This document shows positions 1-39,721 of a stretch of DNA of 39,721 nucleotides, in pieces. The translations under genes were made by a program, and so were the position numbers. The notes below the pieces were generated by a model. It saw nothing but the letters and a program-made list of their open reading frames with translations, ran no database searches and had not been told where the DNA came from. The DNA comes from an uncultured Anaerolineaceae bacterium. GTDB lineage: Bacteria; Chloroflexota; Anaerolineae; Anaerolineales; Villigracilaceae. The first letter of the stretch is position 1; each line of letters starts with the position of its first letter. The stretch is taken from NCBI GenBank assembly GCA_964585035.1, contig CAZPCR010000002.1, positions 1-39,721 of the forward strand, in the 5' to 3' direction.

Positions 1-1
1 A

Positions 2-412
2 AAAGATATTCCAATACCCTTAAGGTATGGTGACGAAACCAGCCATTTGTCAGAGTGGTACTCACTACTTTATTTTCCCCCTCGTTTATTTGGCGGTTTG
101 GTGCAGCGGATATGGCGCCAGTATTTCTTGTTGGATTTTAATTTAGTATCACTGTACATATTTAGTGGTTTGATAATGGTAGGGTTTGGCACTATATTTG
201 GTTTGTACCACTGGTGGCAATCTGCACAGCTTCAAATTGTGGCTTCAACAGGTACGGTTATGTTGTCTGTATTGCCTATAATTTTGGGAGTGCAGTTGCT
301 ATTGCAGGCTGTGGCGCTAGACGTTCAGATGGTTCCTCACAGAGTTATCCAAACCTTTGTAAAGGCAACTCGAAGTACTGGCAAGCACCACCAGCAAGTC
401 AACAGGTGGTAA
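2..412 (+). CDS. Glycosyltransferase (GT2-like) C-terminal fragment with a membrane-anchoring tail. The 5' end lies outside the window.
   Basis: The frame is open from the window edge (KDIPIPLRYGDETSHLSEWY...). It is followed by hydrophobic helices (LVSLYIFSGLIMVGFGTIFGLY, TVMLSVLPIILGVQLLLQAVAL), as in membrane-anchored GT2 enzymes. It sits in a glycan-cluster context. Confidence 0.5.
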   Translation, partial: KDIPIPLRYGDETSHLSEWYSLLYFPPRLFGGLVQRIWRQYFLLDFNLVSLYIFSGLIMVGFGTIFGLYHWWQSAQLQIVASTGTVMLSVLPIILGVQLLLQAVALDVQMVPHRVIQTFVKATRSTGKHHQQVNRW

Positions 413-581
413 GATAACGGATATTGACTTCAACCAATTTCTTTGCCCATTCTAAAATTTATCTAGAATAAAAAAGAATATTTTTACAAATAAAAATAAT
501 TTGAAATTTTATATTAATCTGGAATTAATGTATCTAAAACCTTTACATCCTAAATTGGCTCATTGATGGAAAATAAATTCT

Positions 582-1160
582 ATGACAAATACCTTTCCTC
601 GGCCAGCGATAAAGCCAAATGGATTAAATAAATGGATTCGCATCCATTTATTATCGTCTTACATTAATAAAATCCCTAAAAAGGAAAAGACTTTGGACCT
701 AGCTTGTGGCTGGGGATTCTCGTTTAATATCAACCCCAAATTTTATGGTGTTGAACTTGATGATGATTGTGTTGATTATTGCAAGCAAAGGGGGTTTAAT
801 GTAACCAAAGCCAACTTGTTGGAGCCTTTACCGTTTCCAGACGGATTTTTTGATAATTGTTTTTCCCACGATGTGTTGGAACATTTTGAACTTGTAGAAG
901 TCGACCTGATATTCAAAAATGTCCATAAAGTTTTACGGCAAGGGGGAACTTTTATGAATATTATTCCCAACAAACGAGGATACGACTATGGTTTTGTTAT
1001 AGATGCAGGGCATAAACATTTCATCGTACCCGATGAAATTAAACAAATTGCAACAAGAATGGGGTTCCAATATATGGGCGTTTATTCAGCGCCTATACCG
1101 GAAATATTTAACCATTTATCTAATCATGCAAAATATGTAACTCTGAGTAGAAAACTCTAA
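582..1160 (+). CDS. Class I SAM-dependent methyltransferase
   Basis: Motif I LDLACGWGF, then VELDDDCV, FDNCFSHDVLEHF and KVLRQGGTF, the typical Methyltransf_11/25 layout. Confidence 0.8.
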   Translation: MTNTFPRPAIKPNGLNKWIRIHLLSSYINKIPKKEKTLDLACGWGFSFNINPKFYGVELDDDCVDYCKQRGFNVTKANLLEPLPFPDGFFDNCFSHDVLEHFELVEVDLIFKNVHKVLRQGGTFMNIIPNKRGYDYGFVIDAGHKHFIVPDEIKQIATRMGFQYMGVYSAPIPEIFNHLSNHAKYVTLSRKL

Positions 1161-1331
1161 ATGAAATTGCTGGGTACCCAATTGGATGGATTAGAGGGGG
1201 TAAAATCATTGTGCTATCTGGTTATCGATTTAAATTTAACATATTATACTTTCTTGCCTTCTTGTCCGTTAGCTGGTTTACAGTTATCAGGCATCACCGC
1301 TATATTCGAATTAGGGTGGTAGAAACCTAAA

Positions 1332-2114
1332 ATGAAACAAAAATTGCCAAGAATTTCGATCATTACGCCCTCTCTAAATCAAGGTGATTTTATTGAGAAA
1401 ACTATACTATCTGTTCTCGATCAACAGTATCCAGATTTGGAATATCTGGTTGTTGATGGGGGGTCAACTGACCAAACTTCAGAAATAATTCAAAAATATG
1501 GCCATTCCCTCTTGTCGATCAGGGAAAAAGATAATGGGCAAACCCAGGCTATTAATAAAGGTTTGCGACAATCAACCGGTGATATTTTGGCTTTCTTGAG
1601 TTCTGATGATATTTACTTACCAGGAGCATTGCGTATTGTAGGTGAATATTTTTCTGAACATCCAGATGCTATGTGGTTGAGCGGATATTGCATAAATATT
1701 GATAATAATGATAGGGAGATTCGAAAATTCATACGTTATTATAAAAACTTTTGGTTAGCCATTCATAATTACAAGGTTCTATTGGTTCTCAATTACATTA
1801 GTCAACCTTCCACTTTTTGGAGACGAAAAGTATTAGAAGAAGCTGGATATCTAGATGAAAATCTGTACTTTACAATGGATTATGAGTATTGGTTGCGTTT
1901 AGGAAGAAAATATCCCCTCCATGTACTAAATCAGAACCTGGCTCGGTTTAGGATTCATAAACTTTCTAAATCAGGTTCGACTTCTCATAAACAATTTGAC
2001 GAGGAATATCAAGTTGCAGGACGTTATTCCAATAAATTCCTTCTTTTACTACACCGTATCCATCGTCAATTGAATATAATTGTTTATCGGTTGATGATGC
2101 ATATAAATTCTTGA
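1332..2114 (+). CDS. Family 2 glycosyltransferase
   Basis: ISIITPSLNQGDFIEKTILSVLDQQYPDLEYLVVDGGSTDQT, and DILAFLSSDDIY (DxD-type motif). Confidence 0.9.
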   Translation: MKQKLPRISIITPSLNQGDFIEKTILSVLDQQYPDLEYLVVDGGSTDQTSEIIQKYGHSLLSIREKDNGQTQAINKGLRQSTGDILAFLSSDDIYLPGALRIVGEYFSEHPDAMWLSGYCINIDNNDREIRKFIRYYKNFWLAIHNYKVLLVLNYISQPSTFWRRKVLEEAGYLDENLYFTMDYEYWLRLGRKYPLHVLNQNLARFRIHKLSKSGSTSHKQFDEEYQVAGRYSNKFLLLLHRIHRQLNIIVYRLMMHINS

Positions 2115-2137
2115 AATCCTTTGAGTGGAAATTGCAG

Positions 2138-3127
2138 ATGAGTAATAACAAACGTGTCATTATTACAGGCGGGTCCGGCTTTATTGGGACAAATTTGGTT
2201 TCATCGTACTTGGAAAGAAACTGGGATGTCAAAAATTTCGACATTCTTCCCCCTCGCAATTCGGATCATTTAACGAAATGGGTAAAGACAGACTTATTAG
2301 ATCGCGCCGACCTTATTAAAAAGACGAAGGAATTTAGACCATCTGTCTTTTTACATTTTGGGGCTCGAACTGATCTAAACGAAAAGGACAATCTTGCAGG
2401 CTATGCTTCGAACATTGAAGGGGTATGCAATGTTATTGATGCGATACGAGCTGCTTCCTCAATTAAACGAGTAGTATTTGCATCGAGTCAATTGGTGTGT
2501 TATTTGGGATATAGACCCAAGAATGAATATGATTATCGGCCTACAACACTATACGGCATTAGCAAAGTTCTAACGGAACGAATTATCAGGTCAGCAGACG
2601 ACATCGGAGCTGTATGGACAATCGTCCGCCCGACTTCGCTTTATGGTCCCTGGTTTGATGTGCCTTATAAGAATTTCTTCCTCACAATTTCGAAAAATTA
2701 TTACATTCATCCAGGGGAAATACAAATTTATAAACAATGGGGGTTTGTTGGGAACTCCGTTTATCAAATAGAAAAGCTTGTGGATGCTCCCAAAGATAAA
2801 GTTCATAAAAAAATGTTCTACCTGGCAGATTTTAAACCTATCCTATTTACCGATTTTGCTAATCTGGTACAAAGATCGCTGAGTGCGGCGCCTATTCGTA
2901 CCATTAACCCAAACCTACTGAAAATAATGGCGCAAATAGGCGATCTACTTCAGCACATGGGCTGGAAACAACCTCCTCTAACTACCTTTCGGTATCACAA
3001 TATTATTACCTCTGAGCTCCAAAATTTGAAGCCCCTTCAAAGATTGGTGGGTTCCCTGCCTTATTCTCCCGAACAAGCTGTGGCCCAAACTGTAAATTGG
3101 ATGAGACAGATGGAGATGCTTAATTGA
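2138..3127 (+). CDS. NAD-dependent epimerase/dehydratase (extended SDR)
   Basis: Rossmann motif VIITGGSGFIGTNLV and catalytic YGISK (YxxxK). I prefer the ATG at 2138 to the TTG at 2111, which overlaps the upstream stop. Confidence 0.85.
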   Translation: MSNNKRVIITGGSGFIGTNLVSSYLERNWDVKNFDILPPRNSDHLTKWVKTDLLDRADLIKKTKEFRPSVFLHFGARTDLNEKDNLAGYASNIEGVCNVIDAIRAASSIKRVVFASSQLVCYLGYRPKNEYDYRPTTLYGISKVLTERIIRSADDIGAVWTIVRPTSLYGPWFDVPYKNFFLTISKNYYIHPGEIQIYKQWGFVGNSVYQIEKLVDAPKDKVHKKMFYLADFKPILFTDFANLVQRSLSAAPIRTINPNLLKIMAQIGDLLQHMGWKQPPLTTFRYHNIITSELQNLKPLQRLVGSLPYSPEQAVAQTVNWMRQMEMLN

Positions 3128-3134
3128 TATCAGA

Positions 3135-5264
3135 TCATTTTGTAATTTGCCGCACTTCCCATGCCCCTGATAAGGATTTTTGGCAACTAAATTCAATATT
3201 TACAGGTGGATCTTTGGCTAGGATTTGGTAAGCAACTTCCTGGTCGCCGGGTTCTCCATAAATTGGCTTCAAAGTCAACCAGGTCGGTGTATTATCAGGA
3301 TTTGGTATCAATCCAAGTGTTAAGTGCCAAACGCTATAATTGCTCTCATACGCAATAAATTTATAACCCTCCCGATAAACCTCTGTCCAAAATCTAGTAC
3401 TGTCGCCATTGGAGAGAGTTTCGAGAGTGGTATATTCATCAAAGTTGGTAGAACATGCGAAAAGATCTTGGCGAAGATAGTATCGATAGGCATTAAGTGC
3501 AAGAACTCTGTCGCCCATCGACGCCAATTCGTTGATGGGTTTTAGGAACGTGCAAAAAGGAAAATCATAACATTGAGGATTTCCATGTTTGTCTATCGGG
3601 GAATAGGTGTCTATCGAAATATAAACAACTCTAAAGCTGACGAGAACTAAGAGAAGAACCAGTATGGTTTTTGTTGTGACTTGAAAAAACGGATCTGCGC
3701 CATTTAAAATCTGTTCAATGGTTATAGAGATGGGCAAAAAAAGTATTAACCAAAGGAAAAGAACATAACGGATCTCAAATATTGTGTTAACCAGCATCAA
3801 CCAAGCAAATAATGTAATTAATGTCGCATAAACTAATAAGGTTAAGTTACGCGAAATATTTATTATTTTACCAAGGCAGAATACTAACAAGGCAGGAAGA
3901 AAACCGATAAATAATGGTGTGATGTTACCCAGGGTTTGTGGCGTATTTAGGTAGGTAACAACAAAAGGATAAAGAAGCCGGAATTTCCAAATCTGATCTG
4001 GATTTAAAGCCCATTGCCATTGCGACCAATTGATTTTTTCATATGTTTTTATAAAGGCCATAGGATCGCCCAAGACCATCCAATTAGCTGCAAGATGATA
4101 GCTTAGTAAACAGATGATTCCAATACTGATCCATAATATTGGCTTTACGAATCCGTCATATATCCAATTCCCTTTCTCGCTTTGCGTGTAATAAGCAGAG
4201 AATAAATAGTAAAGTCCGACAACCATGGCCAATAAAACAATATCATATGGCCGCGATATCATCGCCAATCCGGCTAAAATACCTGTAAGTATATAAGTGT
4301 TTTTCGAGAATTTGTTGTTAGCGATCATCCAATAAATTGTGGCAATAGCGGGAACTGTACTTGCGAGTTCTATCTTGCCGTCCCCCATCAGATCTAGAAA
4401 GGCCGTTGAGGTAAGTATTAACGTCATCAAAATAAGGTTCGATCGTTTTGATAACCCAGCTTTTTCCCCCAACGCAATTGTAAAGATGATTATCATAACG
4501 CCATTAATCCAAGAGTACAATCTGGCTGCTTGATCGCCAAAGATTTGGATTAGAGCTGCGTATTGGATTCCGGTTTGAAATGAACTAACGATAAAAAACT
4601 TTGAATAAAACTGTATATGGTTTGTTATCGCAGTGATCTTGGCTGACGAAAAATATAAAGCCACCGAATCGTAACTTAATCGCGAAGTTGAATACATTAT
4701 GCTGAGAGCTAAAATGCTTAGATTCAACCAGATTATCGCCCTATCAACTCCGCGATCTGACTTATCAAAAGGAATAAGAGCATACTTCATTTGGGATTGA
4801 ATGAAGGATTTCGATATTGGGTATAATCCGATAATAAAACCAATCACTAACACAATAACTACATGCGTAGAAGTTAATTGATTGAACCTTGCAAGTGCAA
4901 ATAAAACTACTGACAGTAATCCTTGCCCTAACGAAAATGCAGTTCCTAGCAAAGCAACGCGGCTAAGCTTTGTCGAATTCCTCATATCTTTCAAGATCTT
5001 GAATGGAAGAAGAAGAAACCAGCCCACCGAAATACAAACCGCGGAAAAAATGACAACCCCGACCAAGGCCCAGAGTAGATTGGCGATGAAATTAATTGGT
5101 TCTATTCTAGCTAGTTTAGAAAGAATAAATGGCCAATTTTCAAATGTGGAGCCGGATATTGAACTGGTTTTGGCTGGGAAATAAATAAAAACTAAAACGC
5201 ATAAGATTGACCAGATAAGCAGTCCTGATCTAATAAATAACCCTCTCGCATTTATTTTTTGCAT
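3135..5264 (-). CDS. Large polytopic membrane protein with a C-terminal soluble domain. Possibly a GT-C-type glycosyltransferase.
   Basis: 709 aa with about 14-16 hydrophobic helices, then a roughly 130-aa hydrophilic C-terminus. It lies in a glycan cluster. I recognised no specific family motif. Confidence 0.45.
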   Translation of the reverse strand: MQKINARGLFIRSGLLIWSILCVLVFIYFPAKTSSISGSTFENWPFILSKLARIEPINFIANLLWALVGVVIFSAVCISVGWFLLLPFKILKDMRNSTKLSRVALLGTAFSLGQGLLSVVLFALARFNQLTSTHVVIVLVIGFIIGLYPISKSFIQSQMKYALIPFDKSDRGVDRAIIWLNLSILALSIMYSTSRLSYDSVALYFSSAKITAITNHIQFYSKFFIVSSFQTGIQYAALIQIFGDQAARLYSWINGVMIIIFTIALGEKAGLSKRSNLILMTLILTSTAFLDLMGDGKIELASTVPAIATIYWMIANNKFSKNTYILTGILAGLAMISRPYDIVLLAMVVGLYYLFSAYYTQSEKGNWIYDGFVKPILWISIGIICLLSYHLAANWMVLGDPMAFIKTYEKINWSQWQWALNPDQIWKFRLLYPFVVTYLNTPQTLGNITPLFIGFLPALLVFCLGKIINISRNLTLLVYATLITLFAWLMLVNTIFEIRYVLFLWLILFLPISITIEQILNGADPFFQVTTKTILVLLLVLVSFRVVYISIDTYSPIDKHGNPQCYDFPFCTFLKPINELASMGDRVLALNAYRYYLRQDLFACSTNFDEYTTLETLSNGDSTRFWTEVYREGYKFIAYESNYSVWHLTLGLIPNPDNTPTWLTLKPIYGEPGDQEVAYQILAKDPPVNIEFSCQKSLSGAWEVRQITK

Positions 5265-5436
5265 TGAATTTCCTTTTTATAGTATGAAAGCCGAAAGATT
5301 CCTGATAAGTTTAGAGTCTTTGTAAAGTAAGTGTTTTGAATCCATTCGATTGTAGTTCTTTCAATGAAAATATTCTACAAAAAATATATAAAACATATTA
5401 ATTTTATATATTGGTATGAAATTGAAATCCAGGGAT

Positions 5437-7014
5437 CTAATGAAGGGCAGAAAAGATAGCAACCGCGTCTGACTGGTAAGCAAGGTGATATTGGTTATTA
5501 ATCTTCATTAAATTAATAAGCCCAACCCCGTGGGACACAGGTGCCACTACACGACAAGAGTTCTTCAAATTACCCTGGGTGTTTATATAAAGATAATCAA
5601 ATTGCAAATGGTATTTATTTATACAACTAAACGGAGAGGTGGCGTCCAGGCACCCTTGGACATCGGTTTGAAGCGTTACCGCCCCGGCATATTTATGGTC
5701 TGGCAACCATTCGTTACCCTGGATCGTGGTGATGTCTATGCGGTCAGTCAATGCTGGAAACCACTCCTGGACACTATCACATAATATTTGACCTTCCCCT
5801 GTCATAATGAGAAATCGACTTCCGGCTTGGGTATTTGATTTGATCCAATCAAATGCGGTGCGATTTGCTTCTGAGAGTGTGCTGGCAGCAATTTGGTTAT
5901 CAAAATAGAGTGTTCCGCCAAGCATATAGATTCCCGCAAAAACAAGAAATGTAACTGCCACTAGGTCTTGGCCGAGGCCTGCATCGTTCGAATTGTTTGC
6001 GAGTACTGCAATGAAGGGGAGAATTACCTCACTGAGCGCAATACCGGCCATCATGGCGAGAGGAATCATTGCATAGGTAGCTGCGCTGCGCGGGTCAACC
6101 AAGTAGGGAACAAAATACCAAATGGGAATAAAATAGTTTTTCTTCGCAAGGCAAGCAAAAAGTCCAATTAATCCTAGCACTGCCACAAATGTGAGATAGG
6201 GCTCGTCTGTTTGTGTCAAAAGAAAGGGATATAAAATTGATAATGGAGTCTGGCTGCCTGTTTGGGCCGCTGCCAGGAAAGGATTTAGGCCGAGATGTAT
6301 GACTGTTGGCAACCACCAAACGCATGTAACAATAATTGTTCCCAAAGCAAGCAATAACGAATTAATAATCCCATGTTTGTTTCTTCCGATGAAAATCCAG
6401 AAAAGCAGTACAAACGCGATTGTATGGATCATCGCTTCGGGATGAGTAAGGACTATTAGCGAGCTAAATAGAATTGATCCAAAAATATATTTCCTGTCGC
6501 GCTCCTTGAAAAGCCTGTAAATGCAACCAAGCGAAAGTAGAAGGAAGAGCAAGCCGAAACTTCGAGTCAATCCTCCGCCCATAATAGTCCAGGTGAAAGA
6601 GCGTGGAGTAAATGCAAATGCCAGAGTTGCAAGTCCGGCTTGATAAGATGAATTTAATATAGCCCTAGAAAGATAATAGAACGCGGGAACGGTGCCTACC
6701 GAAACAATCCCCGGCAGCCATCGAACAATGTCAATCGGACTTAGATTTAATAGATTCGACGAAATTGCGCCAATATAGAAAGCAAAGGGTGGGTAGGCGA
6801 ATGGAATATTCAGGCCGTTATATAGAATATATTGGGGAAGCCTTAAGCTATTTGCCTTAATAGCTTCGATCATAACGACAAAAAGTCCTCCGTCGTTTAT
6901 CGGAAATCCTGCGATGTTGGCTGGATAGAGACGTACGAATCCCCCGAATATGATCGCTAGGATACCAATTAAGACGCCACTTTCCTCCTTGTTGGGTCTA
7001 CGAAGATTTTGCAT
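5437..7014 (-). CDS. Polytopic membrane protein, possibly a GT-C-type glycosyltransferase
   Basis: 525 aa with multiple TM helices. An early loop FPINDGGLF resembles the acidic first-loop motif of GT-C enzymes. The C-terminus is soluble. The start lies 3 nt after the mutS stop. Confidence 0.45.
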   Translation of the reverse strand: MQNLRRPNKEESGVLIGILAIIFGGFVRLYPANIAGFPINDGGLFVVMIEAIKANSLRLPQYILYNGLNIPFAYPPFAFYIGAISSNLLNLSPIDIVRWLPGIVSVGTVPAFYYLSRAILNSSYQAGLATLAFAFTPRSFTWTIMGGGLTRSFGLLFLLLSLGCIYRLFKERDRKYIFGSILFSSLIVLTHPEAMIHTIAFVLLFWIFIGRNKHGIINSLLLALGTIIVTCVWWLPTVIHLGLNPFLAAAQTGSQTPLSILYPFLLTQTDEPYLTFVAVLGLIGLFACLAKKNYFIPIWYFVPYLVDPRSAATYAMIPLAMMAGIALSEVILPFIAVLANNSNDAGLGQDLVAVTFLVFAGIYMLGGTLYFDNQIAASTLSEANRTAFDWIKSNTQAGSRFLIMTGEGQILCDSVQEWFPALTDRIDITTIQGNEWLPDHKYAGAVTLQTDVQGCLDATSPFSCINKYHLQFDYLYINTQGNLKNSCRVVAPVSHGVGLINLMKINNQYHLAYQSDAVAIFSALH

Positions 7015-7017
7015 AAT

Positions 7018-9597
7018 TTATTTCAGAAACCTTTTTTTCCACTCAAACAGCTTGTTTAAAGCTTCGATGGGGGAAAGGGAATTTACATCGATGGCGTTGA
7101 GTTCATCGAGTAAGGGACTTGTCTCTGGAAATAACGTGGCTTGTTGTGCGGAAAAGGGGTTTATTCGGACGGCCCTACCTGATGATTTTTCGAGTTCGAT
7201 CAATATTTCATTTGCTCTCTGTATAACCGGCCCGGGCAGGCCGGCTAATTGAGCGACGTGAATACCGTATGATTTATCTGCGCCACCTGGTATTATCTTA
7301 TGCAGGAACACTACTTTCCCGTCTGCTTCCGTAACACCGACATTGTAATTCCGGATCCCCGGCAACAAATCCGATAATTGAGTTAATTCGTGGTAATGGG
7401 TGGCGAACAGGGTTTTGGCCCTTAGTAGAGGGTGATTATGAATGTATTCGATAACTGCCCAGGCAATTGAAACACCGTCATAGGTGCTTGTACCGCGGCC
7501 GATCTCGTCCAGGATCAACAAGCTGCGAGGTGTGGCATGATGAAGAATGTTTGCTGTTTCGATCATCTCCACCATAAATGTAGATTGACCAGCATGGATC
7601 TCATCCTGGGCGCCTATACGGGTGAAGATTCGGTCAACCAATCCGATCCTGGCAAACTCGGCAGGCACGAACGAGCCTATTTGTGCCATCAAAACGATCA
7701 ATGCTGCCTGTCGCAGATAAGTGGACTTCCCGGACATATTGGGTCCAGTGATTATGCGTACAATCTCGCCTTTTTCGAATATAAGGTCATTCGGAATATA
7801 GCGTTCACCATGGAGATATTGCTCAACGACGGGGTGCCGGCCTGCGTGAATTTCCAATTCGCTACCTGAATGGAGATCTGGTTGAATATAGTTTCCAAGA
7901 GCGGCAACCTCCGCCAGAGTAGCCAATACATCCAACTCAGCCAGGGCATTTGCTGTTTCAAGAAGACTGGCAGCTGATTTTGCCAGTCTTGTACAAACTT
8001 CCCGGAATAACCGCAACTCGATCTCCCGAATGCGATCCTCCGCATTTAGCACGAGTGTCTCATACTCTTTCATTTCGGGAGTAATAAAACGTTCCCCATT
8101 AACCAGGGTTTGTTTACGAATATAGTTTTCAGGTGCCTTATCGGCTGCGCCGCGCGAGATTTCAATGTAATAACCGAATACTTTGTTGTAACCGACTTTT
8201 AGGGTTTTTATACCAGTCCGCTGGCGCTCAATGGATTCCAGGTTTGCAATCCAGTCACGGGCATGTTGGGAAGCCTCGATTACAGAGTCGAGTTCCTGTG
8301 AAAAAGCAGTCCTAATAACTCCGGTATTTTGTAATGTGGCAGGTGGTTCATCGGCAATTGCGGTTTGCAAAATCGATAACTCGCTCGTGCATAAATTAAT
8401 ATTGGGAAGTGGATAATCTGGTTGGCTGTCCGCTTTTATGACATTTAAGATGTTCGGTAATTGATCCAGTGTATTTCGAAGAGATACCAGATCGCGCGGT
8501 TGGGCATAGCCTGCGATTATTCTATTCGTTAGACGTTCCAGATCTGAGAGGAGTTTGAGCGCGCCGCGAAGTTCTGTACGCCTCATACTGTGGTCAATGA
8601 AATTTTTCACGCCGGCCTGGCGGGCTGCAATTTTTTCGAGGTTTAATAATGGCTGGCTCACCCATTGATGGATCATCCGCTGTCCCATTGGAGTGATGGT
8701 TTGATCGAGGATGCCGAGCAAAGAGCCTTTGCGCTCTCCGAGCAGGGTTTCATCCAATTCAAGGTTTCGACGTGTAGATGCGTCAAGGGTCATGAATTCG
8801 TTGAGACTGTAAGCTCGCAATCGGGTCAGCAATTTAAGAGAATCGGGTTGAGTACCCTGAATGTATTGGAGAATTGCTCCCGCGGCGCGGATTTCGTTAA
8901 TTTGTCCTTTCAGACCGAAACCGTCCAGGGTGGAGGTATTGAAATGGGTGATCAATATTTCCTGGCATTTTCCTGGCTCGAATCGCCAGGATGGATATGG
9001 TGTGAGGTGGCTTATCCCTTCGAACCAATTCTGATCTCCAGGGTCGGTGATATTATCCGAATAAATAATTTCAGCCGGATGAAGACGGACTAACTCCGAT
9101 CGCATTGAATCAAGAGGTAGGTTAGTAACGGCAAACTCTCCGGTGGTAATGTCCGCATAAGCGACTGCTGCGGTTTTCCTATCAGTAGGGTCGTCAGAAT
9201 CTAAAAAAACTGAAGCTAGATAATTATTGGAATCTCCAGGAAGGAGCCCGGGTTCGATAACCGTTCCGGGGGTTACAACGCGTACAACTCTGCGTGGAAA
9301 TATCCCTTTAACCGGTTGGTCTCCCACCTGTTCGCAGATTGCTACATGGTGACCCTTTTCAATAAGGCGGCCGAGGTAGTTTTCTAAGGCATGGTAAGGT
9401 ATGCCGGCGAGAGGCGCACGCAGTCCTTTCCCGATTGGGCGCGAGGTTAAGACAATATCCAATTCGCTAGCCGTTAACTGGGCGTCTTCGTCGAAAGTCT
9501 CATAAAAATCGCCCAAACGAAAGAATAGGATCGTATTTGGATAATCCCGCTTGATCTCGAGATATTGTTGGCGTATTGGGGTGATATCGTCGGGCAT
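7018..9597 (-). CDS. mutS: DNA mismatch repair protein MutS
   Basis: N-terminal TPIRQQYLEIKRDYPNTILFFRLGDFYETF, Walker A GPNMSGKSTYLRQ and DEIGRGTSTYDG. Full length is 859 aa. Confidence 0.97.
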   Translation of the reverse strand: MPDDITPIRQQYLEIKRDYPNTILFFRLGDFYETFDEDAQLTASELDIVLTSRPIGKGLRAPLAGIPYHALENYLGRLIEKGHHVAICEQVGDQPVKGIFPRRVVRVVTPGTVIEPGLLPGDSNNYLASVFLDSDDPTDRKTAAVAYADITTGEFAVTNLPLDSMRSELVRLHPAEIIYSDNITDPGDQNWFEGISHLTPYPSWRFEPGKCQEILITHFNTSTLDGFGLKGQINEIRAAGAILQYIQGTQPDSLKLLTRLRAYSLNEFMTLDASTRRNLELDETLLGERKGSLLGILDQTITPMGQRMIHQWVSQPLLNLEKIAARQAGVKNFIDHSMRRTELRGALKLLSDLERLTNRIIAGYAQPRDLVSLRNTLDQLPNILNVIKADSQPDYPLPNINLCTSELSILQTAIADEPPATLQNTGVIRTAFSQELDSVIEASQHARDWIANLESIERQRTGIKTLKVGYNKVFGYYIEISRGAADKAPENYIRKQTLVNGERFITPEMKEYETLVLNAEDRIREIELRLFREVCTRLAKSAASLLETANALAELDVLATLAEVAALGNYIQPDLHSGSELEIHAGRHPVVEQYLHGERYIPNDLIFEKGEIVRIITGPNMSGKSTYLRQAALIVLMAQIGSFVPAEFARIGLVDRIFTRIGAQDEIHAGQSTFMVEMIETANILHHATPRSLLILDEIGRGTSTYDGVSIAWAVIEYIHNHPLLRAKTLFATHYHELTQLSDLLPGIRNYNVGVTEADGKVVFLHKIIPGGADKSYGIHVAQLAGLPGPVIQRANEILIELEKSSGRAVRINPFSAQQATLFPETSPLLDELNAIDVNSLSPIEALNKLFEWKKRFLK

Positions 9598-9681
9598 TCT
9601 TCAATTCTATGGGCAAGATAGGAAATGGGCAAGGGGAACGGATTATAATTAATCATCAAATCATCTCATCGAGAGGTTTCC

Positions 9682-10428
9682 ATGTATAAACTTGTACTAC
9701 TGCGTCACGGTCAAAGCACGTGGAACTTGGAGAACCGTTTCACGGGCTGGACCGATGTTGGTCTAACCGATCAAGGTCGTTCAGAGGCACTTTCGGCTGG
9801 CGTATTACTCAAAGAAGGTGGGTATATTTTCGATTTGGCCAACACTTCTGTTTTGCGTCGTGCCATTCAAACCCTGTGGATCGTCCTGCAAGAAATGAAT
9901 CTGGAGTGGCTGCCCGTGATCAATGCCTGGCAGCTAAATGAACGCCATTACGGTGCGCTTCAAGGATTAAATAAATCCGAGACGGCCGTGAAATTTGGCG
10001 AAGCGCAAGTGAAAATTTGGCGGCGCAGCTATGACGTACCACCGCCTGCTCTCGAGTTGACCGATGAACGGCATCCGAGATTCGACCCGCGCTATGCATC
10101 TCTGACTCCAGTTCAATTACCCGCGACCGAGTCTTTAAAGATAACATTGGAGCGAGTGCTGCCGTACTGGCATCAAACGATCGTACCCACGATCAAAACT
10201 GGGAAGCGTATGTTGATAGTGGCCCATGGAAACAGCATCCGTGCGATGGTGAAATATCTTGATAATATTTCCGATGCAGATATAACTGAACTTAATATAC
10301 CCACGGGTATCCCGCTTGTTTATGAACTTGACGAAAATATGAAACCCTTGAAGCATTATTATCTCGGGGATGCAGATGCAGTAGCAAAGGCCGCTGCGGC
10401 GGTTGCCAACCAAGGAAAATCCAAATAA
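9682..10428 (+). CDS. gpmA: 2,3-bisphosphoglycerate-dependent phosphoglycerate mutase
   Basis: [32 protein letters not shown] and the AHGNSIRA histidine-phosphatase motifs. Confidence 0.95.
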
Positions 10429-10454
10429 ATAAATAATCTACAATTATGTCAGAG

Positions 10455-10491
10455 TACCTCCGAGACAGGTTGGCCTCGGGGGTATTCTTTC
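10455..10491 (+). terminator. Intrinsic terminator after gpmA
   Basis: A 10-bp stem TACCTCCGAG / CTCGGGGGTA (one G-U pair) with a 10-nt loop, followed by a T-rich TTCTTT. Confidence 0.55.
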
Positions 10492-10506
10492 GATTAGAAT
10501 CGATGA

Positions 10507-13470
10507 ATGACTCTAAATCAAGATTTCATTAGTGAGCTTCGCGGGAAATTTACGGGTGACATTCGGTTAGACTTGGGTTCCAGAATTCTCTACAGCACTG
10601 ATGCGTCCATCTACCAAATCGAACCATTGGGTGTCGTAATCCCGCGAACGGAAGAAGACTTGCAAGCTGCCGTCGAGTTGGCTGCAAAATATCAAATTCC
10701 TATCCTGCCTCGTGGATCGGGCTCCTCGTTGGCGGGCCAGGCGATCGGCGAGGCTTTGATCCTGGATTGCTCACGCTGGCTTGATCGTATTATCGAAATT
10801 GACCCCGAATCAATGACGGCAACCGTGGAGCCTGGGGTCATTCTTTCTACTCTAAACAAGGCGGCTGCTAAATTTAGCCTTCAATTCGGCCCGGATCCTG
10901 CTTCTGCGGAACGGGCAACAATGGGCGGTGTCATCGCTAATAATGCTACTGGCGCGCATTCAATTTTATATGGGATGACCGCAGATCATTTATTATCTGC
11001 CGATGTGATCCATGCCGATGGAAGCCTTGGGACCTGGCGGGAAATGGAGATCGGGAATCTCAAGTTGGAGCCTGCATCGATATATTCATCCATTATTTCT
11101 ACTGCAATTGAGATTCGTGCTAATTATTCTGATGCAATCAAGGCTAATTATCCGCGGTCGTGGCGTAATTCAGCCGGTTACCGTTTAAATTATTTGCTCC
11201 CCTGGTCTCCTTCGGCACCCTCCCAATGGAATCGGAAAAAATATCCAGATGTTAAAGAAAACACAATTAACCTTGCGACTCTTCTGGCTGGCAGTGAAGG
11301 TACGCTTGGTGTTATTCGCCGGGCATCAATAAATCTTGTTCCAAAATCGAAGCACACAATTTTGGGAATCCTTGCCTATGGTAGTGAAGCTGAAGCCTGT
11401 GATGCTGTGCCGGATTTGTTGAAATATACACCCTCGGCGATAGAACTCATTCCTCAAATGATCCTTCGTTTAGCTCGAGGGATCCCGGCTTATGCCCGGC
11501 AAATGGGTTGGGTGACTTCGGCTGATAGTAAAAAGGATATACCAGCAGCTCTTTTGGTAATTGAATTTAGCGGAAATGACCCCTTGCAGCTTAATCAAAT
11601 GGCCAAGCGTCTAAGGCAGGATGTTGTGGTTTTAGAGTCTGTGGAAGACCAGGCGCAAGTTTGGAACATTCGTAAAGTGGGATTGGGTATATTAGATTCG
11701 CGTCAGCAGTCAGCACGGCCGGTGGCCTTCATTGAAGATTGTGCGATCCCTTTGGAACATTTGGGCGATTTTGTACGGGAAATTGAACGGATATTGGTTG
11801 AGCATGGAACGGAAGCGGGTATCTACGCACATGCCTCAGCCGGTTGTTTGCATATTCGCCCGATCCTTGATTTAAGGACGGGTCAGGGTGTTCGATTTTT
11901 AAGGGAGATCGCCGAACAAGTTGTTGCCCTTACTTTACGTTTGGGGGGTTCCATGTCATCGGAGCATGGCGACGGGATCGTGCGTGGAGAATGGTTGGAA
12001 AAGACGTATGGCGGTAAAGTATCGGCAGCAATGCGTGCATTAAAAAATGCTGCCGACCCGCATGGTTTGCTTAACCCCCAAAAAATGTTCGACGCTCCGG
12101 CAATGGATTCTCGTTTGCGCTTTGGCGTGGATTACAAGGTACAAGCCTGGTCACCAGGGATGGATTTTGCTCAGCCCGGTGGATTTATTGCAGCGTTGGA
12201 GCAATGTAATGGTCAGGGTGTATGTCGTAAAGAAACCGGAGTGATGTGCCCATCTTTTCAGGCAACAAGGGATGAAAAAAATTCAACCCGTGGCCGGGCG
12301 AATCTTTTGAGATCCTTGATCGGGATCAGGGGAGGGGGACAAGAGGCAGGTTTAAGAAAAAGGGAATTATCTCAGAATGTTTTTGACGCGTTGGATTTAT
12401 GCCTCGCTTGTAAAGGTTGCAAAGCGGAATGCCCTAGTGGTGTCGACATGGCAAAACTCAAATTCGTTTTCCAGGCGGAATATTATAAGAACCATCCAAG
12501 GTTGTTAAGAGATTATATTTTTGGATATTTTCATGTAACGGCTCGATTGTTATCCTCCATCGCGCCACTTATAAATCTTGGAATGGGGATTAGTCCAATA
12601 AGGCAATTTGTGGCAGGCGTCATGAAGATCACGCCCAATAGGCCATTTCCTAAATTTTCCCGAAAGGAGGCTAAGGTTAGATCGTTACCCGGACATCAAA
12701 AGGTATTGTTTTTACGTGACCCATTTACTCATTATGTCGAACCGAGAGTCGAGCAAGCAGCGTTTGACTTATTGTTCTCGATAGGATTCAATGTTGAAGT
12801 ATTGACTATAGTTGGTGCAGGAGCGTCGTTATTATCAAAGGGATTTATCCCTGCTGCGCGGAGTCATGCCAGGCGGATGTTGGATGAATTGAGAAGGCGA
12901 GATCCAAATAATTCAATTTCAATAGTGGGTATGGAACCTTCGGAAATTTATTCGCTCAAAAATGATTATTTAGACCTTCTCCCTGAGCGCCAAACAGAAA
13001 TAATATCTCGTTCGAATAAAACATGGCTGGTTGATGAATTTCTGATTCGGTCGGTTGAACTTACCAATTTGCGTGTAGTCACTAATCATAGAAAAATTAT
13101 TTTCCATCCACACTGCCACCAAAAGGCAGAAGGTCCCGCTAATGACGGACTTGCTAATGGAACAAATGCAAGCATCGAATTATTACGACGGCTGGGATAC
13201 GAGGTTGACTTAATTGATGCAGGGTGTTGCGGTATGGCTGGCACATTTGGGTATGAAGAGGAGCATTATGATCTATCACAAAAAGTTGGTGAATTGAAAT
13301 TATTCCCTATTATAAAGAATCACGATATTGGTTATATATTAGCGGCTACCGGAGCAGCCTGTAGAATGCAAATTGTACAAAGCACAGGAAGAGAAGCAGT
13401 ACATCCAATTGTTTTGGCGGAACTTGCTGTTAATAATCTGGGAGCACAGAGCCGGAATTTAACTGATTGA
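10507..13470 (+). CDS. FAD-linked oxidase fused to Fe-S / CCG-domain oxidoreductase (GlcD-GlcF-type fusion, YdiJ-like)
   Basis: N-terminal FAD-binding PCMH-type region (PRGSGSSLAGQA) and a 4Fe-4S cluster motif CLACKGCKAECP. C-terminal Cys-rich repeats (DAGCCGMAGTFG). 987 aa. Confidence 0.85.
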   Translation: MTLNQDFISELRGKFTGDIRLDLGSRILYSTDASIYQIEPLGVVIPRTEEDLQAAVELAAKYQIPILPRGSGSSLAGQAIGEALILDCSRWLDRIIEIDPESMTATVEPGVILSTLNKAAAKFSLQFGPDPASAERATMGGVIANNATGAHSILYGMTADHLLSADVIHADGSLGTWREMEIGNLKLEPASIYSSIISTAIEIRANYSDAIKANYPRSWRNSAGYRLNYLLPWSPSAPSQWNRKKYPDVKENTINLATLLAGSEGTLGVIRRASINLVPKSKHTILGILAYGSEAEACDAVPDLLKYTPSAIELIPQMILRLARGIPAYARQMGWVTSADSKKDIPAALLVIEFSGNDPLQLNQMAKRLRQDVVVLESVEDQAQVWNIRKVGLGILDSRQQSARPVAFIEDCAIPLEHLGDFVREIERILVEHGTEAGIYAHASAGCLHIRPILDLRTGQGVRFLREIAEQVVALTLRLGGSMSSEHGDGIVRGEWLEKTYGGKVSAAMRALKNAADPHGLLNPQKMFDAPAMDSRLRFGVDYKVQAWSPGMDFAQPGGFIAALEQCNGQGVCRKETGVMCPSFQATRDEKNSTRGRANLLRSLIGIRGGGQEAGLRKRELSQNVFDALDLCLACKGCKAECPSGVDMAKLKFVFQAEYYKNHPRLLRDYIFGYFHVTARLLSSIAPLINLGMGISPIRQFVAGVMKITPNRPFPKFSRKEAKVRSLPGHQKVLFLRDPFTHYVEPRVEQAAFDLLFSIGFNVEVLTIVGAGASLLSKGFIPAARSHARRMLDELRRRDPNNSISIVGMEPSEIYSLKNDYLDLLPERQTEIISRSNKTWLVDEFLIRSVELTNLRVVTNHRKIIFHPHCHQKAEGPANDGLANGTNASIELLRRLGYEVDLIDAGCCGMAGTFGYEEEHYDLSQKVGELKLFPIIKNHDIGYILAATGAACRMQIVQSTGREAVHPIVLAELAVNNLGAQSRNLTD

Positions 13471-13533
13471 CTGGGAAATTTTTCAAATTATTCACTCCCC
13501 AGCTAATCATACAATGCTTATTCTTCAGTTTTA

Positions 13534-14181
13534 TCAATTCCAGGAATTGATTATTTGTGCCACAATGGCAAATGCAACAGCCACATTAAAGGATCGCTTT
13601 TGCCCTCGCATTGGAAGGTGGGTGATGTGATCTGCAATTTCCAGAATACCCGGATCAACTCCGGTTATTTCATTTCCAACTACTAATAGAAGACATTTTG
13701 GCTTGTGAAAATTGGCAATTGCAGTGTTGATGGCTATGGAATTCCGGGTCTTCTCGAGTGCCCATATTTCATAATCCAAGTTCTTTAAACTGTTAATTAA
13801 TTCAACCGCATTTTTATGCGAAGACCACTTGACATATTGCTCGGCTCCAACTGCCGATTTTCGAACTTCGCTAAGATCGGGAGTCGGTGTAATGCCGCAT
13901 AAATATATGTGGCTGAACTCGAAGCCGTCTGCAGAACGGAATATGGATCCGACATTCAAAGCAGACCGAATATTGTCCAGGAGGACATATAGATTGGTAT
14001 TTAGTGAAATTGGGCGTTTGTCTTGAACTATTTCTTGTGAAGTGGATTGTTCGAATACGGATACCGTTTCTCCTGAACAAACCGGGCATCTTTCACCGAA
14101 TGGACTATCTTTTAAAAGCGGGTAGCGTAGGCCGCATTCTGGACTTTTACAAACCCGAATTTGAAACGAGACAGCAGGCAT
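13534..14181 (-). CDS. SpoU/TrmH-family RNA 2'-O-methyltransferase with an N-terminal zinc ribbon
   Basis: SpoU motifs NVGSIFRSADG, VVGNEITGV and RSFNVAVAFAIV. The N-terminus has CKSPECG...CPVCSG (four Cys). Confidence 0.85.
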   Translation of the reverse strand: MPAVSFQIRVCKSPECGLRYPLLKDSPFGERCPVCSGETVSVFEQSTSQEIVQDKRPISLNTNLYVLLDNIRSALNVGSIFRSADGFEFSHIYLCGITPTPDLSEVRKSAVGAEQYVKWSSHKNAVELINSLKNLDYEIWALEKTRNSIAINTAIANFHKPKCLLLVVGNEITGVDPGILEIADHITHLPMRGQKRSFNVAVAFAIVAQIINSWN

Positions 14182-14216
14182 AAGGCGACATTATACTTCT
14201 GCGTGGAATCAATATC

Positions 14217-15680
14217 TTATATGGAAGGTCCGCTATTCTTAATTGACAAACCAGATTCGATAATAATTCGTGGAACAATTTCCTCCCAACCCACAGCCAT
14301 GAGATGAATTCCGTTTATGGTTTTCGTTTTTTTGATTTTTTCGATGAGCTCAACCGCGATCAGAATGCCCTCTTCCTGTAAACCGCCCTTTGCTTCTGCT
14401 TTCTCCAAACGGTTGATGACGGCTTTAGGGATAAAAACTCCGGGCACCTCGGTACTCATGTATCGAGCCATTTTTAATGTTTTAAGCGGAGTAATTCCAA
14501 TAAGAAGGAAAACCTTGTCAAGGATATTTCTTTTAGCAATTTCATTAAGCCATTCTTCCAGCCCTTGATATTCGAAAACCAGATTCGTCTGGAAGAACTG
14601 AGCGCCTGCATTTACTTTTTTATGTTCACGCAGAGCCTGGAATTTCGGTTTGGAAGCGAATGGGGATGCGGCTGCTCCTAAAAAATATTGGGGTGGCGTT
14701 TTAATCTCACGTCCGTCGAGGTACTTTCCTTCATCCCGCATTCGCCTCAGGATCCAAAGCATTTGGACAGAGTCGATGTCGATTATATCCATCCTTCCGC
14801 GCGGGGATGGCGACATCTTCATTGAGTCACCTGATATGCAAAGGATGTTGTGAATTCCAAGGGCGGTAGCGCCGATCACTTCTGATTGCAAACCGACTCT
14901 GGTACGGTCGCGTGCTGCAATCTGCATTACAGGCTCCGCACCTTGTTCGATGGCGAGTTTGCTGCAGGCCCAGGATGACATACGGGGTGTAGCGGATGGG
15001 CTGTCTGTAAAATTAATTGCTGCTACATACGGCTTGATAAGCTCAATATTCTTTAAGAACTTGTCAGTCTTTACACTTAACGGAGGCGCTACCTCGGCAG
15101 TCACCACGAACTCACCGGCCTTTAGTCTTCGTTCCAATTCTGAAGCCGGTTCTGGATTAAGCGGCGGATGATATTTGTTGTCACCCCCCCACCATGTTGG
15201 CTGGCGCACGGGCCGAAAGATGGATTCCCATGTTTCCGCCCGATTGTCCGCTGGCCCATTTATTAAACTACTGGCGGCATTTTTCAATCCAATTTGTTTG
15301 AACCGGTTTATAACATCGCCCCATGTTTCAGTACCGACCTTTTCCCAATCCAGTGGAGGCAGAATTTCCAACAAACGATCTTCACGCCCCATGGCGAAAG
15401 ACCTTTCATATATCTCATACCAGATACAGGGACGGGTTTCGTCGACATAGCAATGTTCGGGTGTCGAACCTCCGCAGGGACCATTGCGAGCTCCCTTTGG
15501 ACATTCCATGGGACAGATAAACGCCGTTTCCTGTAACAGACAATTGCCACACATGCGACAACCAAACAATGGCCCTTTAATTGATCTTTCGATAATCGCC
15601 TTTGCTCGCTGCCCGAAGGATTCTTTTTTAAAAGGCGAATAAGGTGGCTGCCAGCGACGTCCTGGAGTGAATAATGGCAT
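14217..15680 (-). CDS. metF: Methylenetetrahydrofolate reductase with an N-terminal Cys-rich MetV-like (MTHFR_C-type) domain
   Basis: N-terminal CRMCGNCLLQETAFICPMECPKGARNGPCGG, followed by a MetF-like TIM-barrel region (FVVTAEVAPP, AINFTDSP, ILCISGD, QFFQTNLVF). I chose the ATG at 15680 because AAGAGG lies 7 nt upstream. The TTG at 15734 is probably an ORF-caller extension. Confidence 0.8.
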   Translation of the reverse strand: MPLFTPGRRWQPPYSPFKKESFGQRAKAIIERSIKGPLFGCRMCGNCLLQETAFICPMECPKGARNGPCGGSTPEHCYVDETRPCIWYEIYERSFAMGREDRLLEILPPLDWEKVGTETWGDVINRFKQIGLKNAASSLINGPADNRAETWESIFRPVRQPTWWGGDNKYHPPLNPEPASELERRLKAGEFVVTAEVAPPLSVKTDKFLKNIELIKPYVAAINFTDSPSATPRMSSWACSKLAIEQGAEPVMQIAARDRTRVGLQSEVIGATALGIHNILCISGDSMKMSPSPRGRMDIIDIDSVQMLWILRRMRDEGKYLDGREIKTPPQYFLGAAASPFASKPKFQALREHKKVNAGAQFFQTNLVFEYQGLEEWLNEIAKRNILDKVFLLIGITPLKTLKMARYMSTEVPGVFIPKAVINRLEKAEAKGGLQEEGILIAVELIEKIKKTKTINGIHLMAVGWEEIVPRIIIESGLSIKNSGPSI

Positions 15681-15797
15681 AATCGACCTCTTTATTGACA
15701 GATTAAACTTACTTTCTGTTTTACTAACCTCCAAGTGACATTTTTCCTTGTTTCGTCGTCGAAAATCTTCAGGTCAAAGCGGTTATAATTTTGTTAT

Positions 15798-16796
15798 ATG
15801 CAGATTCGTTGGTTAAAAATAATAATTGCTGCCATTTCTTTAATTCTGGTTGTAAGTTTTATGCCGGAAATGGTTAGTACAGCTCGAACTCTGACTTTGG
15901 CTCCTGCTTCCAATGTTTACGATTTGATCGATGCAGTCAACGGACTGCGTTCTTCACATGGGTTACCTGCATATAAAAGCAATTCGATACTTATGCAGAT
16001 TGCTCAATCACAGGCGAATTACGTTGCTTCAACGAATGGGGCGAATGGAGACCTTGGGCCGGGTGGATCGCGTGCGCTTGACCGCGCCATTGCTGCTGGA
16101 TATCCCGTTTCAGGTGGTTTTATCTCACAGAATTGGGTTTCCGGACATAATTTGGATGCTCAGGGTGCTGTTAATATTTGGATGGGGGACGCTCCACATC
16201 AACTTACTATGCTTTCCAGCGACTTGCAAGATATTGGCGCAGGAATGGCGCAAAATGGTGATCTAACTTATTATGTGATTGATTGTGGATTGGCTGCTGG
16301 ATCGGTGCCAGTCCCGACCTTGTCGAGCGGGGGGGTGGTGATTACTGTAAGCGGCACGCCTGTTACCCAAGAAGCGACCATTCCTGCTGCTATTGTGAGC
16401 ACACCTGACGGAAAAGGGAATATATACCATATTGTTCAACCGGGACAGACTTTGTGGCAAATTGCACTTGCTTATAAGACCACAGTAAATGTAATTCAAA
16501 GTTCGAATAGCCTTGCTTCAGACAATATTATTGCAGGCCAGAAGTTGTTTATCTCACGCGTAGGGACGTCTACAACCATGCCAGCAACTCCTACTGTTAC
16601 GCAAAACCCTGTAAGCTCTACCCCCCTACCAACTTTTGTTTTTTTTACCCCAACACCCACAAGTACATCTACTTCAACGCCCGCCGTGCCCATATCTGGG
16701 CTAACAGGTGCTGGCACTTCGGTGATCGCCATCATTCTTGTGGCGCTTTCAGCAGCCGGGTTGGTCGCCTGGATTGGCCGTGGGCGCACAATTTGA
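15798..16796 (+). CDS. Membrane-anchored CAP (SCP/PR1-like) plus LysM domain protein
   Basis: N-terminal signal/anchor, a CAP-like region (NGLRSSHGLPAY...ANYVAS) and LysM (YHIVQPGQTLWQIALAYKTTVNVIQSSNSL...GQKLFI). Also a T/P/S linker and a C-terminal TM helix. Confidence 0.75.
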   Translation: MQIRWLKIIIAAISLILVVSFMPEMVSTARTLTLAPASNVYDLIDAVNGLRSSHGLPAYKSNSILMQIAQSQANYVASTNGANGDLGPGGSRALDRAIAAGYPVSGGFISQNWVSGHNLDAQGAVNIWMGDAPHQLTMLSSDLQDIGAGMAQNGDLTYYVIDCGLAAGSVPVPTLSSGGVVITVSGTPVTQEATIPAAIVSTPDGKGNIYHIVQPGQTLWQIALAYKTTVNVIQSSNSLASDNIIAGQKLFISRVGTSTTMPATPTVTQNPVSSTPLPTFVFFTPTPTSTSTSTPAVPISGLTGAGTSVIAIILVALSAAGLVAWIGRGRTI

Positions 16797-16820
16797 ATAA
16801 GTCATGAAAAGGAGTAAAGA

Positions 16821-17708
16821 ATGACCGAAATCCGGATTGATGCATTGCTGCCGCAAGAAATGGCTGAACGAGCCGAGCAATTAGGAGCCCGGAAATCCGA
16901 GATGAGTATCCTGAAAACGTTCATGCTTGCAGTCTTGGCTGGAGCGTTTATTTCATTAGGTGCCATTTTTGCTACTACAGTGAGTGCTGTTGGCATGTCC
17001 GTAATGGCGTCTGACGGATCGGTCGCTTATAACACTTCGCTGCCTTATGGGGTGGTCCGGTTGATGGCCGGGCTTGTATTTAGCTTAGGGCTCATCTTGG
17101 TAGTAGTGGGTGGGGCCGAATTATTTACTGGAAACAATTTGATCATAATGGCCTGGGCAAATGGAAAGGTGCGCGGGTTGGCAGTTTTGCGTAACTGGAT
17201 CATTGTTTACGTTGGAAATTTTTTCGGCGCCATCGGCACCGCTGGTTTGATGTTTTTTACCAAACAATACACATTCGGTTCTAATGCAGTTGGGATTACA
17301 GCTCTGAAAACCGCTGTCAGTAAATGTGATTATACGTTTATTCAGGCGGTTGCTCTTGGTATTTTGTGTAATGCATTAGTGTGCCTCGCTGTCTGGCTGA
17401 CTTATAGCGCGCGTACCACGACTGATAAAATATTAGCAATTATCTTCCCGATATCGGCTTTCGTCGCAGCGGGCTTTGAACACAGTATAGCGAATATGTA
17501 TTACATTCCTTATGCATTGTTTATTAAAATCTATGACCCAAATTTTATTGGGACGCTGAACGGACAAGTTGCTCATCTCGAAAAGTTAACCTGGCAGGCT
17601 TTCTTTGTAAATAATCTGTTGCCGGTTACATTAGGGAATATTATTGGCGGATCTGTCCTGGTGGCCGCAGTCTACTGGGTGATATATCTTCGTCGACCCG
17701 GTTCGTAA
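16821..17708 (+). CDS. Formate/nitrite transporter (FNT) family channel
   Basis: Six-TM layout with FVAAGFEHSIANMYY and GAELFTGNN, the FNT signature regions. Confidence 0.9.
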   Translation: MTEIRIDALLPQEMAERAEQLGARKSEMSILKTFMLAVLAGAFISLGAIFATTVSAVGMSVMASDGSVAYNTSLPYGVVRLMAGLVFSLGLILVVVGGAELFTGNNLIIMAWANGKVRGLAVLRNWIIVYVGNFFGAIGTAGLMFFTKQYTFGSNAVGITALKTAVSKCDYTFIQAVALGILCNALVCLAVWLTYSARTTTDKILAIIFPISAFVAAGFEHSIANMYYIPYALFIKIYDPNFIGTLNGQVAHLEKLTWQAFFVNNLLPVTLGNIIGGSVLVAAVYWVIYLRRPGS

Positions 17709-17709
17709 A

Positions 17710-17772
17710 TTATATAAGTAGGAAAAGTGTCGTATTTTCTAGATTTTAAGTTCGCATTCCCTACTTATATAA
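17710..17772. repeat. 13-bp perfect inverted repeat with a 37-nt spacer in the FNT/lipoprotein intergenic region
   Basis: TTATATAAGTAGG (17710-17722) and CCTACTTATATAA (17760-17772). Confidence 0.6.
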
Positions 17773-17838
17773 GGTAAAATTGCTGCCGATTGGCTTTTTT
17801 CCCAGATCCATTAGAATAATTAATTGGAGAAAGAATCA

Positions 17839-18471
17839 GTGAAAAGTTTATTTTTCGTTTCATCGGTCCTGGCACTTACTTTAACTGCTTGTGGAGCTGC
17901 ACCGGCTCCAACGATTGACGCTAGTCAGGTGCAGGCATCAGCACTGGCAGTCGCAAGTACAATGTATGCAATGACTCAAGCGGCAATTCCACCAACTTTT
18001 GTTCCCACGAATACTCCCGTGCCGAGTCCAACGGATCTCCCCAGCCCGACCCCCTTACCCCCTTTGCCAATGACGACTGATACTCCGTTTGCGATACAAA
18101 ACCCAACATCCATCCCGAGTACCGATTCTTGTAATGGACCGTTAGTTAATAAACCATCTGCGGCGGCGGATGCAGGAAAGATTGGAACTAATATAAAGAT
18201 TACGAATGCCACTAAAGCTACGATAACTGTATCTCTTTACCTCAATAAGAATCGACAAGGAGAATGTGGCTATAAATCTTATGTCCTTTCCAAGGCAAGT
18301 TCGACTTCCATAACGAACGATTTACCTTTCGGATGTTATAGCATTTCTGCTTTTGTAAACGATCCTAAGAAGCCAACATCACCATCATATGGCTCATGTG
18401 TTAATATAACAGGGATCGATAAAACGACAATTACAGTCTCGGCGGATAGCATAAAAGTGACTGGTCCTTGA
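17839..18471 (+). CDS. Secreted lipoprotein, unknown function
   Basis: A GTG start with GGAG 9 nt upstream. Signal peptide plus lipobox (VLALTLTAC), a P/T-rich linker, then a Cys-containing domain likely rich in beta strands. Confidence 0.7.
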   Translation: MKSLFFVSSVLALTLTACGAAPAPTIDASQVQASALAVASTMYAMTQAAIPPTFVPTNTPVPSPTDLPSPTPLPPLPMTTDTPFAIQNPTSIPSTDSCNGPLVNKPSAAADAGKIGTNIKITNATKATITVSLYLNKNRQGECGYKSYVLSKASSTSITNDLPFGCYSISAFVNDPKKPTSPSYGSCVNITGIDKTTITVSADSIKVTGP

Positions 18472-18512
18472 TCAAACAGATAAGGATATTGGTGATGATG
18501 TAAAATGGGTAT

Positions 18513-18797
18513 GTGAAAATTGACAATGTTGTTTTTCGCGTCCATGCAATTCAAAGGATGTTTGAGCGCGAAATTTCTGTAAAAAGTGTTAAGAAAATAT
18601 TGGAAACTGGTGAAATCATCGAAGATTATTCGGCCGAGATGCCTGAGCCGGGGCGATTAATCATGGGGTACCAGGGGAACCGACCGATCCATCTTGTTTT
18701 ATCAGAAAATACAAAAGGCAACCAAGTAATTATTGTCACAGTGTATATACCTGGTCCAGATAGGTGGAAGAAAGATCACCGAAGCCGGATCAGATGA
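18513..18797 (+). CDS. DUF4258-family protein (putative type II toxin)
   Basis: 94 aa: FRVHAIQRMFEREISVKSVKKILETGEIIEDY...PIHLVLSEN...IIVTVYIPGPDRW. Its stop overlaps the next start in ATGA. Confidence 0.75.
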   Translation: MKIDNVVFRVHAIQRMFEREISVKSVKKILETGEIIEDYSAEMPEPGRLIMGYQGNRPIHLVLSENTKGNQVIIVTVYIPGPDRWKKDHRSRIR

Positions 18798-19027
18798 TTT
18801 GCCTTATTTGTAGACAGGCTCAACTTGTTCCCGGTTTTACATCTGTAAAATTGGATCACGAAGAAATTAATCTAACCGTCAGTGGGGTTCCAGCAAGCGT
18901 ATGTCCCAATTGTGGAGATGCTTATCTGGATGAAACGGCAGCAACGCGTTTGTTGCAAATAGTGAAGCAAAGTATTGAATCGGGGGAACCTATGGAATTC
19001 TTGGAATATTCGATTACTGATAAATAA
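18794..19027 (+). CDS. YgiT-type zinc-finger protein (MqsA-like antitoxin N-domain only)
   Basis: C-x2-C ... C-x2-C (CLICRQ ... CPNCGDAYLDE). 77 aa. It has a 4-nt ATGA overlap with the DUF4258 gene. Confidence 0.75.
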   Translation: MICLICRQAQLVPGFTSVKLDHEEINLTVSGVPASVCPNCGDAYLDETAATRLLQIVKQSIESGEPMEFLEYSITDK

Positions 19028-19073
19028 CCAAACATGGTTCTCATATCGTTGGTTCTGGATTATGATTTTCAGG

Positions 19074-20180
19074 ATGCGAAAACAGCTAATTCTTTGGTTC
19101 TCAATTTTATATATTCTTACTGGCTGCCAACCGGATAAGGTTTCCGCAACGCCAGTACCGTCAAATATTCCACTGGTCGGCGCTGTCGCTCCAACAGCTT
19201 CACAAATTCCTTTTCCATTAGCAACACCCACTGTTGCACAGTGGATGTATCCATATACAATTGACGGATTGCGTCATCATCAATTTCAGAATGGTAACGT
19301 GAAAATTGTTTCTCCTCTGGCAACCACTGATACCTACACGAGTTACCTGTTCAGTTATCCAAGCGATGGTTTGACCATTACAGGTGTCTTGCAAATACCG
19401 GTTAAGGGGATTCCACCGTTCCCGGTTATCATAATGGATCACGGTTATTTTAACAGGGAAGATTACACATCCGGGGATGGGACGGATCGTGCCGCTGAAT
19501 ATCTTAATCAACATGGCTATCTTACCGTCTCATCCGATTATCGCAGTTGGGGCGGATCTGATATTGGTCCAAGCATGTATTATTCTGGTTTGGCTATAGA
19601 CGTTCTTAATTTGATTTCCGCCGTACCATCTATACCTCAGGCAGACGCGACTCGGATCGGCATATGGGGACACAGCATGGGGGGTGGAGTAACATTAAAG
19701 GTTTTGGAAGTTGCAACAAACATCAAAGCGGCGGTTTTGTATTCTACGGTTAGTGCAGATGATAGCGATGTTTTAGCGCGCTGGGGTTTGGGTTGCCTCG
19801 GCGATATTAAAGCTGGTGAAAACCAGCTTGGATGCAACTCGTCTGATGTGGTTCCTCTCGACCTGCCCCCCGGATTGATCAAGGCTTATTATGATTCATC
19901 CATGAATTCGGATCTACTCCATCAGACATCGTCCTTCTATCATCTGGATTACGTCACAGCCCCGATTGAAATTAATTACGGTACAAATGATGGTAAGACT
20001 CTGGCGGGAACACCCCCGGAATGGTCGAAGAAACTATACCAAGCATTCAAAGATGCGGGCAAGGATGCCCATTTGTTCGGATATGAAGGTGAGTACCACT
20101 CATTTAATGGGGACAATTGGAACGCGTTTATGGAGCGTTCGGCACATTTTTTCGACCAATATGTTAAGAGTTCAAAATAA
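19074..20180 (+). CDS. Secreted alpha/beta hydrolase (S9 prolyl-oligopeptidase-like / dienelactone hydrolase-like)
   Basis: Lipoprotein-type signal MRKQLILWFSILYILTGC, nucleophile elbow GIWGHSMGGG and a C-terminal GEYHSF. I prefer the ATG at 19074 to the long N-terminal extension that overlaps the antitoxin gene. Confidence 0.8.
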   Translation: MRKQLILWFSILYILTGCQPDKVSATPVPSNIPLVGAVAPTASQIPFPLATPTVAQWMYPYTIDGLRHHQFQNGNVKIVSPLATTDTYTSYLFSYPSDGLTITGVLQIPVKGIPPFPVIIMDHGYFNREDYTSGDGTDRAAEYLNQHGYLTVSSDYRSWGGSDIGPSMYYSGLAIDVLNLISAVPSIPQADATRIGIWGHSMGGGVTLKVLEVATNIKAAVLYSTVSADDSDVLARWGLGCLGDIKAGENQLGCNSSDVVPLDLPPGLIKAYYDSSMNSDLLHQTSSFYHLDYVTAPIEINYGTNDGKTLAGTPPEWSKKLYQAFKDAGKDAHLFGYEGEYHSFNGDNWNAFMERSAHFFDQYVKSSK

Positions 20181-20261
20181 TCAGTTTTCAAGTATTCAAA
20201 AGATAAAATTTATAATGGTTTTCCACGAAGGCGATGGAATATTATTTAATGTGATTAAAGG

Positions 20262-21413
20262 TTACAGGCCCTTTCCCCATAAACCATAACCCATTTTCCT
20301 CCTGGTCTCACGTCTTTGATGTTGTTCATGGATCTCATCGACATGGCCAACCTTTTCCTCGACCGCTGATTCCAGCCAAATTCGACCTTTCTCCGCGGAT
20401 GCCTCACTGCCAGCGCCATAAGCGCCGGTTTTTGTATCGTCATCCCAGGGCGGATTAGCGATGATCGAGCCCCCCTCGATCCAATCCATGTAATATGATT
20501 GTGTGGTTATAAAATCTGTCTCATCCACTACGCGCTCCATATGGCATAGATCAGGACGCAGGTGAAGCATAAAGGATGTTTCCAGTTCACAGGCATGACC
20601 CATCCCACCGATCTTGGATGTGCGATATTTTTCAATCGCTTCCGAGCCAATTTTTCCGGATGTATGTAATGAGGCTGTAGCGCAGAATATTCGGCGATGT
20701 CGCTCGCCTGCGTATTTAACGGTGTTTACCAGGAATGACATATTTCCTCCGTGTCCACTCATCAAGTAAAAACGGTCAAATCCTCGTGCCACAAGAACAT
20801 CGATCACTCCAAGCCAGAAATCTTCGAAGGCACGTCCGCCCGCATTCATTGTTCCTGCGAATGAAAAACGATGTGTACTTACGCCATAAGGCATAACCGG
20901 TAGGGACCAAACGCGGGTCGGTATTGATGTCACTGTTCCCTTCGCAATAGCATCGATTATCAAGGTATCCACAGAAAGAGGCAAATGGTAACCATGTTGT
21001 TCAACATGCCCAATGGGTATTAAAATGACTTTGCCTAGTTCGGTGTTAGTGGGGAGTGGAAGGGTCGATTGGGTCTGACTTATGTTGTAAAGGGAAATCT
21101 GAAATTCCGGATTTGATAATAGAATTGTATTTTGTGGTGTCAAAGCATAGACATGGATAAATCCGTCGTCTCTCAGACTTAATATCAGGTTATTGATATA
21201 CTCTGTAAGTAATGCTTCAGGAATCTCTAAACCGCTTCCTCGCCAGCCATAAGGAAAGCTAGGCAGAAAACCGATGTGTGGAGGATTAGAGAGATATGCA
21301 CTGATTTGGTTCTTGTCCCATCCGTTTCCAAGTGGAATGATCAGAGGTGTATCCCGAGGCAATTCGGCGACTTCCGGCCAGGTCAGTTCATCGTAATTAA
21401 AATAATGACTCAT
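20262..21413 (-). CDS. Creatininase-family amidohydrolase with an extra N-terminal region of about 110 aa
   Basis: Core motifs IPIGHVEQHGYHLPLSVDT, MSGHGGN and HACELETS. At 383 aa it is longer than typical family members. Confidence 0.85.
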   Translation of the reverse strand: MSHYFNYDELTWPEVAELPRDTPLIIPLGNGWDKNQISAYLSNPPHIGFLPSFPYGWRGSGLEIPEALLTEYINNLILSLRDDGFIHVYALTPQNTILLSNPEFQISLYNISQTQSTLPLPTNTELGKVILIPIGHVEQHGYHLPLSVDTLIIDAIAKGTVTSIPTRVWSLPVMPYGVSTHRFSFAGTMNAGGRAFEDFWLGVIDVLVARGFDRFYLMSGHGGNMSFLVNTVKYAGERHRRIFCATASLHTSGKIGSEAIEKYRTSKIGGMGHACELETSFMLHLRPDLCHMERVVDETDFITTQSYYMDWIEGGSIIANPPWDDDTKTGAYGAGSEASAEKGRIWLESAVEEKVGHVDEIHEQHQRRETRRKMGYGLWGKGL

Positions 21414-21526
21414 TCTAAAACTCCAAATTAACTAGATTTCGTGTAGTCACTTTATCAAAACTAACTAAGATATATTAATACAAAAAGTAGAAAATCGACA
21501 ACTTTCCTATTCAACCGGCAATCATC

Positions 21527-22300
21527 ATGGATATTACCAGCCTTCAGAATCCCAAAATTAAACAGCTTGTTAAATTACGAGACGATAAAAAACAGCGAAA
21601 ACTTGAAAAAATGATGCTCGTTGAAGGTTGGGAAGAAATCAACCTTGCACTCGCAGCTGGGTATCATCCACATACTATTTTAATTTCTCCGGACCTTACC
21701 AATCGTCAAGGTGATATTGATTCCGCAGAGACACTAACTGTATCCCAAGCCGTGTTTGAAAAGATCTCATACAGAGATAATCCAGACGGGTGGTTGGCGG
21801 TTTTTTCTACACCATCGAAATCGCTTCAGGATATAAAACTTAGTACGGTGCCATTTCTGATCGTGGCAGAATCAATCGAGAAACCAGGCAACCTTGGCGC
21901 TATTTTGCGAACAGCCGATGCAGCCGGGGTGGATGCAATTCTTGTTTGCGATCCACACACGGATATTTATAATCCTAATGTTGTGCGGGCTTCCCGGGGG
22001 ACGCTGTTTGCGGTTCCAACCGTCGAGTTATCAAATATAGATGCTTTCAATTTCCTGCGGGACCATCAGATTAACATCCTCGCGGCTACACCGCAGGCAG
22101 AAGAAGAATATTCGCAGCATAATCTAAGCGGCTCATTAGCGATCACAGTGGGGACCGAAGATAAAGGCCTTTCCGATTTCTGGCTAGAAAAAGCTAATCT
22201 CAAAGTAAAGATTCCGATGGTGGGTAAGGTCAACTCGTTAAATGTATCGATCGCTACTGCTGTAATTGTCTATGAAGCTAAGAGGCAGCGAAATTTATAA
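21527..22300 (+). CDS. SpoU/TrmH-family RNA methyltransferase (RlmB/TrmH-like, with N-terminal substrate-binding domain)
   Basis: KPGNLGAILRTADAAGVD, GTEDKGLS and IPMVGKVNSLNVSIATAVIVYE. Confidence 0.9.
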   Translation: MDITSLQNPKIKQLVKLRDDKKQRKLEKMMLVEGWEEINLALAAGYHPHTILISPDLTNRQGDIDSAETLTVSQAVFEKISYRDNPDGWLAVFSTPSKSLQDIKLSTVPFLIVAESIEKPGNLGAILRTADAAGVDAILVCDPHTDIYNPNVVRASRGTLFAVPTVELSNIDAFNFLRDHQINILAATPQAEEEYSQHNLSGSLAITVGTEDKGLSDFWLEKANLKVKIPMVGKVNSLNVSIATAVIVYEAKRQRNL

Positions 22301-22325
22301 TCACTCACGTCTCTGGTGTGAACTA

Positions 22326-22366
22326 ACAAACAAAAGAATATGCGTGGTGCATATTCTTTTGTTTGT
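22326..22366. terminator. Bidirectional intrinsic terminator between convergent genes
   Basis: A perfect 18-bp palindrome ACAAACAAAAGAATATGC-GTGGT-GCATATTCTTTTGTTTGT. The inner GC-containing stem is flanked by A- and T-tracts on both sides. Confidence 0.8.
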
Positions 22367-22392
22367 ATGTGTAGAAGCTCTTGTTTATTTTC

Positions 22393-24204
22393 TTAAACCC
22401 TCTCGGTCACGCCATATTTTGTCTCAAGGTCATGTCGGAATTGCTGAGTGTATAAAGTGTAATATTGTCCTCGCGCCCTTAGTAGTTCGTTATGAGTACC
22501 CTGCTCGGTGATATGCCCGTCCTCTATAACAAGGATTCTATTTGATTTGCGGATTGTGCTTAAGCGGTGGGCAATGATGAATGTAGTACGGTTGTTCATC
22601 AAGGCTTCCATTCCCCGCTGGATAAGCGCTTCCGTTAATGTATCGACACTCGATGTAGCCTCATCCATAATGAATAATTCAGGACGAGCCAAAACTGCGC
22701 GAGCCAGACTGATCAACTGCTTTTGTCCGACTGAAAGGAGATTGCCCCCTTCGCCGACGTTTTCATCGTATCCATTCACCATGGTTGTAATAAAATCGTG
22801 AGCTCCGGCAATCCTGGCTGCTTCTTCAATCGCTTCATTACTTGCGTCAAGGCGACCATACCGAATGTTTTCGCGCACTGTCCCTGAAAATAAATGTGGG
22901 GATTGCAGTACGATGCCGATCCGTGAATGGATCGATTCCAAGGTGTAATCCGTGTAATCACGATCCCGGATGCGTATCACACCTGAGCTAGGCTCATAAA
23001 AGCGGCATAACAGATTAACAATGGTTGACTTCCCTCCGCCTGTAGGTCCGACCAGGGCGATGATTTCACCGGAATGCACTTTCAACGAAAAATCGGTTAA
23101 TACAGGTTTCCGGTCTTCGTAATAGAAATCAACATGATCGAATTCGATTTCGCCCAGCAAAGTTAAAGCGGGAAAAGCTCCAGCTTTATTATGGACTTCC
23201 GCGGGGCTATCCACTAATTTAAATATTCTCTCCGCGGAAGCGATTGAGTGCTGCATCTCGGCGTAGACACGCGCCAGGTCTTGCACGGGCCACATCATGA
23301 AGGTTAGGTAAGAGACGAAGGCGTTAATGCCGCCAATCGTAATCAATCCCACCTGTGTCTCGATTCCTCCGTAAAAAACGATCGCGCCAAGTGCTAGGGC
23401 GGCGATTATTTGTACGGTGGGGAGGAAGAGCGCGGAGAGCCATGCAGCTCGATAGGATGCATGGTACATCGTGCTCGTCAAGATTTGAAATTCCCTTAGG
23501 TTTTCTTCCTCGCGACCGAGCGCCTTAACCACGCGAACGCCTTGGATATTTTCGTTATAGGCGCCGGTGATTTTGGAATTAGCGCGGCGGCTATTGCGAA
23601 ATTCCACTAGGATTCGCTTGCGGAATTGTACAGCGATCAATACCATGACAGGGATGATGACCGACACGATGAGGGCCAGGTGCCAGTTAATGATCGTCAT
23701 GAAGATCAGGGAAGTTGTTAAGTTCATAAAGGCCCATGTCGTATCTACGACACCCCAGGTCATTAGATCGGCAACCCGGCCGCTGTCTGAAGTAACTCGC
23801 GCTATCAAACGACCAACTGCATTTTGCGCGTAATAAGAAAGCGACAAATCTTGCAGATGGTTGAACATCATCTTTCTCAAGTCGTATTGTATCCGCTCGC
23901 CTAGAACACCGGCCAGGTATATGAAAGTAAATACGGTTACCGCTTGTAAGAGGATCAACGAACCGTAGATGGTCGCGATATGGATCACCGCACCAGGGTT
24001 ACCCAGTTCAATACCGGTATCCACGATCCGCTCGTTCAAGTATGTAAAGTATGCATCACCGGTGGATGTCAGAGCGATGGTAATCAAGAATCCAATTACC
24101 CAGTTTTTATGCGGCTTCATCAAACCAAGGATCCGTTTAAAAACCGGCGATGTTAAATTGGACGTGAATTCTTCTTCCTCTAATTCAATAAAATCGTTTG
24201 ACAT
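22393..24204 (-). CDS. ABC exporter, fused permease/ATPase half-transporter (consensus Walker B, degenerate signature)
   Basis: Six-TM domain, Walker A GPTGGGKST, signature LSVGQKQ, Walker B LFIMDEATSSVD and H-loop IAHRLST. I chose the ATG at 24204 because GGAGG lies 8 nt upstream. Confidence 0.92.
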   Translation of the reverse strand: MSNDFIELEEEEFTSNLTSPVFKRILGLMKPHKNWVIGFLITIALTSTGDAYFTYLNERIVDTGIELGNPGAVIHIATIYGSLILLQAVTVFTFIYLAGVLGERIQYDLRKMMFNHLQDLSLSYYAQNAVGRLIARVTSDSGRVADLMTWGVVDTTWAFMNLTTSLIFMTIINWHLALIVSVIIPVMVLIAVQFRKRILVEFRNSRRANSKITGAYNENIQGVRVVKALGREEENLREFQILTSTMYHASYRAAWLSALFLPTVQIIAALALGAIVFYGGIETQVGLITIGGINAFVSYLTFMMWPVQDLARVYAEMQHSIASAERIFKLVDSPAEVHNKAGAFPALTLLGEIEFDHVDFYYEDRKPVLTDFSLKVHSGEIIALVGPTGGGKSTIVNLLCRFYEPSSGVIRIRDRDYTDYTLESIHSRIGIVLQSPHLFSGTVRENIRYGRLDASNEAIEEAARIAGAHDFITTMVNGYDENVGEGGNLLSVGQKQLISLARAVLARPELFIMDEATSSVDTLTEALIQRGMEALMNNRTTFIIAHRLSTIRKSNRILVIEDGHITEQGTHNELLRARGQYYTLYTQQFRHDLETKYGVTERV

Positions 24205-24267
24205 TTTCTTTGCCTCCACTGAGTTGCTTGATTAATGCCCTCGGCAGTCATATAAGCTTCCCTGGTA

Positions 24268-26106
24268 TCAATCAACACTTGCAACCTCTTGTTCAAGCTC
24301 CGCGTCGATCCGTGTTTGAATATCGTAGATTTGTCGATACATACCATTTTTATCTTTCACCAACTCTTTATGTTGACCCATTTGGAGCACGCGACCCTTA
24401 TTCAACACCAGGATCAAGTCTGCGTTCATTACGGACTGTATTCGGTGCGCAATGATGAACGTGGTCCGGTTTTCCATCAAGTCATAAAGCGCAGAACGAA
24501 TTTCTGCTTCTGTTTCGGTATCCACAGATGATGTCGAATCGTCAAGGATAAGGATTCTGGGATTTTTGAGGAGAGTGCGGGCTATTGTCACGCGTTGCTT
24601 TTGACCTCCGCTCAGGGTTACCCCTTTTTCGCCAACGAGGGTGCCGTAGCCATCCGGAAAAGATAAAATTACAGAATGGATTGCTGCTGCCTGGGCGGCC
24701 CGCTCAACATCCTCTTGTGAAACCTGACGGCCAACGCCATATAAGATATTCTCCCTGATCGAGCGGCTAAATAGGAATGGTTCCTGCTGCACGATACCGA
24801 TCTGTCTACGCAGGTATTCGCGTGAATAATCCTTTAATTCCACTCCATCTAACAGGATCCGTCCCGAGGTATATTCATGGAACCTGGGTAGAAGGTTGAC
24901 CAGAGAGGTCTTTCCAGATCCTGTTGAACCAAGCAGCGCAACCGATTTTCCCGGATTGATATGGAAGGAGATGTTTTTCAGAACATCCGTATTGGCGTCT
25001 TCATACATGAAGGTAACATCTTCAAAGATAATATCTCCAAGAACGGGCCCAACAGGTTGAACGCGCCCTTCCATTAGTGGCTCACGGGCCTGTTTAACTA
25101 TTTCCATCAAGCGACTATAAGAAACCATTCCAGTCGACGTTTGCACGATCATGCGTCCCAGGTTTCGGATCGGCCAGATTAACCATGCTACTAGTCCCAC
25201 ATAGGCGATATAGGTCCCAATGGTAATCTCGCCCCTGATGGTCATCATCGCAGCAAAGACAAAGCCGAACAACATTTGGAAACCCAGCACAATATCGGAA
25301 AGTGGCCAGAAAAGGGAATTCATGATAAGTACCAGCTTCCCTTTTAGGAACTTATTCCAATTATCTTGTTCGAATTTGGTTTTCTCGTAATCTTGCCGGG
25401 CAAACGCTTTTACAACTCGCACACCAGTCAAATTCTCCTGCAGGGTTGTGGAAAGGATCGCTTCCTGCGCCTGATATTCTTCATATCGTTTTGTTATTTT
25501 TTTAAAGAACCACAAAGATACCAGGAGGATAAATGGAATAACCACAACGGATATCCAACCTAGTTTTGCATTTAGATTAAGAATGGCAAACCAGTTTACA
25601 AGGAATAATAAGAAGATGCGCCCTATACCTATGGCCTCTTCGCTAAAGAACCGGCGTAGGGCATCCACATCCGAAGTGACCCGTTCAATCAGGTCACCGG
25701 TAGGTGTCTGGCTGTGATAGGAAAAGCTCAGCCGTTGGATGTGATCGAACAGAAAGTCACGCAAACGCCTGGTTATACCTTCGGCGGTGTAAGCCGCTAA
25801 TCGCCCGGATAGGAATGAAAACGTGCCTTCCAAAGCTGCTAAACCAATAAACCCCAGACCAAGGATTGCCAGCGTCCTGGTTAGCGTCCCACCGATATAA
25901 ACCTGACGGTTCAAAATATCATCTGCAAAGTAGCCCAGAAGCAGATAGGTACAAGTCTTGGACAACGCGGATATCGCAAGGGCGCCTGTCGCACCGAGAT
26001 AGGGCGCGCGGAAATCAGTCATCATACGCCAGATCCCGATGAGTCGGTTATGATGGATGGAATTGCGAAAATCAAATGTATCGATATTGGTTAGTGCTGT
26101 TTTCAT
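24268..26106 (-). CDS. ABC exporter, fused permease/ATPase half-transporter (degenerate Walker B)
   Basis: Walker A GSTGSGKTS, signature LSGGQKQR and Walker B ILILDDSTSSVD (Asp replaces the catalytic Glu). I chose the ATG at 26106. The upstream ORF extension to 26181 is read through the terminator hairpin. Confidence 0.9.
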   Translation of the reverse strand: MKTALTNIDTFDFRNSIHHNRLIGIWRMMTDFRAPYLGATGALAISALSKTCTYLLLGYFADDILNRQVYIGGTLTRTLAILGLGFIGLAALEGTFSFLSGRLAAYTAEGITRRLRDFLFDHIQRLSFSYHSQTPTGDLIERVTSDVDALRRFFSEEAIGIGRIFLLFLVNWFAILNLNAKLGWISVVVIPFILLVSLWFFKKITKRYEEYQAQEAILSTTLQENLTGVRVVKAFARQDYEKTKFEQDNWNKFLKGKLVLIMNSLFWPLSDIVLGFQMLFGFVFAAMMTIRGEITIGTYIAYVGLVAWLIWPIRNLGRMIVQTSTGMVSYSRLMEIVKQAREPLMEGRVQPVGPVLGDIIFEDVTFMYEDANTDVLKNISFHINPGKSVALLGSTGSGKTSLVNLLPRFHEYTSGRILLDGVELKDYSREYLRRQIGIVQQEPFLFSRSIRENILYGVGRQVSQEDVERAAQAAAIHSVILSFPDGYGTLVGEKGVTLSGGQKQRVTIARTLLKNPRILILDDSTSSVDTETEAEIRSALYDLMENRTTFIIAHRIQSVMNADLILVLNKGRVLQMGQHKELVKDKNGMYRQIYDIQTRIDAELEQEVASVD

Positions 26107-26131
26107 AAGATCATTCCTAAATACAGATAAT

Positions 26132-26162
26132 AAAAAAACCACGGTGCAGAGTGCAACCGTGG
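26132..26162 (-). terminator. Intrinsic terminator inside the 5' leader of the ABC exporter operon (putative attenuator)
   Basis: The minus strand reads CCACGGTTGCACTCTGCACCGTGG followed by TTTTTTT. It lies 26 nt upstream of the ABC start codon and downstream of the leader ORF. Confidence 0.75.
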
Positions 26163-26190
26163 CTAATGTTGGAAAAATCACATATGTGAT

Positions 26191-26277
26191 CTAAGGACAG
26201 CCGGCAGGCGCACTTCGCGAATGTATAAAGACCCCAGAAACTTTCTGCAAAGTTATATTAAAAAGTGTGAGTTTCAT
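26191..26277 (-). CDS. Putative 28-aa leader peptide (MKLTLFNITLQKVSGVFIHSRSAPAGCP)
   Basis: An ATG preceded by AAAGGAGG with an 8-nt spacer. The ORF ends about 20 nt before the terminator stem. It was too short for the supplied ORF track. Confidence 0.5.
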   Translation of the reverse strand: MKLTLFNITLQKVSGVFIHSRSAPAGCP

Positions 26278-26321
26278 GAAATGCGCCTCCTTTCTTTTGA
26301 TGGGTTTATTAGAGCGCGATT

Positions 26322-26351
26322 AGTTTATCATGTAGAATTGATGGGTGTCAA
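26322..26351 (-). promoter_or_regulatory. Sigma70-type promoter for the leader/ABC operon
   Basis: Minus strand: TTGACA (26351-26346), an 18-nt spacer ending in TGA, then TAAACT (26327-26322), which gives an extended -10-like TGnTAAACT. Confidence 0.5.
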
Positions 26352-26414
26352 GGTAATATCGTAGTACTATGGGAAACCAATATTTTAAATTATGTGTTTT
26401 AATTGGCAGAGATC

Positions 26415-26999
26415 ATGCAAGCGTTTCGAATTACTTTAGATATGTTGAGGAGAAAGTTGCCAGGGAGGGCCGAAGTCCTCTCTGTTTTTAATGTTTTAAT
26501 TTTTGTTGTTTTTGGATGGTCGATCCGGGGGTTTCTATATGAAATTCCATCTTTTTTGCTCTACCTCAATCTTGGGGATATGACTGCCGTCGTTTTCTAC
26601 ATGATGGCATTTGCGTTTTTAGAATGTGTTCTACTGACAGCTGGGCTCGTACTGGTAAGTCTTATTCTGCCTTCGACTTGGTTAAAAACCGGTTTCGCTT
26701 ATAAAGGTTTCTTGATAATTCTCGTTGCCACAACGGGTTTTATTTTGTTCCAGGGCTACTACAAGGTTGGTTTTTTCCAAAATCTTATTAATAACGATTA
26801 CTCTCCATTTCGGCCCGTATTAATTGGTATGGTTTTAGGTTTAGTACTACTGGCTGGATTGTTTTGGCTTTTTCATAATAGACCTCGGTTGCAAAAATAT
26901 TTATCAGCTTTCATAGATCAATTTAGTGTTTTCTCTTATATTTATGTACCGCTGGGAGTAATAGGCATTCTGGTGGTATTTGTGAGAAACATATTTTAG
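26415..26999 (+). CDS. Integral membrane protein, unknown function
   Basis: About 5-6 hydrophobic helices and no recognisable motif. The start is uncertain (TTG at 26403 or ATG at 26415). Confidence 0.6.
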   Translation: MQAFRITLDMLRRKLPGRAEVLSVFNVLIFVVFGWSIRGFLYEIPSFLLYLNLGDMTAVVFYMMAFAFLECVLLTAGLVLVSLILPSTWLKTGFAYKGFLIILVATTGFILFQGYYKVGFFQNLINNDYSPFRPVLIGMVLGLVLLAGLFWLFHNRPRLQKYLSAFIDQFSVFSYIYVPLGVIGILVVFVRNIF

Positions 27000-27008
27000 G
27001 GTTAAACC

Positions 27009-28541
27009 ATGCGGTCAAAATTCACATTTTCAAGGCGGGACTTTTTAAAACTCACTTCTCTTTTGCCTTTAACATGGGCTGTTCAACCGCTCACGAAGTT
27101 AACCGATGTCCCAAAGGCCACTGATAAACCTAACATAATTGTGTTGGTTTTTGATGCGTTGTCTGCTCCGCATGTGCCGCTGTTTGGATATGTACGGGAT
27201 ACCATGCCGAACTTGGCAAAGTTCGCAGAGAATGCGACGGTTTATCATAACCACTATTCCGCTGGGACTTTTACAGTACCGGGAACAGCATCCCTATTAA
27301 CGGGGTTGCACCCCTGGACGCATCGTGCGTTCCAATTGGGTGCGGGCGGCATTATCCATTCGCAGGTAAACCATCAAATATTTGCGGCGGTTTCCAATGC
27401 ACTTACCACGTATGGTTTTGCCCAGAACAGGTTTGCAGATTTGCTGTTAAGTCAGGCATCTAATTATATCGATGTTCATATCGATAATAGTAGTTTTAAT
27501 GTGGAACGTACTTTTGTCTATAATTCGCCTCTTTTTAGGAACGATGAGCGCATTGCCTACGCCAGTTTCGAAGATAACATTGTCCAAACCGGGGATGGAA
27601 CTGACAGCTCTCTTTTTTGGGGTTCTCTCTATCGACTGTGGGTTTTATTCACAAGGTTAAAGCTTACAAAAGATTTCGGAGAGAACTATCCTACTGGATT
27701 ACCGGATGCCACTGAATTATTTCGCTTGGAAGATCTTGTCGATGGTGCGATTAAAATCCTCGGTGACATAAAAGAACCGGCATTCACTTATTTACATTTT
27801 TATCCACCTCACGGCCTATATCATCCCCTGACTGGATTTGTAAATAAATTCAATGACGGCTGGATACCCGCGGATAAACCCATCCATCCTTTGGCTTACG
27901 ATCAGAATGATGCCGTTTTTTCTAATGCTACCAGGCTGCTATATGACCAATATATCGCGAGCTGGGATATGGAGGTCAGCCGGATTTTCGATTATTTAAA
28001 AACCTCCGGTCTGTTAGATCGGAGTTACGTCGTTATAACATCAGATCATGGTGAAATGTTTGAACGGGGTGAAGTGGGCCACTGGACTCGCTTGATATAT
28101 GAGGCAATTATGCATATTCCTTTGCTTATCTCAACCCCGGGACAAAAAGTGCGAAAGGATGTACAGACAGTAACGAGCAGTGTCGATATCCTTCCTACTC
28201 TCGCTCAAATGGCAGGTGAACCAGTTCCAGCCTGGAGCGAGGGTCAAATTCTTCCGGGACTAGGTGGCATAGAAACCCCAGATCGTAGCATTTTTACAGT
28301 GGATGCAAAGAATAATGCATCTTTCGCGCCATTAACAGAAACTTCAATATCACTTACAAAGGATCAGAATCGTCTAACCTATTATAAATATCCAAATTTT
28401 GGCGAACTATTTGAATTTTACAATCTCACCGAAGATCCGGATGAGCTCCACAACCTTTTTTCCTCCAAGCCGGCAATCGCAATCAAAATGCAGGAGGAAT
28501 TATTACAAAAACTATCGGAAGTGAACAAGCCATTTAATTAA
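27009..28541 (+). CDS. Tat-exported sulfatase-like hydrolase/transferase (alkaline-phosphatase superfamily)
   Basis: Twin-arginine signal SRRDFLKLTSL, PNIIVLVFDALS (metal-binding Asp) and TVPGTASLLTGLHP in place of CxPSRxxxLTG. Also SDHGEMFERGEVGH. Confidence 0.8.
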   Translation: MRSKFTFSRRDFLKLTSLLPLTWAVQPLTKLTDVPKATDKPNIIVLVFDALSAPHVPLFGYVRDTMPNLAKFAENATVYHNHYSAGTFTVPGTASLLTGLHPWTHRAFQLGAGGIIHSQVNHQIFAAVSNALTTYGFAQNRFADLLLSQASNYIDVHIDNSSFNVERTFVYNSPLFRNDERIAYASFEDNIVQTGDGTDSSLFWGSLYRLWVLFTRLKLTKDFGENYPTGLPDATELFRLEDLVDGAIKILGDIKEPAFTYLHFYPPHGLYHPLTGFVNKFNDGWIPADKPIHPLAYDQNDAVFSNATRLLYDQYIASWDMEVSRIFDYLKTSGLLDRSYVVITSDHGEMFERGEVGHWTRLIYEAIMHIPLLISTPGQKVRKDVQTVTSSVDILPTLAQMAGEPVPAWSEGQILPGLGGIETPDRSIFTVDAKNNASFAPLTETSISLTKDQNRLTYYKYPNFGELFEFYNLTEDPDELHNLFSSKPAIAIKMQEELLQKLSEVNKPFN

Positions 28542-28610
28542 AGGTTATTTTTCTCTGCTCTTTCCGTTTTATAAATATATTTGAATTGCGATTTAGAGGT
28601 GAGGCAGGAA

Positions 28611-29492
28611 ATGATCCTTGTTACAGGTGCTACCGGAAAAACGGGCAGTGAATTGATAAAGCGATTATCGGCAACGGGTGTCCGGGTTCGAGGATTGGTA
28701 AGAAATTCAACGAAAGCCACGGCACTTTCCTCTCTACCTAACGTTGAAATTGTCGAGGGTGATATGTTGCAACCGGAGAGCCTCACTCGGGCGCTCCAGG
28801 GAGTGGATCGCGCCATGCTCATCTCGTCGTCGGATCCCACCATGCTGGACAACCAATTTAACTTTATAGACGCGGCTCGCAAAGCCGGCGTGAAGTATAC
28901 GGTAAAACTTTCCGGTATTATGCCGGAACTCGACTCTCCCTTCCGATATGCCCGTATGCACGGTGAGATTGAACGACACCTCGAGTCCTCTGGAATGGCG
29001 TTTACTCATCTGCGGGCCGGTGAGTTCTTTTCTGCTTATTTTCGGCAGGTGCCTTCGATTGTTTCCAAAGGGGCGTTGATTTTGCCGATGGAAGATGCCA
29101 AAATAGCATCAATTGACATAGGTGATGTCGCGGAGGTCGCAGCCACTGTCCTCACAAATACCGGCCACGAAGGAAAAATCTATCCAATTACCGGTCCCGA
29201 AGCTCTCACCATGACTGAGGTTGCCGAGAAGCTCTCGACTGCAACAGGTAAGTCGATCCGGTATATAAAAGTTACTCCTGAGGAAGCAAAGAATGCCAAT
29301 CTTGCTGCCGGTATGCCGCCTTACACGGCAGATGCTCTATTTGAACTTTTTGCAGAACGACGCAAGGGCAAAGAATCGCAGGTTTCACTCGTTATACCTA
29401 CGATTTTTGGATGGCAAGCCACTCGCTTTGACGAGTTTGTCTCACGAAATGCAGCGATATTCCGAGGCGAGCAGCCCGCGCCAAAGATCTGA
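28611..29492 (+). CDS. NmrA-family / atypical SDR NAD(P)-binding protein
   Basis: MILVTGATGKTGSELIKRL Rossmann motif and NmrA-like length and layout. The ATG at 28611 follows GAGGTGAGG. Confidence 0.85.
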   Translation: MILVTGATGKTGSELIKRLSATGVRVRGLVRNSTKATALSSLPNVEIVEGDMLQPESLTRALQGVDRAMLISSSDPTMLDNQFNFIDAARKAGVKYTVKLSGIMPELDSPFRYARMHGEIERHLESSGMAFTHLRAGEFFSAYFRQVPSIVSKGALILPMEDAKIASIDIGDVAEVAATVLTNTGHEGKIYPITGPEALTMTEVAEKLSTATGKSIRYIKVTPEEAKNANLAAGMPPYTADALFELFAERRKGKESQVSLVIPTIFGWQATRFDEFVSRNAAIFRGEQPAPKI

Positions 29493-29549
29493 CCTCAGGG
29501 CAAAATGGAGTTGTTATTACATTAATCACAATATAAGTCTTTCGAGATC

Positions 29550-29561
29550 TCAATTTATAAA
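29550..29561. repeat. 12-bp repeat TCAATTTATAAA, copy 1 (just past the integrase 3' end)
   Basis: An identical 12-mer recurs at 30700-30711. The adjacent TCCTTTAAA (29566-29574) is the reverse complement of TTTAAAGGA at 30688-30696. Confidence 0.6.
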
Positions 29562-29574
29562 AACATCCTTTAAA

Positions 29575-30558
29575 TTATTTCTCTTTTTCAAATATATCGT
29601 AATATCCTTTATCCAATTCGTCGTTTGAAAGGTGGGCATAACGCTGAGTGACTTGAATATTGCTGTGGCGGGCTAATTCCTGGGCCAGTTTCAAATTTCC
29701 CGAAGCACGTAATACAGTAGTAACAAAATAATGACGGAACGAATGGGGCGTTATGGTTCCAACAGCCTTAACTCCTAACGCCTGGCGAACCCAAAACTTG
29801 ACAATATTGCGGCCACTGGCTGTTGTAATTGTTTTGATTTTTTTGCCGGCACCTTTGTCGTGACGAGCAAAGAGGGGCAGGGCACCCAAAGGCTTTCCAG
29901 ACTCACCGTCCAGGCTGGCGCGAATTGAGAGATAATCCTTCAAAGCCTTCATTGATCGGGAAGAAAACCTTACAACAGCCTGTTTATCGCCTTTTCCAAT
30001 AATGACAGCCCGTCCCTCGTTCCAATCAATATCACCGCGTCGCAGTCCGCAAGCTTCATGGACTCGTAATCCGGTATCTGCAAGGGTCAATAGAAAAGCC
30101 CTATCCCTTAATGCGCGTAACCGCTCTGTCTCATCCTTGATTAACATTAGTTCACTATCTGTTACAAATCCTAAAACGCTTTCTATGTCGTTTATTGGAA
30201 ATTGCGGTAAACGAATACCTGGTCGTCGGGAGCGTTGATGAATGAGCAGACGTAATCGCGGCAGGTTTATATCGCTTAATCGCTCAGCGGCCATATATTC
30301 GTAAAAACCCGCGGTAGCATGTAAATAGAGTTGTTCGGTGGCAGGAGAAAGGTCTTTGAGATATTTAGCCAGCCAAACAATCGAATCTTCTTTGAGTTCA
30401 TTGACAGGTGTGGAAATTGGGTCAAGATTGTTTTTTTTAAGGACCTTTAGAAAAATATTAGTCGCGTTTTTATAGGTACGGGCAGTATGAGCGCTTCTTG
30501 CAAGTTTGATATTATCAAGGTATTTCGCGATTGAAGCAGATATGGTGGTTTTTTCCAT
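29575..30558 (-). CDS. Tyrosine site-specific recombinase / integrase (XerC/D-like)
   Basis: N-terminal SAM-like core-binding domain. Catalytic residues sit in RDRAFLLTLADTGLRVHEACGLR, HSFRHYF and LARHSNIQVTQRYAHL (R..H-x-x-R..Y). Confidence 0.92.
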   Translation of the reverse strand: MEKTTISASIAKYLDNIKLARSAHTARTYKNATNIFLKVLKKNNLDPISTPVNELKEDSIVWLAKYLKDLSPATEQLYLHATAGFYEYMAAERLSDINLPRLRLLIHQRSRRPGIRLPQFPINDIESVLGFVTDSELMLIKDETERLRALRDRAFLLTLADTGLRVHEACGLRRGDIDWNEGRAVIIGKGDKQAVVRFSSRSMKALKDYLSIRASLDGESGKPLGALPLFARHDKGAGKKIKTITTASGRNIVKFWVRQALGVKAVGTITPHSFRHYFVTTVLRASGNLKLAQELARHSNIQVTQRYAHLSNDELDKGYYDIFEKEK

Positions 30559-30565
30559 ATCGATA

Positions 30566-30593
30566 ATTATACGAATTTACGTTCAAATGTCAA
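30566..30593 (-). promoter_or_regulatory. Consensus sigma70 promoter with an embedded GAAC-N4-ATTC palindrome; leaderless integrase mRNA predicted
   Basis: Minus strand: TTGACA (30593-30588), 16-nt spacer TTTGAACGTAAATTCG, TATAAT (30571-30566), then 7 nt (TATCGAT) to the ATG at 30558. Confidence 0.7.
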
Positions 30594-30699
30594 TGTTTCT
30601 GATAATATTACTTATCAAAAGCATTGGAACTAATATTCGAATTTACTAAAATTTCCACCCCCCCTTCAGCGTCATAAGATAAATAATTTTAAAGGACTA

Positions 30700-30711
30700 T
30701 CAATTTATAAA
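30700..30711. repeat. 12-bp repeat TCAATTTATAAA, copy 2 (upstream of the integrase promoter)
   Basis: Identical to 29550-29561. It is preceded by TTTAAAGGA (30688-30696). Confidence 0.6.
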
Positions 30712-30792
30712 TGCAGTAGTTAGAGCCGATATTTATCCCTGATGTGCTCACTAATTGATTTATTTTCACCTCTCCCCCACCATTTTACTGAT

Positions 30793-31581
30793 TTACCTTT
30801 GACCATGTCTGAGTCGTTGACTTCTTTGGACGGCATTAAGTCGCACCTTTTCCTGAGTCTTTTCATGTTTATTGAGTCCGAGCGTAACCAACCAATAAAT
30901 TGTCAAAAAAAGGATGACCAGGAAGGTACCCCCGTAGAGGAGCTTGGCAACCGCGAGGGCCGAATCGGTTCCGGCAAATAACCCATGAAGAGTTGCGCCT
31001 AGATATCCGACCAGGCTGAGTGTATGTATTCTTCTGAATGCCTGCGCACCGATTATTTTCCGAAGATAAAATGTCACGGTAACAAGCAGGGAAAGGTAGA
31101 AACCAATAATTCCCAACCCAACCCATAATGGACGATAGGTGTCAATGAAAGGAACCATTATCTGCCATATCGAGAATGGTAAAAACTGGTCGAACATTAG
31201 GACAACCACGTGCAGCAGTACAAATCCCAACCCAAGCAAAGAAAGAAACTCGTGGAAATCATACGAGTAAGTTCCGTCAACAGTTGGATGAAAAAACTTG
31301 GTTGAGATCGCCATTCCCCATACCATCGAGAGCCACAATAAGAAATATGACGTCAAACCCGCGGCTCTTGTTACATACCACCAGGCTTGTACTGTGTCCA
31401 TGGCAAAAAGGGATTGAAGTGAATTTCCCCAGGATGCGCCAGCGGACGTTTGGCTGAACCACAACAATGCCAGTAGACCGACGAAAATTATTCCTACAAA
31501 ACCTATGATTGCAAAAAATTTTAGGATTTGCCCCCTTGTTGAATTTGATTTTTTATTGATTAAAGACGTGGTCGTAGTCAT
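30793..31581 (-). CDS. Ferric-reductase-like (MsrQ/YedZ-type) di-haem b transmembrane protein
   Basis: Six TM helices. There are two His pairs spaced 13-14 residues apart (HEFLSLLGLGFVLLH and HTLSLVGYLGATLH). The ATG at 31581 has AAGGAG 7 nt upstream. It overlaps the apbE 3' end by 29 nt. Confidence 0.75.
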   Translation of the reverse strand: MTTTTSLINKKSNSTRGQILKFFAIIGFVGIIFVGLLALLWFSQTSAGASWGNSLQSLFAMDTVQAWWYVTRAAGLTSYFLLWLSMVWGMAISTKFFHPTVDGTYSYDFHEFLSLLGLGFVLLHVVVLMFDQFLPFSIWQIMVPFIDTYRPLWVGLGIIGFYLSLLVTVTFYLRKIIGAQAFRRIHTLSLVGYLGATLHGLFAGTDSALAVAKLLYGGTFLVILFLTIYWLVTLGLNKHEKTQEKVRLNAVQRSQRLRHGQR

Positions 31582-32497
31582 TAAGATACTCCTTGCCATA
31601 TTGTGAACCGGAAAGGCAGCCATCACGATCTATCGTGATATACGCCAATTCTGGAAACTTTGATGCCATTTTATAGGCTTCGAGTTCGCCCCCAATCAAC
31701 AAGGCTTTGGCATACGCTTCGGCCTCGGTTATTTTAGGAGTGATAACCGTTACACTTAACCAGTCAGTCTTTGCTGGTTCTCCTGTGCGGGGATCGATTA
31801 AGTGATGCCGGACCTGCCCATTTTGAATCCACGTTCGTTTTGTAATTGATGAGGTAACAACAGCGCACTGACCGACATACAAAAGGGCTGCAGATCGATC
31901 GGGGTTACGCGGATCTTCTAATTCGACTTCCCATCTCGATCCTGAACTCGGTATTCCAACCAAGTTAATATCCCCTCCCGCGCTGACCGCGCAGGCTGAA
32001 GCGTAAGTCCTCAGCAAATTTGAGGCCTTCTCCACAATCCACCCTTTGGCGATCCCTCCCAGATCAATTTCCATGGATGAGGGCAATCGAACGCGTATAG
32101 CTGTTTGGTCAAAATCGATATCAGTTAAGGCCAGACTGGTGGAGTGGTACTTTCCGAAAACTGGATCAGCTCCTTCCGCACGGATTTTCTCCATGCTTTT
32201 ATCGTAACCTGCACGTTTTAAATCCGGAAGGATGGAAGGATTGAACAACCCGCCTGTCTCATCGAAATACTTGAGAGATAAAGTCAACAATTCCATTAAA
32301 TCTTCTGAGACTTTATGCCATTTGCCTGCAGAGCGATTAAGTTCGGAAAGTTCGCTGGTGGGCAAAAAACGACTGAAACGGCTTTCTGAAACCTCGATAA
32401 ACGCCCTCGCAGCCTGGAGCCCTGAAATAGCCTGATCATCCCCCTCCGCTGCCATAAAAATTAAAGTATTCATTGCCCGAAATTCAAGCGTTTGCAT
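31553..32497 (-). CDS. apbE: FAD:protein FMN transferase (ApbE family)
   Basis: FRAMNT, SRFSRFLPTSELSELN, DLGGIAKGW, SAGGDI, VVTSS and HLIDPRTGEP. No obvious signal peptide. Confidence 0.9.
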   Translation of the reverse strand: MQTLEFRAMNTLIFMAAEGDDQAISGLQAARAFIEVSESRFSRFLPTSELSELNRSAGKWHKVSEDLMELLTLSLKYFDETGGLFNPSILPDLKRAGYDKSMEKIRAEGADPVFGKYHSTSLALTDIDFDQTAIRVRLPSSMEIDLGGIAKGWIVEKASNLLRTYASACAVSAGGDINLVGIPSSGSRWEVELEDPRNPDRSAALLYVGQCAVVTSSITKRTWIQNGQVRHHLIDPRTGEPAKTDWLSVTVITPKITEAEAYAKALLIGGELEAYKMASKFPELAYITIDRDGCLSGSQYGKEYLNDYDHVFNQ

Positions 32498-32811
32498 CAA
32501 GACCCACCGGTATGCATTCTTGGCATGGGCGCGGAGTTATTAAATGTTTGGATCGACGGCTGAACAGGTTGTTGAACCTGTGGTTGAACAGAGAGAGGAG
32601 AATTTTGAAATAGATTCCAGCTATTTTGATTATTGCCACTGTTGAGGCCGGAGAGCGGTGGAAGAGTTGGTAAAGGAGCGATGTTAGAGGATGATGGCGA
32701 GCTGTTCTGGACGGGTTTCGGCGCATGCGCAAGCATTATCCAGCCCGCTAGAAAGCTCAATACACTCGTTAGCATGATCCAAATACGTAAGCCAATTTTA
32801 AAAAGTTTCAT
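32497..32811 (-). CDS. Small membrane-anchored P/Q/S/N-rich protein, unknown function
   Basis: An N-terminal TM helix (IWIMLTSVLSFLAGWIMLA), then about 75 aa of low-complexity sequence ending ...PRMHTGGS. Its TGA stop overlaps the apbE ATG (TGATG). Confidence 0.55.
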   Translation of the reverse strand: MKLFKIGLRIWIMLTSVLSFLAGWIMLAHAPKPVQNSSPSSSNIAPLPTLPPLSGLNSGNNQNSWNLFQNSPLSVQPQVQQPVQPSIQTFNNSAPMPRMHTGGS

Positions 32812-32825
32812 TTCTGCCTTTCTTA

Positions 32826-33206
32826 TTAATTATTGATGAATATCCGGCCATCCGAGGTTAATGTGATCAAGCCTCGTTGTTGTAACGCGTTCAACAATGC
32901 TTGGATTTGCTGCATTTGTTGTTGTGACTGTTGTACCTGCACGTTTGCCTGGCCAAGTTGTTGTTGTAATTGAGCTTCACGTGCCTGATATTGTTGATCA
33001 CGAGTTTGATATTGTGCAACTAAATTCTGTAATTGCTGGATTTGCGATTGTTGATTTGAATTTGGATCAACAACTTGCGCTTGTGAGTTTGCTGCTACCG
33101 TGCCATTCGGGTTGAATAATGCCACACCGCTAATTGCAAGCATAGCCCCCCCCACACAGGCGGTCATTAGTAGTGCTGCTAGTAATGCAATGAATTGTTT
33201 TTTCAT
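32826..33206 (-). CDS. Small exported or anchored Gln-rich coiled-coil protein, unknown function
   Basis: An ATG with GGAGG 5 nt upstream. N-terminal signal/lipobox-like LLMTAC, then Q-rich heptad-like sequence (QQSQIQQLQNLVAQYQ...QQSQQQMQQIQALLNALQQ). Confidence 0.6.
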   Translation of the reverse strand: MKKQFIALLAALLMTACVGGAMLAISGVALFNPNGTVAANSQAQVVDPNSNQQSQIQQLQNLVAQYQTRDQQYQAREAQLQQQLGQANVQVQQSQQQMQQIQALLNALQQRGLITLTSDGRIFINN

Positions 33207-33406
33207 AGGTCCTCCGGGCGAGAATATCAGTAAAAGTATACATTTCGAAGATTACGGAGAGATGAAGTCGAATAAACCTGGATTTATAACGTCCTTTCTA
33301 CCCTAAAGGGGTTCCTTCCCAGAATTTTTAGATAGGCCACTTAGGAGGTTGTCATCTTCTGATCATGTTGAAGTGTTAAAATAGAAAGGATTGGGATAAA
33401 AAGATT

Positions 33407-34087
33407 ATGCGCATTTTACTTATTGAAGATAATCATCGTTTGAATGACAGCCTGCGAACAACCCTCATAGAGGACGGCTATGCAGTAGACGCCGCTTATG
33501 ATGGATTGGAAGGCGAAGAAATGGCCTTGGTGACCCCATACGATATTATTGTTCTCGACATTATGCTACCCAAGCGGGATGGTATCGAGGTTTGTCGTTC
33601 ATTAAGGGATCAAAAAAATATCACCCCTATTTTGATGTTGACTGCAAGGGACGCACTCGACGACCGTGTCCTTGGACTTGATAGTGGCGCTGATGATTAT
33701 CTCGTGAAACCCTTCGAGATCAAGGAGTTGCGTGCTCGGCTGCGGGCATTGTTGCGGCGTGAGATGGATAATAAAAGCGGAGACCTCCTGATTGAAGACC
33801 TGCGTTTGGATCCTGCCACTCATTATGTCTGGCGGGAGGATAAACCGATCGATTTGACGGCCAAAGAATATGCCTTACTCGAATATATGATGCGGAATCC
33901 GAACCGACTGATTACTCGGGAAATGGTGATTGCGCATCTATGGGATTACGGCCAAAGCATTGCTTCTAATGTTGTTGACGTATATATAAGGCGTCTACGT
34001 CGGAAAGTGGACGACCCGTTTAAAGTTAAGCTGATCGAAACCATACGCGGCGCAGGGTACCGATTGCACGATCCTGAACGGAAATGA
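33407..34087 (+). CDS. OmpR/PhoB-family response regulator
   Basis: Receiver domain (LLIEDN, VLDIMLP, KPF) plus a winged-helix C-terminus (LTAKEYALLEYMM...VDVYIRRLRRKV...IETIRGAGYRL). Confidence 0.95.
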   Translation: MRILLIEDNHRLNDSLRTTLIEDGYAVDAAYDGLEGEEMALVTPYDIIVLDIMLPKRDGIEVCRSLRDQKNITPILMLTARDALDDRVLGLDSGADDYLVKPFEIKELRARLRALLRREMDNKSGDLLIEDLRLDPATHYVWREDKPIDLTAKEYALLEYMMRNPNRLITREMVIAHLWDYGQSIASNVVDVYIRRLRRKVDDPFKVKLIETIRGAGYRLHDPERK

Positions 34088-35577
34088 TCCAGGTCATGAA
34101 ATCTCTTCGAGCTTCAATATCAGGCTTTTTCCAAAGCATCCGTTTCAAGATAACCTTGTGGTTTGTATTGATACTCGCAATTGTCTTAACGGCATTTAGT
34201 GTTTTTATCCTATTTACACAATACCGCGATTATCAATTGGACGCGGTTGGTAATATGCAGGAAAAACTTACTAGGTTGCAGGCTTATTTCCGAAGTGCAG
34301 CGTGGCAAGATTCAAATCTCTCCCCCACGGATGTTCCTAAAAGCCAGGCTCCGCTTCAAACCGGTGACTTAATTATATTGACAGATTTAAATGGACAGGT
34401 TCTTCAAAACTGGGGCGCTGATCTTGCAGAGCCTGATAATATTGTTGGCTCACTTCTACCGGCTGCAGCTCAAAACCAGGATACTCGTGTTTACCAGCAA
34501 ACCATTCCTGTTATAAATAATAAAGATAAGATAAACACCGACTATCTATTTATTATTGTTCCCGTTGTACGCGGTGATGCAATGCTGGGGTTTCTTATTC
34601 TCGGCAGCCCATCTCCTTTGGCCGATCATCTTCGCCGCCTGGCGTTTTCTCTTCTATTGGGAAGTTTGGGAATGCTGGTGGTTGCTTTTCTTGGCGGTTT
34701 GTGGCTGGCAGATCGTGCCATGCGGCCCGTTAAAGCAATAACAAATGCAGCCCGAACGATCAGTGAAAGCGATTTGAATCAGAGATTGAATTTACGGGGC
34801 CATGATGAACTTGCCCATTTAGCGGCCACATTTGATGAAATGCTAAATCGGTTACAAACTGCGTTCGAGCGCCAAAGGCAGTTTCTTGCCGATGCCAGTC
34901 ACGAGCTCCGGACACCTTTGACTGTCGTGAATTTGGAAGTGGGCCGTGTGCTTACCGGTCATCGCACTTCCAGTGAATATCAACATGCATTGCAAACCGT
35001 AGATGCGGAAAGCTCTCGCATGACAAGACTGGTCAATGAATTAATGGCCCTGGCCCGGATGGATACAGGCCAGGCATTATTAAAGTTGGAAGATCTTGAT
35101 CTAAGTGATGTGACCGTTGAGGCGTTTGAGCGCATGTCCCCTTTGGCAGAAAGGCAAAACATCGTCCTCGAGTTGGGCGAGATGCCTGAACTGGCCATAC
35201 ATGGTGACCGTCATTACCTTATTCAAATGATTAGCAATTTGATCGAAAACGGTATTAAATATAGCGGATCGGGGCAAAAGGTGCGGATCGAGAATGGATT
35301 AGTCCACAACAATGATCATGATTTAGCTTCATTGCGAGTCTCAGACACAGGACCGGGAATTGCATCGGAGTTTTTACCTTACATCTTTGACCGCTTCTAT
35401 CGGATTGATTCAGCACGCTCAAGGGAAAATGACGAAGATTCGGACTCACCTACTGGCAGCGGACTTGGCCTTTCGATTGTTGCCTGGATCGTTCAGGTAC
35501 ACAGCGGCAAAATTCACGTAACCAGCACCATCGGCCAGGGCTCGACTTTTGAAGTGACATTACCGATAAAGCATTAA
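34084..35577 (+). CDS. Sensor histidine kinase (two TM helices, HAMP, HisKA, HATPase_c)
   Basis: H-box FLADASHELRTPLT, N-box ENGIKYS and G-boxes SDTGPGI / GSGLGLSIV. It has an ATGA start/stop overlap with the response regulator gene. Confidence 0.95.
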   Translation: MIQVMKSLRASISGFFQSIRFKITLWFVLILAIVLTAFSVFILFTQYRDYQLDAVGNMQEKLTRLQAYFRSAAWQDSNLSPTDVPKSQAPLQTGDLIILTDLNGQVLQNWGADLAEPDNIVGSLLPAAAQNQDTRVYQQTIPVINNKDKINTDYLFIIVPVVRGDAMLGFLILGSPSPLADHLRRLAFSLLLGSLGMLVVAFLGGLWLADRAMRPVKAITNAARTISESDLNQRLNLRGHDELAHLAATFDEMLNRLQTAFERQRQFLADASHELRTPLTVVNLEVGRVLTGHRTSSEYQHALQTVDAESSRMTRLVNELMALARMDTGQALLKLEDLDLSDVTVEAFERMSPLAERQNIVLELGEMPELAIHGDRHYLIQMISNLIENGIKYSGSGQKVRIENGLVHNNDHDLASLRVSDTGPGIASEFLPYIFDRFYRIDSARSRENDEDSDSPTGSGLGLSIVAWIVQVHSGKIHVTSTIGQGSTFEVTLPIKH

Positions 35578-35578
35578 C

Positions 35579-35606
35579 TTGACAATTAGAATAAATGTTC
35601 TATAAT
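35579..35606 (+). promoter_or_regulatory. Consensus sigma70 promoter with an embedded GAAT-N4-GTTC palindrome; leaderless radical-SAM mRNA predicted
   Basis: TTGACA (35579-35584), 16-nt spacer ATTAGAATAAATGTTC, TATAAT (35601-35606), then 7 nt (TTAGAGG) to the ATG at 35614. Confidence 0.7.
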
Positions 35607-35613
35607 TTAGAGG

Positions 35614-36780
35614 ATGAATGCATTTATCCGTTTACAGATGCTCACCCGCCAAATGGATCTGGAACCAGCCGAGGAATCTCGAGAAATACAGGCGACTGAA
35701 TCGCGGCCGGGTTGTTTCACACCTAAACAAAAAGATGCCATTTTTGTACACCCGGCGAAGCTTCCAAACGGTAAAAGTATTAAGTTACTCAAGACTCTAT
35801 TAACTTCCGCTTGCGAGCGGGATTGTTATTACTGCCCGTTTCGTGCTGGTCGCGATTTTCGTCGTGCAACTTTCAAGCCTGAAGAATTTGCCAAAGTCTT
35901 CCTTGAATTGAATCGGGTAGGCATTGCAGAAGGAGCTTTCCTAAGTTCAGGCATCGTCGGGGGCGGCTTGAGGACGCAGGATAAGCTAATCGATACAGCC
36001 GATATATTGCGACGTAAACTCGGATTCCGCGGTTATCTCCATTTGAAAATTATGCCAGGCGCAGAAAAAGCCCAGGTTGAACGTGTTATGCAACTGGCCG
36101 ACCGGGTATCTCTAAATCTTGAAGCTCCAAATACAAAACGGCTTGCGCGCCTTGCACCTCATAAACATTTCCTGGAAGAATTGCTCCGTCCATTAAAATG
36201 GGTGGAGGAGATCAGGCGAAGCCAACCTTCCAGTAAGGGTTGGAATGGCCGGTGGCCGTCAACAACTACTCAATTCGTCGTAGGCGGATCCGACGAGACC
36301 GATCTGGAGTTGCTTTCAACAACAGCCTGGTTGAATAAAAATGTTGGACTCAAGCGGGCATACTTCTCTGCTTTTCATCCCATTGTAGACACGCCATTTG
36401 AGAATAAAGCCCCTACAGACCCGATGCGTGAACATCGTCTGTATCAAGCATCCTTCCTTCTTAGGGATTATGGCTTTGATCTGGAAGAATTGCCTTTTAT
36501 TGATGATGGATTCCTGCCTCTCCATTCAGATCCAAAACTCGCATGGGCCCAAGGTAAATTGAAAGAACAACCGGTTGAAATCAATCACGCAGACCGGAAT
36601 GCCTTGCTTAGAATACCAGGGATTGGACCAAGGGGTGTGGATGCAATAATTCAAATACGGCGCATCAATAAACTCAATGATCTTTCATCTTTACGAAAGT
36701 TAGGTGTGATTGCAGAAAAAGCCGCCCCCTTTATCTTGCTCAACGGCAAACGTCCTGCTTATCAGTCTCAACTTTTCTAA
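35614..36780 (+). CDS. Putative DNA modification/repair radical SAM protein (TIGR03916-like) with a C-terminal helix-hairpin-helix
   Basis: CERDCYYC (CxxxCxxC), FLSSGI, YLHLKIMPG, REHRLYQASFLLRDYGF and LLRIPGIGPRGVDAIIQIRR. Confidence 0.85.
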   Translation: MNAFIRLQMLTRQMDLEPAEESREIQATESRPGCFTPKQKDAIFVHPAKLPNGKSIKLLKTLLTSACERDCYYCPFRAGRDFRRATFKPEEFAKVFLELNRVGIAEGAFLSSGIVGGGLRTQDKLIDTADILRRKLGFRGYLHLKIMPGAEKAQVERVMQLADRVSLNLEAPNTKRLARLAPHKHFLEELLRPLKWVEEIRRSQPSSKGWNGRWPSTTTQFVVGGSDETDLELLSTTAWLNKNVGLKRAYFSAFHPIVDTPFENKAPTDPMREHRLYQASFLLRDYGFDLEELPFIDDGFLPLHSDPKLAWAQGKLKEQPVEINHADRNALLRIPGIGPRGVDAIIQIRRINKLNDLSSLRKLGVIAEKAAPFILLNGKRPAYQSQLF

Positions 36781-36794
36781 ATGATTGTGTCGAA

Positions 36795-36841
36795 TTCACA
36801 AAAACAGGTGAATGAATAATTCATTCACCTGTTTTTGTGAA
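36795..36841. terminator. Bidirectional intrinsic terminator (22-bp perfect palindrome)
   Basis: TTCACAAAAACAGGTGAATGAA-TAA-TTCATTCACCTGTTTTTGTGAA. The inner stem CAGGTGAATGAA/TTCATTCACCTG is followed by TTTTTGTG on either strand. Confidence 0.8.
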
Positions 36842-36874
36842 CCTTAAAGTTTTAAAAACATATTACAGTAAACC

Positions 36875-36903
36875 TTGCAATTGATTATATATCGTTATAT
36901 AGT
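36875..36903 (+). promoter_or_regulatory. Sigma70-type promoter for the SET-domain gene
   Basis: TTGCAA (36875-36880), a 17-nt spacer, then TATAGT (36898-36903). Confidence 0.5.
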
Positions 36904-36950
36904 ATAAACACTTACAAGTCGCATTAAAGAAAGGATGATGAAATTTTCAA

Positions 36951-37478
36951 ATGGATACTACTGCATCTCTTGTTATTCGTACTCAAAATAAATATAAGAG
37001 CTTGGCTACAAAAGTTGCATATAAAAAAGGGGAGATCATTTGCCAGATACCAACCGAATCGCTTTATAACAAACCGAATACTTATACGGTTCAAATCGGA
37101 CGCGAGCAGCACGTGGAAGTAAAGGAATTGGCTTCGATGAATCATTCTTGCGAACCAAGTACTTTCCTCGACACGACTCGAATGCTCGTATTCGCTGCAC
37201 GCGACCTGGTTCCGGGCGATGAACTGACTTTCTTTTACCCCTCAACTGAATGGGAGATGAGTTCTCCCTTCATCTATTTGTGCGGTGCGTCAAGCTGCAT
37301 TCACGTGGTTGCTGGGGCGCGCTTCCTGCCTCTATCTACGCTCGAACACCATTACCTTAACCACCATATTCGTGAACTTATGATTGAATTGTTGAATAAT
37401 ACAGAGCAGCATCTTATGCAATTGGAGCGCGAGAGAAAGTTTGATGTAATTTCACAAAACAATCCACCCATTGCGTAA
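36951..37478 (+). CDS. SET-domain protein (putative protein-lysine methyltransferase)
   Basis: NHSCEPS, GDELTFFY and a post-SET-like LCGASSC. 175 aa. Confidence 0.75.
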   Translation: MDTTASLVIRTQNKYKSLATKVAYKKGEIICQIPTESLYNKPNTYTVQIGREQHVEVKELASMNHSCEPSTFLDTTRMLVFAARDLVPGDELTFFYPSTEWEMSSPFIYLCGASSCIHVVAGARFLPLSTLEHHYLNHHIRELMIELLNNTEQHLMQLERERKFDVISQNNPPIA

Positions 37479-38069
37479 ACCTTCTCGTACGGCTTGTGTC
37501 CGGTTGACGGCGTTCAATTTTAGATAGATTGATGAGACGTGAAATTTAACCGTATGCTCGCTGATCCCCAAAGCAAGTGCTATCTGTTTGTTTGCCAATC
37601 CTTTTGCAAGGTATGCCAGAACCTCAGTTTCTCGATCGGTTAATGGCCCGCGAGCCCTGGTAATATTATCCATTGAAGGAAACAATAATTCGCGCCTGCC
37701 GACGATCAAACCCTGAGATAGAGCTCGCACTGCAGCACACAGCTCGCCGGCAGATGCATCAGTTGACAGAATGCCCCACACCCGTGGAGATGCCATAATA
37801 GATTGAATCTTTGTGGCATCATCCTGTAATAATAAAATTGCGGACGATGAAAGCTCACCTTCCTCTACCGTTGGGTAAACTGCATACGAAGCCGACGTTG
37901 TGATCACCACGTCGGCTTCGTATTGCCCTTCTTGCAAAGAGTCGCTCCATTCGGATCGCTCATCTACGACTTTAATTTCATCATCAGACGAAAGCAAAGA
38001 ACGTAATCCTGCCCGTAAAGCAGGGGAAGGAACGACGAGCAGGACACGGATCAATCTATTTTCTCTCAC
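37452..38069 (-). CDS. LuxR/NarL-family transcriptional regulator with a degenerate (non-phosphorylatable) receiver domain
   Basis: The C-terminal HTH is LTDRETEVLAYLAKGLANKQIALALGISEHTVKFHVSSIYLKLN. The N-terminal receiver-like fold lacks the DD pair (LLVVPSP), the acceptor Asp (VVITTSA) and the Lys. The start is either GTG at 38069 or TTG at 38054. Confidence 0.8.
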   Translation of the reverse strand: MRENRLIRVLLVVPSPALRAGLRSLLSSDDEIKVVDERSEWSDSLQEGQYEADVVITTSASYAVYPTVEEGELSSSAILLLQDDATKIQSIMASPRVWGILSTDASAGELCAAVRALSQGLIVGRRELLFPSMDNITRARGPLTDRETEVLAYLAKGLANKQIALALGISEHTVKFHVSSIYLKLNAVNRTQAVREGLRNGWIVL

Positions 38070-38952
38070 CTACAGTGACTTTAATAACCTGGGATTTACC
38101 ACCCCGCAGGATTTCGACAGCGATCGACTTACCGACCGTCTCGCTGTTCAAAGCGGAATAAAGATCATCCGGGTCCCCGACCATCTGCTCACTTATTCTC
38201 ACCAGGATATCACCCACAAGTAAGCCACCTTGTTCGGCTGGACCCTTATCTTCCAACCATAAAACCAGCAAACCATGCTCCTGCTTATTTTTAAGTTCTT
38301 TCCGTGCTGACTCAGGTAAGTCAACGCTTTGTGTTCGTACACCAAGATACCCACGTTTTACTGTGCCGTGTTTTGCGAGTGAGTCTGCGGTACGCCATGC
38401 AGATTTTATAGGGATTGTCAACGCTGTACCGTGGGCAAGTCCGGAAGTATTTAGGCCTAATACCTCACCCTCAGTATTAACAAGTGGGCCGCCGGAAAAC
38501 CCGGGATACGACGTGGTCTCTGTTTGAATATAGGCATCCAATAAGCCGCCCCGTCCGGTTCGGGTAGGTCCGCCTAAGGCAGTAATGATACCCCAGGAGG
38601 CTTGAACACCGGAATTATCGGGTCGTCCAAGCGCGAGCACAAGTTGCCCCACTTTTGGCTCCTCTTTGGCAATACTGGCAGGTGTGAAAGCTTTTTCTGC
38701 CAGGCGCAAAAGCACCAGGTCTGAGCCAGGATCCCGGCCTGCGATTGTAGCAGGATATGATTTGCCGTCTGCACCAGCTGCGTTTAAGTTTTCCTCGCGA
38801 GTAACGACGTGATCTGCCGTTAGGATAAGATCAGATGCATACACGATACCGCTCGCAGGATAACGTCGGCGCGCATCTATAAGGACGGTACTTCCACCGC
38901 CTTTTTGAACAGCACTTGTCAAACCGTTTGAAAAATCTGTAAATGTGCTCAT
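38056..38952 (-). CDS. HtrA/DegP-like S1C serine protease with one PDZ domain and no signal peptide
   Basis: Catalytic triad contexts LTADHVV, SDLVLLRL and GFSGGPLVN. The C-terminal PDZ includes GYLGVRTQ...GDILVRI. Confidence 0.88.
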   Translation of the reverse strand: MSTFTDFSNGLTSAVQKGGGSTVLIDARRRYPASGIVYASDLILTADHVVTREENLNAAGADGKSYPATIAGRDPGSDLVLLRLAEKAFTPASIAKEEPKVGQLVLALGRPDNSGVQASWGIITALGGPTRTGRGGLLDAYIQTETTSYPGFSGGPLVNTEGEVLGLNTSGLAHGTALTIPIKSAWRTADSLAKHGTVKRGYLGVRTQSVDLPESARKELKNKQEHGLLVLWLEDKGPAEQGGLLVGDILVRISEQMVGDPDDLYSALNSETVGKSIAVEILRGGKSQVIKVTVGERK

Positions 38953-39086
38953 GGATACTCCTTATTAACTATAGCATGACTTTTGAAATAAACTTCTGGT
39001 TTATTCTTCCTTTAGTTTATTCGACTCTTCAATGATTTACATCAGGTAAAAGAATGGGAAATGACCCGCCTATTCAGCTAGTAATG

Positions 39087-39121
39087 AAAAACCCCGAAGC
39101 TTCTTAACTTCGGGGGTTTTT
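39087..39121 (-). terminator. Intrinsic (bidirectional) terminator after the 39121-39534 gene
   Basis: AAAAACCCCGAAG-CTTCTTAA-CTTCGGGGGTTTTT. An 8-bp GC-rich stem is flanked by A- and T-tracts. Confidence 0.8.
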
Positions 39122-39534
39122 CATTTTCCAATTAATTGATCATATGATCCAATCCAGGGTCTTCCTAATCGATGGTTCTCGCTGACCTGGATCTTATTGA
39201 ATTTTTGTGCAATTTGTGCAGAGAGGACGGCAACAGTTGCCCAGTCTTCTGCCAAAACTGCATTTCGCATCTTTACCGCTGTAGAACCGGTCCACATCCA
39301 TTCCATGCGGAATTTGTCTGCTTTAATCCAATAATCCCGTTTTTCCCAAGCCGTGACACTTACGTCAATTCCTTCGGAAATAGACTTTAAAGCAAGGGCA
39401 ATAAAAGCTGCAAGATCACGGGTTTCTGCACCAGTTCCAGTTTGTCGGGCTAGTTCACGGATGGAAAGAACAATGCCCTTTATGAGTTGAGTACGTAGTT
39501 TTCCCACAGAATCAGGATTAATAACACGGGACAT
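39121..39534 (-). CDS. Hypothetical cytoplasmic protein (137 aa)
   Basis: A clean ORF with its own terminator. I recognised no motif. Confidence 0.6.
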   Translation of the reverse strand: MSRVINPDSVGKLRTQLIKGIVLSIRELARQTGTGAETRDLAAFIALALKSISEGIDVSVTAWEKRDYWIKADKFRMEWMWTGSTAVKMRNAVLAEDWATVAVLSAQIAQKFNKIQVSENHRLGRPWIGSYDQLIGK

Positions 39535-39591
39535 AGGGCGGGATTATACCAAATCCCGTATATGTAAAAAGTTAACATCATTCCCCGTTTA

Positions 39592-39620
39592 TTGACGCCC
39601 TCCCTCCTGTGCTTTATAAT
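39592..39620 (+). promoter_or_regulatory. Sigma70-type promoter for tRNA-Leu
   Basis: TTGACG (39592-39597), a 17-nt spacer, then TATAAT (39615-39620). It ends 19 nt upstream of the tRNA 5' end. Confidence 0.65.
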
Positions 39621-39639
39621 TTCGCCGCATTCCAGGCCA

Positions 39640-39721
39640 GGGGACGTGCTGGAATTGGCAGACAGGCATGACTTAGGATCATGTGCCGCAAGGCGTGTGG
39701 GTTCAAGTCCCACCGTCCCCA
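39640..39721 (+). tRNA. tRNA-Leu (anticodon UAG), class II with a long variable arm. The window ends at the discriminator base.
   Basis: The cloverleaf folds by hand. Acceptor GGGGACG/CGTCCCC, D stem CTG/CAG with loop GAATTGGCAGA, and anticodon stem CATGA/TCATG with loop CTTAGGA. The variable arm is 13 nt and the T arm is GTGGG-TTCAAGT-CCCAC. Confidence 0.9.

Follow-up and report, generated by a model that had tools for sequence, protein, structure and literature searches.

The minus strand of the window (the whole 39,721-nt stretch of Anaerolineaceae DNA analysed here) very probably carries a translated-leader transcription attenuator upstream of a pair of ABC half-transporter genes. Comparison with related loci suggests that this leader represents a family of attenuators that is widespread in Chloroflexota, was previously undescribed, and is also present before acetyltransferase genes. 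The conservation of a small ORF, of a helix (A:B) joining the ribosome-binding region to codons of this ORF, of a hairpin at the stop codon and of an intrinsic terminator, together with the portability of the whole module, is shown by the sequences compared. We further propose that the position of the ribosome decides between three helices, a mechanism drawn from folding models to which we give an even or slightly better chance. The first-pass annotation had read the region as a ribosome-dependent attenuator, and this reading is now supported by selection on the ORF, a universal terminator, the covarying A:B helix and a candidate antiterminator.

The leader locus and its downstream genes

The promoter, ribosome-binding site, small ORF, palindrome, terminator and ABC gene start listed in the first-pass annotation were all found in place. 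The promoter (26322..26351, minus strand, as for all features of the leader and the ABC genes), assigned from the sequence and a promoter scan (10/12 plus TG), comprises a -35 hexamer TTGACA (26351-26346), an 18-nt spacer and an extended -10 element TGaTAAACT (26330-26322), and transcription is predicted to start at about 26315. The SD sequence AAAGGAGG (26293-26286) lies 8 nt 5' of an ATG at 26277, which opens the leader ORF MKLTLFNITLQKVSGVFIHSRSAPAGCP of 28 codons plus TAG (26193-26191; 26191..26277 in all), assigned by translation and frame conservation. Overlapping the SD is the A-box GGAGGCGCAUUUC (26290-26278), the putative 5' strand of helix A:B; the SD and A-box together span 26278..26293, and the A-box was assigned from the MFE fold, RNAalifold, anchored pair counts and controlled pair counts. 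The SD thus doubles as one strand of a regulatory helix, an addition to the earlier reading. The B-box GAAGUGCGCCUGCC (26203..26216) extends from the last base of an Arg codon through Ser, Ala, Pro and Ala codons to the first base of a Gly codon, and was defined by codon conservation, A:B covariation and B:T duplex energies. It is predicted to pair either with the A-box or, via AGUGCGCC (26214-26207), with the top of the terminator.

A hairpin at the stop codon (26174..26192) is built on the palindrome ATCACATATGTGAT at 26190-26177, its stem being extendable over the AG of UAG. The intrinsic terminator (26132..26162), recognised from its sequence and by folding, consists of a stem-loop (26162-26139; CCACGGTTGCA-CTC-TGCACCGTGG, -13.6 kcal/mol) and a U7 tract (26138-26132). 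Its upper 5' arm and loop contain the T-box GGUUGCACU (26158-26150), complementary to the B-box. This hairpin was missed by a simple terminator scan because it carries a one-base bulge. The gene upstream of the leader (26403-26999) is divergent, on the plus strand, and the terminator can therefore act on the leader transcript only, as had been argued before.

The first half-transporter gene, ABC1 (24268..26106), starts 3' of the terminator at an ATG at 26106, preceded by its own SD, AGGA (26118-26115), and this start agrees with those of the orthologues. Gene callers may run this gene in the 5' direction through the terminator, to a GTG at 26181. ABC2 (22393..24219), encoding the partner half-transporter, is co-oriented and was found downstream of ABC1 in 80/80 loci. 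Both proteins contain ABC_membrane and ABC_tran domains; ABC1 has a degenerate Walker B motif (LILDD) and a canonical LSGGQ signature, and ABC2 a canonical Walker B (IMDE) with no canonical LSGGQ signature. Their structural relatives include BmrCD (BmrC/YheI) and TM287/288. Judging from these motifs, the pair is of the heterodimeric exporter type with one degenerate ATP site, in agreement with the first-pass annotation.

Conservation of the leader in Chloroflexota

The individual signals of the leader are unremarkable in one sequence: the window contains 6 promoter-like sites, against 10.1 expected in shuffles, and the z-score of the whole-leader fold is only -2.9. The case rests on comparison. 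The ortholog set comprised the best 80 orthologous loci (protein identity 76-93%), all from Chloroflexota and mostly from MAGs of Anaerolineales. A conservation check of the small ORF and hairpin at orthologous transporters, proposed in the first-pass annotation, bore the reading out: about 70 of the 80 species genomes carry the leader before the orthologous ABC pair, and more than 90 metagenome contigs contain it as well. Brevefilum fermentans (L077) is one of the relatives with this leader. The organism itself belongs to Anaerolineales within the Chloroflexota and is no Firmicute. The leader alignment holds well beyond the closest relatives. An ORF of 24-32 codons with the motif …(D/V)AG-x-LP-S-RSAP-(V/I)-D-R, usually terminated by TAG, was found in 71/81 leaders, the remainder being mostly variants of the same leader or sequences with a truncated flank. 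A promoter-like match (TTGACW-N16-19-TRNNNT), the SD with its ATG, and a strong hairpin followed by a T-run, 49-63 nt past the leader stop (mean -18.3 kcal/mol), were each found in all 70 analysable leaders. It is this conservation of promoter, terminator and ORF frame that raises the observation above chance. A SpoU methyltransferase gene and the gene for the divergent membrane protein were syntenic in only 3/80 loci, and functional linkage of the leader to these neighbours was rejected on this basis.

Reading frame and codons of the leader ORF

The reading frame was examined with the start codon picked by SD proximity only and the B-box by nucleotide motif only. Of 72 distinct genome leaders, 71 had the SD-proximal ATG and the B codons in one frame, and all 71 ORFs were open, at seven ATG-B spacings (54-72 nt), every one a multiple of 3; the two alternative frames were open in only 16-17 of the 72. 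This result was replicated with metagenome leaders collected by a search pattern that left the frame unconstrained, 101/104 of which were in frame, with 7-10 spacings over both sets and the stop at codon +7 or +8 in 99/101 cases. Taking both sets together, the frame is maintained in 172/176 distinct leaders. The frame and its openness are kept across many spacings, and the ORF is therefore under selection as an ORF; these comparisons identify it as a genuine ORF, evidently selected to stay open and in frame.

Several codons are frozen: the Ser codon is AGU in 67/71 leaders, the Ala codon GCG in 71/71 and the Pro codon CCU in 68/71, and the Asp codon is GAC in 58 leaders and never GAU. Codon bias was rejected as the cause of this pattern and of the preference for TAG, since codon usage in the window is unbiased, with no preference for GCG, CCT or GAC, and TAG is used less often than either other stop (3/34). 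The frozen wobble bases in B are instead attributable to RNA structure, through A:B pairing, and the conservation of TAG to the pairing of its G in the stop hairpin. Variation at the wobble base of Arg(0) was at one point taken for peptide-level selection, a reading withdrawn because this base covaries with the A-box. Some peptide-level signal nevertheless remains beside the RNA helices. All four codons (GGT, GGC, GGA and GGG) are used evenly for the conserved Gly(-5), substitutions at positions -3 and +4 are hydrophobic-conservative, and the codon for Arg(+6) is AGG or CGN depending on the RNA context, with a change of codon family in those leaders of the GNAT type (see below) that lack the GACC hairpin.

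Helix A:B and the stop-codon hairpin

Helix A:B joins the A-box beside the SD (GCGCAC) to GUGCGCC in the Ser-Ala-Pro codons; in its longer form, it pairs the non-coding box GCGCACUNC with GN'AGUGCGC inside the ORF. Run on the MAFFT alignment, RNAalifold detected no helix but A:B, since the two classes of terminator do not line up there; the terminator was therefore analysed sequence by sequence. In alignment A1, 91% of the A:B cells were paired, against 22-48% when the partners were slid, and the covariation score was 0.179, against 0.016-0.062 for the slid controls, a value reached by 0/500 shuffles. The pair 40:123, which involves the Arg wobble base, occurs as AU (20), CG (13), GU (9), UG (7) and UA (5). 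Helix A:B is thus well supported by covariation in the sequences compared, and the folding models suggest that it would act both as an anti-antiterminator and in sequestering the SD. Deviating leaders are consistent with this. Leader L058 alters all three boxes (A, GCGCAUU; B, AAUGCGCC, with the peptide RNAP; T, GGCGCAU); in L073 (RGAP), the replacement of Ser by Gly is compensated in A (GCGCACC:GGUGCGC); and in L074 the Ser codon is deleted and the helix is saved by a register shift.

In most relatives, a GACC/GGUC hairpin encloses the leader stop codon, its 3' arm beginning with the G of UAG, and its fifth pair flips within the main clade (A-U in 24 leaders vs U-A in 24). In the window and in L001, the palindromic hairpin is found in its place, directly after the stop codon and partly including it; the stem is kept and the loop changed between the two. 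In the GNAT-type leaders, a hairpin starts in or after the stop codon. The 14-nt palindrome reported directly after the stop is thus present, only its sequence is not conserved, and what relatives retain is a small hairpin at or around the stop. By its location, the palindrome hairpin of the window is the positional equivalent of the GACC/GGUC hairpin. The palindrome was also considered as a protein operator and rejected, its sequence being unconserved and its position about 125 nt downstream of the predicted transcription start.

The terminator and a candidate antiterminator

Three classes of terminator stem were distinguished: GCCACGG… (as in the window), GGCUGUGG… and GGCCACGG… (GNAT type). 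All three classes, found in two gene contexts, retain the sequence GG(C/U)GCAC, which occupies the upper end of the 5' arm and part of the loop; it is the same box as that beside the SD and is likewise complementary to B. The B:T duplex of the window, AGUGCGCC with GGU-U-GCACU (26158-26150), comprises 8 bp with one bulge (-10.7 kcal/mol). The mean energy of B:T was -14.2 kcal/mol, against -6.6 kcal/mol for other windows of the ORF and -8.6 kcal/mol for 27 unrelated terminators from the same loci (p = 1.5e-8), a comparison in which the leader terminators share descent and are GC-richer (0.71 vs 0.56 in the null set). Since B hardly varies, genuine covariation of B:T is scarce; L058 and L003 carry compensating changes, and L064, L030, L049 and L073 do not. 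We consider B:T a candidate antiterminator on the strength of this complementarity and of the folding models. It could not be defined by eye in one sequence and emerged from conservation.

B:T spans only the upper stem and loop of the terminator, and would leave its lower 6-7 bp free to pair. When 70 leaders were folded at equilibrium with the ribosome footprint masked at every codon, the pair probability of the terminator remained at least 0.93 throughout. A thermodynamic switch was therefore rejected; the terminator is always dominant at equilibrium, and any switch must therefore be kinetic. The folding of the leader for mutually exclusive helices, suggested in the first-pass annotation, accordingly had a divided outcome: three helices emerged with comparison, but the terminator always wins at equilibrium.

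Ribosome masking was also carried out in silico on transcripts truncated before the 3' arm of the terminator. In the modelled transcripts with no ribosome, B paired over 4.9 nt with A and 2.5 nt with T, whereas with a ribosome on codons 0-3 these values were 0.04 and 6.6 nt, respectively, and at least five B:T pairs formed in 86% of leaders. B:T also formed (6.8 nt) with a lead ribosome at codons 10-14 and a second ribosome on the AUG, and fell to 0 with the lead ribosome at codon 18 or beyond. The gap between the leader stop and the terminator stem is 22-36 nt (median 24; 28 nt in the window). An msrDL-like mode of action, in which a ribosome at the stop codon would itself occlude the terminator, was rejected, this gap exceeding the reach of about 12-15 nt.

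Gene context and transcripts

Scanning metagenomes for the A and B boxes yielded at least 120 stretches. Among the metagenome matches listed, ABC1 follows the leader in 75/97 testable cases, and in about 15 contigs the complete module lies before a gene for a protein of about 195 aa. It belongs to the GNAT acetyltransferases (Pfam Acetyltransf_3, E = 6e-17); the solved structures nearest to it, only weakly similar, are an uncharacterised probable acetyltransferase and then AAC(6')-type enzymes, SpeG- and RimJ-like proteins being weaker still. The GNAT-type leader ORF ends with …DSRSAPV(S/R)R-stop, its terminator lies 51-57 nt past the stop, and in most of these leaders a second, tandem terminator follows the first. 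In one further case (L158), the leader precedes a distant ABC paralog (29% identical). Five metagenome matches located inside coding DNA (L096, L099, L144, L191 and L195) were discarded as chance matches. That a single leader, presumably sensing translation, serves both an exporter and an acetyltransferase may point to a defence against toxic compounds, ribosome-targeting ones among them.

The organism of the window was detected in DNA runs from rhizosphere, bog and peat and in one almost empty metatranscriptome. For a relative (L039), metatranscriptome contigs from sludge start at position 2759 of that locus, just 3' of the predicted -10 element (2737-2745), with no coverage upstream of 2759 in four metatranscriptome runs; this boundary fits a transcription start upstream of the leader. 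Some of these contigs span the terminator, so read-through RNA exists, contig depth not being a measure of attenuation.

Proposed mechanism and alternative explanations

We propose that the leader is an attenuator of the trp-leader type with four RNA segments. Segment 1 (A) would be the GCGCAC-type box that merges with the SD, itself very strong, segment 2 (B) the GUGCGCC of the Ser-Ala-Pro codons near the end of the 24-32-codon ORF, and segments 3 and 4 the arms of the terminator, with the top of the 5' arm repeating the A-box sequence. With no ribosome, A:B would form and hide the ribosome-binding site, the terminator would form, and transcription would stop before the ABC genes. During normal translation, the lead ribosome would reach the end of the ORF and cover B while RNA polymerase makes the terminator, again leading to termination. 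Read-through would be expected when a ribosome is held in the start region (codons 0-3), or when a second ribosome queues behind a stalled one, and B is left uncovered; free B would then pair with the loop and the upper part of the terminator's 5' arm and delay nucleation of the hairpin. The switch is likely to be set off by a delay or block early in translation, such as ribosome-targeting natural products would cause, and such a trigger fits the genes regulated, an efflux-type ABC exporter and GNAT acetyltransferases. We infer this ribosome-position logic from the folding models, and induction by translation inhibitors would follow by analogy with known attenuators, such as bmrB-bmrCD with its response to 50S-targeting antibiotics. 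The conserved C-terminal residues and the stop hairpin might, speculatively, prolong the stay of the ribosome on B or, alternatively, act as a pause or synchronisation element for RNA polymerase. The model by itself offers no explanation for the conserved residues outside the helices (Gly(-5) and Arg(+6)).

In a different explanation, the peptide (…G-x-L-P-S-R-S-A-P-V/I-D-R-stop) is a sequence-specific arrest peptide whose contacts with the tunnel, alone or with a small molecule, stall the ribosome at RSAP or the stop codon, and it is this stall, not an early one, that sets the outcome. The even codon use at Gly(-5), the conservative changes at -3 and +4, the retention of Arg(+6) despite the AGG/CGN switch in GNAT-type leaders lacking the GACC hairpin, and the nearly fixed position of the stop speak for it, and R-x-x-P recalls the RAGP of SecM and the RAPP motifs. 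However, most of the conservation is explained by RNA: the wobble base of Arg(0) changes in step with the A-box, those of Ser, Ala and Pro are frozen, and the GACC arm of the hairpin at the stop is made up of the Asp and Arg codons. The motif is also loose, with Trp for Arg in four leaders (L049, L066, L059 and L077) through a change at an unpaired base, Asn for Ser in L058, Gly for Ser in L073 and the Ser deletion in L074. The helices are preserved in these variants, the RSAP motif is not strictly kept, and Arg and Pro are not invariant at a fixed spacing, so that a strict SecM- or RAPP-like arrest motif was rejected. A SecM-type export or insertion signal outside the tunnel does not fit either, the peptides totalling only 24-32 residues and the whole chain lying inside the tunnel when the conserved motif is reached. 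Moreover, a ribosome stalled on RSAP or the stop would cover B, predicting termination, not induction, and the stop is too far from the terminator stem for direct occlusion. We therefore regard an arrest peptide as the deciding element as rather unlikely. We put forward, equally tentatively and as a doubtful proposition at present, a dual-coded leader, in which a stretch of about 30 nt would encode, besides the switching helices, a regulatory nascent peptide of a new kind (…G-x-L-P-S-R-S-A-P-V-D-R-stop, its stop codon lying in a hairpin) that slows elongation or termination upon binding of a specific natural product or metabolite in the tunnel. If true, this would be the first arrest-peptide sensor in Chloroflexota, with a regulon (exporter and acetyltransferase) for one compound.

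Two further explanations were considered. The abundance of nucleotides conserved beyond coding needs, the covarying helices and the riboswitch-like movement of the module between gene families could indicate an RNA element binding a ligand or protein, with A:B, the stop hairpin and the joining bases as the binding site and translation of the ORF incidental. An untranslated aptamer would need neither a frame kept in nearly all distinct leaders over many spacings nor a consensus SD and ATG, though, and the approximately 50 nt between the helices vary in sequence and in length, the length changing only in 3-nt steps; the leader also matches no Rfam family. Such an element is, in our judgement, highly improbable. 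That the terminator is thermodynamically dominant in all modelled states would suit a constitutive leader, in which its sole role is to lower expression or shield the operon, the small ORF serving to make an independent micropeptide or to stabilise the mRNA. We consider this very unlikely: a constitutive leader has no need for three mutually complementary boxes across three stem classes and two gene contexts, or for an ORF placing the ribosome over one of these boxes, and a micropeptide partner of the ABC exporter would be unexpected before GNAT genes too. The translated attenuator with ribosome-position control is the reading that we prefer.

Relationship to known attenuators

In its logic, the leader most resembles the trp attenuator, together with attenuators that rely on stalling at the start, such as lmo0919 and vmlR. 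In the trp attenuator of Escherichia coli, segments pair as 1:2, 2:3 or 3:4; a ribosome on segment 2 causes termination, a ribosome on segment 1 frees segment 2 for the antiterminator, and 1:2 and 3:4 both form when there is no translation (superattenuation), the classical model being summarised in PMC4191407. The four-segment logic proposed here is the same, but segment 1 lies in the ribosome-binding site and 5' UTR rather than in control codons within the ORF, no run of codons for a single amino acid is present, and the targets are an exporter and an acetyltransferase, not biosynthetic genes. At lmo0919 and vmlR, ribosomes held at or near the leader start reportedly mask the anti-antiterminator strand and thereby permit read-through; these systems have very short uORFs or none and control ABC-F ribosome-protection proteins in Firmicutes. 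A start-held ribosome as the trigger of read-through, proposed here too, and the response of their genes to translation inhibitors bring them close to our leader, which differs in its longer ORF running across segment 2 and in its target, a membrane exporter pair or a GNAT. Both lmo0919 and vmlR (Dar et al. 2016; Ohki et al. 2005) are among the antibiotic-responsive attenuators listed in PMC5418344.

By function, the closest system is bmrB-bmrCD of Bacillus subtilis, in which the 53-codon bmrB, containing all three helices inside its coding region, controls bmrCD and must be translated for this control (Reilman et al. 2014, PMC4191407). The likeness drawn in the first-pass annotation holds for the leader ORF and intrinsic terminator before a heterodimeric ABC exporter with one degenerate ATP site, and extends to three alternative helices (anti-antiterminator, antiterminator and terminator), B:T being the putative antiterminator here, and to leader translation, which is required there and presumed here. 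It does not hold for the architecture. Our leaders have an ORF of 24-32 codons (28 in the window) that ends 22-36 nt upstream of the terminator, segment 1 is a box adjacent to the ribosome-binding site and segment 2 consists of codons, so that the layouts of the two leaders do not match; they also belong to Chloroflexota, and the module serves GNAT genes as well. At msrDL-msrD, the drug stalls the ribosome at the stop codon, and the stalled ribosome itself blocks the neighbouring terminator (Fostier et al. 2023, PMC10314930). Here, too, a short leader ORF is followed by a Rho-independent terminator and a resistance-type ABC gene, and the identity of the stop is conserved; in our leaders, however, the terminator is too distant, a ribosome at the stop is predicted to favour termination, and the conservation of TAG is explained by the pairing of its G.

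Searches of the window and five related loci with the covariance models of Rfam 15 gave no match at the gathering threshold, only chance-level hits appearing at E up to 10, and no description of leader or arrest peptides in Chloroflexi was found in the literature. To our knowledge, ribosome-dependent attenuators responding to translation stress come almost entirely from Firmicutes, Actinobacteria and Proteobacteria. The leader would add Chloroflexota, a large phylum that abounds in soil, sediment and wastewater and of which most members are uncultured, to the groups with such attenuators, and would do so with an unusual, portable design in which a box adjacent to the ribosome-binding site would serve as segment 1 and codons as segment 2, the stop codon lying in a hairpin. 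Its signature would mark genes that are likely to respond to translation inhibitors or related stress, including a highly conserved ABC exporter and several GNATs, and would thus point to candidate functions in intrinsic resistance or detoxification that are at present without annotation.

Genes surrounding the ABC operon

Convergent to the ABC operon is a gene (21527–22300, plus strand) for an rRNA methyltransferase of the SpoU/TrmH family, whose N-terminal domain is MRM3-like. Synteny between this gene and the operon was found only in the three closest relatives, and the methyltransferase is therefore probably unrelated. The product of the divergent gene (26403–26999, plus strand), a hydrophobic membrane protein of about 195 aa that spans the membrane several times, has no match in Pfam or NCBIfam. 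This gene has a terminator-like hairpin within its coding region (26461–26484, plus strand) and is followed by a gene for a sulfatase-family protein (27009–28541, plus strand). The window also contains a phage-type integrase gene (29575–30558, minus strand) and, at its end, a tRNA gene (39640–39721, plus strand; Rfam, 55.5 bits).

Additional features of the leaders

Across all loci, the variable N-terminal part of the leader peptide (the 26277–26230 region in the window) is enriched in four residues, Thr, Ile, Phe and Ser, at about 12% each, and follows a loose consensus M-S-x-x-I-F-T-T-P. This composition could matter at the level of the peptide or of the codons, or it could simply reflect a U/C-rich RNA kept unstructured. 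In several leaders of the main clade, in which a GACC/GGUC hairpin encloses the leader stop codon, the pyrimidine tract 3' of this codon often reads CUCCUUUCU (e.g., L039, 2866–2880; L019; L040). This sequence is the perfect complement of the SD of the same leader (AGAAAGGAG), and the two could form an additional SD-sequestering pairing, limited to one clade.

Leaders preceding GNAT acetyltransferase genes carry a second, tandem terminator about 97–108 nt after the leader stop codon (L105, L107, L111, L112, L119, L142, L146, L163, L175 and L182). Its 5' arm (GGCCAUGGG) is similar to that of terminator 1 and could therefore pair with the 3' arm of the latter; this pairing may constitute a further alternative structure.

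The region between the terminator and ABC1

In six loci (L033, L036, L040, L055, L078 and L080), a long palindromic insertion with the ends CGTCATTGCGAGG…CCTCGCAATGACG separates the leader terminator from the start of ABC1. This insertion, which recurs across several species, looks like a REP/MITE-like mobile repeat. Different GC-rich palindromes occupy the same position in other loci.

Mechanically called, the ABC1 ORF spans 24268–26181 (minus strand) in the window, and the extension to its upstream limit, GTG 26181, crosses the terminator and reaches into the palindrome. The alignment of orthologues supports a start at ATG 26106. Automatic gene callers could assign a wrong start to ABC1 and thereby hide the leader. 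In L039, a tandem duplication of GGAAACATGACCACA at the start of ABC1 (2934–2975) creates two possible in-frame starts.

Follow-up and report, generated by a model that had tools for sequence, protein, structure and literature searches.

Several described systems come close to the locus presented here. XerCD/dif, as found in E. coli and B. subtilis, pairs two recombinases with a site that in E. coli reads GGTGCGCATAA-TGTATA-TTATGTTAAAT. Systems with a single Xer-type recombinase comprise XerS/difSL of streptococci and lactococci, XerH/difH of epsilon-proteobacteria, archaeal XerA/dif and XerL of the Legionellales, the last three with nearly palindromic sites. The difSL site is 31 bp long, with unequal arms and an 11-bp centre, and it is immediately adjoined by xerS, both acting as one module (PMC5357621). 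The Legionellales XerL system is reported to have been likewise revealed through mobile-element integration (PMC9765430). Integrative mobile elements exploiting Xer (IMEX; CTXphi, TLC, the gonococcal island) are recombinase-less inserts in a dif-like core, with a functional-looking site rebuilt on one side, a degenerate one on the other side, and tandem copies. In integrons (intI/attI), a recombinase promoter with a LexA box adjoins a recombination site at which small inserts are captured. Within the Chloroflexi, dif has been predicted for three Dehalococcoides genomes only (Kono et al. 2011), and no description of chromosome-dimer resolution in the Anaerolineae was found in the literature searchable here.

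The window, that is, the whole stretch of DNA analysed, spans 39,721 nucleotides from an uncultured Anaerolineaceae bacterium and carries an xer-like gene whose upstream region is the subject of this study (Table 1). We consider it likely that positions 30556-30593 constitute the core promoter of an Xer-family recombinase with a housekeeping role and vertical inheritance, and that this promoter is pressed against the dif-like site of that same enzyme. The protein is a simple tyrosine recombinase with a core-binding and a catalytic domain (PF02899 is annotated in most of its homologues), and all 25 sequences compared share the residues of its R-K-H-R-H/W-Y set, namely R165, K192, H272, R275, H298 and Y307. 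Among solved structures, XerA (5hxy, 9.6e-19) and XerD come closest. XerC is the best NCBIfam match, with 132.9 bits against a cut-off of 335, followed by XerA (117.2 against 220) and XerD (108.7 against 329.6), and the XerS model reaches 64.8 bits against 267 in a match confined to the C-terminal part. Since all the curated XerC, XerD, XerA and XerS cut-offs are missed, the protein belongs to a separate lineage outside those equivalogs; this includes XerA, the closest relative by structure and second best by profile, yet below its own cut-off.

More than 120 protein clusters from Chloroflexi/Anaerolineales are 72-94% identical to the recombinase over its full length, identity across the Anaerolineales being 66-94%, and 80 orthologous loci were obtained from distinct GTDB species, all of them Anaerolineales/Anaerolineae MAGs. 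These clusters and loci, together with the synteny with a radical-SAM gene described below, provide evidence for wide vertical conservation within the clade. The sequence-only reading had likened the gene to integron and prophage integrases, an analogy that does not fit an Xer-like recombinase that is so highly conserved and has a dif-like site beside its gene.

Table 1 Features of the recombinase and radical-SAM loci, in coordinates of the window
Feature	Position	Strand	Details
Xer-like tyrosine recombinase ('integrase') gene, 327 aa	29575-30558	minus	PF00589 at 3e-28
Predicted core promoter and start codon of the recombinase gene	30556-30593	minus	-35 TTGACA 30593-30588; -10 TATAAT 30571-30566; ATG 30558-30556
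Interval from -10 to ATG, TATCGAT		minus	7 nt
Spacer of the recombinase promoter, TTTGAACGTAAATTCG	30587-30572	minus	16 nt between -35 and -10
AAATTCG, conserved part of the spacer	30572-30578	minus	directly upstream of -10; from information content of 30 type-A promoters
Spacer palindrome GAATTTACGTTC	30573-30584	plus	weak LexA-box look-alike, private to this species
Dif-like site ATGCTTTTGATAA-GTAATA-TTATCAGAAACAT (minus-strand text)	30593-30624		32 bp; centre 30606-30611
Crossover region GATAAGTA	30609-30616	minus	one copy at each junction of the 640-bp element of L097
Decayed second promoter upstream of the dif-like site	30625-30686	minus	in-register alignment to the type-B promoters that orthologues have
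About 4.8 kb between the dif-like site and the radical-SAM gene	30793-35577		262-aa protein, ApbE, two small ORFs, two-component system
Radical-SAM promoter	35579-35616	plus	perfect hexamers; leaderless ATG at 35614
Predicted LexA-type operator TAGAATAAATGTTCTA	35587-35602	plus	overlaps -10; 25.7 bits
Radical-SAM/HhH protein gene, COG4277 / TIGR03916-like, 388 aa	35614-36780	plus	profile match

The dif-like site consists of 13-bp inverted arms around a 6-bp centre, and the last base of its right arm is also the first T of the -35 hexamer. Of 80 sequences (79 GTDB loci and the window), 69 have it upstream of the recombinase gene. The consensus of 72 sites, three close relatives included, is ATGCTTTCGATAA-GTATTA-TTATCATAAACAT, with a mean arm complementarity of 10.3 out of 13, an architecture that agrees with what is expected of a dif site (28-32 bp, two inverted arms around a centre of 6-8 bp); in motif form the site is written ATGNTTNNGATAA-N6-TTATCNNAANCAT. 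Out of 81 loci of about 20 kb each, 74 contain exactly one site, and shuffled sequences contain none. GC skew averages +0.031 on the left flank and -0.017 on the right, and 40 of 47 loci have a higher value on the left (p = 2.7e-8). With pseudo-sites 5 kb away as the reference, the sign change is site-specific over the 10 kb covered on each side. On the right flank the skew is lowest inside the xer gene (-0.075) and about zero beyond 4 kb. Gene-specific composition contributes to this asymmetric shift, and the skew is weak evidence.

Gene and site most likely form one module, which would resolve chromosome dimers, and the palindromic arms suggest that one recombinase acts on them rather than two. 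We read this as a kind of Xer/dif module that was previously undescribed. It shares with E. coli dif the inner core ATAA-N6-TTAT, and with XerCD/dif the 6-bp centre, a putative terminus-like location and XerC as the best profile match, but its scores lie far under the XerC and XerD cut-offs and its gene is linked to the site. XerS/difSL has the same arrangement of gene and site in one module; here, in contrast, two near-equal 13-bp arms flank a 6-bp centre, and the site overlaps the -35 hexamer or lies in the 5' UTR. Both phylum and site sequence set the putative module apart from XerH/difH, XerA/dif and XerL.

The promoter itself had been described as minus-strand TTGACA, 16 nt, TATAAT, 7 nt and ATG, its spacer containing GAAC-N4-ATTC, and as equal in geometry to the promoter of the radical-SAM gene; the sequence confirms both statements. 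TTGACA-N16-TATAAT with at most one mismatch occurs three times in the window against 0.35 expected, a number that 0 of 100 shuffles reach. Perfect consensus promoters are limited in the window to two, those of the recombinase and radical-SAM genes, and in 1.4 Mb of related DNA, xer-like or radical-SAM genes account for 41 of the 52 found. Both hexamers are invariant and the spacer is always 16 nt in 29 orthologous type-A promoters. Across 30 type-A promoters, the -10 hexamer lies 6-7 nt from the ATG in all but one (8 nt in L074), and the distance from -35 to the dif-like site is constant. The combination of perfect hexamers, 16-nt spacer and leaderless layout is more than chance, because it is conserved in the orthologues of both genes.

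The same ATG was chosen by gene callers on 13 independent contigs, and transcription would start about 7 nt past the -10 hexamer, at the A of this codon, giving a predicted leaderless mRNA. A recombinase bound to the right arm of the site would contend with sigma region 4 for the -35 hexamer, which would make the enzyme a repressor of its own, otherwise very strong promoter. To judge purely from this geometry, occupancy of the site probably autoregulates the module. Upstream of the site lies the decayed promoter, with a G-run, TGGAAA instead of TTGACA and ATTAGT instead of TATACT; it is identical to the L025 sequence at 39 of 62 positions, the median being 24 of 62.

The two genes preceded by perfect promoters had been regarded as unlinked. 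Of the 80 related loci, 36 carry a radical-SAM gene at most 10 kb upstream of the recombinase gene and always divergent from it, and the two are directly adjacent in L015, L016, L020, L029, L068 and L090. The intervening genes of the window, about 4.8 kb, are absent where both genes are directly adjacent. By this gene order, the radical-SAM and xer genes appear as ancestral divergent neighbours on either side of the dif-like site.

The LexA box of B. subtilis is GAAC-N4-GTTC (PMC4234289), and COG4277 is a recurrent member of the SOS regulon (PMC8565304). The palindrome TAGAAYNNNNGTTCTA, which overlaps the -10 hexamer of the radical-SAM promoter, has the same core as this Gram-positive-type (Cheo) box, and at least 32 of 36 radical-SAM orthologues from Anaerolineales retain it. 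A metagenome scan with AGAAC-N4-GTTCTATAAT returned the box upstream of lexA (two cases, one with two boxes), of Y-family polymerase genes (13) and of COG4277 genes (five), and also before uvrB, radA and a rarA-like gene. Since lexA, uvrB, radA and Y-family polymerase genes all have this cassette in front of them, the radical-SAM palindrome is identified by its motif as a LexA-type operator of the Gram-positive type. A tblastn search of the window and of 1.41 Mb of related loci found neither lexA nor recA, and none of 120 homologues of a LexA found in the scan lay on a contig from the xer or radical-SAM lists. The radical-SAM protein differs from that of the SOS-regulated COG4277/UDG cassette in scoring below the cut-off of TIGR03916 (rSAM_link_UDG; 275.6 bits against 343.5) and in having no UDG/TIGR03915 partner beside its gene, the next gene coding for a SET-domain protein.

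The recombinase promoter presents a different case. It had been called a near-copy of the radical-SAM cassette with a shared palindrome, which implied one repressor for both genes. The hexamers and the spacer length do agree, and GAAT-N4-GTTC is present, but one base away from the claimed 30574-30585; 'near-copy' says too much, as the box is also shifted by 1 nt and opposite in orientation, lying 3 nt after -35 and 1 nt before -10, whereas the radical-SAM box lies at 4 and 0. A common repressor finds support in the conserved radical-SAM operator and none in the recombinase box, which is unconserved and scores 4.5-8.3 bits. The extra half-site proposed upstream is real, a 9-nt repeat, CGAATTTAC, occurring at 30638-30646 and at 30572-30580. 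Beside its upstream copy stands a full GAAT-N4-GTTC that had been missed (30627-30638, minus strand), and both fall within the decayed promoter. Such a motif had been estimated to occur by chance about once in 40 kb; five copies of GAAT-N4-GTTC are present in the window against 1.9 expected, 2 of 100 shuffles reach five, and the matches at 27774 and 31825 lie inside ORFs.

Taken by its core, the recombinase box resembles an operator. GAAT-TTAC-GTTC, placed between -35 and -10, agrees with GAAC-N4-GTTC within one mismatch and matches variants found among real operators, in which GAAT makes up 40% of left halves; the differences are confined to the flanking bases and the 1-nt register. The flanks are C and A, against the A and T that are invariant in the real operators of the clade. 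In position weight matrix scores, the box reaches 4.5 bits (symmetrised 14-mer) or 8.3 bits (16-mer), against 16.7-26.9 bits for real operators. It ranks 34th in the window with the symmetrised 14-mer, is equalled by 9% of random 215-nt windows, and the top operator score upstream of any recombinase orthologue is 9.8 bits.

Comparison with orthologues separates the promoter from the palindrome. The expectation that orthologous integrases keep the cassette is borne out for the promoter design and fails for the palindrome: the GAAC half is found in 0 of 29 orthologous type-A promoters, with an information content of about 0 bits at its positions, and GAA-N6-TTC is likewise found in 0 of 29. A relative with a 94%-identical protein has TTTCCACTTAACTCCA in place of the palindrome, with 6 of 16 spacer bases changed and both hexamers and the dif-like site kept, which suggests that the spacer drifts freely. 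The conserved right half, AAnTTCG beside the -10 hexamer, occurs in orthologues without any left half. Accounted for in this way, GAAC-N4-ATTC would be the conserved AAnTTCG joined to a GAAC that only this species has, and it is probably not a working operator.

This conserved element, which recurs in some type-B spacers, could be a half-site of another regulator or a third recombinase-binding arm, with the palindrome of the window as its by-product. AA.TTCG does carry 1.2-1.8 bits across the 30 type-A promoters, the rest of the spacer being close to 0 bits (positions 4-8 among it), and GTAAATTCG is repeated in the decayed upstream promoter and in L025. When compared by eye, TTCGTATAA is similar to the left-arm text TTCGATAA, although the resemblance requires a 1-nt gap. 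TTCG before the -10 hexamer is absent from the 11 other perfect promoters in related DNA, a small sample of non-xer promoters. The element is also without a palindromic partner at a fixed distance, the GAA-N1-5-TTC spacing varying among orthologues. We regard such a role as unlikely. The same inconsistent spacing led us to reject a variable-spacing GAA...TTC palindrome as an alternative operator.

Less probable still is that the palindrome is a weak LexA operator gained recently in this species, through which DNA damage would induce Xer, and hence site recombination or element mobility, alongside the radical-SAM gene. GAAT-N4-GTTC is a B. subtilis-type box with one mismatch (PMC4234289), the conserved radical-SAM operators include half-sites of both the GAAT and the ATTC variant, and a repressor bound between the hexamers would block RNA polymerase. 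There is also the second full GAAT-N4-GTTC 43 nt upstream, and integron recombinases are a precedent for LexA control, as cited in PMC4234289. Against this, the box is retained neither by the 29 orthologues nor by the 94%-identical relative, its score stays far from the minimum of 16.7 bits, C and A replace the A/T flanks, and the upstream copy belongs to the decayed promoter, from which the xer promoter is separated by 640 bp in insert-bearing strains.

The reading of the locus as a housekeeping Xer/dif module gains a further dimension from sister populations, in which single-gene elements of about 0.6 kb are inserted exactly in the core of the site, empty and occupied sites both being present. 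Inserts were found in L097, L098 with L001, and L099 with L002, with sizes of 0.56-0.64 kb, and the insertion point lies between 30609 and 30608. The L002 contig equals the window in reported length (39,721) but differs from it in sequence. Those of 640 bp and 561 bp contain one ORF ending in a zinc ribbon and no recombinase gene, and their junctions lie inside GATAAGTA. The right junction restores the arm-centre-arm structure, and the left junction retains the left arm alone. Homologous elements occur upstream of xer in other species, with two in tandem in L072. The insert ORF matched no Pfam or PHROG family, apart from sub-threshold CXXCH noise. With no recombinase of their own, a location within a dif-like core and a dif-like site at the junction, the inserts qualify as candidate IMEX, but they are only 0.56-0.64 kb long and hold a single ORF with no phage or replication genes. 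No second copy of the site or of the end motif of the insert was found in the window, and an invertible segment or shufflon within these 40 kb was rejected on that basis.

Small inserts beside a recombinase promoter also recall integrons, and the site could be the attI-like platform of an integron-like system, with the single-ORF inserts of about 0.6 kb as captured gene cassettes. Such inserts indeed share one specific location beside the recombinase gene, several variants occur in one species, the pair in L072 is in tandem, and the C-terminal 48 residues of the protein match the integron-integrase model. That match, however, covers residues 266-313 only and amounts to 46.3 bits against the TIGR02249 cut-off of 265, so that IntI was rejected as the identity of the protein, XerC, XerA and XerD all scoring higher. 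Order-wide conservation, one copy per locus and the GC-skew switch fit a housekeeping Xer/dif pair, the LexA-like box is unconserved, the inserts read in the direction of the recombinase gene instead of leading away, folded sites of the attC kind were not seen, and most loci are without an insert. This makes an integron-like system very improbable. An integrase of a prophage or genomic island, with the variable upstream DNA as its att junctions, is scarcely credible and was rejected: despite matches to Pfam 'Phage_integrase' and PHROG integrases and a variable upstream sequence at which contigs break, the flanks are constant, ordinary chromosomal genes with a downstream side identical in all contigs, the protein lacks an arm-binding domain, the single tRNA of the window lies at 39640 and not beside the gene, there is no Rfam match nearby, orthologues retain synteny with the radical-SAM gene, and the variable DNA is 0.56-0.64 kb inside the palindromic core.

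The housekeeping Xer/dif module thus preferred allows a wider conjecture, which we offer tentatively and expect may need revision. The Anaerolineales would possess an undescribed single-recombinase Xer/dif module whose dif lies in the recombinase's own promoter region, overlapping -35 or in the 5' UTR, and whose occupancy would set the supply of recombinase. It would be parasitised by the smallest Xer-exploiting elements yet seen, of about 0.6 kb with one zinc-ribbon ORF fused to a left-arm ATG, and a nascent LexA box might link the module to DNA damage in this species.

The comparison sets a real SOS operator, that of the radical-SAM gene, apart from a look-alike in the recombinase promoter, and illustrates how orthologues can overturn an attractive pattern seen in a single genome. 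A palindromic site linked to its gene across the order would serve as an easy marker of the replication terminus in hundreds of uncultured genomes, the overlap of promoter and recombination site makes a testable case, and the inserts offer a natural system of very small integrative elements. Contigs break frequently at this locus, which would explain a recurring assembly problem in these MAGs. A circular form of the 640-bp element, if one exists, would carry the junction ...GGTGATGATAAGTATTCGCAGG...

Alignment of the DNA upstream of the recombinase gene (xer, 29575-30558, minus strand) in 80 sequences, namely 79 GTDB loci and the window, revealed a conserved site adjoining the gene in 69 of them. 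Its consensus, drawn from 72 sites including those of three close relatives, is ATGCTTTCGATAA-GTATTA-TTATCATAAACAT, comprising a 6-bp centre and 13-bp arms in which on average 10.3 of 13 positions are complementary. The degenerate palindromic pattern occurs exactly once in 74 of 81 loci and never in shuffled sequence, and the inner ATAA-N6-TTAT of the site matches the E. coli dif core. Judged by this conservation, the cis element kept at xer is a dif-like site and not the GAAC-N4-ATTC palindrome singled out by the sequence-only reading.

Gene and site are arranged in two ways. In type A (the window and 29 other loci), the site is followed by TTGACA-16-TATAAT, 6-7 nt and ATG, with the right arm ending on the first T of the -35 hexamer. 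In type B, found in about 36 loci, the order is a G-run, TTGACA-17-TATACT, 5 nt, the site, AAGGA and ATG, which places the site within the 5' UTR, ahead of a Shine-Dalgarno sequence. Among the related loci L011-L090, both promoter types occur upstream of the xer start in L012 and L018. A small hydrophobic ORF (MIDTSLIVV..., ~41-43 aa) crosses the dif-like site and stops in the promoter spacer in two further loci (L010:55-185; in L091, upstream of 849). The versions of the two species differ by two synonymous substitutions and a single conservative one, which makes a genuine peptide possible.

On the minus strand, the xer promoter (30593-30556) reads TTGACA, TTTGAACGTAAATTCG (16 nt), TATAAT, TATCGAT (7 nt) and ATG, and on the plus strand that of the radical-SAM gene (35579-35616) reads TTGACA, ATTAGAATAAATGTTC, TATAAT, TTAGAGG and ATG. 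The consensus hexamers, 16-nt spacer and 7 nt to the ATG described earlier for both are thus read directly in the sequence, and no other perfect TTGACA-N16-TATAAT occurs in the window. With one mismatch permitted, there are three against 0.35 expected, a count reached by 0 of 100 shuffles. All 30 type-A xer promoters have invariant hexamers and the 16-nt spacer. Across 1.4 Mb of Anaerolineales DNA, perfect TTGACA-N16-18-TATAAT promoters number 52, of which 29 belong to xer, 12 to radical-SAM genes and 11 are others (three being xer type-B promoters), indicating that the design is real, rare and kept for both genes. GCG precedes TATAAT in 3 of these 11. The likeness of the two promoters therefore holds for the perfect-hexamer, 16-nt, leaderless design, but does not extend to a common operator.

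GAAT-N4-GTTC is found five times in the window against 1.9 expected: twice within ORFs, in the xer spacer, in the radical-SAM box and at 30627-30638. The spacer copy is present as claimed, albeit at 30573-30584, one base from where it had been placed. Its placement does not match that of the radical-SAM box: the registers differ (3 nt after -35 and 1 nt before -10 in one promoter, 4 and 0 in the other) and the orientations are opposite. Nor is it kept by orthologues: spacer positions 4-8, which hold the window's GAAC, carry ~0 bits across the 30 type-A promoters, and the GAAC half is missing in 29 of 29 type-A orthologues, whose best match reaches at most two of four bases. The spacer reads TTTCCACTTAACTCCA in the closest relative, L091 (94% protein identity), and ATTCGTCAAAACTTCG or TATTTTGAAAACTTCG in relatives at 84% identity; no GAA-N6-TTC was found in xer orthologue promoters. 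The sole conserved spacer part is AA.TTCG at the 3' end (1.2-1.8 bits), and we therefore read the xer palindrome as a conserved TTCG element joined to a GAAC private to this species. AAnTTCG stands directly upstream of the -10 at 30572-30578, likewise in 24 of 29 type-A orthologues, and resembles the left-arm text TTCGATAA, given a 1-nt gap.

The extra half-site reported further upstream does hold the repeat CGAATTTAC, but the full GAAT-N4-GTTC beside it had been overlooked. Both lie inside a stretch matching type-B promoters, with a G-run, TGGAAA for TTGACA, ATTAGT for TATACT and 39 of 62 positions identical to the related locus L025. This stretch is a decayed second promoter, and in insert-bearing strains it lies 640 bp further from xer.

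The radical-SAM gene (35614-36780), encoding a radical-SAM/HhH protein (TIGR03916-like, COG4277) conserved at 72-92%, had been considered unlinked to xer. Yet 36 of 80 xer loci have it on the upstream side of xer within 10 kb, divergent in every case, and in six loci the two are directly adjacent, with the site inside the ~350-nt intergenic region; the two genes are thus ancestral neighbours. In at least 32 of the 36 orthologues, its promoter reads CTTGACA-N4-AGAAY-N4-GTTC abutting TATAAT-N6/7-ATGGA, and on a matrix built from these conserved boxes the window's own scores 25.7 bits. When metagenomes were scanned for AGAAC-N4-GTTCTATAAT, 120 loci came up, the majority with TTGAC(A) four bases upstream; the genes that follow include lexA (two, one double-boxed), 13 Y-family polymerases, uvrB, radA, a rarA-like ATPase and five COG4277 members. 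Together with the B. subtilis LexA box, GAAC-N4-GTTC (PMC4234289), and the recurrence of COG4277 as an SOS target (PMC8565304), these findings mean that the radical-SAM palindrome is best read as a LexA-type operator. No lexA demonstrably from Anaerolineales was retrieved.

The proposal of one repressor for both genes thus agrees with the radical-SAM box, which is conserved and LexA-type, but not with the xer box, which is low-scoring and unconserved. SOS control of xer is conceivable in this species but finds no support and is quite unlikely: on the LexA-type matrix its box reaches 8.3 bits as a 16-mer and 4.5 bits as a symmetrised 14-mer, where it ranks 34th in the window; ~9% of random 215-nt windows do as well, and regions upstream of xer orthologues show nothing above 9.8 bits.

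Several further observations concern LexA-type boxes and the radical-SAM locus. In five metagenome loci (L144, L150, L166, L182, L203), the gene downstream of the LexA-type promoter cassette encodes a membrane protein of one family (~230-265 aa, motif FEIFNFSTT.FAL.DVLG) that matches nothing in Pfam; it may be a new member of the SOS regulon, perhaps acting as a division inhibitor. The second-best match in the window, TGGAAAATAAATTCTA at 567-582, scores 13.6 bits, less than any conserved operator, and is probably a chance match in AT-rich DNA; it ends on the start codon (ATG) of a methyltransferase ORF (582-1160). Three species have strong intergenic boxes (15-19 bits; L047:9656, L019:4573 and L031:122) a few hundred bases ahead of xer, with no recognisable gene downstream. 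Just past the radical-SAM stop codon, 36795-36841 form a perfect 23-nt inverted repeat (TTCACAAAAACAGGTGAATGAAT and its complement, 1 nt between arms) that exceeds the usual terminator stem. TIGR03916 family members are normally paired with a TIGR03915/UDG partner; here a SET-domain protein gene (36951-37478) comes after.

The 327-aa recombinase has a Phage_integrase catalytic domain with R165, K192, H272, R275, H298 and Y307 present and invariant, and its nearest solved structures are XerA and XerD. The best curated models are XerC, archaeal XerA and XerD (133, 117 and 109 bits); all fall under their cut-offs, and since it clears no curated Xer equivalog threshold, the enzyme is a lineage separate from those equivalogs. 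Searching 5.8 billion proteins yielded >120 clusters 72-94% identical over the full length, the named members being Chloroflexi/Anaerolineales, and a scan of GTDB species genomes gave 80 orthologous loci, every one from Anaerolineales/Anaerolineae MAGs. Such conservation fits a housekeeping Xer-type enzyme. It does not fit the phage or integron integrase drawn on as an analogy, and the integron-integrase model scores 46 bits against a cut-off of 265, matching 48 C-terminal residues only. Elsewhere the window carries ordinary chromosomal genes, among them mutS and those for ABC transporters and a two-component system, with a sole tRNA at 39640.

Thirteen contigs encode an identical recombinase. 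Upstream of the promoter their DNA diverges at the site, in no fewer than four versions, and many of these contigs stop there. In contig L097, a 640-bp insert joins ...CCAATGCTTTTGATAAGTA to TTCGCAGG... at one junction and GGTGATGATAAGTA to ATATTATCAGAAACATTGACA at the other, with GATAAGTA duplicated, one copy per junction; a second, related insert of 561 bp was reconstructed from L099 plus L002. Sister samples have empty sites (the window, L004, L005, L007, L100-L102), and this coexistence of empty and occupied alleles explains the contig breaks upstream of xer. The 640-bp insert holds one ORF with a C-terminal CxxC...CxxC zinc ribbon, without a family in Pfam or PHROG; its start, as called, is the ATG that the chromosomal left arm supplies. 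The 561-bp insert has a related zinc-ribbon coding region, in which no complete ATG-initiated ORF was delimited. Other Anaerolineales species carry homologues of the ORF next to xer on its upstream side, L072 having a tandem pair, and extra left-arm copies (TATGATAAGT / TATGATAACT) in L049, L072, L002 and L010 mark their right ends. The pattern is that of elements exploiting Xer recombination, possibly a new variant of IMEX. In L002 (ena:ERZ27245399:k141_2363270), xer lies 284 nt from the contig end, beside the 561-bp insert; this contig is reported at 39,721 nt like the window, yet differs in sequence.

Features at the xer locus and in related contigs (L-numbers)
Feature	Position	Strand	Remark
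dif-like site	30624-30593	minus	ATGCTTTTGATAA-GTAATA-TTATCAGAAACAT
Decayed second promoter	30625-30686	minus	aligns in register with type-B promoters of other species
~0.56-0.64 kb inserts exactly in dif-like core	L097:6958-7613; L098+L001; L099+L002		window insertion point 30608/30609
Zinc-ribbon ORF homologues	L072:8916-9738; L049:9206-9496; L028:482-718; L091:440-616		

For the 47 loci that extend 6 kb or more to either side of the site, mean GC skew is +0.031 to its left and -0.017 to its right; the left value is the higher in 40 of them (Wilcoxon p = 2.7e-8), and pseudo-sites 5 kb off show no skew shift. Binned at 1 kb, the left side stays positive across all 9 kb; the right has its minimum (-0.075) inside the xer gene itself and decays to ~0 past 4 kb. 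As a sign of terminus location, the skew is supportive, not decisive.

The distance between the conserved consensus promoter and the conserved palindromic site is fixed, and the core of the site is exactly where insertions fall. We propose that this module resolves chromosome dimers and that xer transcripts would be leaderless. The recombinase may limit its own transcription, by binding the right arm in type A and the 5' UTR site in type B, and the host enzyme could mobilise the inserts. No description of Xer/dif in Anaerolineae was found in the searchable literature. The nearest analogue is XerS/difSL, in which the gene adjoins the site and both act as one module (PMC5357621); XerH/difH, XerA/dif and XerL are further single-recombinase systems.

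Follow-up and report, generated by a model that had tools for sequence, protein, structure and literature searches.

The window, by which we mean the whole stretch of 39,721 nucleotides that was analyzed, carries on its plus strand a gene (35614..36780) for a 388-aa protein that combines a radical-SAM domain with a C-terminal helix-hairpin-helix (HhH) and resembles COG4277/TIGR03916. An OmpR-type two-component system lies upstream of this gene. Downstream of it are a gene encoding a SET-domain protein and, on the minus strand, a gene for a LuxR/GerE-type response regulator (37452..38069). The minus strand also carries a gene for a Xer-like tyrosine recombinase (29575..30558), referred to below as the integrase.

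The radical-SAM assignment is based on the Pfam Radical_SAM model (35.4 bits) and on a CxxxCxxC motif, here CERDCYYC, whose cysteines C67, C71 and C74 are invariant. The HhH was recognized by HHH_3 at residues 318-364, with a score (24.5 bits) just under the cut-off of 27. The protein thus has the radical-SAM CxxxCxxC motif and the C-terminal HhH that mark TIGR03916/COG4277, and its homologues are labelled by JGI with the COG4277 name, 'predicted DNA-binding helix-hairpin-helix protein'. The score against TIGR03916 itself was 275.6 bits, below the family threshold of 343.5. Moreover, the TIGR03915/DUF4130 partner, which is often fused to a uracil-DNA glycosylase (UDG), is not next to the gene, and it was absent both from the frequent neighbours at 79 orthologous loci and from four contexts of +/-10 kb. 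The description 'DNA-repair radical SAM' given in the original prediction is therefore a family name and not a demonstrated function, as the TIGR03916 score is under the threshold and the usual partner gene is missing. No sequence relative of the protein was found in the PDB. Its AlphaFold model has a mean pLDDT of 66, and Foldseek matched it to generic radical-SAM barrels (LIAS, viperin, BioB and QueE) and also to dihydroorotate dehydrogenase barrels, in both cases with TM values of 0.3-0.4; since these are matches to generic barrels only, the structure adds nothing on the function of the protein.

Ahead of the radical-SAM gene, a -35, an operator, a -10 and the start codon are all contained within 38 bp. 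On the plus strand, the -35 hexamer TTGACA (35579..35584) is followed by the 16-nt spacer ATTAGAATAAATGTTC (35585-35600), the -10 hexamer TATAAT (35601..35606), the seven nucleotides TTAGAGG (35607..35613) and the ATG (35614-35616) that opens the 388-aa reading frame. Re-reading the sequence confirmed the coordinates and the consensus hexamers that had been claimed for 35579-35616. Promoters matching the consensus in all 12 hexamer positions occur twice in the 39.7-kb window, once in the cassette on each strand, with no others, against an expectation of about 0.01 under a first-order Markov chain fitted to the window. Abutting the -10 is the sequence GAATAAATGTTC (35589-35600), with a GAAT-N4-GTTC core that differs by one mismatch from the Cheo-type dyad GAAC-N4-GTTC. 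The bare core GAAY-N4-GTTC was found five times in the window versus 2.9 times expected, and given this lack of enrichment the in-window count by itself proves nothing. An Rfam scan of the locus returned no RNA element.

We then turned to the orthologous loci. The footprint set consisted of 79 loci from Anaerolineales metagenome-assembled genomes (MAGs), with 66-89% protein identity, which together with the window gave 80 instances from about 80 related Anaerolineales species. The cassette, or a variant of it, was present in all 79 orthologous loci. A -10 was located 6-8 nt ahead of an ATG or GTG in 72 of the 80 instances (window included), and in 70 of these 72 the sequence AGAA[T/C]-N4-GTTC abuts the -10 at a fixed position. 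The -10 reads TATAAT in 66/72, and the best -35 was found at 16-nt spacing in 39 orthologues (32 with all six bases of the hexamer, six with five) and at 17 nt in 30, so that the promoter architecture first described for the window alone is conserved in both of its hexamers. The distance from the -10 to the start was 6 nt in 53 cases, 7 nt in 17 and 8 nt in 2 (n = 72), with ATG as start codon in 65 and GTG in 6.

The operator placed in the spacer by the original prediction is also strongly backed, and is larger than had been claimed: a 16-bp palindrome, TAGAATAAATGTTCTA (35587..35602), that fills the spacer and shares two bases with the start of the -10. In the 72 aligned instances, the left arm has A in 69, G in 66, A in 67, A in 69, and then T in 44 or C in 21, while the right arm has G in 68, T in 71, T in 65 and C in 69. 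The arms are therefore asymmetric, as GAAT (44/72) outnumbers GAAC (21/72) on the left and GTTC is almost invariant on the right; wherever the right arm is intact, a C in the left arm creates GAAC-N4-GTTC. Across the loci, the full palindrome can be written as TAGAAY-N4-GTTCTA, with TAGAACATATGTTCTA as its symmetrised consensus. Information per position amounts to 1.25 bits in the operator and 1.82 bits in the -10. In the first 30 coding bases it is 0.84 bits, below the value of the operator, and the sequence is unconserved both ahead of the -35 (0.08 bits) and in the stretch from the -10 to the start codon (0.20 bits).

Loci departing from this pattern were inspected individually. Among the eight outside the 72, inspection revealed a cassette in five: one (L057) has the standard cassette once its start is reset, and four (L085, L069, L073 and L083) were seen by inspection to have a degenerate left arm and TAATAT as -10. 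Two loci with no -10 near the start (L010 and L047) carry the cassette 55-340 nt further upstream, as do two others (L018 and L020) that had passed the 6-8-nt screen by chance, and a variant with GTGC as right arm lies about 140 nt upstream in L075. Furthermore, an operator matrix was used to scan 532 kb of Anaerolineales DNA at a threshold of 11 bits: 79 of the 84 matches of at least 11 bits fall at the promoter of the radical-SAM gene, and the median score was 20.9 bits. As judged by sequence comparison, the conserved cassette is real and not due to chance, and the phylogenetic footprint is the decisive evidence for it. Additional GAAC-N4-GTTC matches were picked up in the loci by a strict-pattern scan; the recurrent ones lie inside the coding sequences of the integrase or the SET-domain gene, where they are codon-conserved, and were discarded as operators. 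A scan of viral contigs for TAGAAYNNNNGTTCTATAAT gave at least 120 matches, roughly the chance level, and is thus uninformative.

The position of the -10 leads to a predicted transcription start at G35613, the canonical +1, which would leave a leader of a single nucleotide, or at A35614. The earlier suggestion of a leaderless message has gained in silico support from the orthologues, in which the 6-8-nt distance is held, the intervening sequence varies, and a Shine-Dalgarno-like tetramer occurs in only 3/72; the GAGG of the window is one of these three and is not conserved. Genome-wide, 67 other strong -10 cases were found at 6-8 nt, versus mostly 0-11 at each other distance. Predicted leaderless starts are common in Anaerolineales genomes, mutS being one example, and leaderlessness is therefore no peculiarity of the radical-SAM gene. 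A TAtaaT signal of leaderless genes in Chloroflexi was described by Zheng et al. 2011 (PMC3160421). The present gene resembles the leaderless genes of that work, which carry TANNNT about 10 nt before the start in Actinobacteria, Deinococcus-Thermus and Chloroflexi, in having its -10 6-8 nt before ATG/GTG, in lacking a Shine-Dalgarno sequence and in a geometry that is frequent genome-wide. It differs from them in that the -10 is fused to a putative repressor site and accompanied by a perfect -35, with a start that is predicted from sequence.

We propose that a dimeric repressor would bind the 16-bp TAGAAY-N4-GTTCTA, filling the spacer and overlapping the -10, and that in its bound state it would hold RNA polymerase off a sigma-70-type promoter that otherwise matches the consensus and should be very strong. 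Upon its removal, the radical-SAM gene would be transcribed at a high rate, giving a leaderless transcript that would begin at the AUG or one nucleotide before it and whose translation would need no Shine-Dalgarno sequence. The most likely repressor is LexA, and the gene would then be damage-inducible and belong to the SOS (DNA-damage) regulon of the Anaerolineales. Repression by LexA is the best reading of the locus and, in our judgment, a probable one, because the symmetrised consensus holds the core of the Bacillus subtilis LexA box and because the gene class is SOS-regulated elsewhere.

As to the site, the symmetrised consensus contains GAAC-N4-GTTC, that is, the LexA-box core GAACATATGTTC. 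The candidate operator shares this dyad and an A/T-rich centre with the Cheo-type LexA (DinR) operator of B. subtilis and other Gram-positives, a box that has reportedly also been found for the LexA of Dehalococcoides ethenogenes, and like that operator it lies over core promoter elements, so that a bound repressor would exclude RNA polymerase. The overlap of the palindrome at 35587-35602 with the core promoter, in both spacer and -10, is what a LexA operator requires, and the footprint shows the site to be conserved upstream of the orthologues. There are also differences, as GAAT is the majority form of the left arm here, although the B. subtilis recA box is likewise said to have a single GAAT arm. 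The flanks read TA...TA instead of the CGAAC...GTTCG of the B. subtilis core CGAACN4GTTCG (PMC3091678).

Concerning the gene class, COG4277-like genes are published members of the SOS regulon in three other phyla (PMC8565304), and the COG1573-COG4277 pair and/or SplB-type radical-SAM genes have been reported to belong to the SOS regulon in Alphaproteobacteria, Verrucomicrobia, Bacteroidetes, Balneolaeota and Gram-positives (PMC8565304; PMC7739468). The gene studied here belongs to the same radical-SAM plus helix-hairpin-helix class as the COG1573 (UDG)-COG4277 operon of Verrucomicrobia, Alphaproteobacteria and Bacteroidetes and the SplB-type SOS genes; as in those cases, it has a candidate operator of the LexA type of its lineage, and its putative regulation is conserved across many species. 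Unlike those operons, it has no adjacent UDG or TIGR03915 partner, its product scores below the TIGR03916 cut-off, its operator is of the Gram-positive type and its mRNA is predicted to be leaderless.

A regulator gene was sought in the available DNA. None of lexA, recA, uvrA and dinB was found in the window, in its additional flanking DNA of about 17 kb (7.5-10 kb per side), in the orthologous loci or within +/-10 kb in four relatives, and tblastn with LexA from B. subtilis and with LexA and RecA from E. coli gave no match in the window or in any of the loci. At the protein level, B. subtilis LexA as query retrieved Bacillus only, and an X-masked query retaining the conserved core of LexA retrieved almost only Bacillaceae. 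We also scanned metagenomes for GTTCTATAAT followed, after 62-92 nt, by a back-translated YPPx[VI]REI, a pattern whose matches are circular by design, and obtained six contigs, five with one and the same lexA-type gene and one unrelated. The five encode a protein of about 70 aa, limited to the LexA N-terminal domain, beside an SLH/porin-like gene, and were read as Negativicutes and not Anaerolineales.

Other explanations of the palindrome have to be weighed against LexA. It may serve a global repressor other than LexA, for instance a damage regulator of the XRE or DdrO kind or one that governs an unrelated stress regulon, which would fit with the preference for GAAT over GAAC in the left arm and with the fact that the 532-kb matrix scan gave no other site. 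However, the palindrome agrees with the Gram-positive-type LexA box in its core, in its spacing of 4 bp and in its preference for ATAT at the centre, the COG4277 gene class is repeatedly under LexA in other phyla, and the damage motifs known for regulators other than LexA (RDRM and the PafBC motif) look different; we consider such a repressor unlikely. Binding by a local regulator, either the LuxR/GerE-type protein or the upstream OmpR-type two-component system, appears highly improbable, as the operator occurs in essentially all loci and no neighbour gene does. Indeed, none of the neighbours at the 79 loci is universal, which favours a global regulator over a local one: the most frequent, the LuxR-type response regulator, is present at 34, a histidine kinase with a response regulator at 14-16, and the upstream neighbour varies between a histidine kinase, an integrase and others. 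LuxR-type regulators do bind short palindromes, which counts for a local regulator, but the LuxR gene travels together with the gene for the HtrA protease, a pairing that points to an envelope-stress unit of its own, and a similar box is found 5 kb away, at the integrase.

It is also conceivable that no repressor is involved, with the spacer serving as a promoter-strength element, or with the true start being an in-frame ATG within the operator (MFYN...) and the 'promoter' being coding sequence. Gene callers do start several orthologues at ATG-TTC-TAT-AAT, and the 6-nt distance of most orthologues puts this ATG in frame. Yet it falls out of frame where the distance is 7 or 8 nt, as it is in the window and at 18 further loci, and the N4 centre is often without an ATG. 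In addition, the conservation of the spacer is dyad-symmetric, whereas sigma-70 spacers normally show no sequence conservation, and the sequence preceding the -35 shows neither conservation nor any other promoter, so that we give this explanation almost no credence. Three further candidates were discarded: MerR-type control, given that the spacer is 16-17 and not 19-20 nt; an ArgR box, given that the right arm is GTTC and not ATTC; and TAGAAT as a second -10, which has no matching -35 and lies in a context of unconserved upstream DNA.

Returning to LexA as the preferred repressor, no description of an SOS/LexA regulon of the Anaerolineales was found in the literature searched. TAGAAY-N4-GTTCTA offers a sharply defined and phylogenetically validated candidate operator model for this large and mostly uncultured order, and the matrix derived from it could be applied to hundreds of MAGs of the order to map the damage regulon, as well as to fix start-codon calls, considering that some gene callers begin the gene within the operator. 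The locus also represents a clean natural case of predicted repressor control over a leaderless gene. General knowledge of SOS regulation is left unchanged, as the putative switch is of an already familiar DNA-damage type.

The original prediction had drawn on a second copy of the cassette in front of the integrase. There, on the minus strand (30556..30593), a second perfect promoter of predicted leaderless type drives the tyrosine recombinase, with TTGACA (30593-30588), the 16-nt spacer TTTGAACGTAAATTCG, TATAAT (30571-30566), the 7 nt TATCGAT and ATG (30558-30556). The promoter geometry is thus the same as at the radical-SAM gene; the box is not. What the spacer holds is a GAAC-N4-ATTC box (30573-30584) that is weaker, inverted and displaced by 1 nt relative to the radical-SAM box, that scores under 11 bits on the operator matrix versus the median of 20.9, and that was absent from the promoters of all nine integrase orthologues examined. 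A core of this kind would fall within a given spacer by chance with a probability of about 6e-4. On this ground the integrase box counts for the LexA reading as a further, independent case, while its weakness and its lack of conservation count against that reading. A third core, GAAC-N4-ATTC again (GAACTAATATTC, 30627..30638), shares this intergenic region and is 54 bp away from the box of the integrase promoter; about 0.013 cores of this type are expected in the 234-nt intergenic spacer.

The recombinase gave its best match to XerC (132.9 bits versus a cut-off of 335), and the IntI model TIGR02249 covered residues 266-313 only (46.3 bits versus a cut-off of 265), short of a full-length match. 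LexA-controlled integron integrase promoters have been described (Guerin et al. 2009 and Cambray et al. 2011, both as cited in PMC3323433), and the second copy alone resembles them, with a LexA-like box in a promoter that serves a tyrosine recombinase and has the recombination site right alongside. It differs in that the recombinase is Xer-like and not IntI, the site is dif-like and not attI, and the box is unconserved in the orthologues examined. A more far-reaching interpretation, which we regard as speculative and doubtful, is that the damage response of the Anaerolineales is wired unlike the textbook, either through an order-wide repressor other than LexA or through a small LexA regulon around an orphan COG4277 enzyme, which in this strain would have recruited the Xer-like recombinase beside a dif-like polymorphic insertion hotspot. 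If true, such recruitment would represent damage-controlled site-specific recombination outside integrons. The dif-like recombination site itself is 28 bp in length and next to the integrase promoter, and strains differ by short inserts at this site, at GATAAGTA|ATATTATC.

On the forward strand, the radical-SAM/HhH gene is preceded by a -35 element TTGACA (35579-35584), the 16-nt spacer ATTAGAATAAATGTTC, a -10 element TATAAT (35601-35606), the heptanucleotide TTAGAGG and the ATG at 35614, which opens a 388-aa ORF (35614..36780), all as described in the original prediction. The promoter begins one base past the stop codon of the upstream histidine-kinase gene (35577). Sigma-70 promoters matching 12/12 positions are expected approximately 0.01 times per 39.7 kb under a first-order Markov model of the window, and the whole-window scan found only two, at the radical-SAM gene and, on the minus strand, at a tyrosine recombinase (integrase) gene. 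A core search with up to one mismatch, run here on the window, showed no enrichment of GAAY-N4-GTTC (5 observed vs. 2.9 expected for exact cores, 11 vs. 14 with one mismatch permitted), so that the in-window core count carries no weight.

Coincidence is ruled out instead by the phylogenetic footprint of the cassette (-35, operator palindrome, -10 and start codon, 35579-35616), and not by the second copy at the integrase, to which that role had originally been given. A scan of a genome collection with the radical-SAM protein returned 80 loci from Anaerolineales/Chloroflexota MAGs (66-89% protein identity), of which 79 were used; L062 was left out, as its match begins at a contig end and has no upstream sequence. 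Aligned upstream regions contain the cassette almost throughout the 79 loci. When the 80 instances (79 loci plus the window) were anchored on the -10, 72 had this element 6-8 nt ahead of the start codon, 53 at 6 nt, 17 at 7 nt and 2 at 8 nt; among these 72, TATAAT accounts for 66 of the hexamers, 65 genes begin with ATG and 6 with GTG, and AGAA[T/C]-N4-GTTC adjoins the -10 in 70. Information content rises from 0.08 bits per position in the 20 nt upstream of the -35 to 0.63 in the -35 region, 1.25 in the operator and 1.82 in the -10, falls to 0.20 in the six following bases, and is 0.84 in the first 30 coding bases. The cassette is a genuine feature with sharp limits, and its conservation spans an order.

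The eight loci lacking a -10 close to the start likewise all contain the cassette or a variant. In L010 and L047 both promoter and operator are retained, and 50-125 nt of inserted sequence precede the ATG; L057 has a standard cassette, its called start having been too far downstream; in L085, L069, L073 and L083 the left arm is degenerate (TAGCCC) and the -10 reads TAATAT; and L075 carries the variant AGAAC-ATTT-GTGC-TATAAT approximately 140 nt upstream. L018 and L020, with 60-340-nt inserts ahead of the start, passed the -10 distance screen only by chance. Regarding four further relatives, the cassette is in standard position in L232 and L235 (left arm AGAGT in the latter) and about 60 nt farther upstream in L233, like L018, while the called start of L234 is an ATG inside the operator. 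The inserts separating promoter and operator from the start codon span 50-340 nt (L010 2858-3000, L018 2906-3000, L047 2931-3000, L020 31-386); that of L010, the closest relative (89%), contains a hairpin and a 39-codon leaderless upstream ORF whose stop overlaps the ATG of the gene (ATGA), and that of L018 yields a 21-codon upstream ORF.

The predicted leaderless start was borne out in silico. The stretch between -10 and start codon is fixed in length (6-8 nt) and free in sequence, and SD-like tetramers occur in only 3/72 promoters, one being GAGG in the window, directly adjacent to the ATG and unconserved; for these reasons we argue that the radical-SAM transcript would begin at or beside the AUG. 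At the majority distance of 6 nt, the canonical +1 is predicted to be the A of ATG, and in the window, since the distance is 7 nt, the predicted transcription start is G35613 or A35614. Starts of this type are not peculiar to this gene but common in the organism and its relatives: across the window and loci, strong -10 boxes placed 6-8 nt ahead of an ATG that opens a long ORF are in sharp excess, with 67 cases besides the radical-SAM gene vs. mostly 0-11 at each other distance. In the window they precede mutS (9597, minus strand), an FAD-oxidase gene (10507, plus) and the starts at 14181 (minus), 15798 (plus) and 39534 (minus); an OmpR-type regulator family is also among those of the organism and relatives. 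Leaderless signals of the TAtaaT type had been described for Chloroflexi by Zheng et al. (2011; PMC3160421). In some orthologues an ATG within the operator is in frame (ATG-TTC-TAT-AAT, encoding MFYN...) and is sometimes chosen by gene callers; this ATG lies out of frame in the window and wherever the distance is 7 or 8 nt, and cannot be the real start. Starts called there (L027 2983, L012 2982, and L234 ~9998 as P0264) falsely lengthen the N-terminus by about six residues.

The palindrome noticed in the spacer is present and conserved, and wider than first seen: the dyad-symmetric block reads TAGAAY-N4-GTTCTA (window 35587-35602; symmetrised consensus TAGAACATATGTTCTA), its last two bases being the TA of TATAAT. 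A 16-bp position matrix built from these sites and run over 532 kb of Anaerolineales DNA gave 84 matches of at least 11 bits, 79 of them at the radical-SAM promoter. The left arm is GAAT in 44/72 and GAAC in 21/72, the right arm GTTC being nearly invariant, an asymmetry that may reflect tuning of repressor affinity. The core, its 4-bp spacing and its preferred ATAT centre are those of the Gram-positive LexA box. Fernandez de Henestrosa et al. reportedly found in 2002 that LexA of Dehalococcoides ethenogenes uses the same box as B. subtilis. In the latter species the box is CGAACN4GTTCG (PMC3091678). Moreover, by analogy the gene class fits LexA/SOS control, as SOS-regulon membership has been reported for the COG1573-COG4277 pair and for SplB-type radical-SAM genes in Verrucomicrobia, Alphaproteobacteria and Bacteroidetes (PMC8565304), and "a radical SAM protein" is listed for the Gram-positive core and Balneolaeota SOS regulons (PMC7739468).

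LexA is thus the best-supported candidate for the repressor at the palindrome, and a rather probable one on these likenesses. Neither lexA, recA nor other SOS genes occur in the window, its flanks, the orthologous loci or the retrieved contexts of relatives; protein searches and one metagenome pattern scan recovered no Anaerolineales lexA, and a literature search found no publication on a LexA regulon in Anaerolineae. A dedicated regulator encoded nearby could also bind the palindrome, but this is unlikely, since no neighbour is universal in the 79 loci (LuxR-type regulator in 34, HtrA in 29, SET-domain gene in 24, histidine kinase in 16). A repressor, most likely LexA, would then occlude a consensus promoter that would itself drive a leaderless mRNA. 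There is precedent for every element (the Cheo-type box, SOS control of COG4277/radical-SAM genes, leaderless Chloroflexi genes), and the main interest is as an entry point to delimiting the damage regulon in a lineage without cultures. On other metagenome contigs (L210-L214, e.g., L211 10700-10965; GC ~41%), a short LexA-type gene encodes a ~70-aa product limited to the N-terminal domain of LexA (MHSDKPAAILKFL...YPPTVREIG...), preceded by two degenerate boxes, CAAAC-ATTT-GTTCTATAAT and CAAACAAATGTTTG; the adjoining SLH/porin-like gene suggests a Negativicutes origin. In L235, a second phage-type integrase is preceded by a 65-aa ORF, and approximately 30 nt upstream of this ORF lies the palindrome GAGAAC-GGAC-ATTCTC (17576-17587), which may be a further site, carried by a mobile element, for the regulator of the radical-SAM promoter.

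As for the protein, Pfam assigns Radical_SAM and a weak C-terminal HhH, and C67, C71 and C74 of CERDCYYC are invariant. The "DNA repair" of the original label describes the family, with indirect support from the HhH domain and from control of the SOS type. Residues 52-380 match TIGR03916 of NCBIfam with 275.6 bits, under the cut-off of 343.5, and the customary TIGR03915/UDG partner is not adjacent in the neighbourhoods examined in the window or relatives. JGI labels homologues "predicted DNA-binding helix-hairpin-helix protein", the COG4277 name. The PDB holds no sequence relative, and the only matches to the AlphaFold model (mean pLDDT 66) are generic barrels, of radical-SAM and other kinds (TM 0.3-0.4).

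The promoter of the integrase gene (29575..30558, minus strand) reads TTGACA, 16 nt, TATAAT, 7 nt, ATG (30593-30556), geometry identical to that of the radical-SAM gene, and its spacer contains GAACGTAAATTC. The claim of a same cassette extends no further, as this box is inverted, shifted by one base relative to the radical-SAM operator, below 11 bits on the operator matrix and absent from 9/9 integrase orthologue promoters examined. L080, L027, L029 and L232 have TTGACA, 17 nt, TATACT and a leader of ~55-60 nt; L033 and L234 are leaderless (TATAAT-6-ATG), the former keeping the ATTC arm only and the latter no box; and L058, L079 and L235 have no box. L233 was left out, its called start lying inside the gene. 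Nevertheless, co-regulation of both genes in the window genome is plausible, because such cores are rarely expected by chance (~6e-4 inside a given spacer, and ~0.013 for a further core at 30627-30638 in the 234-nt intergenic region).

A dif-like site with ATAA/TTAT arms and a 6-bp centre (30595-30622; minus-strand reading GCTTTTGATAA-GTAATA-TTATCAGAAAC) lies 2 nt from the integrase -35, adjoining the gene of this Xer-like recombinase, and is conserved upstream of integrase orthologues. Strains in the source samples differ exactly at GATAAGTA|ATATTATC: L220 and L225 carry a ~630-bp insert with an 85-aa Zn-finger-like ORF and a hairpin, ending in a GATAAGTA repeat, L226 carries a different insert, and six contigs have the "empty" allele, like the window. 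The pattern resembles IMEX- or cassette-type insertion at a dif-like site. L226 (ENA contig ERZ27245399:k141_2363270) is listed at 39,721 nt like the window, yet is distinct: its integrase lies 284 nt from the contig end, and it is 99.86% identical to the window over 7 kb and departs from it at the dif-like site. In the last part of the window (39592-39721), a tRNA-Leu gene (39640-39721) reaching the window end is preceded, at a distance of 19 nt, by an 11/12 promoter (TTGACG, 17 nt, TATAAT).
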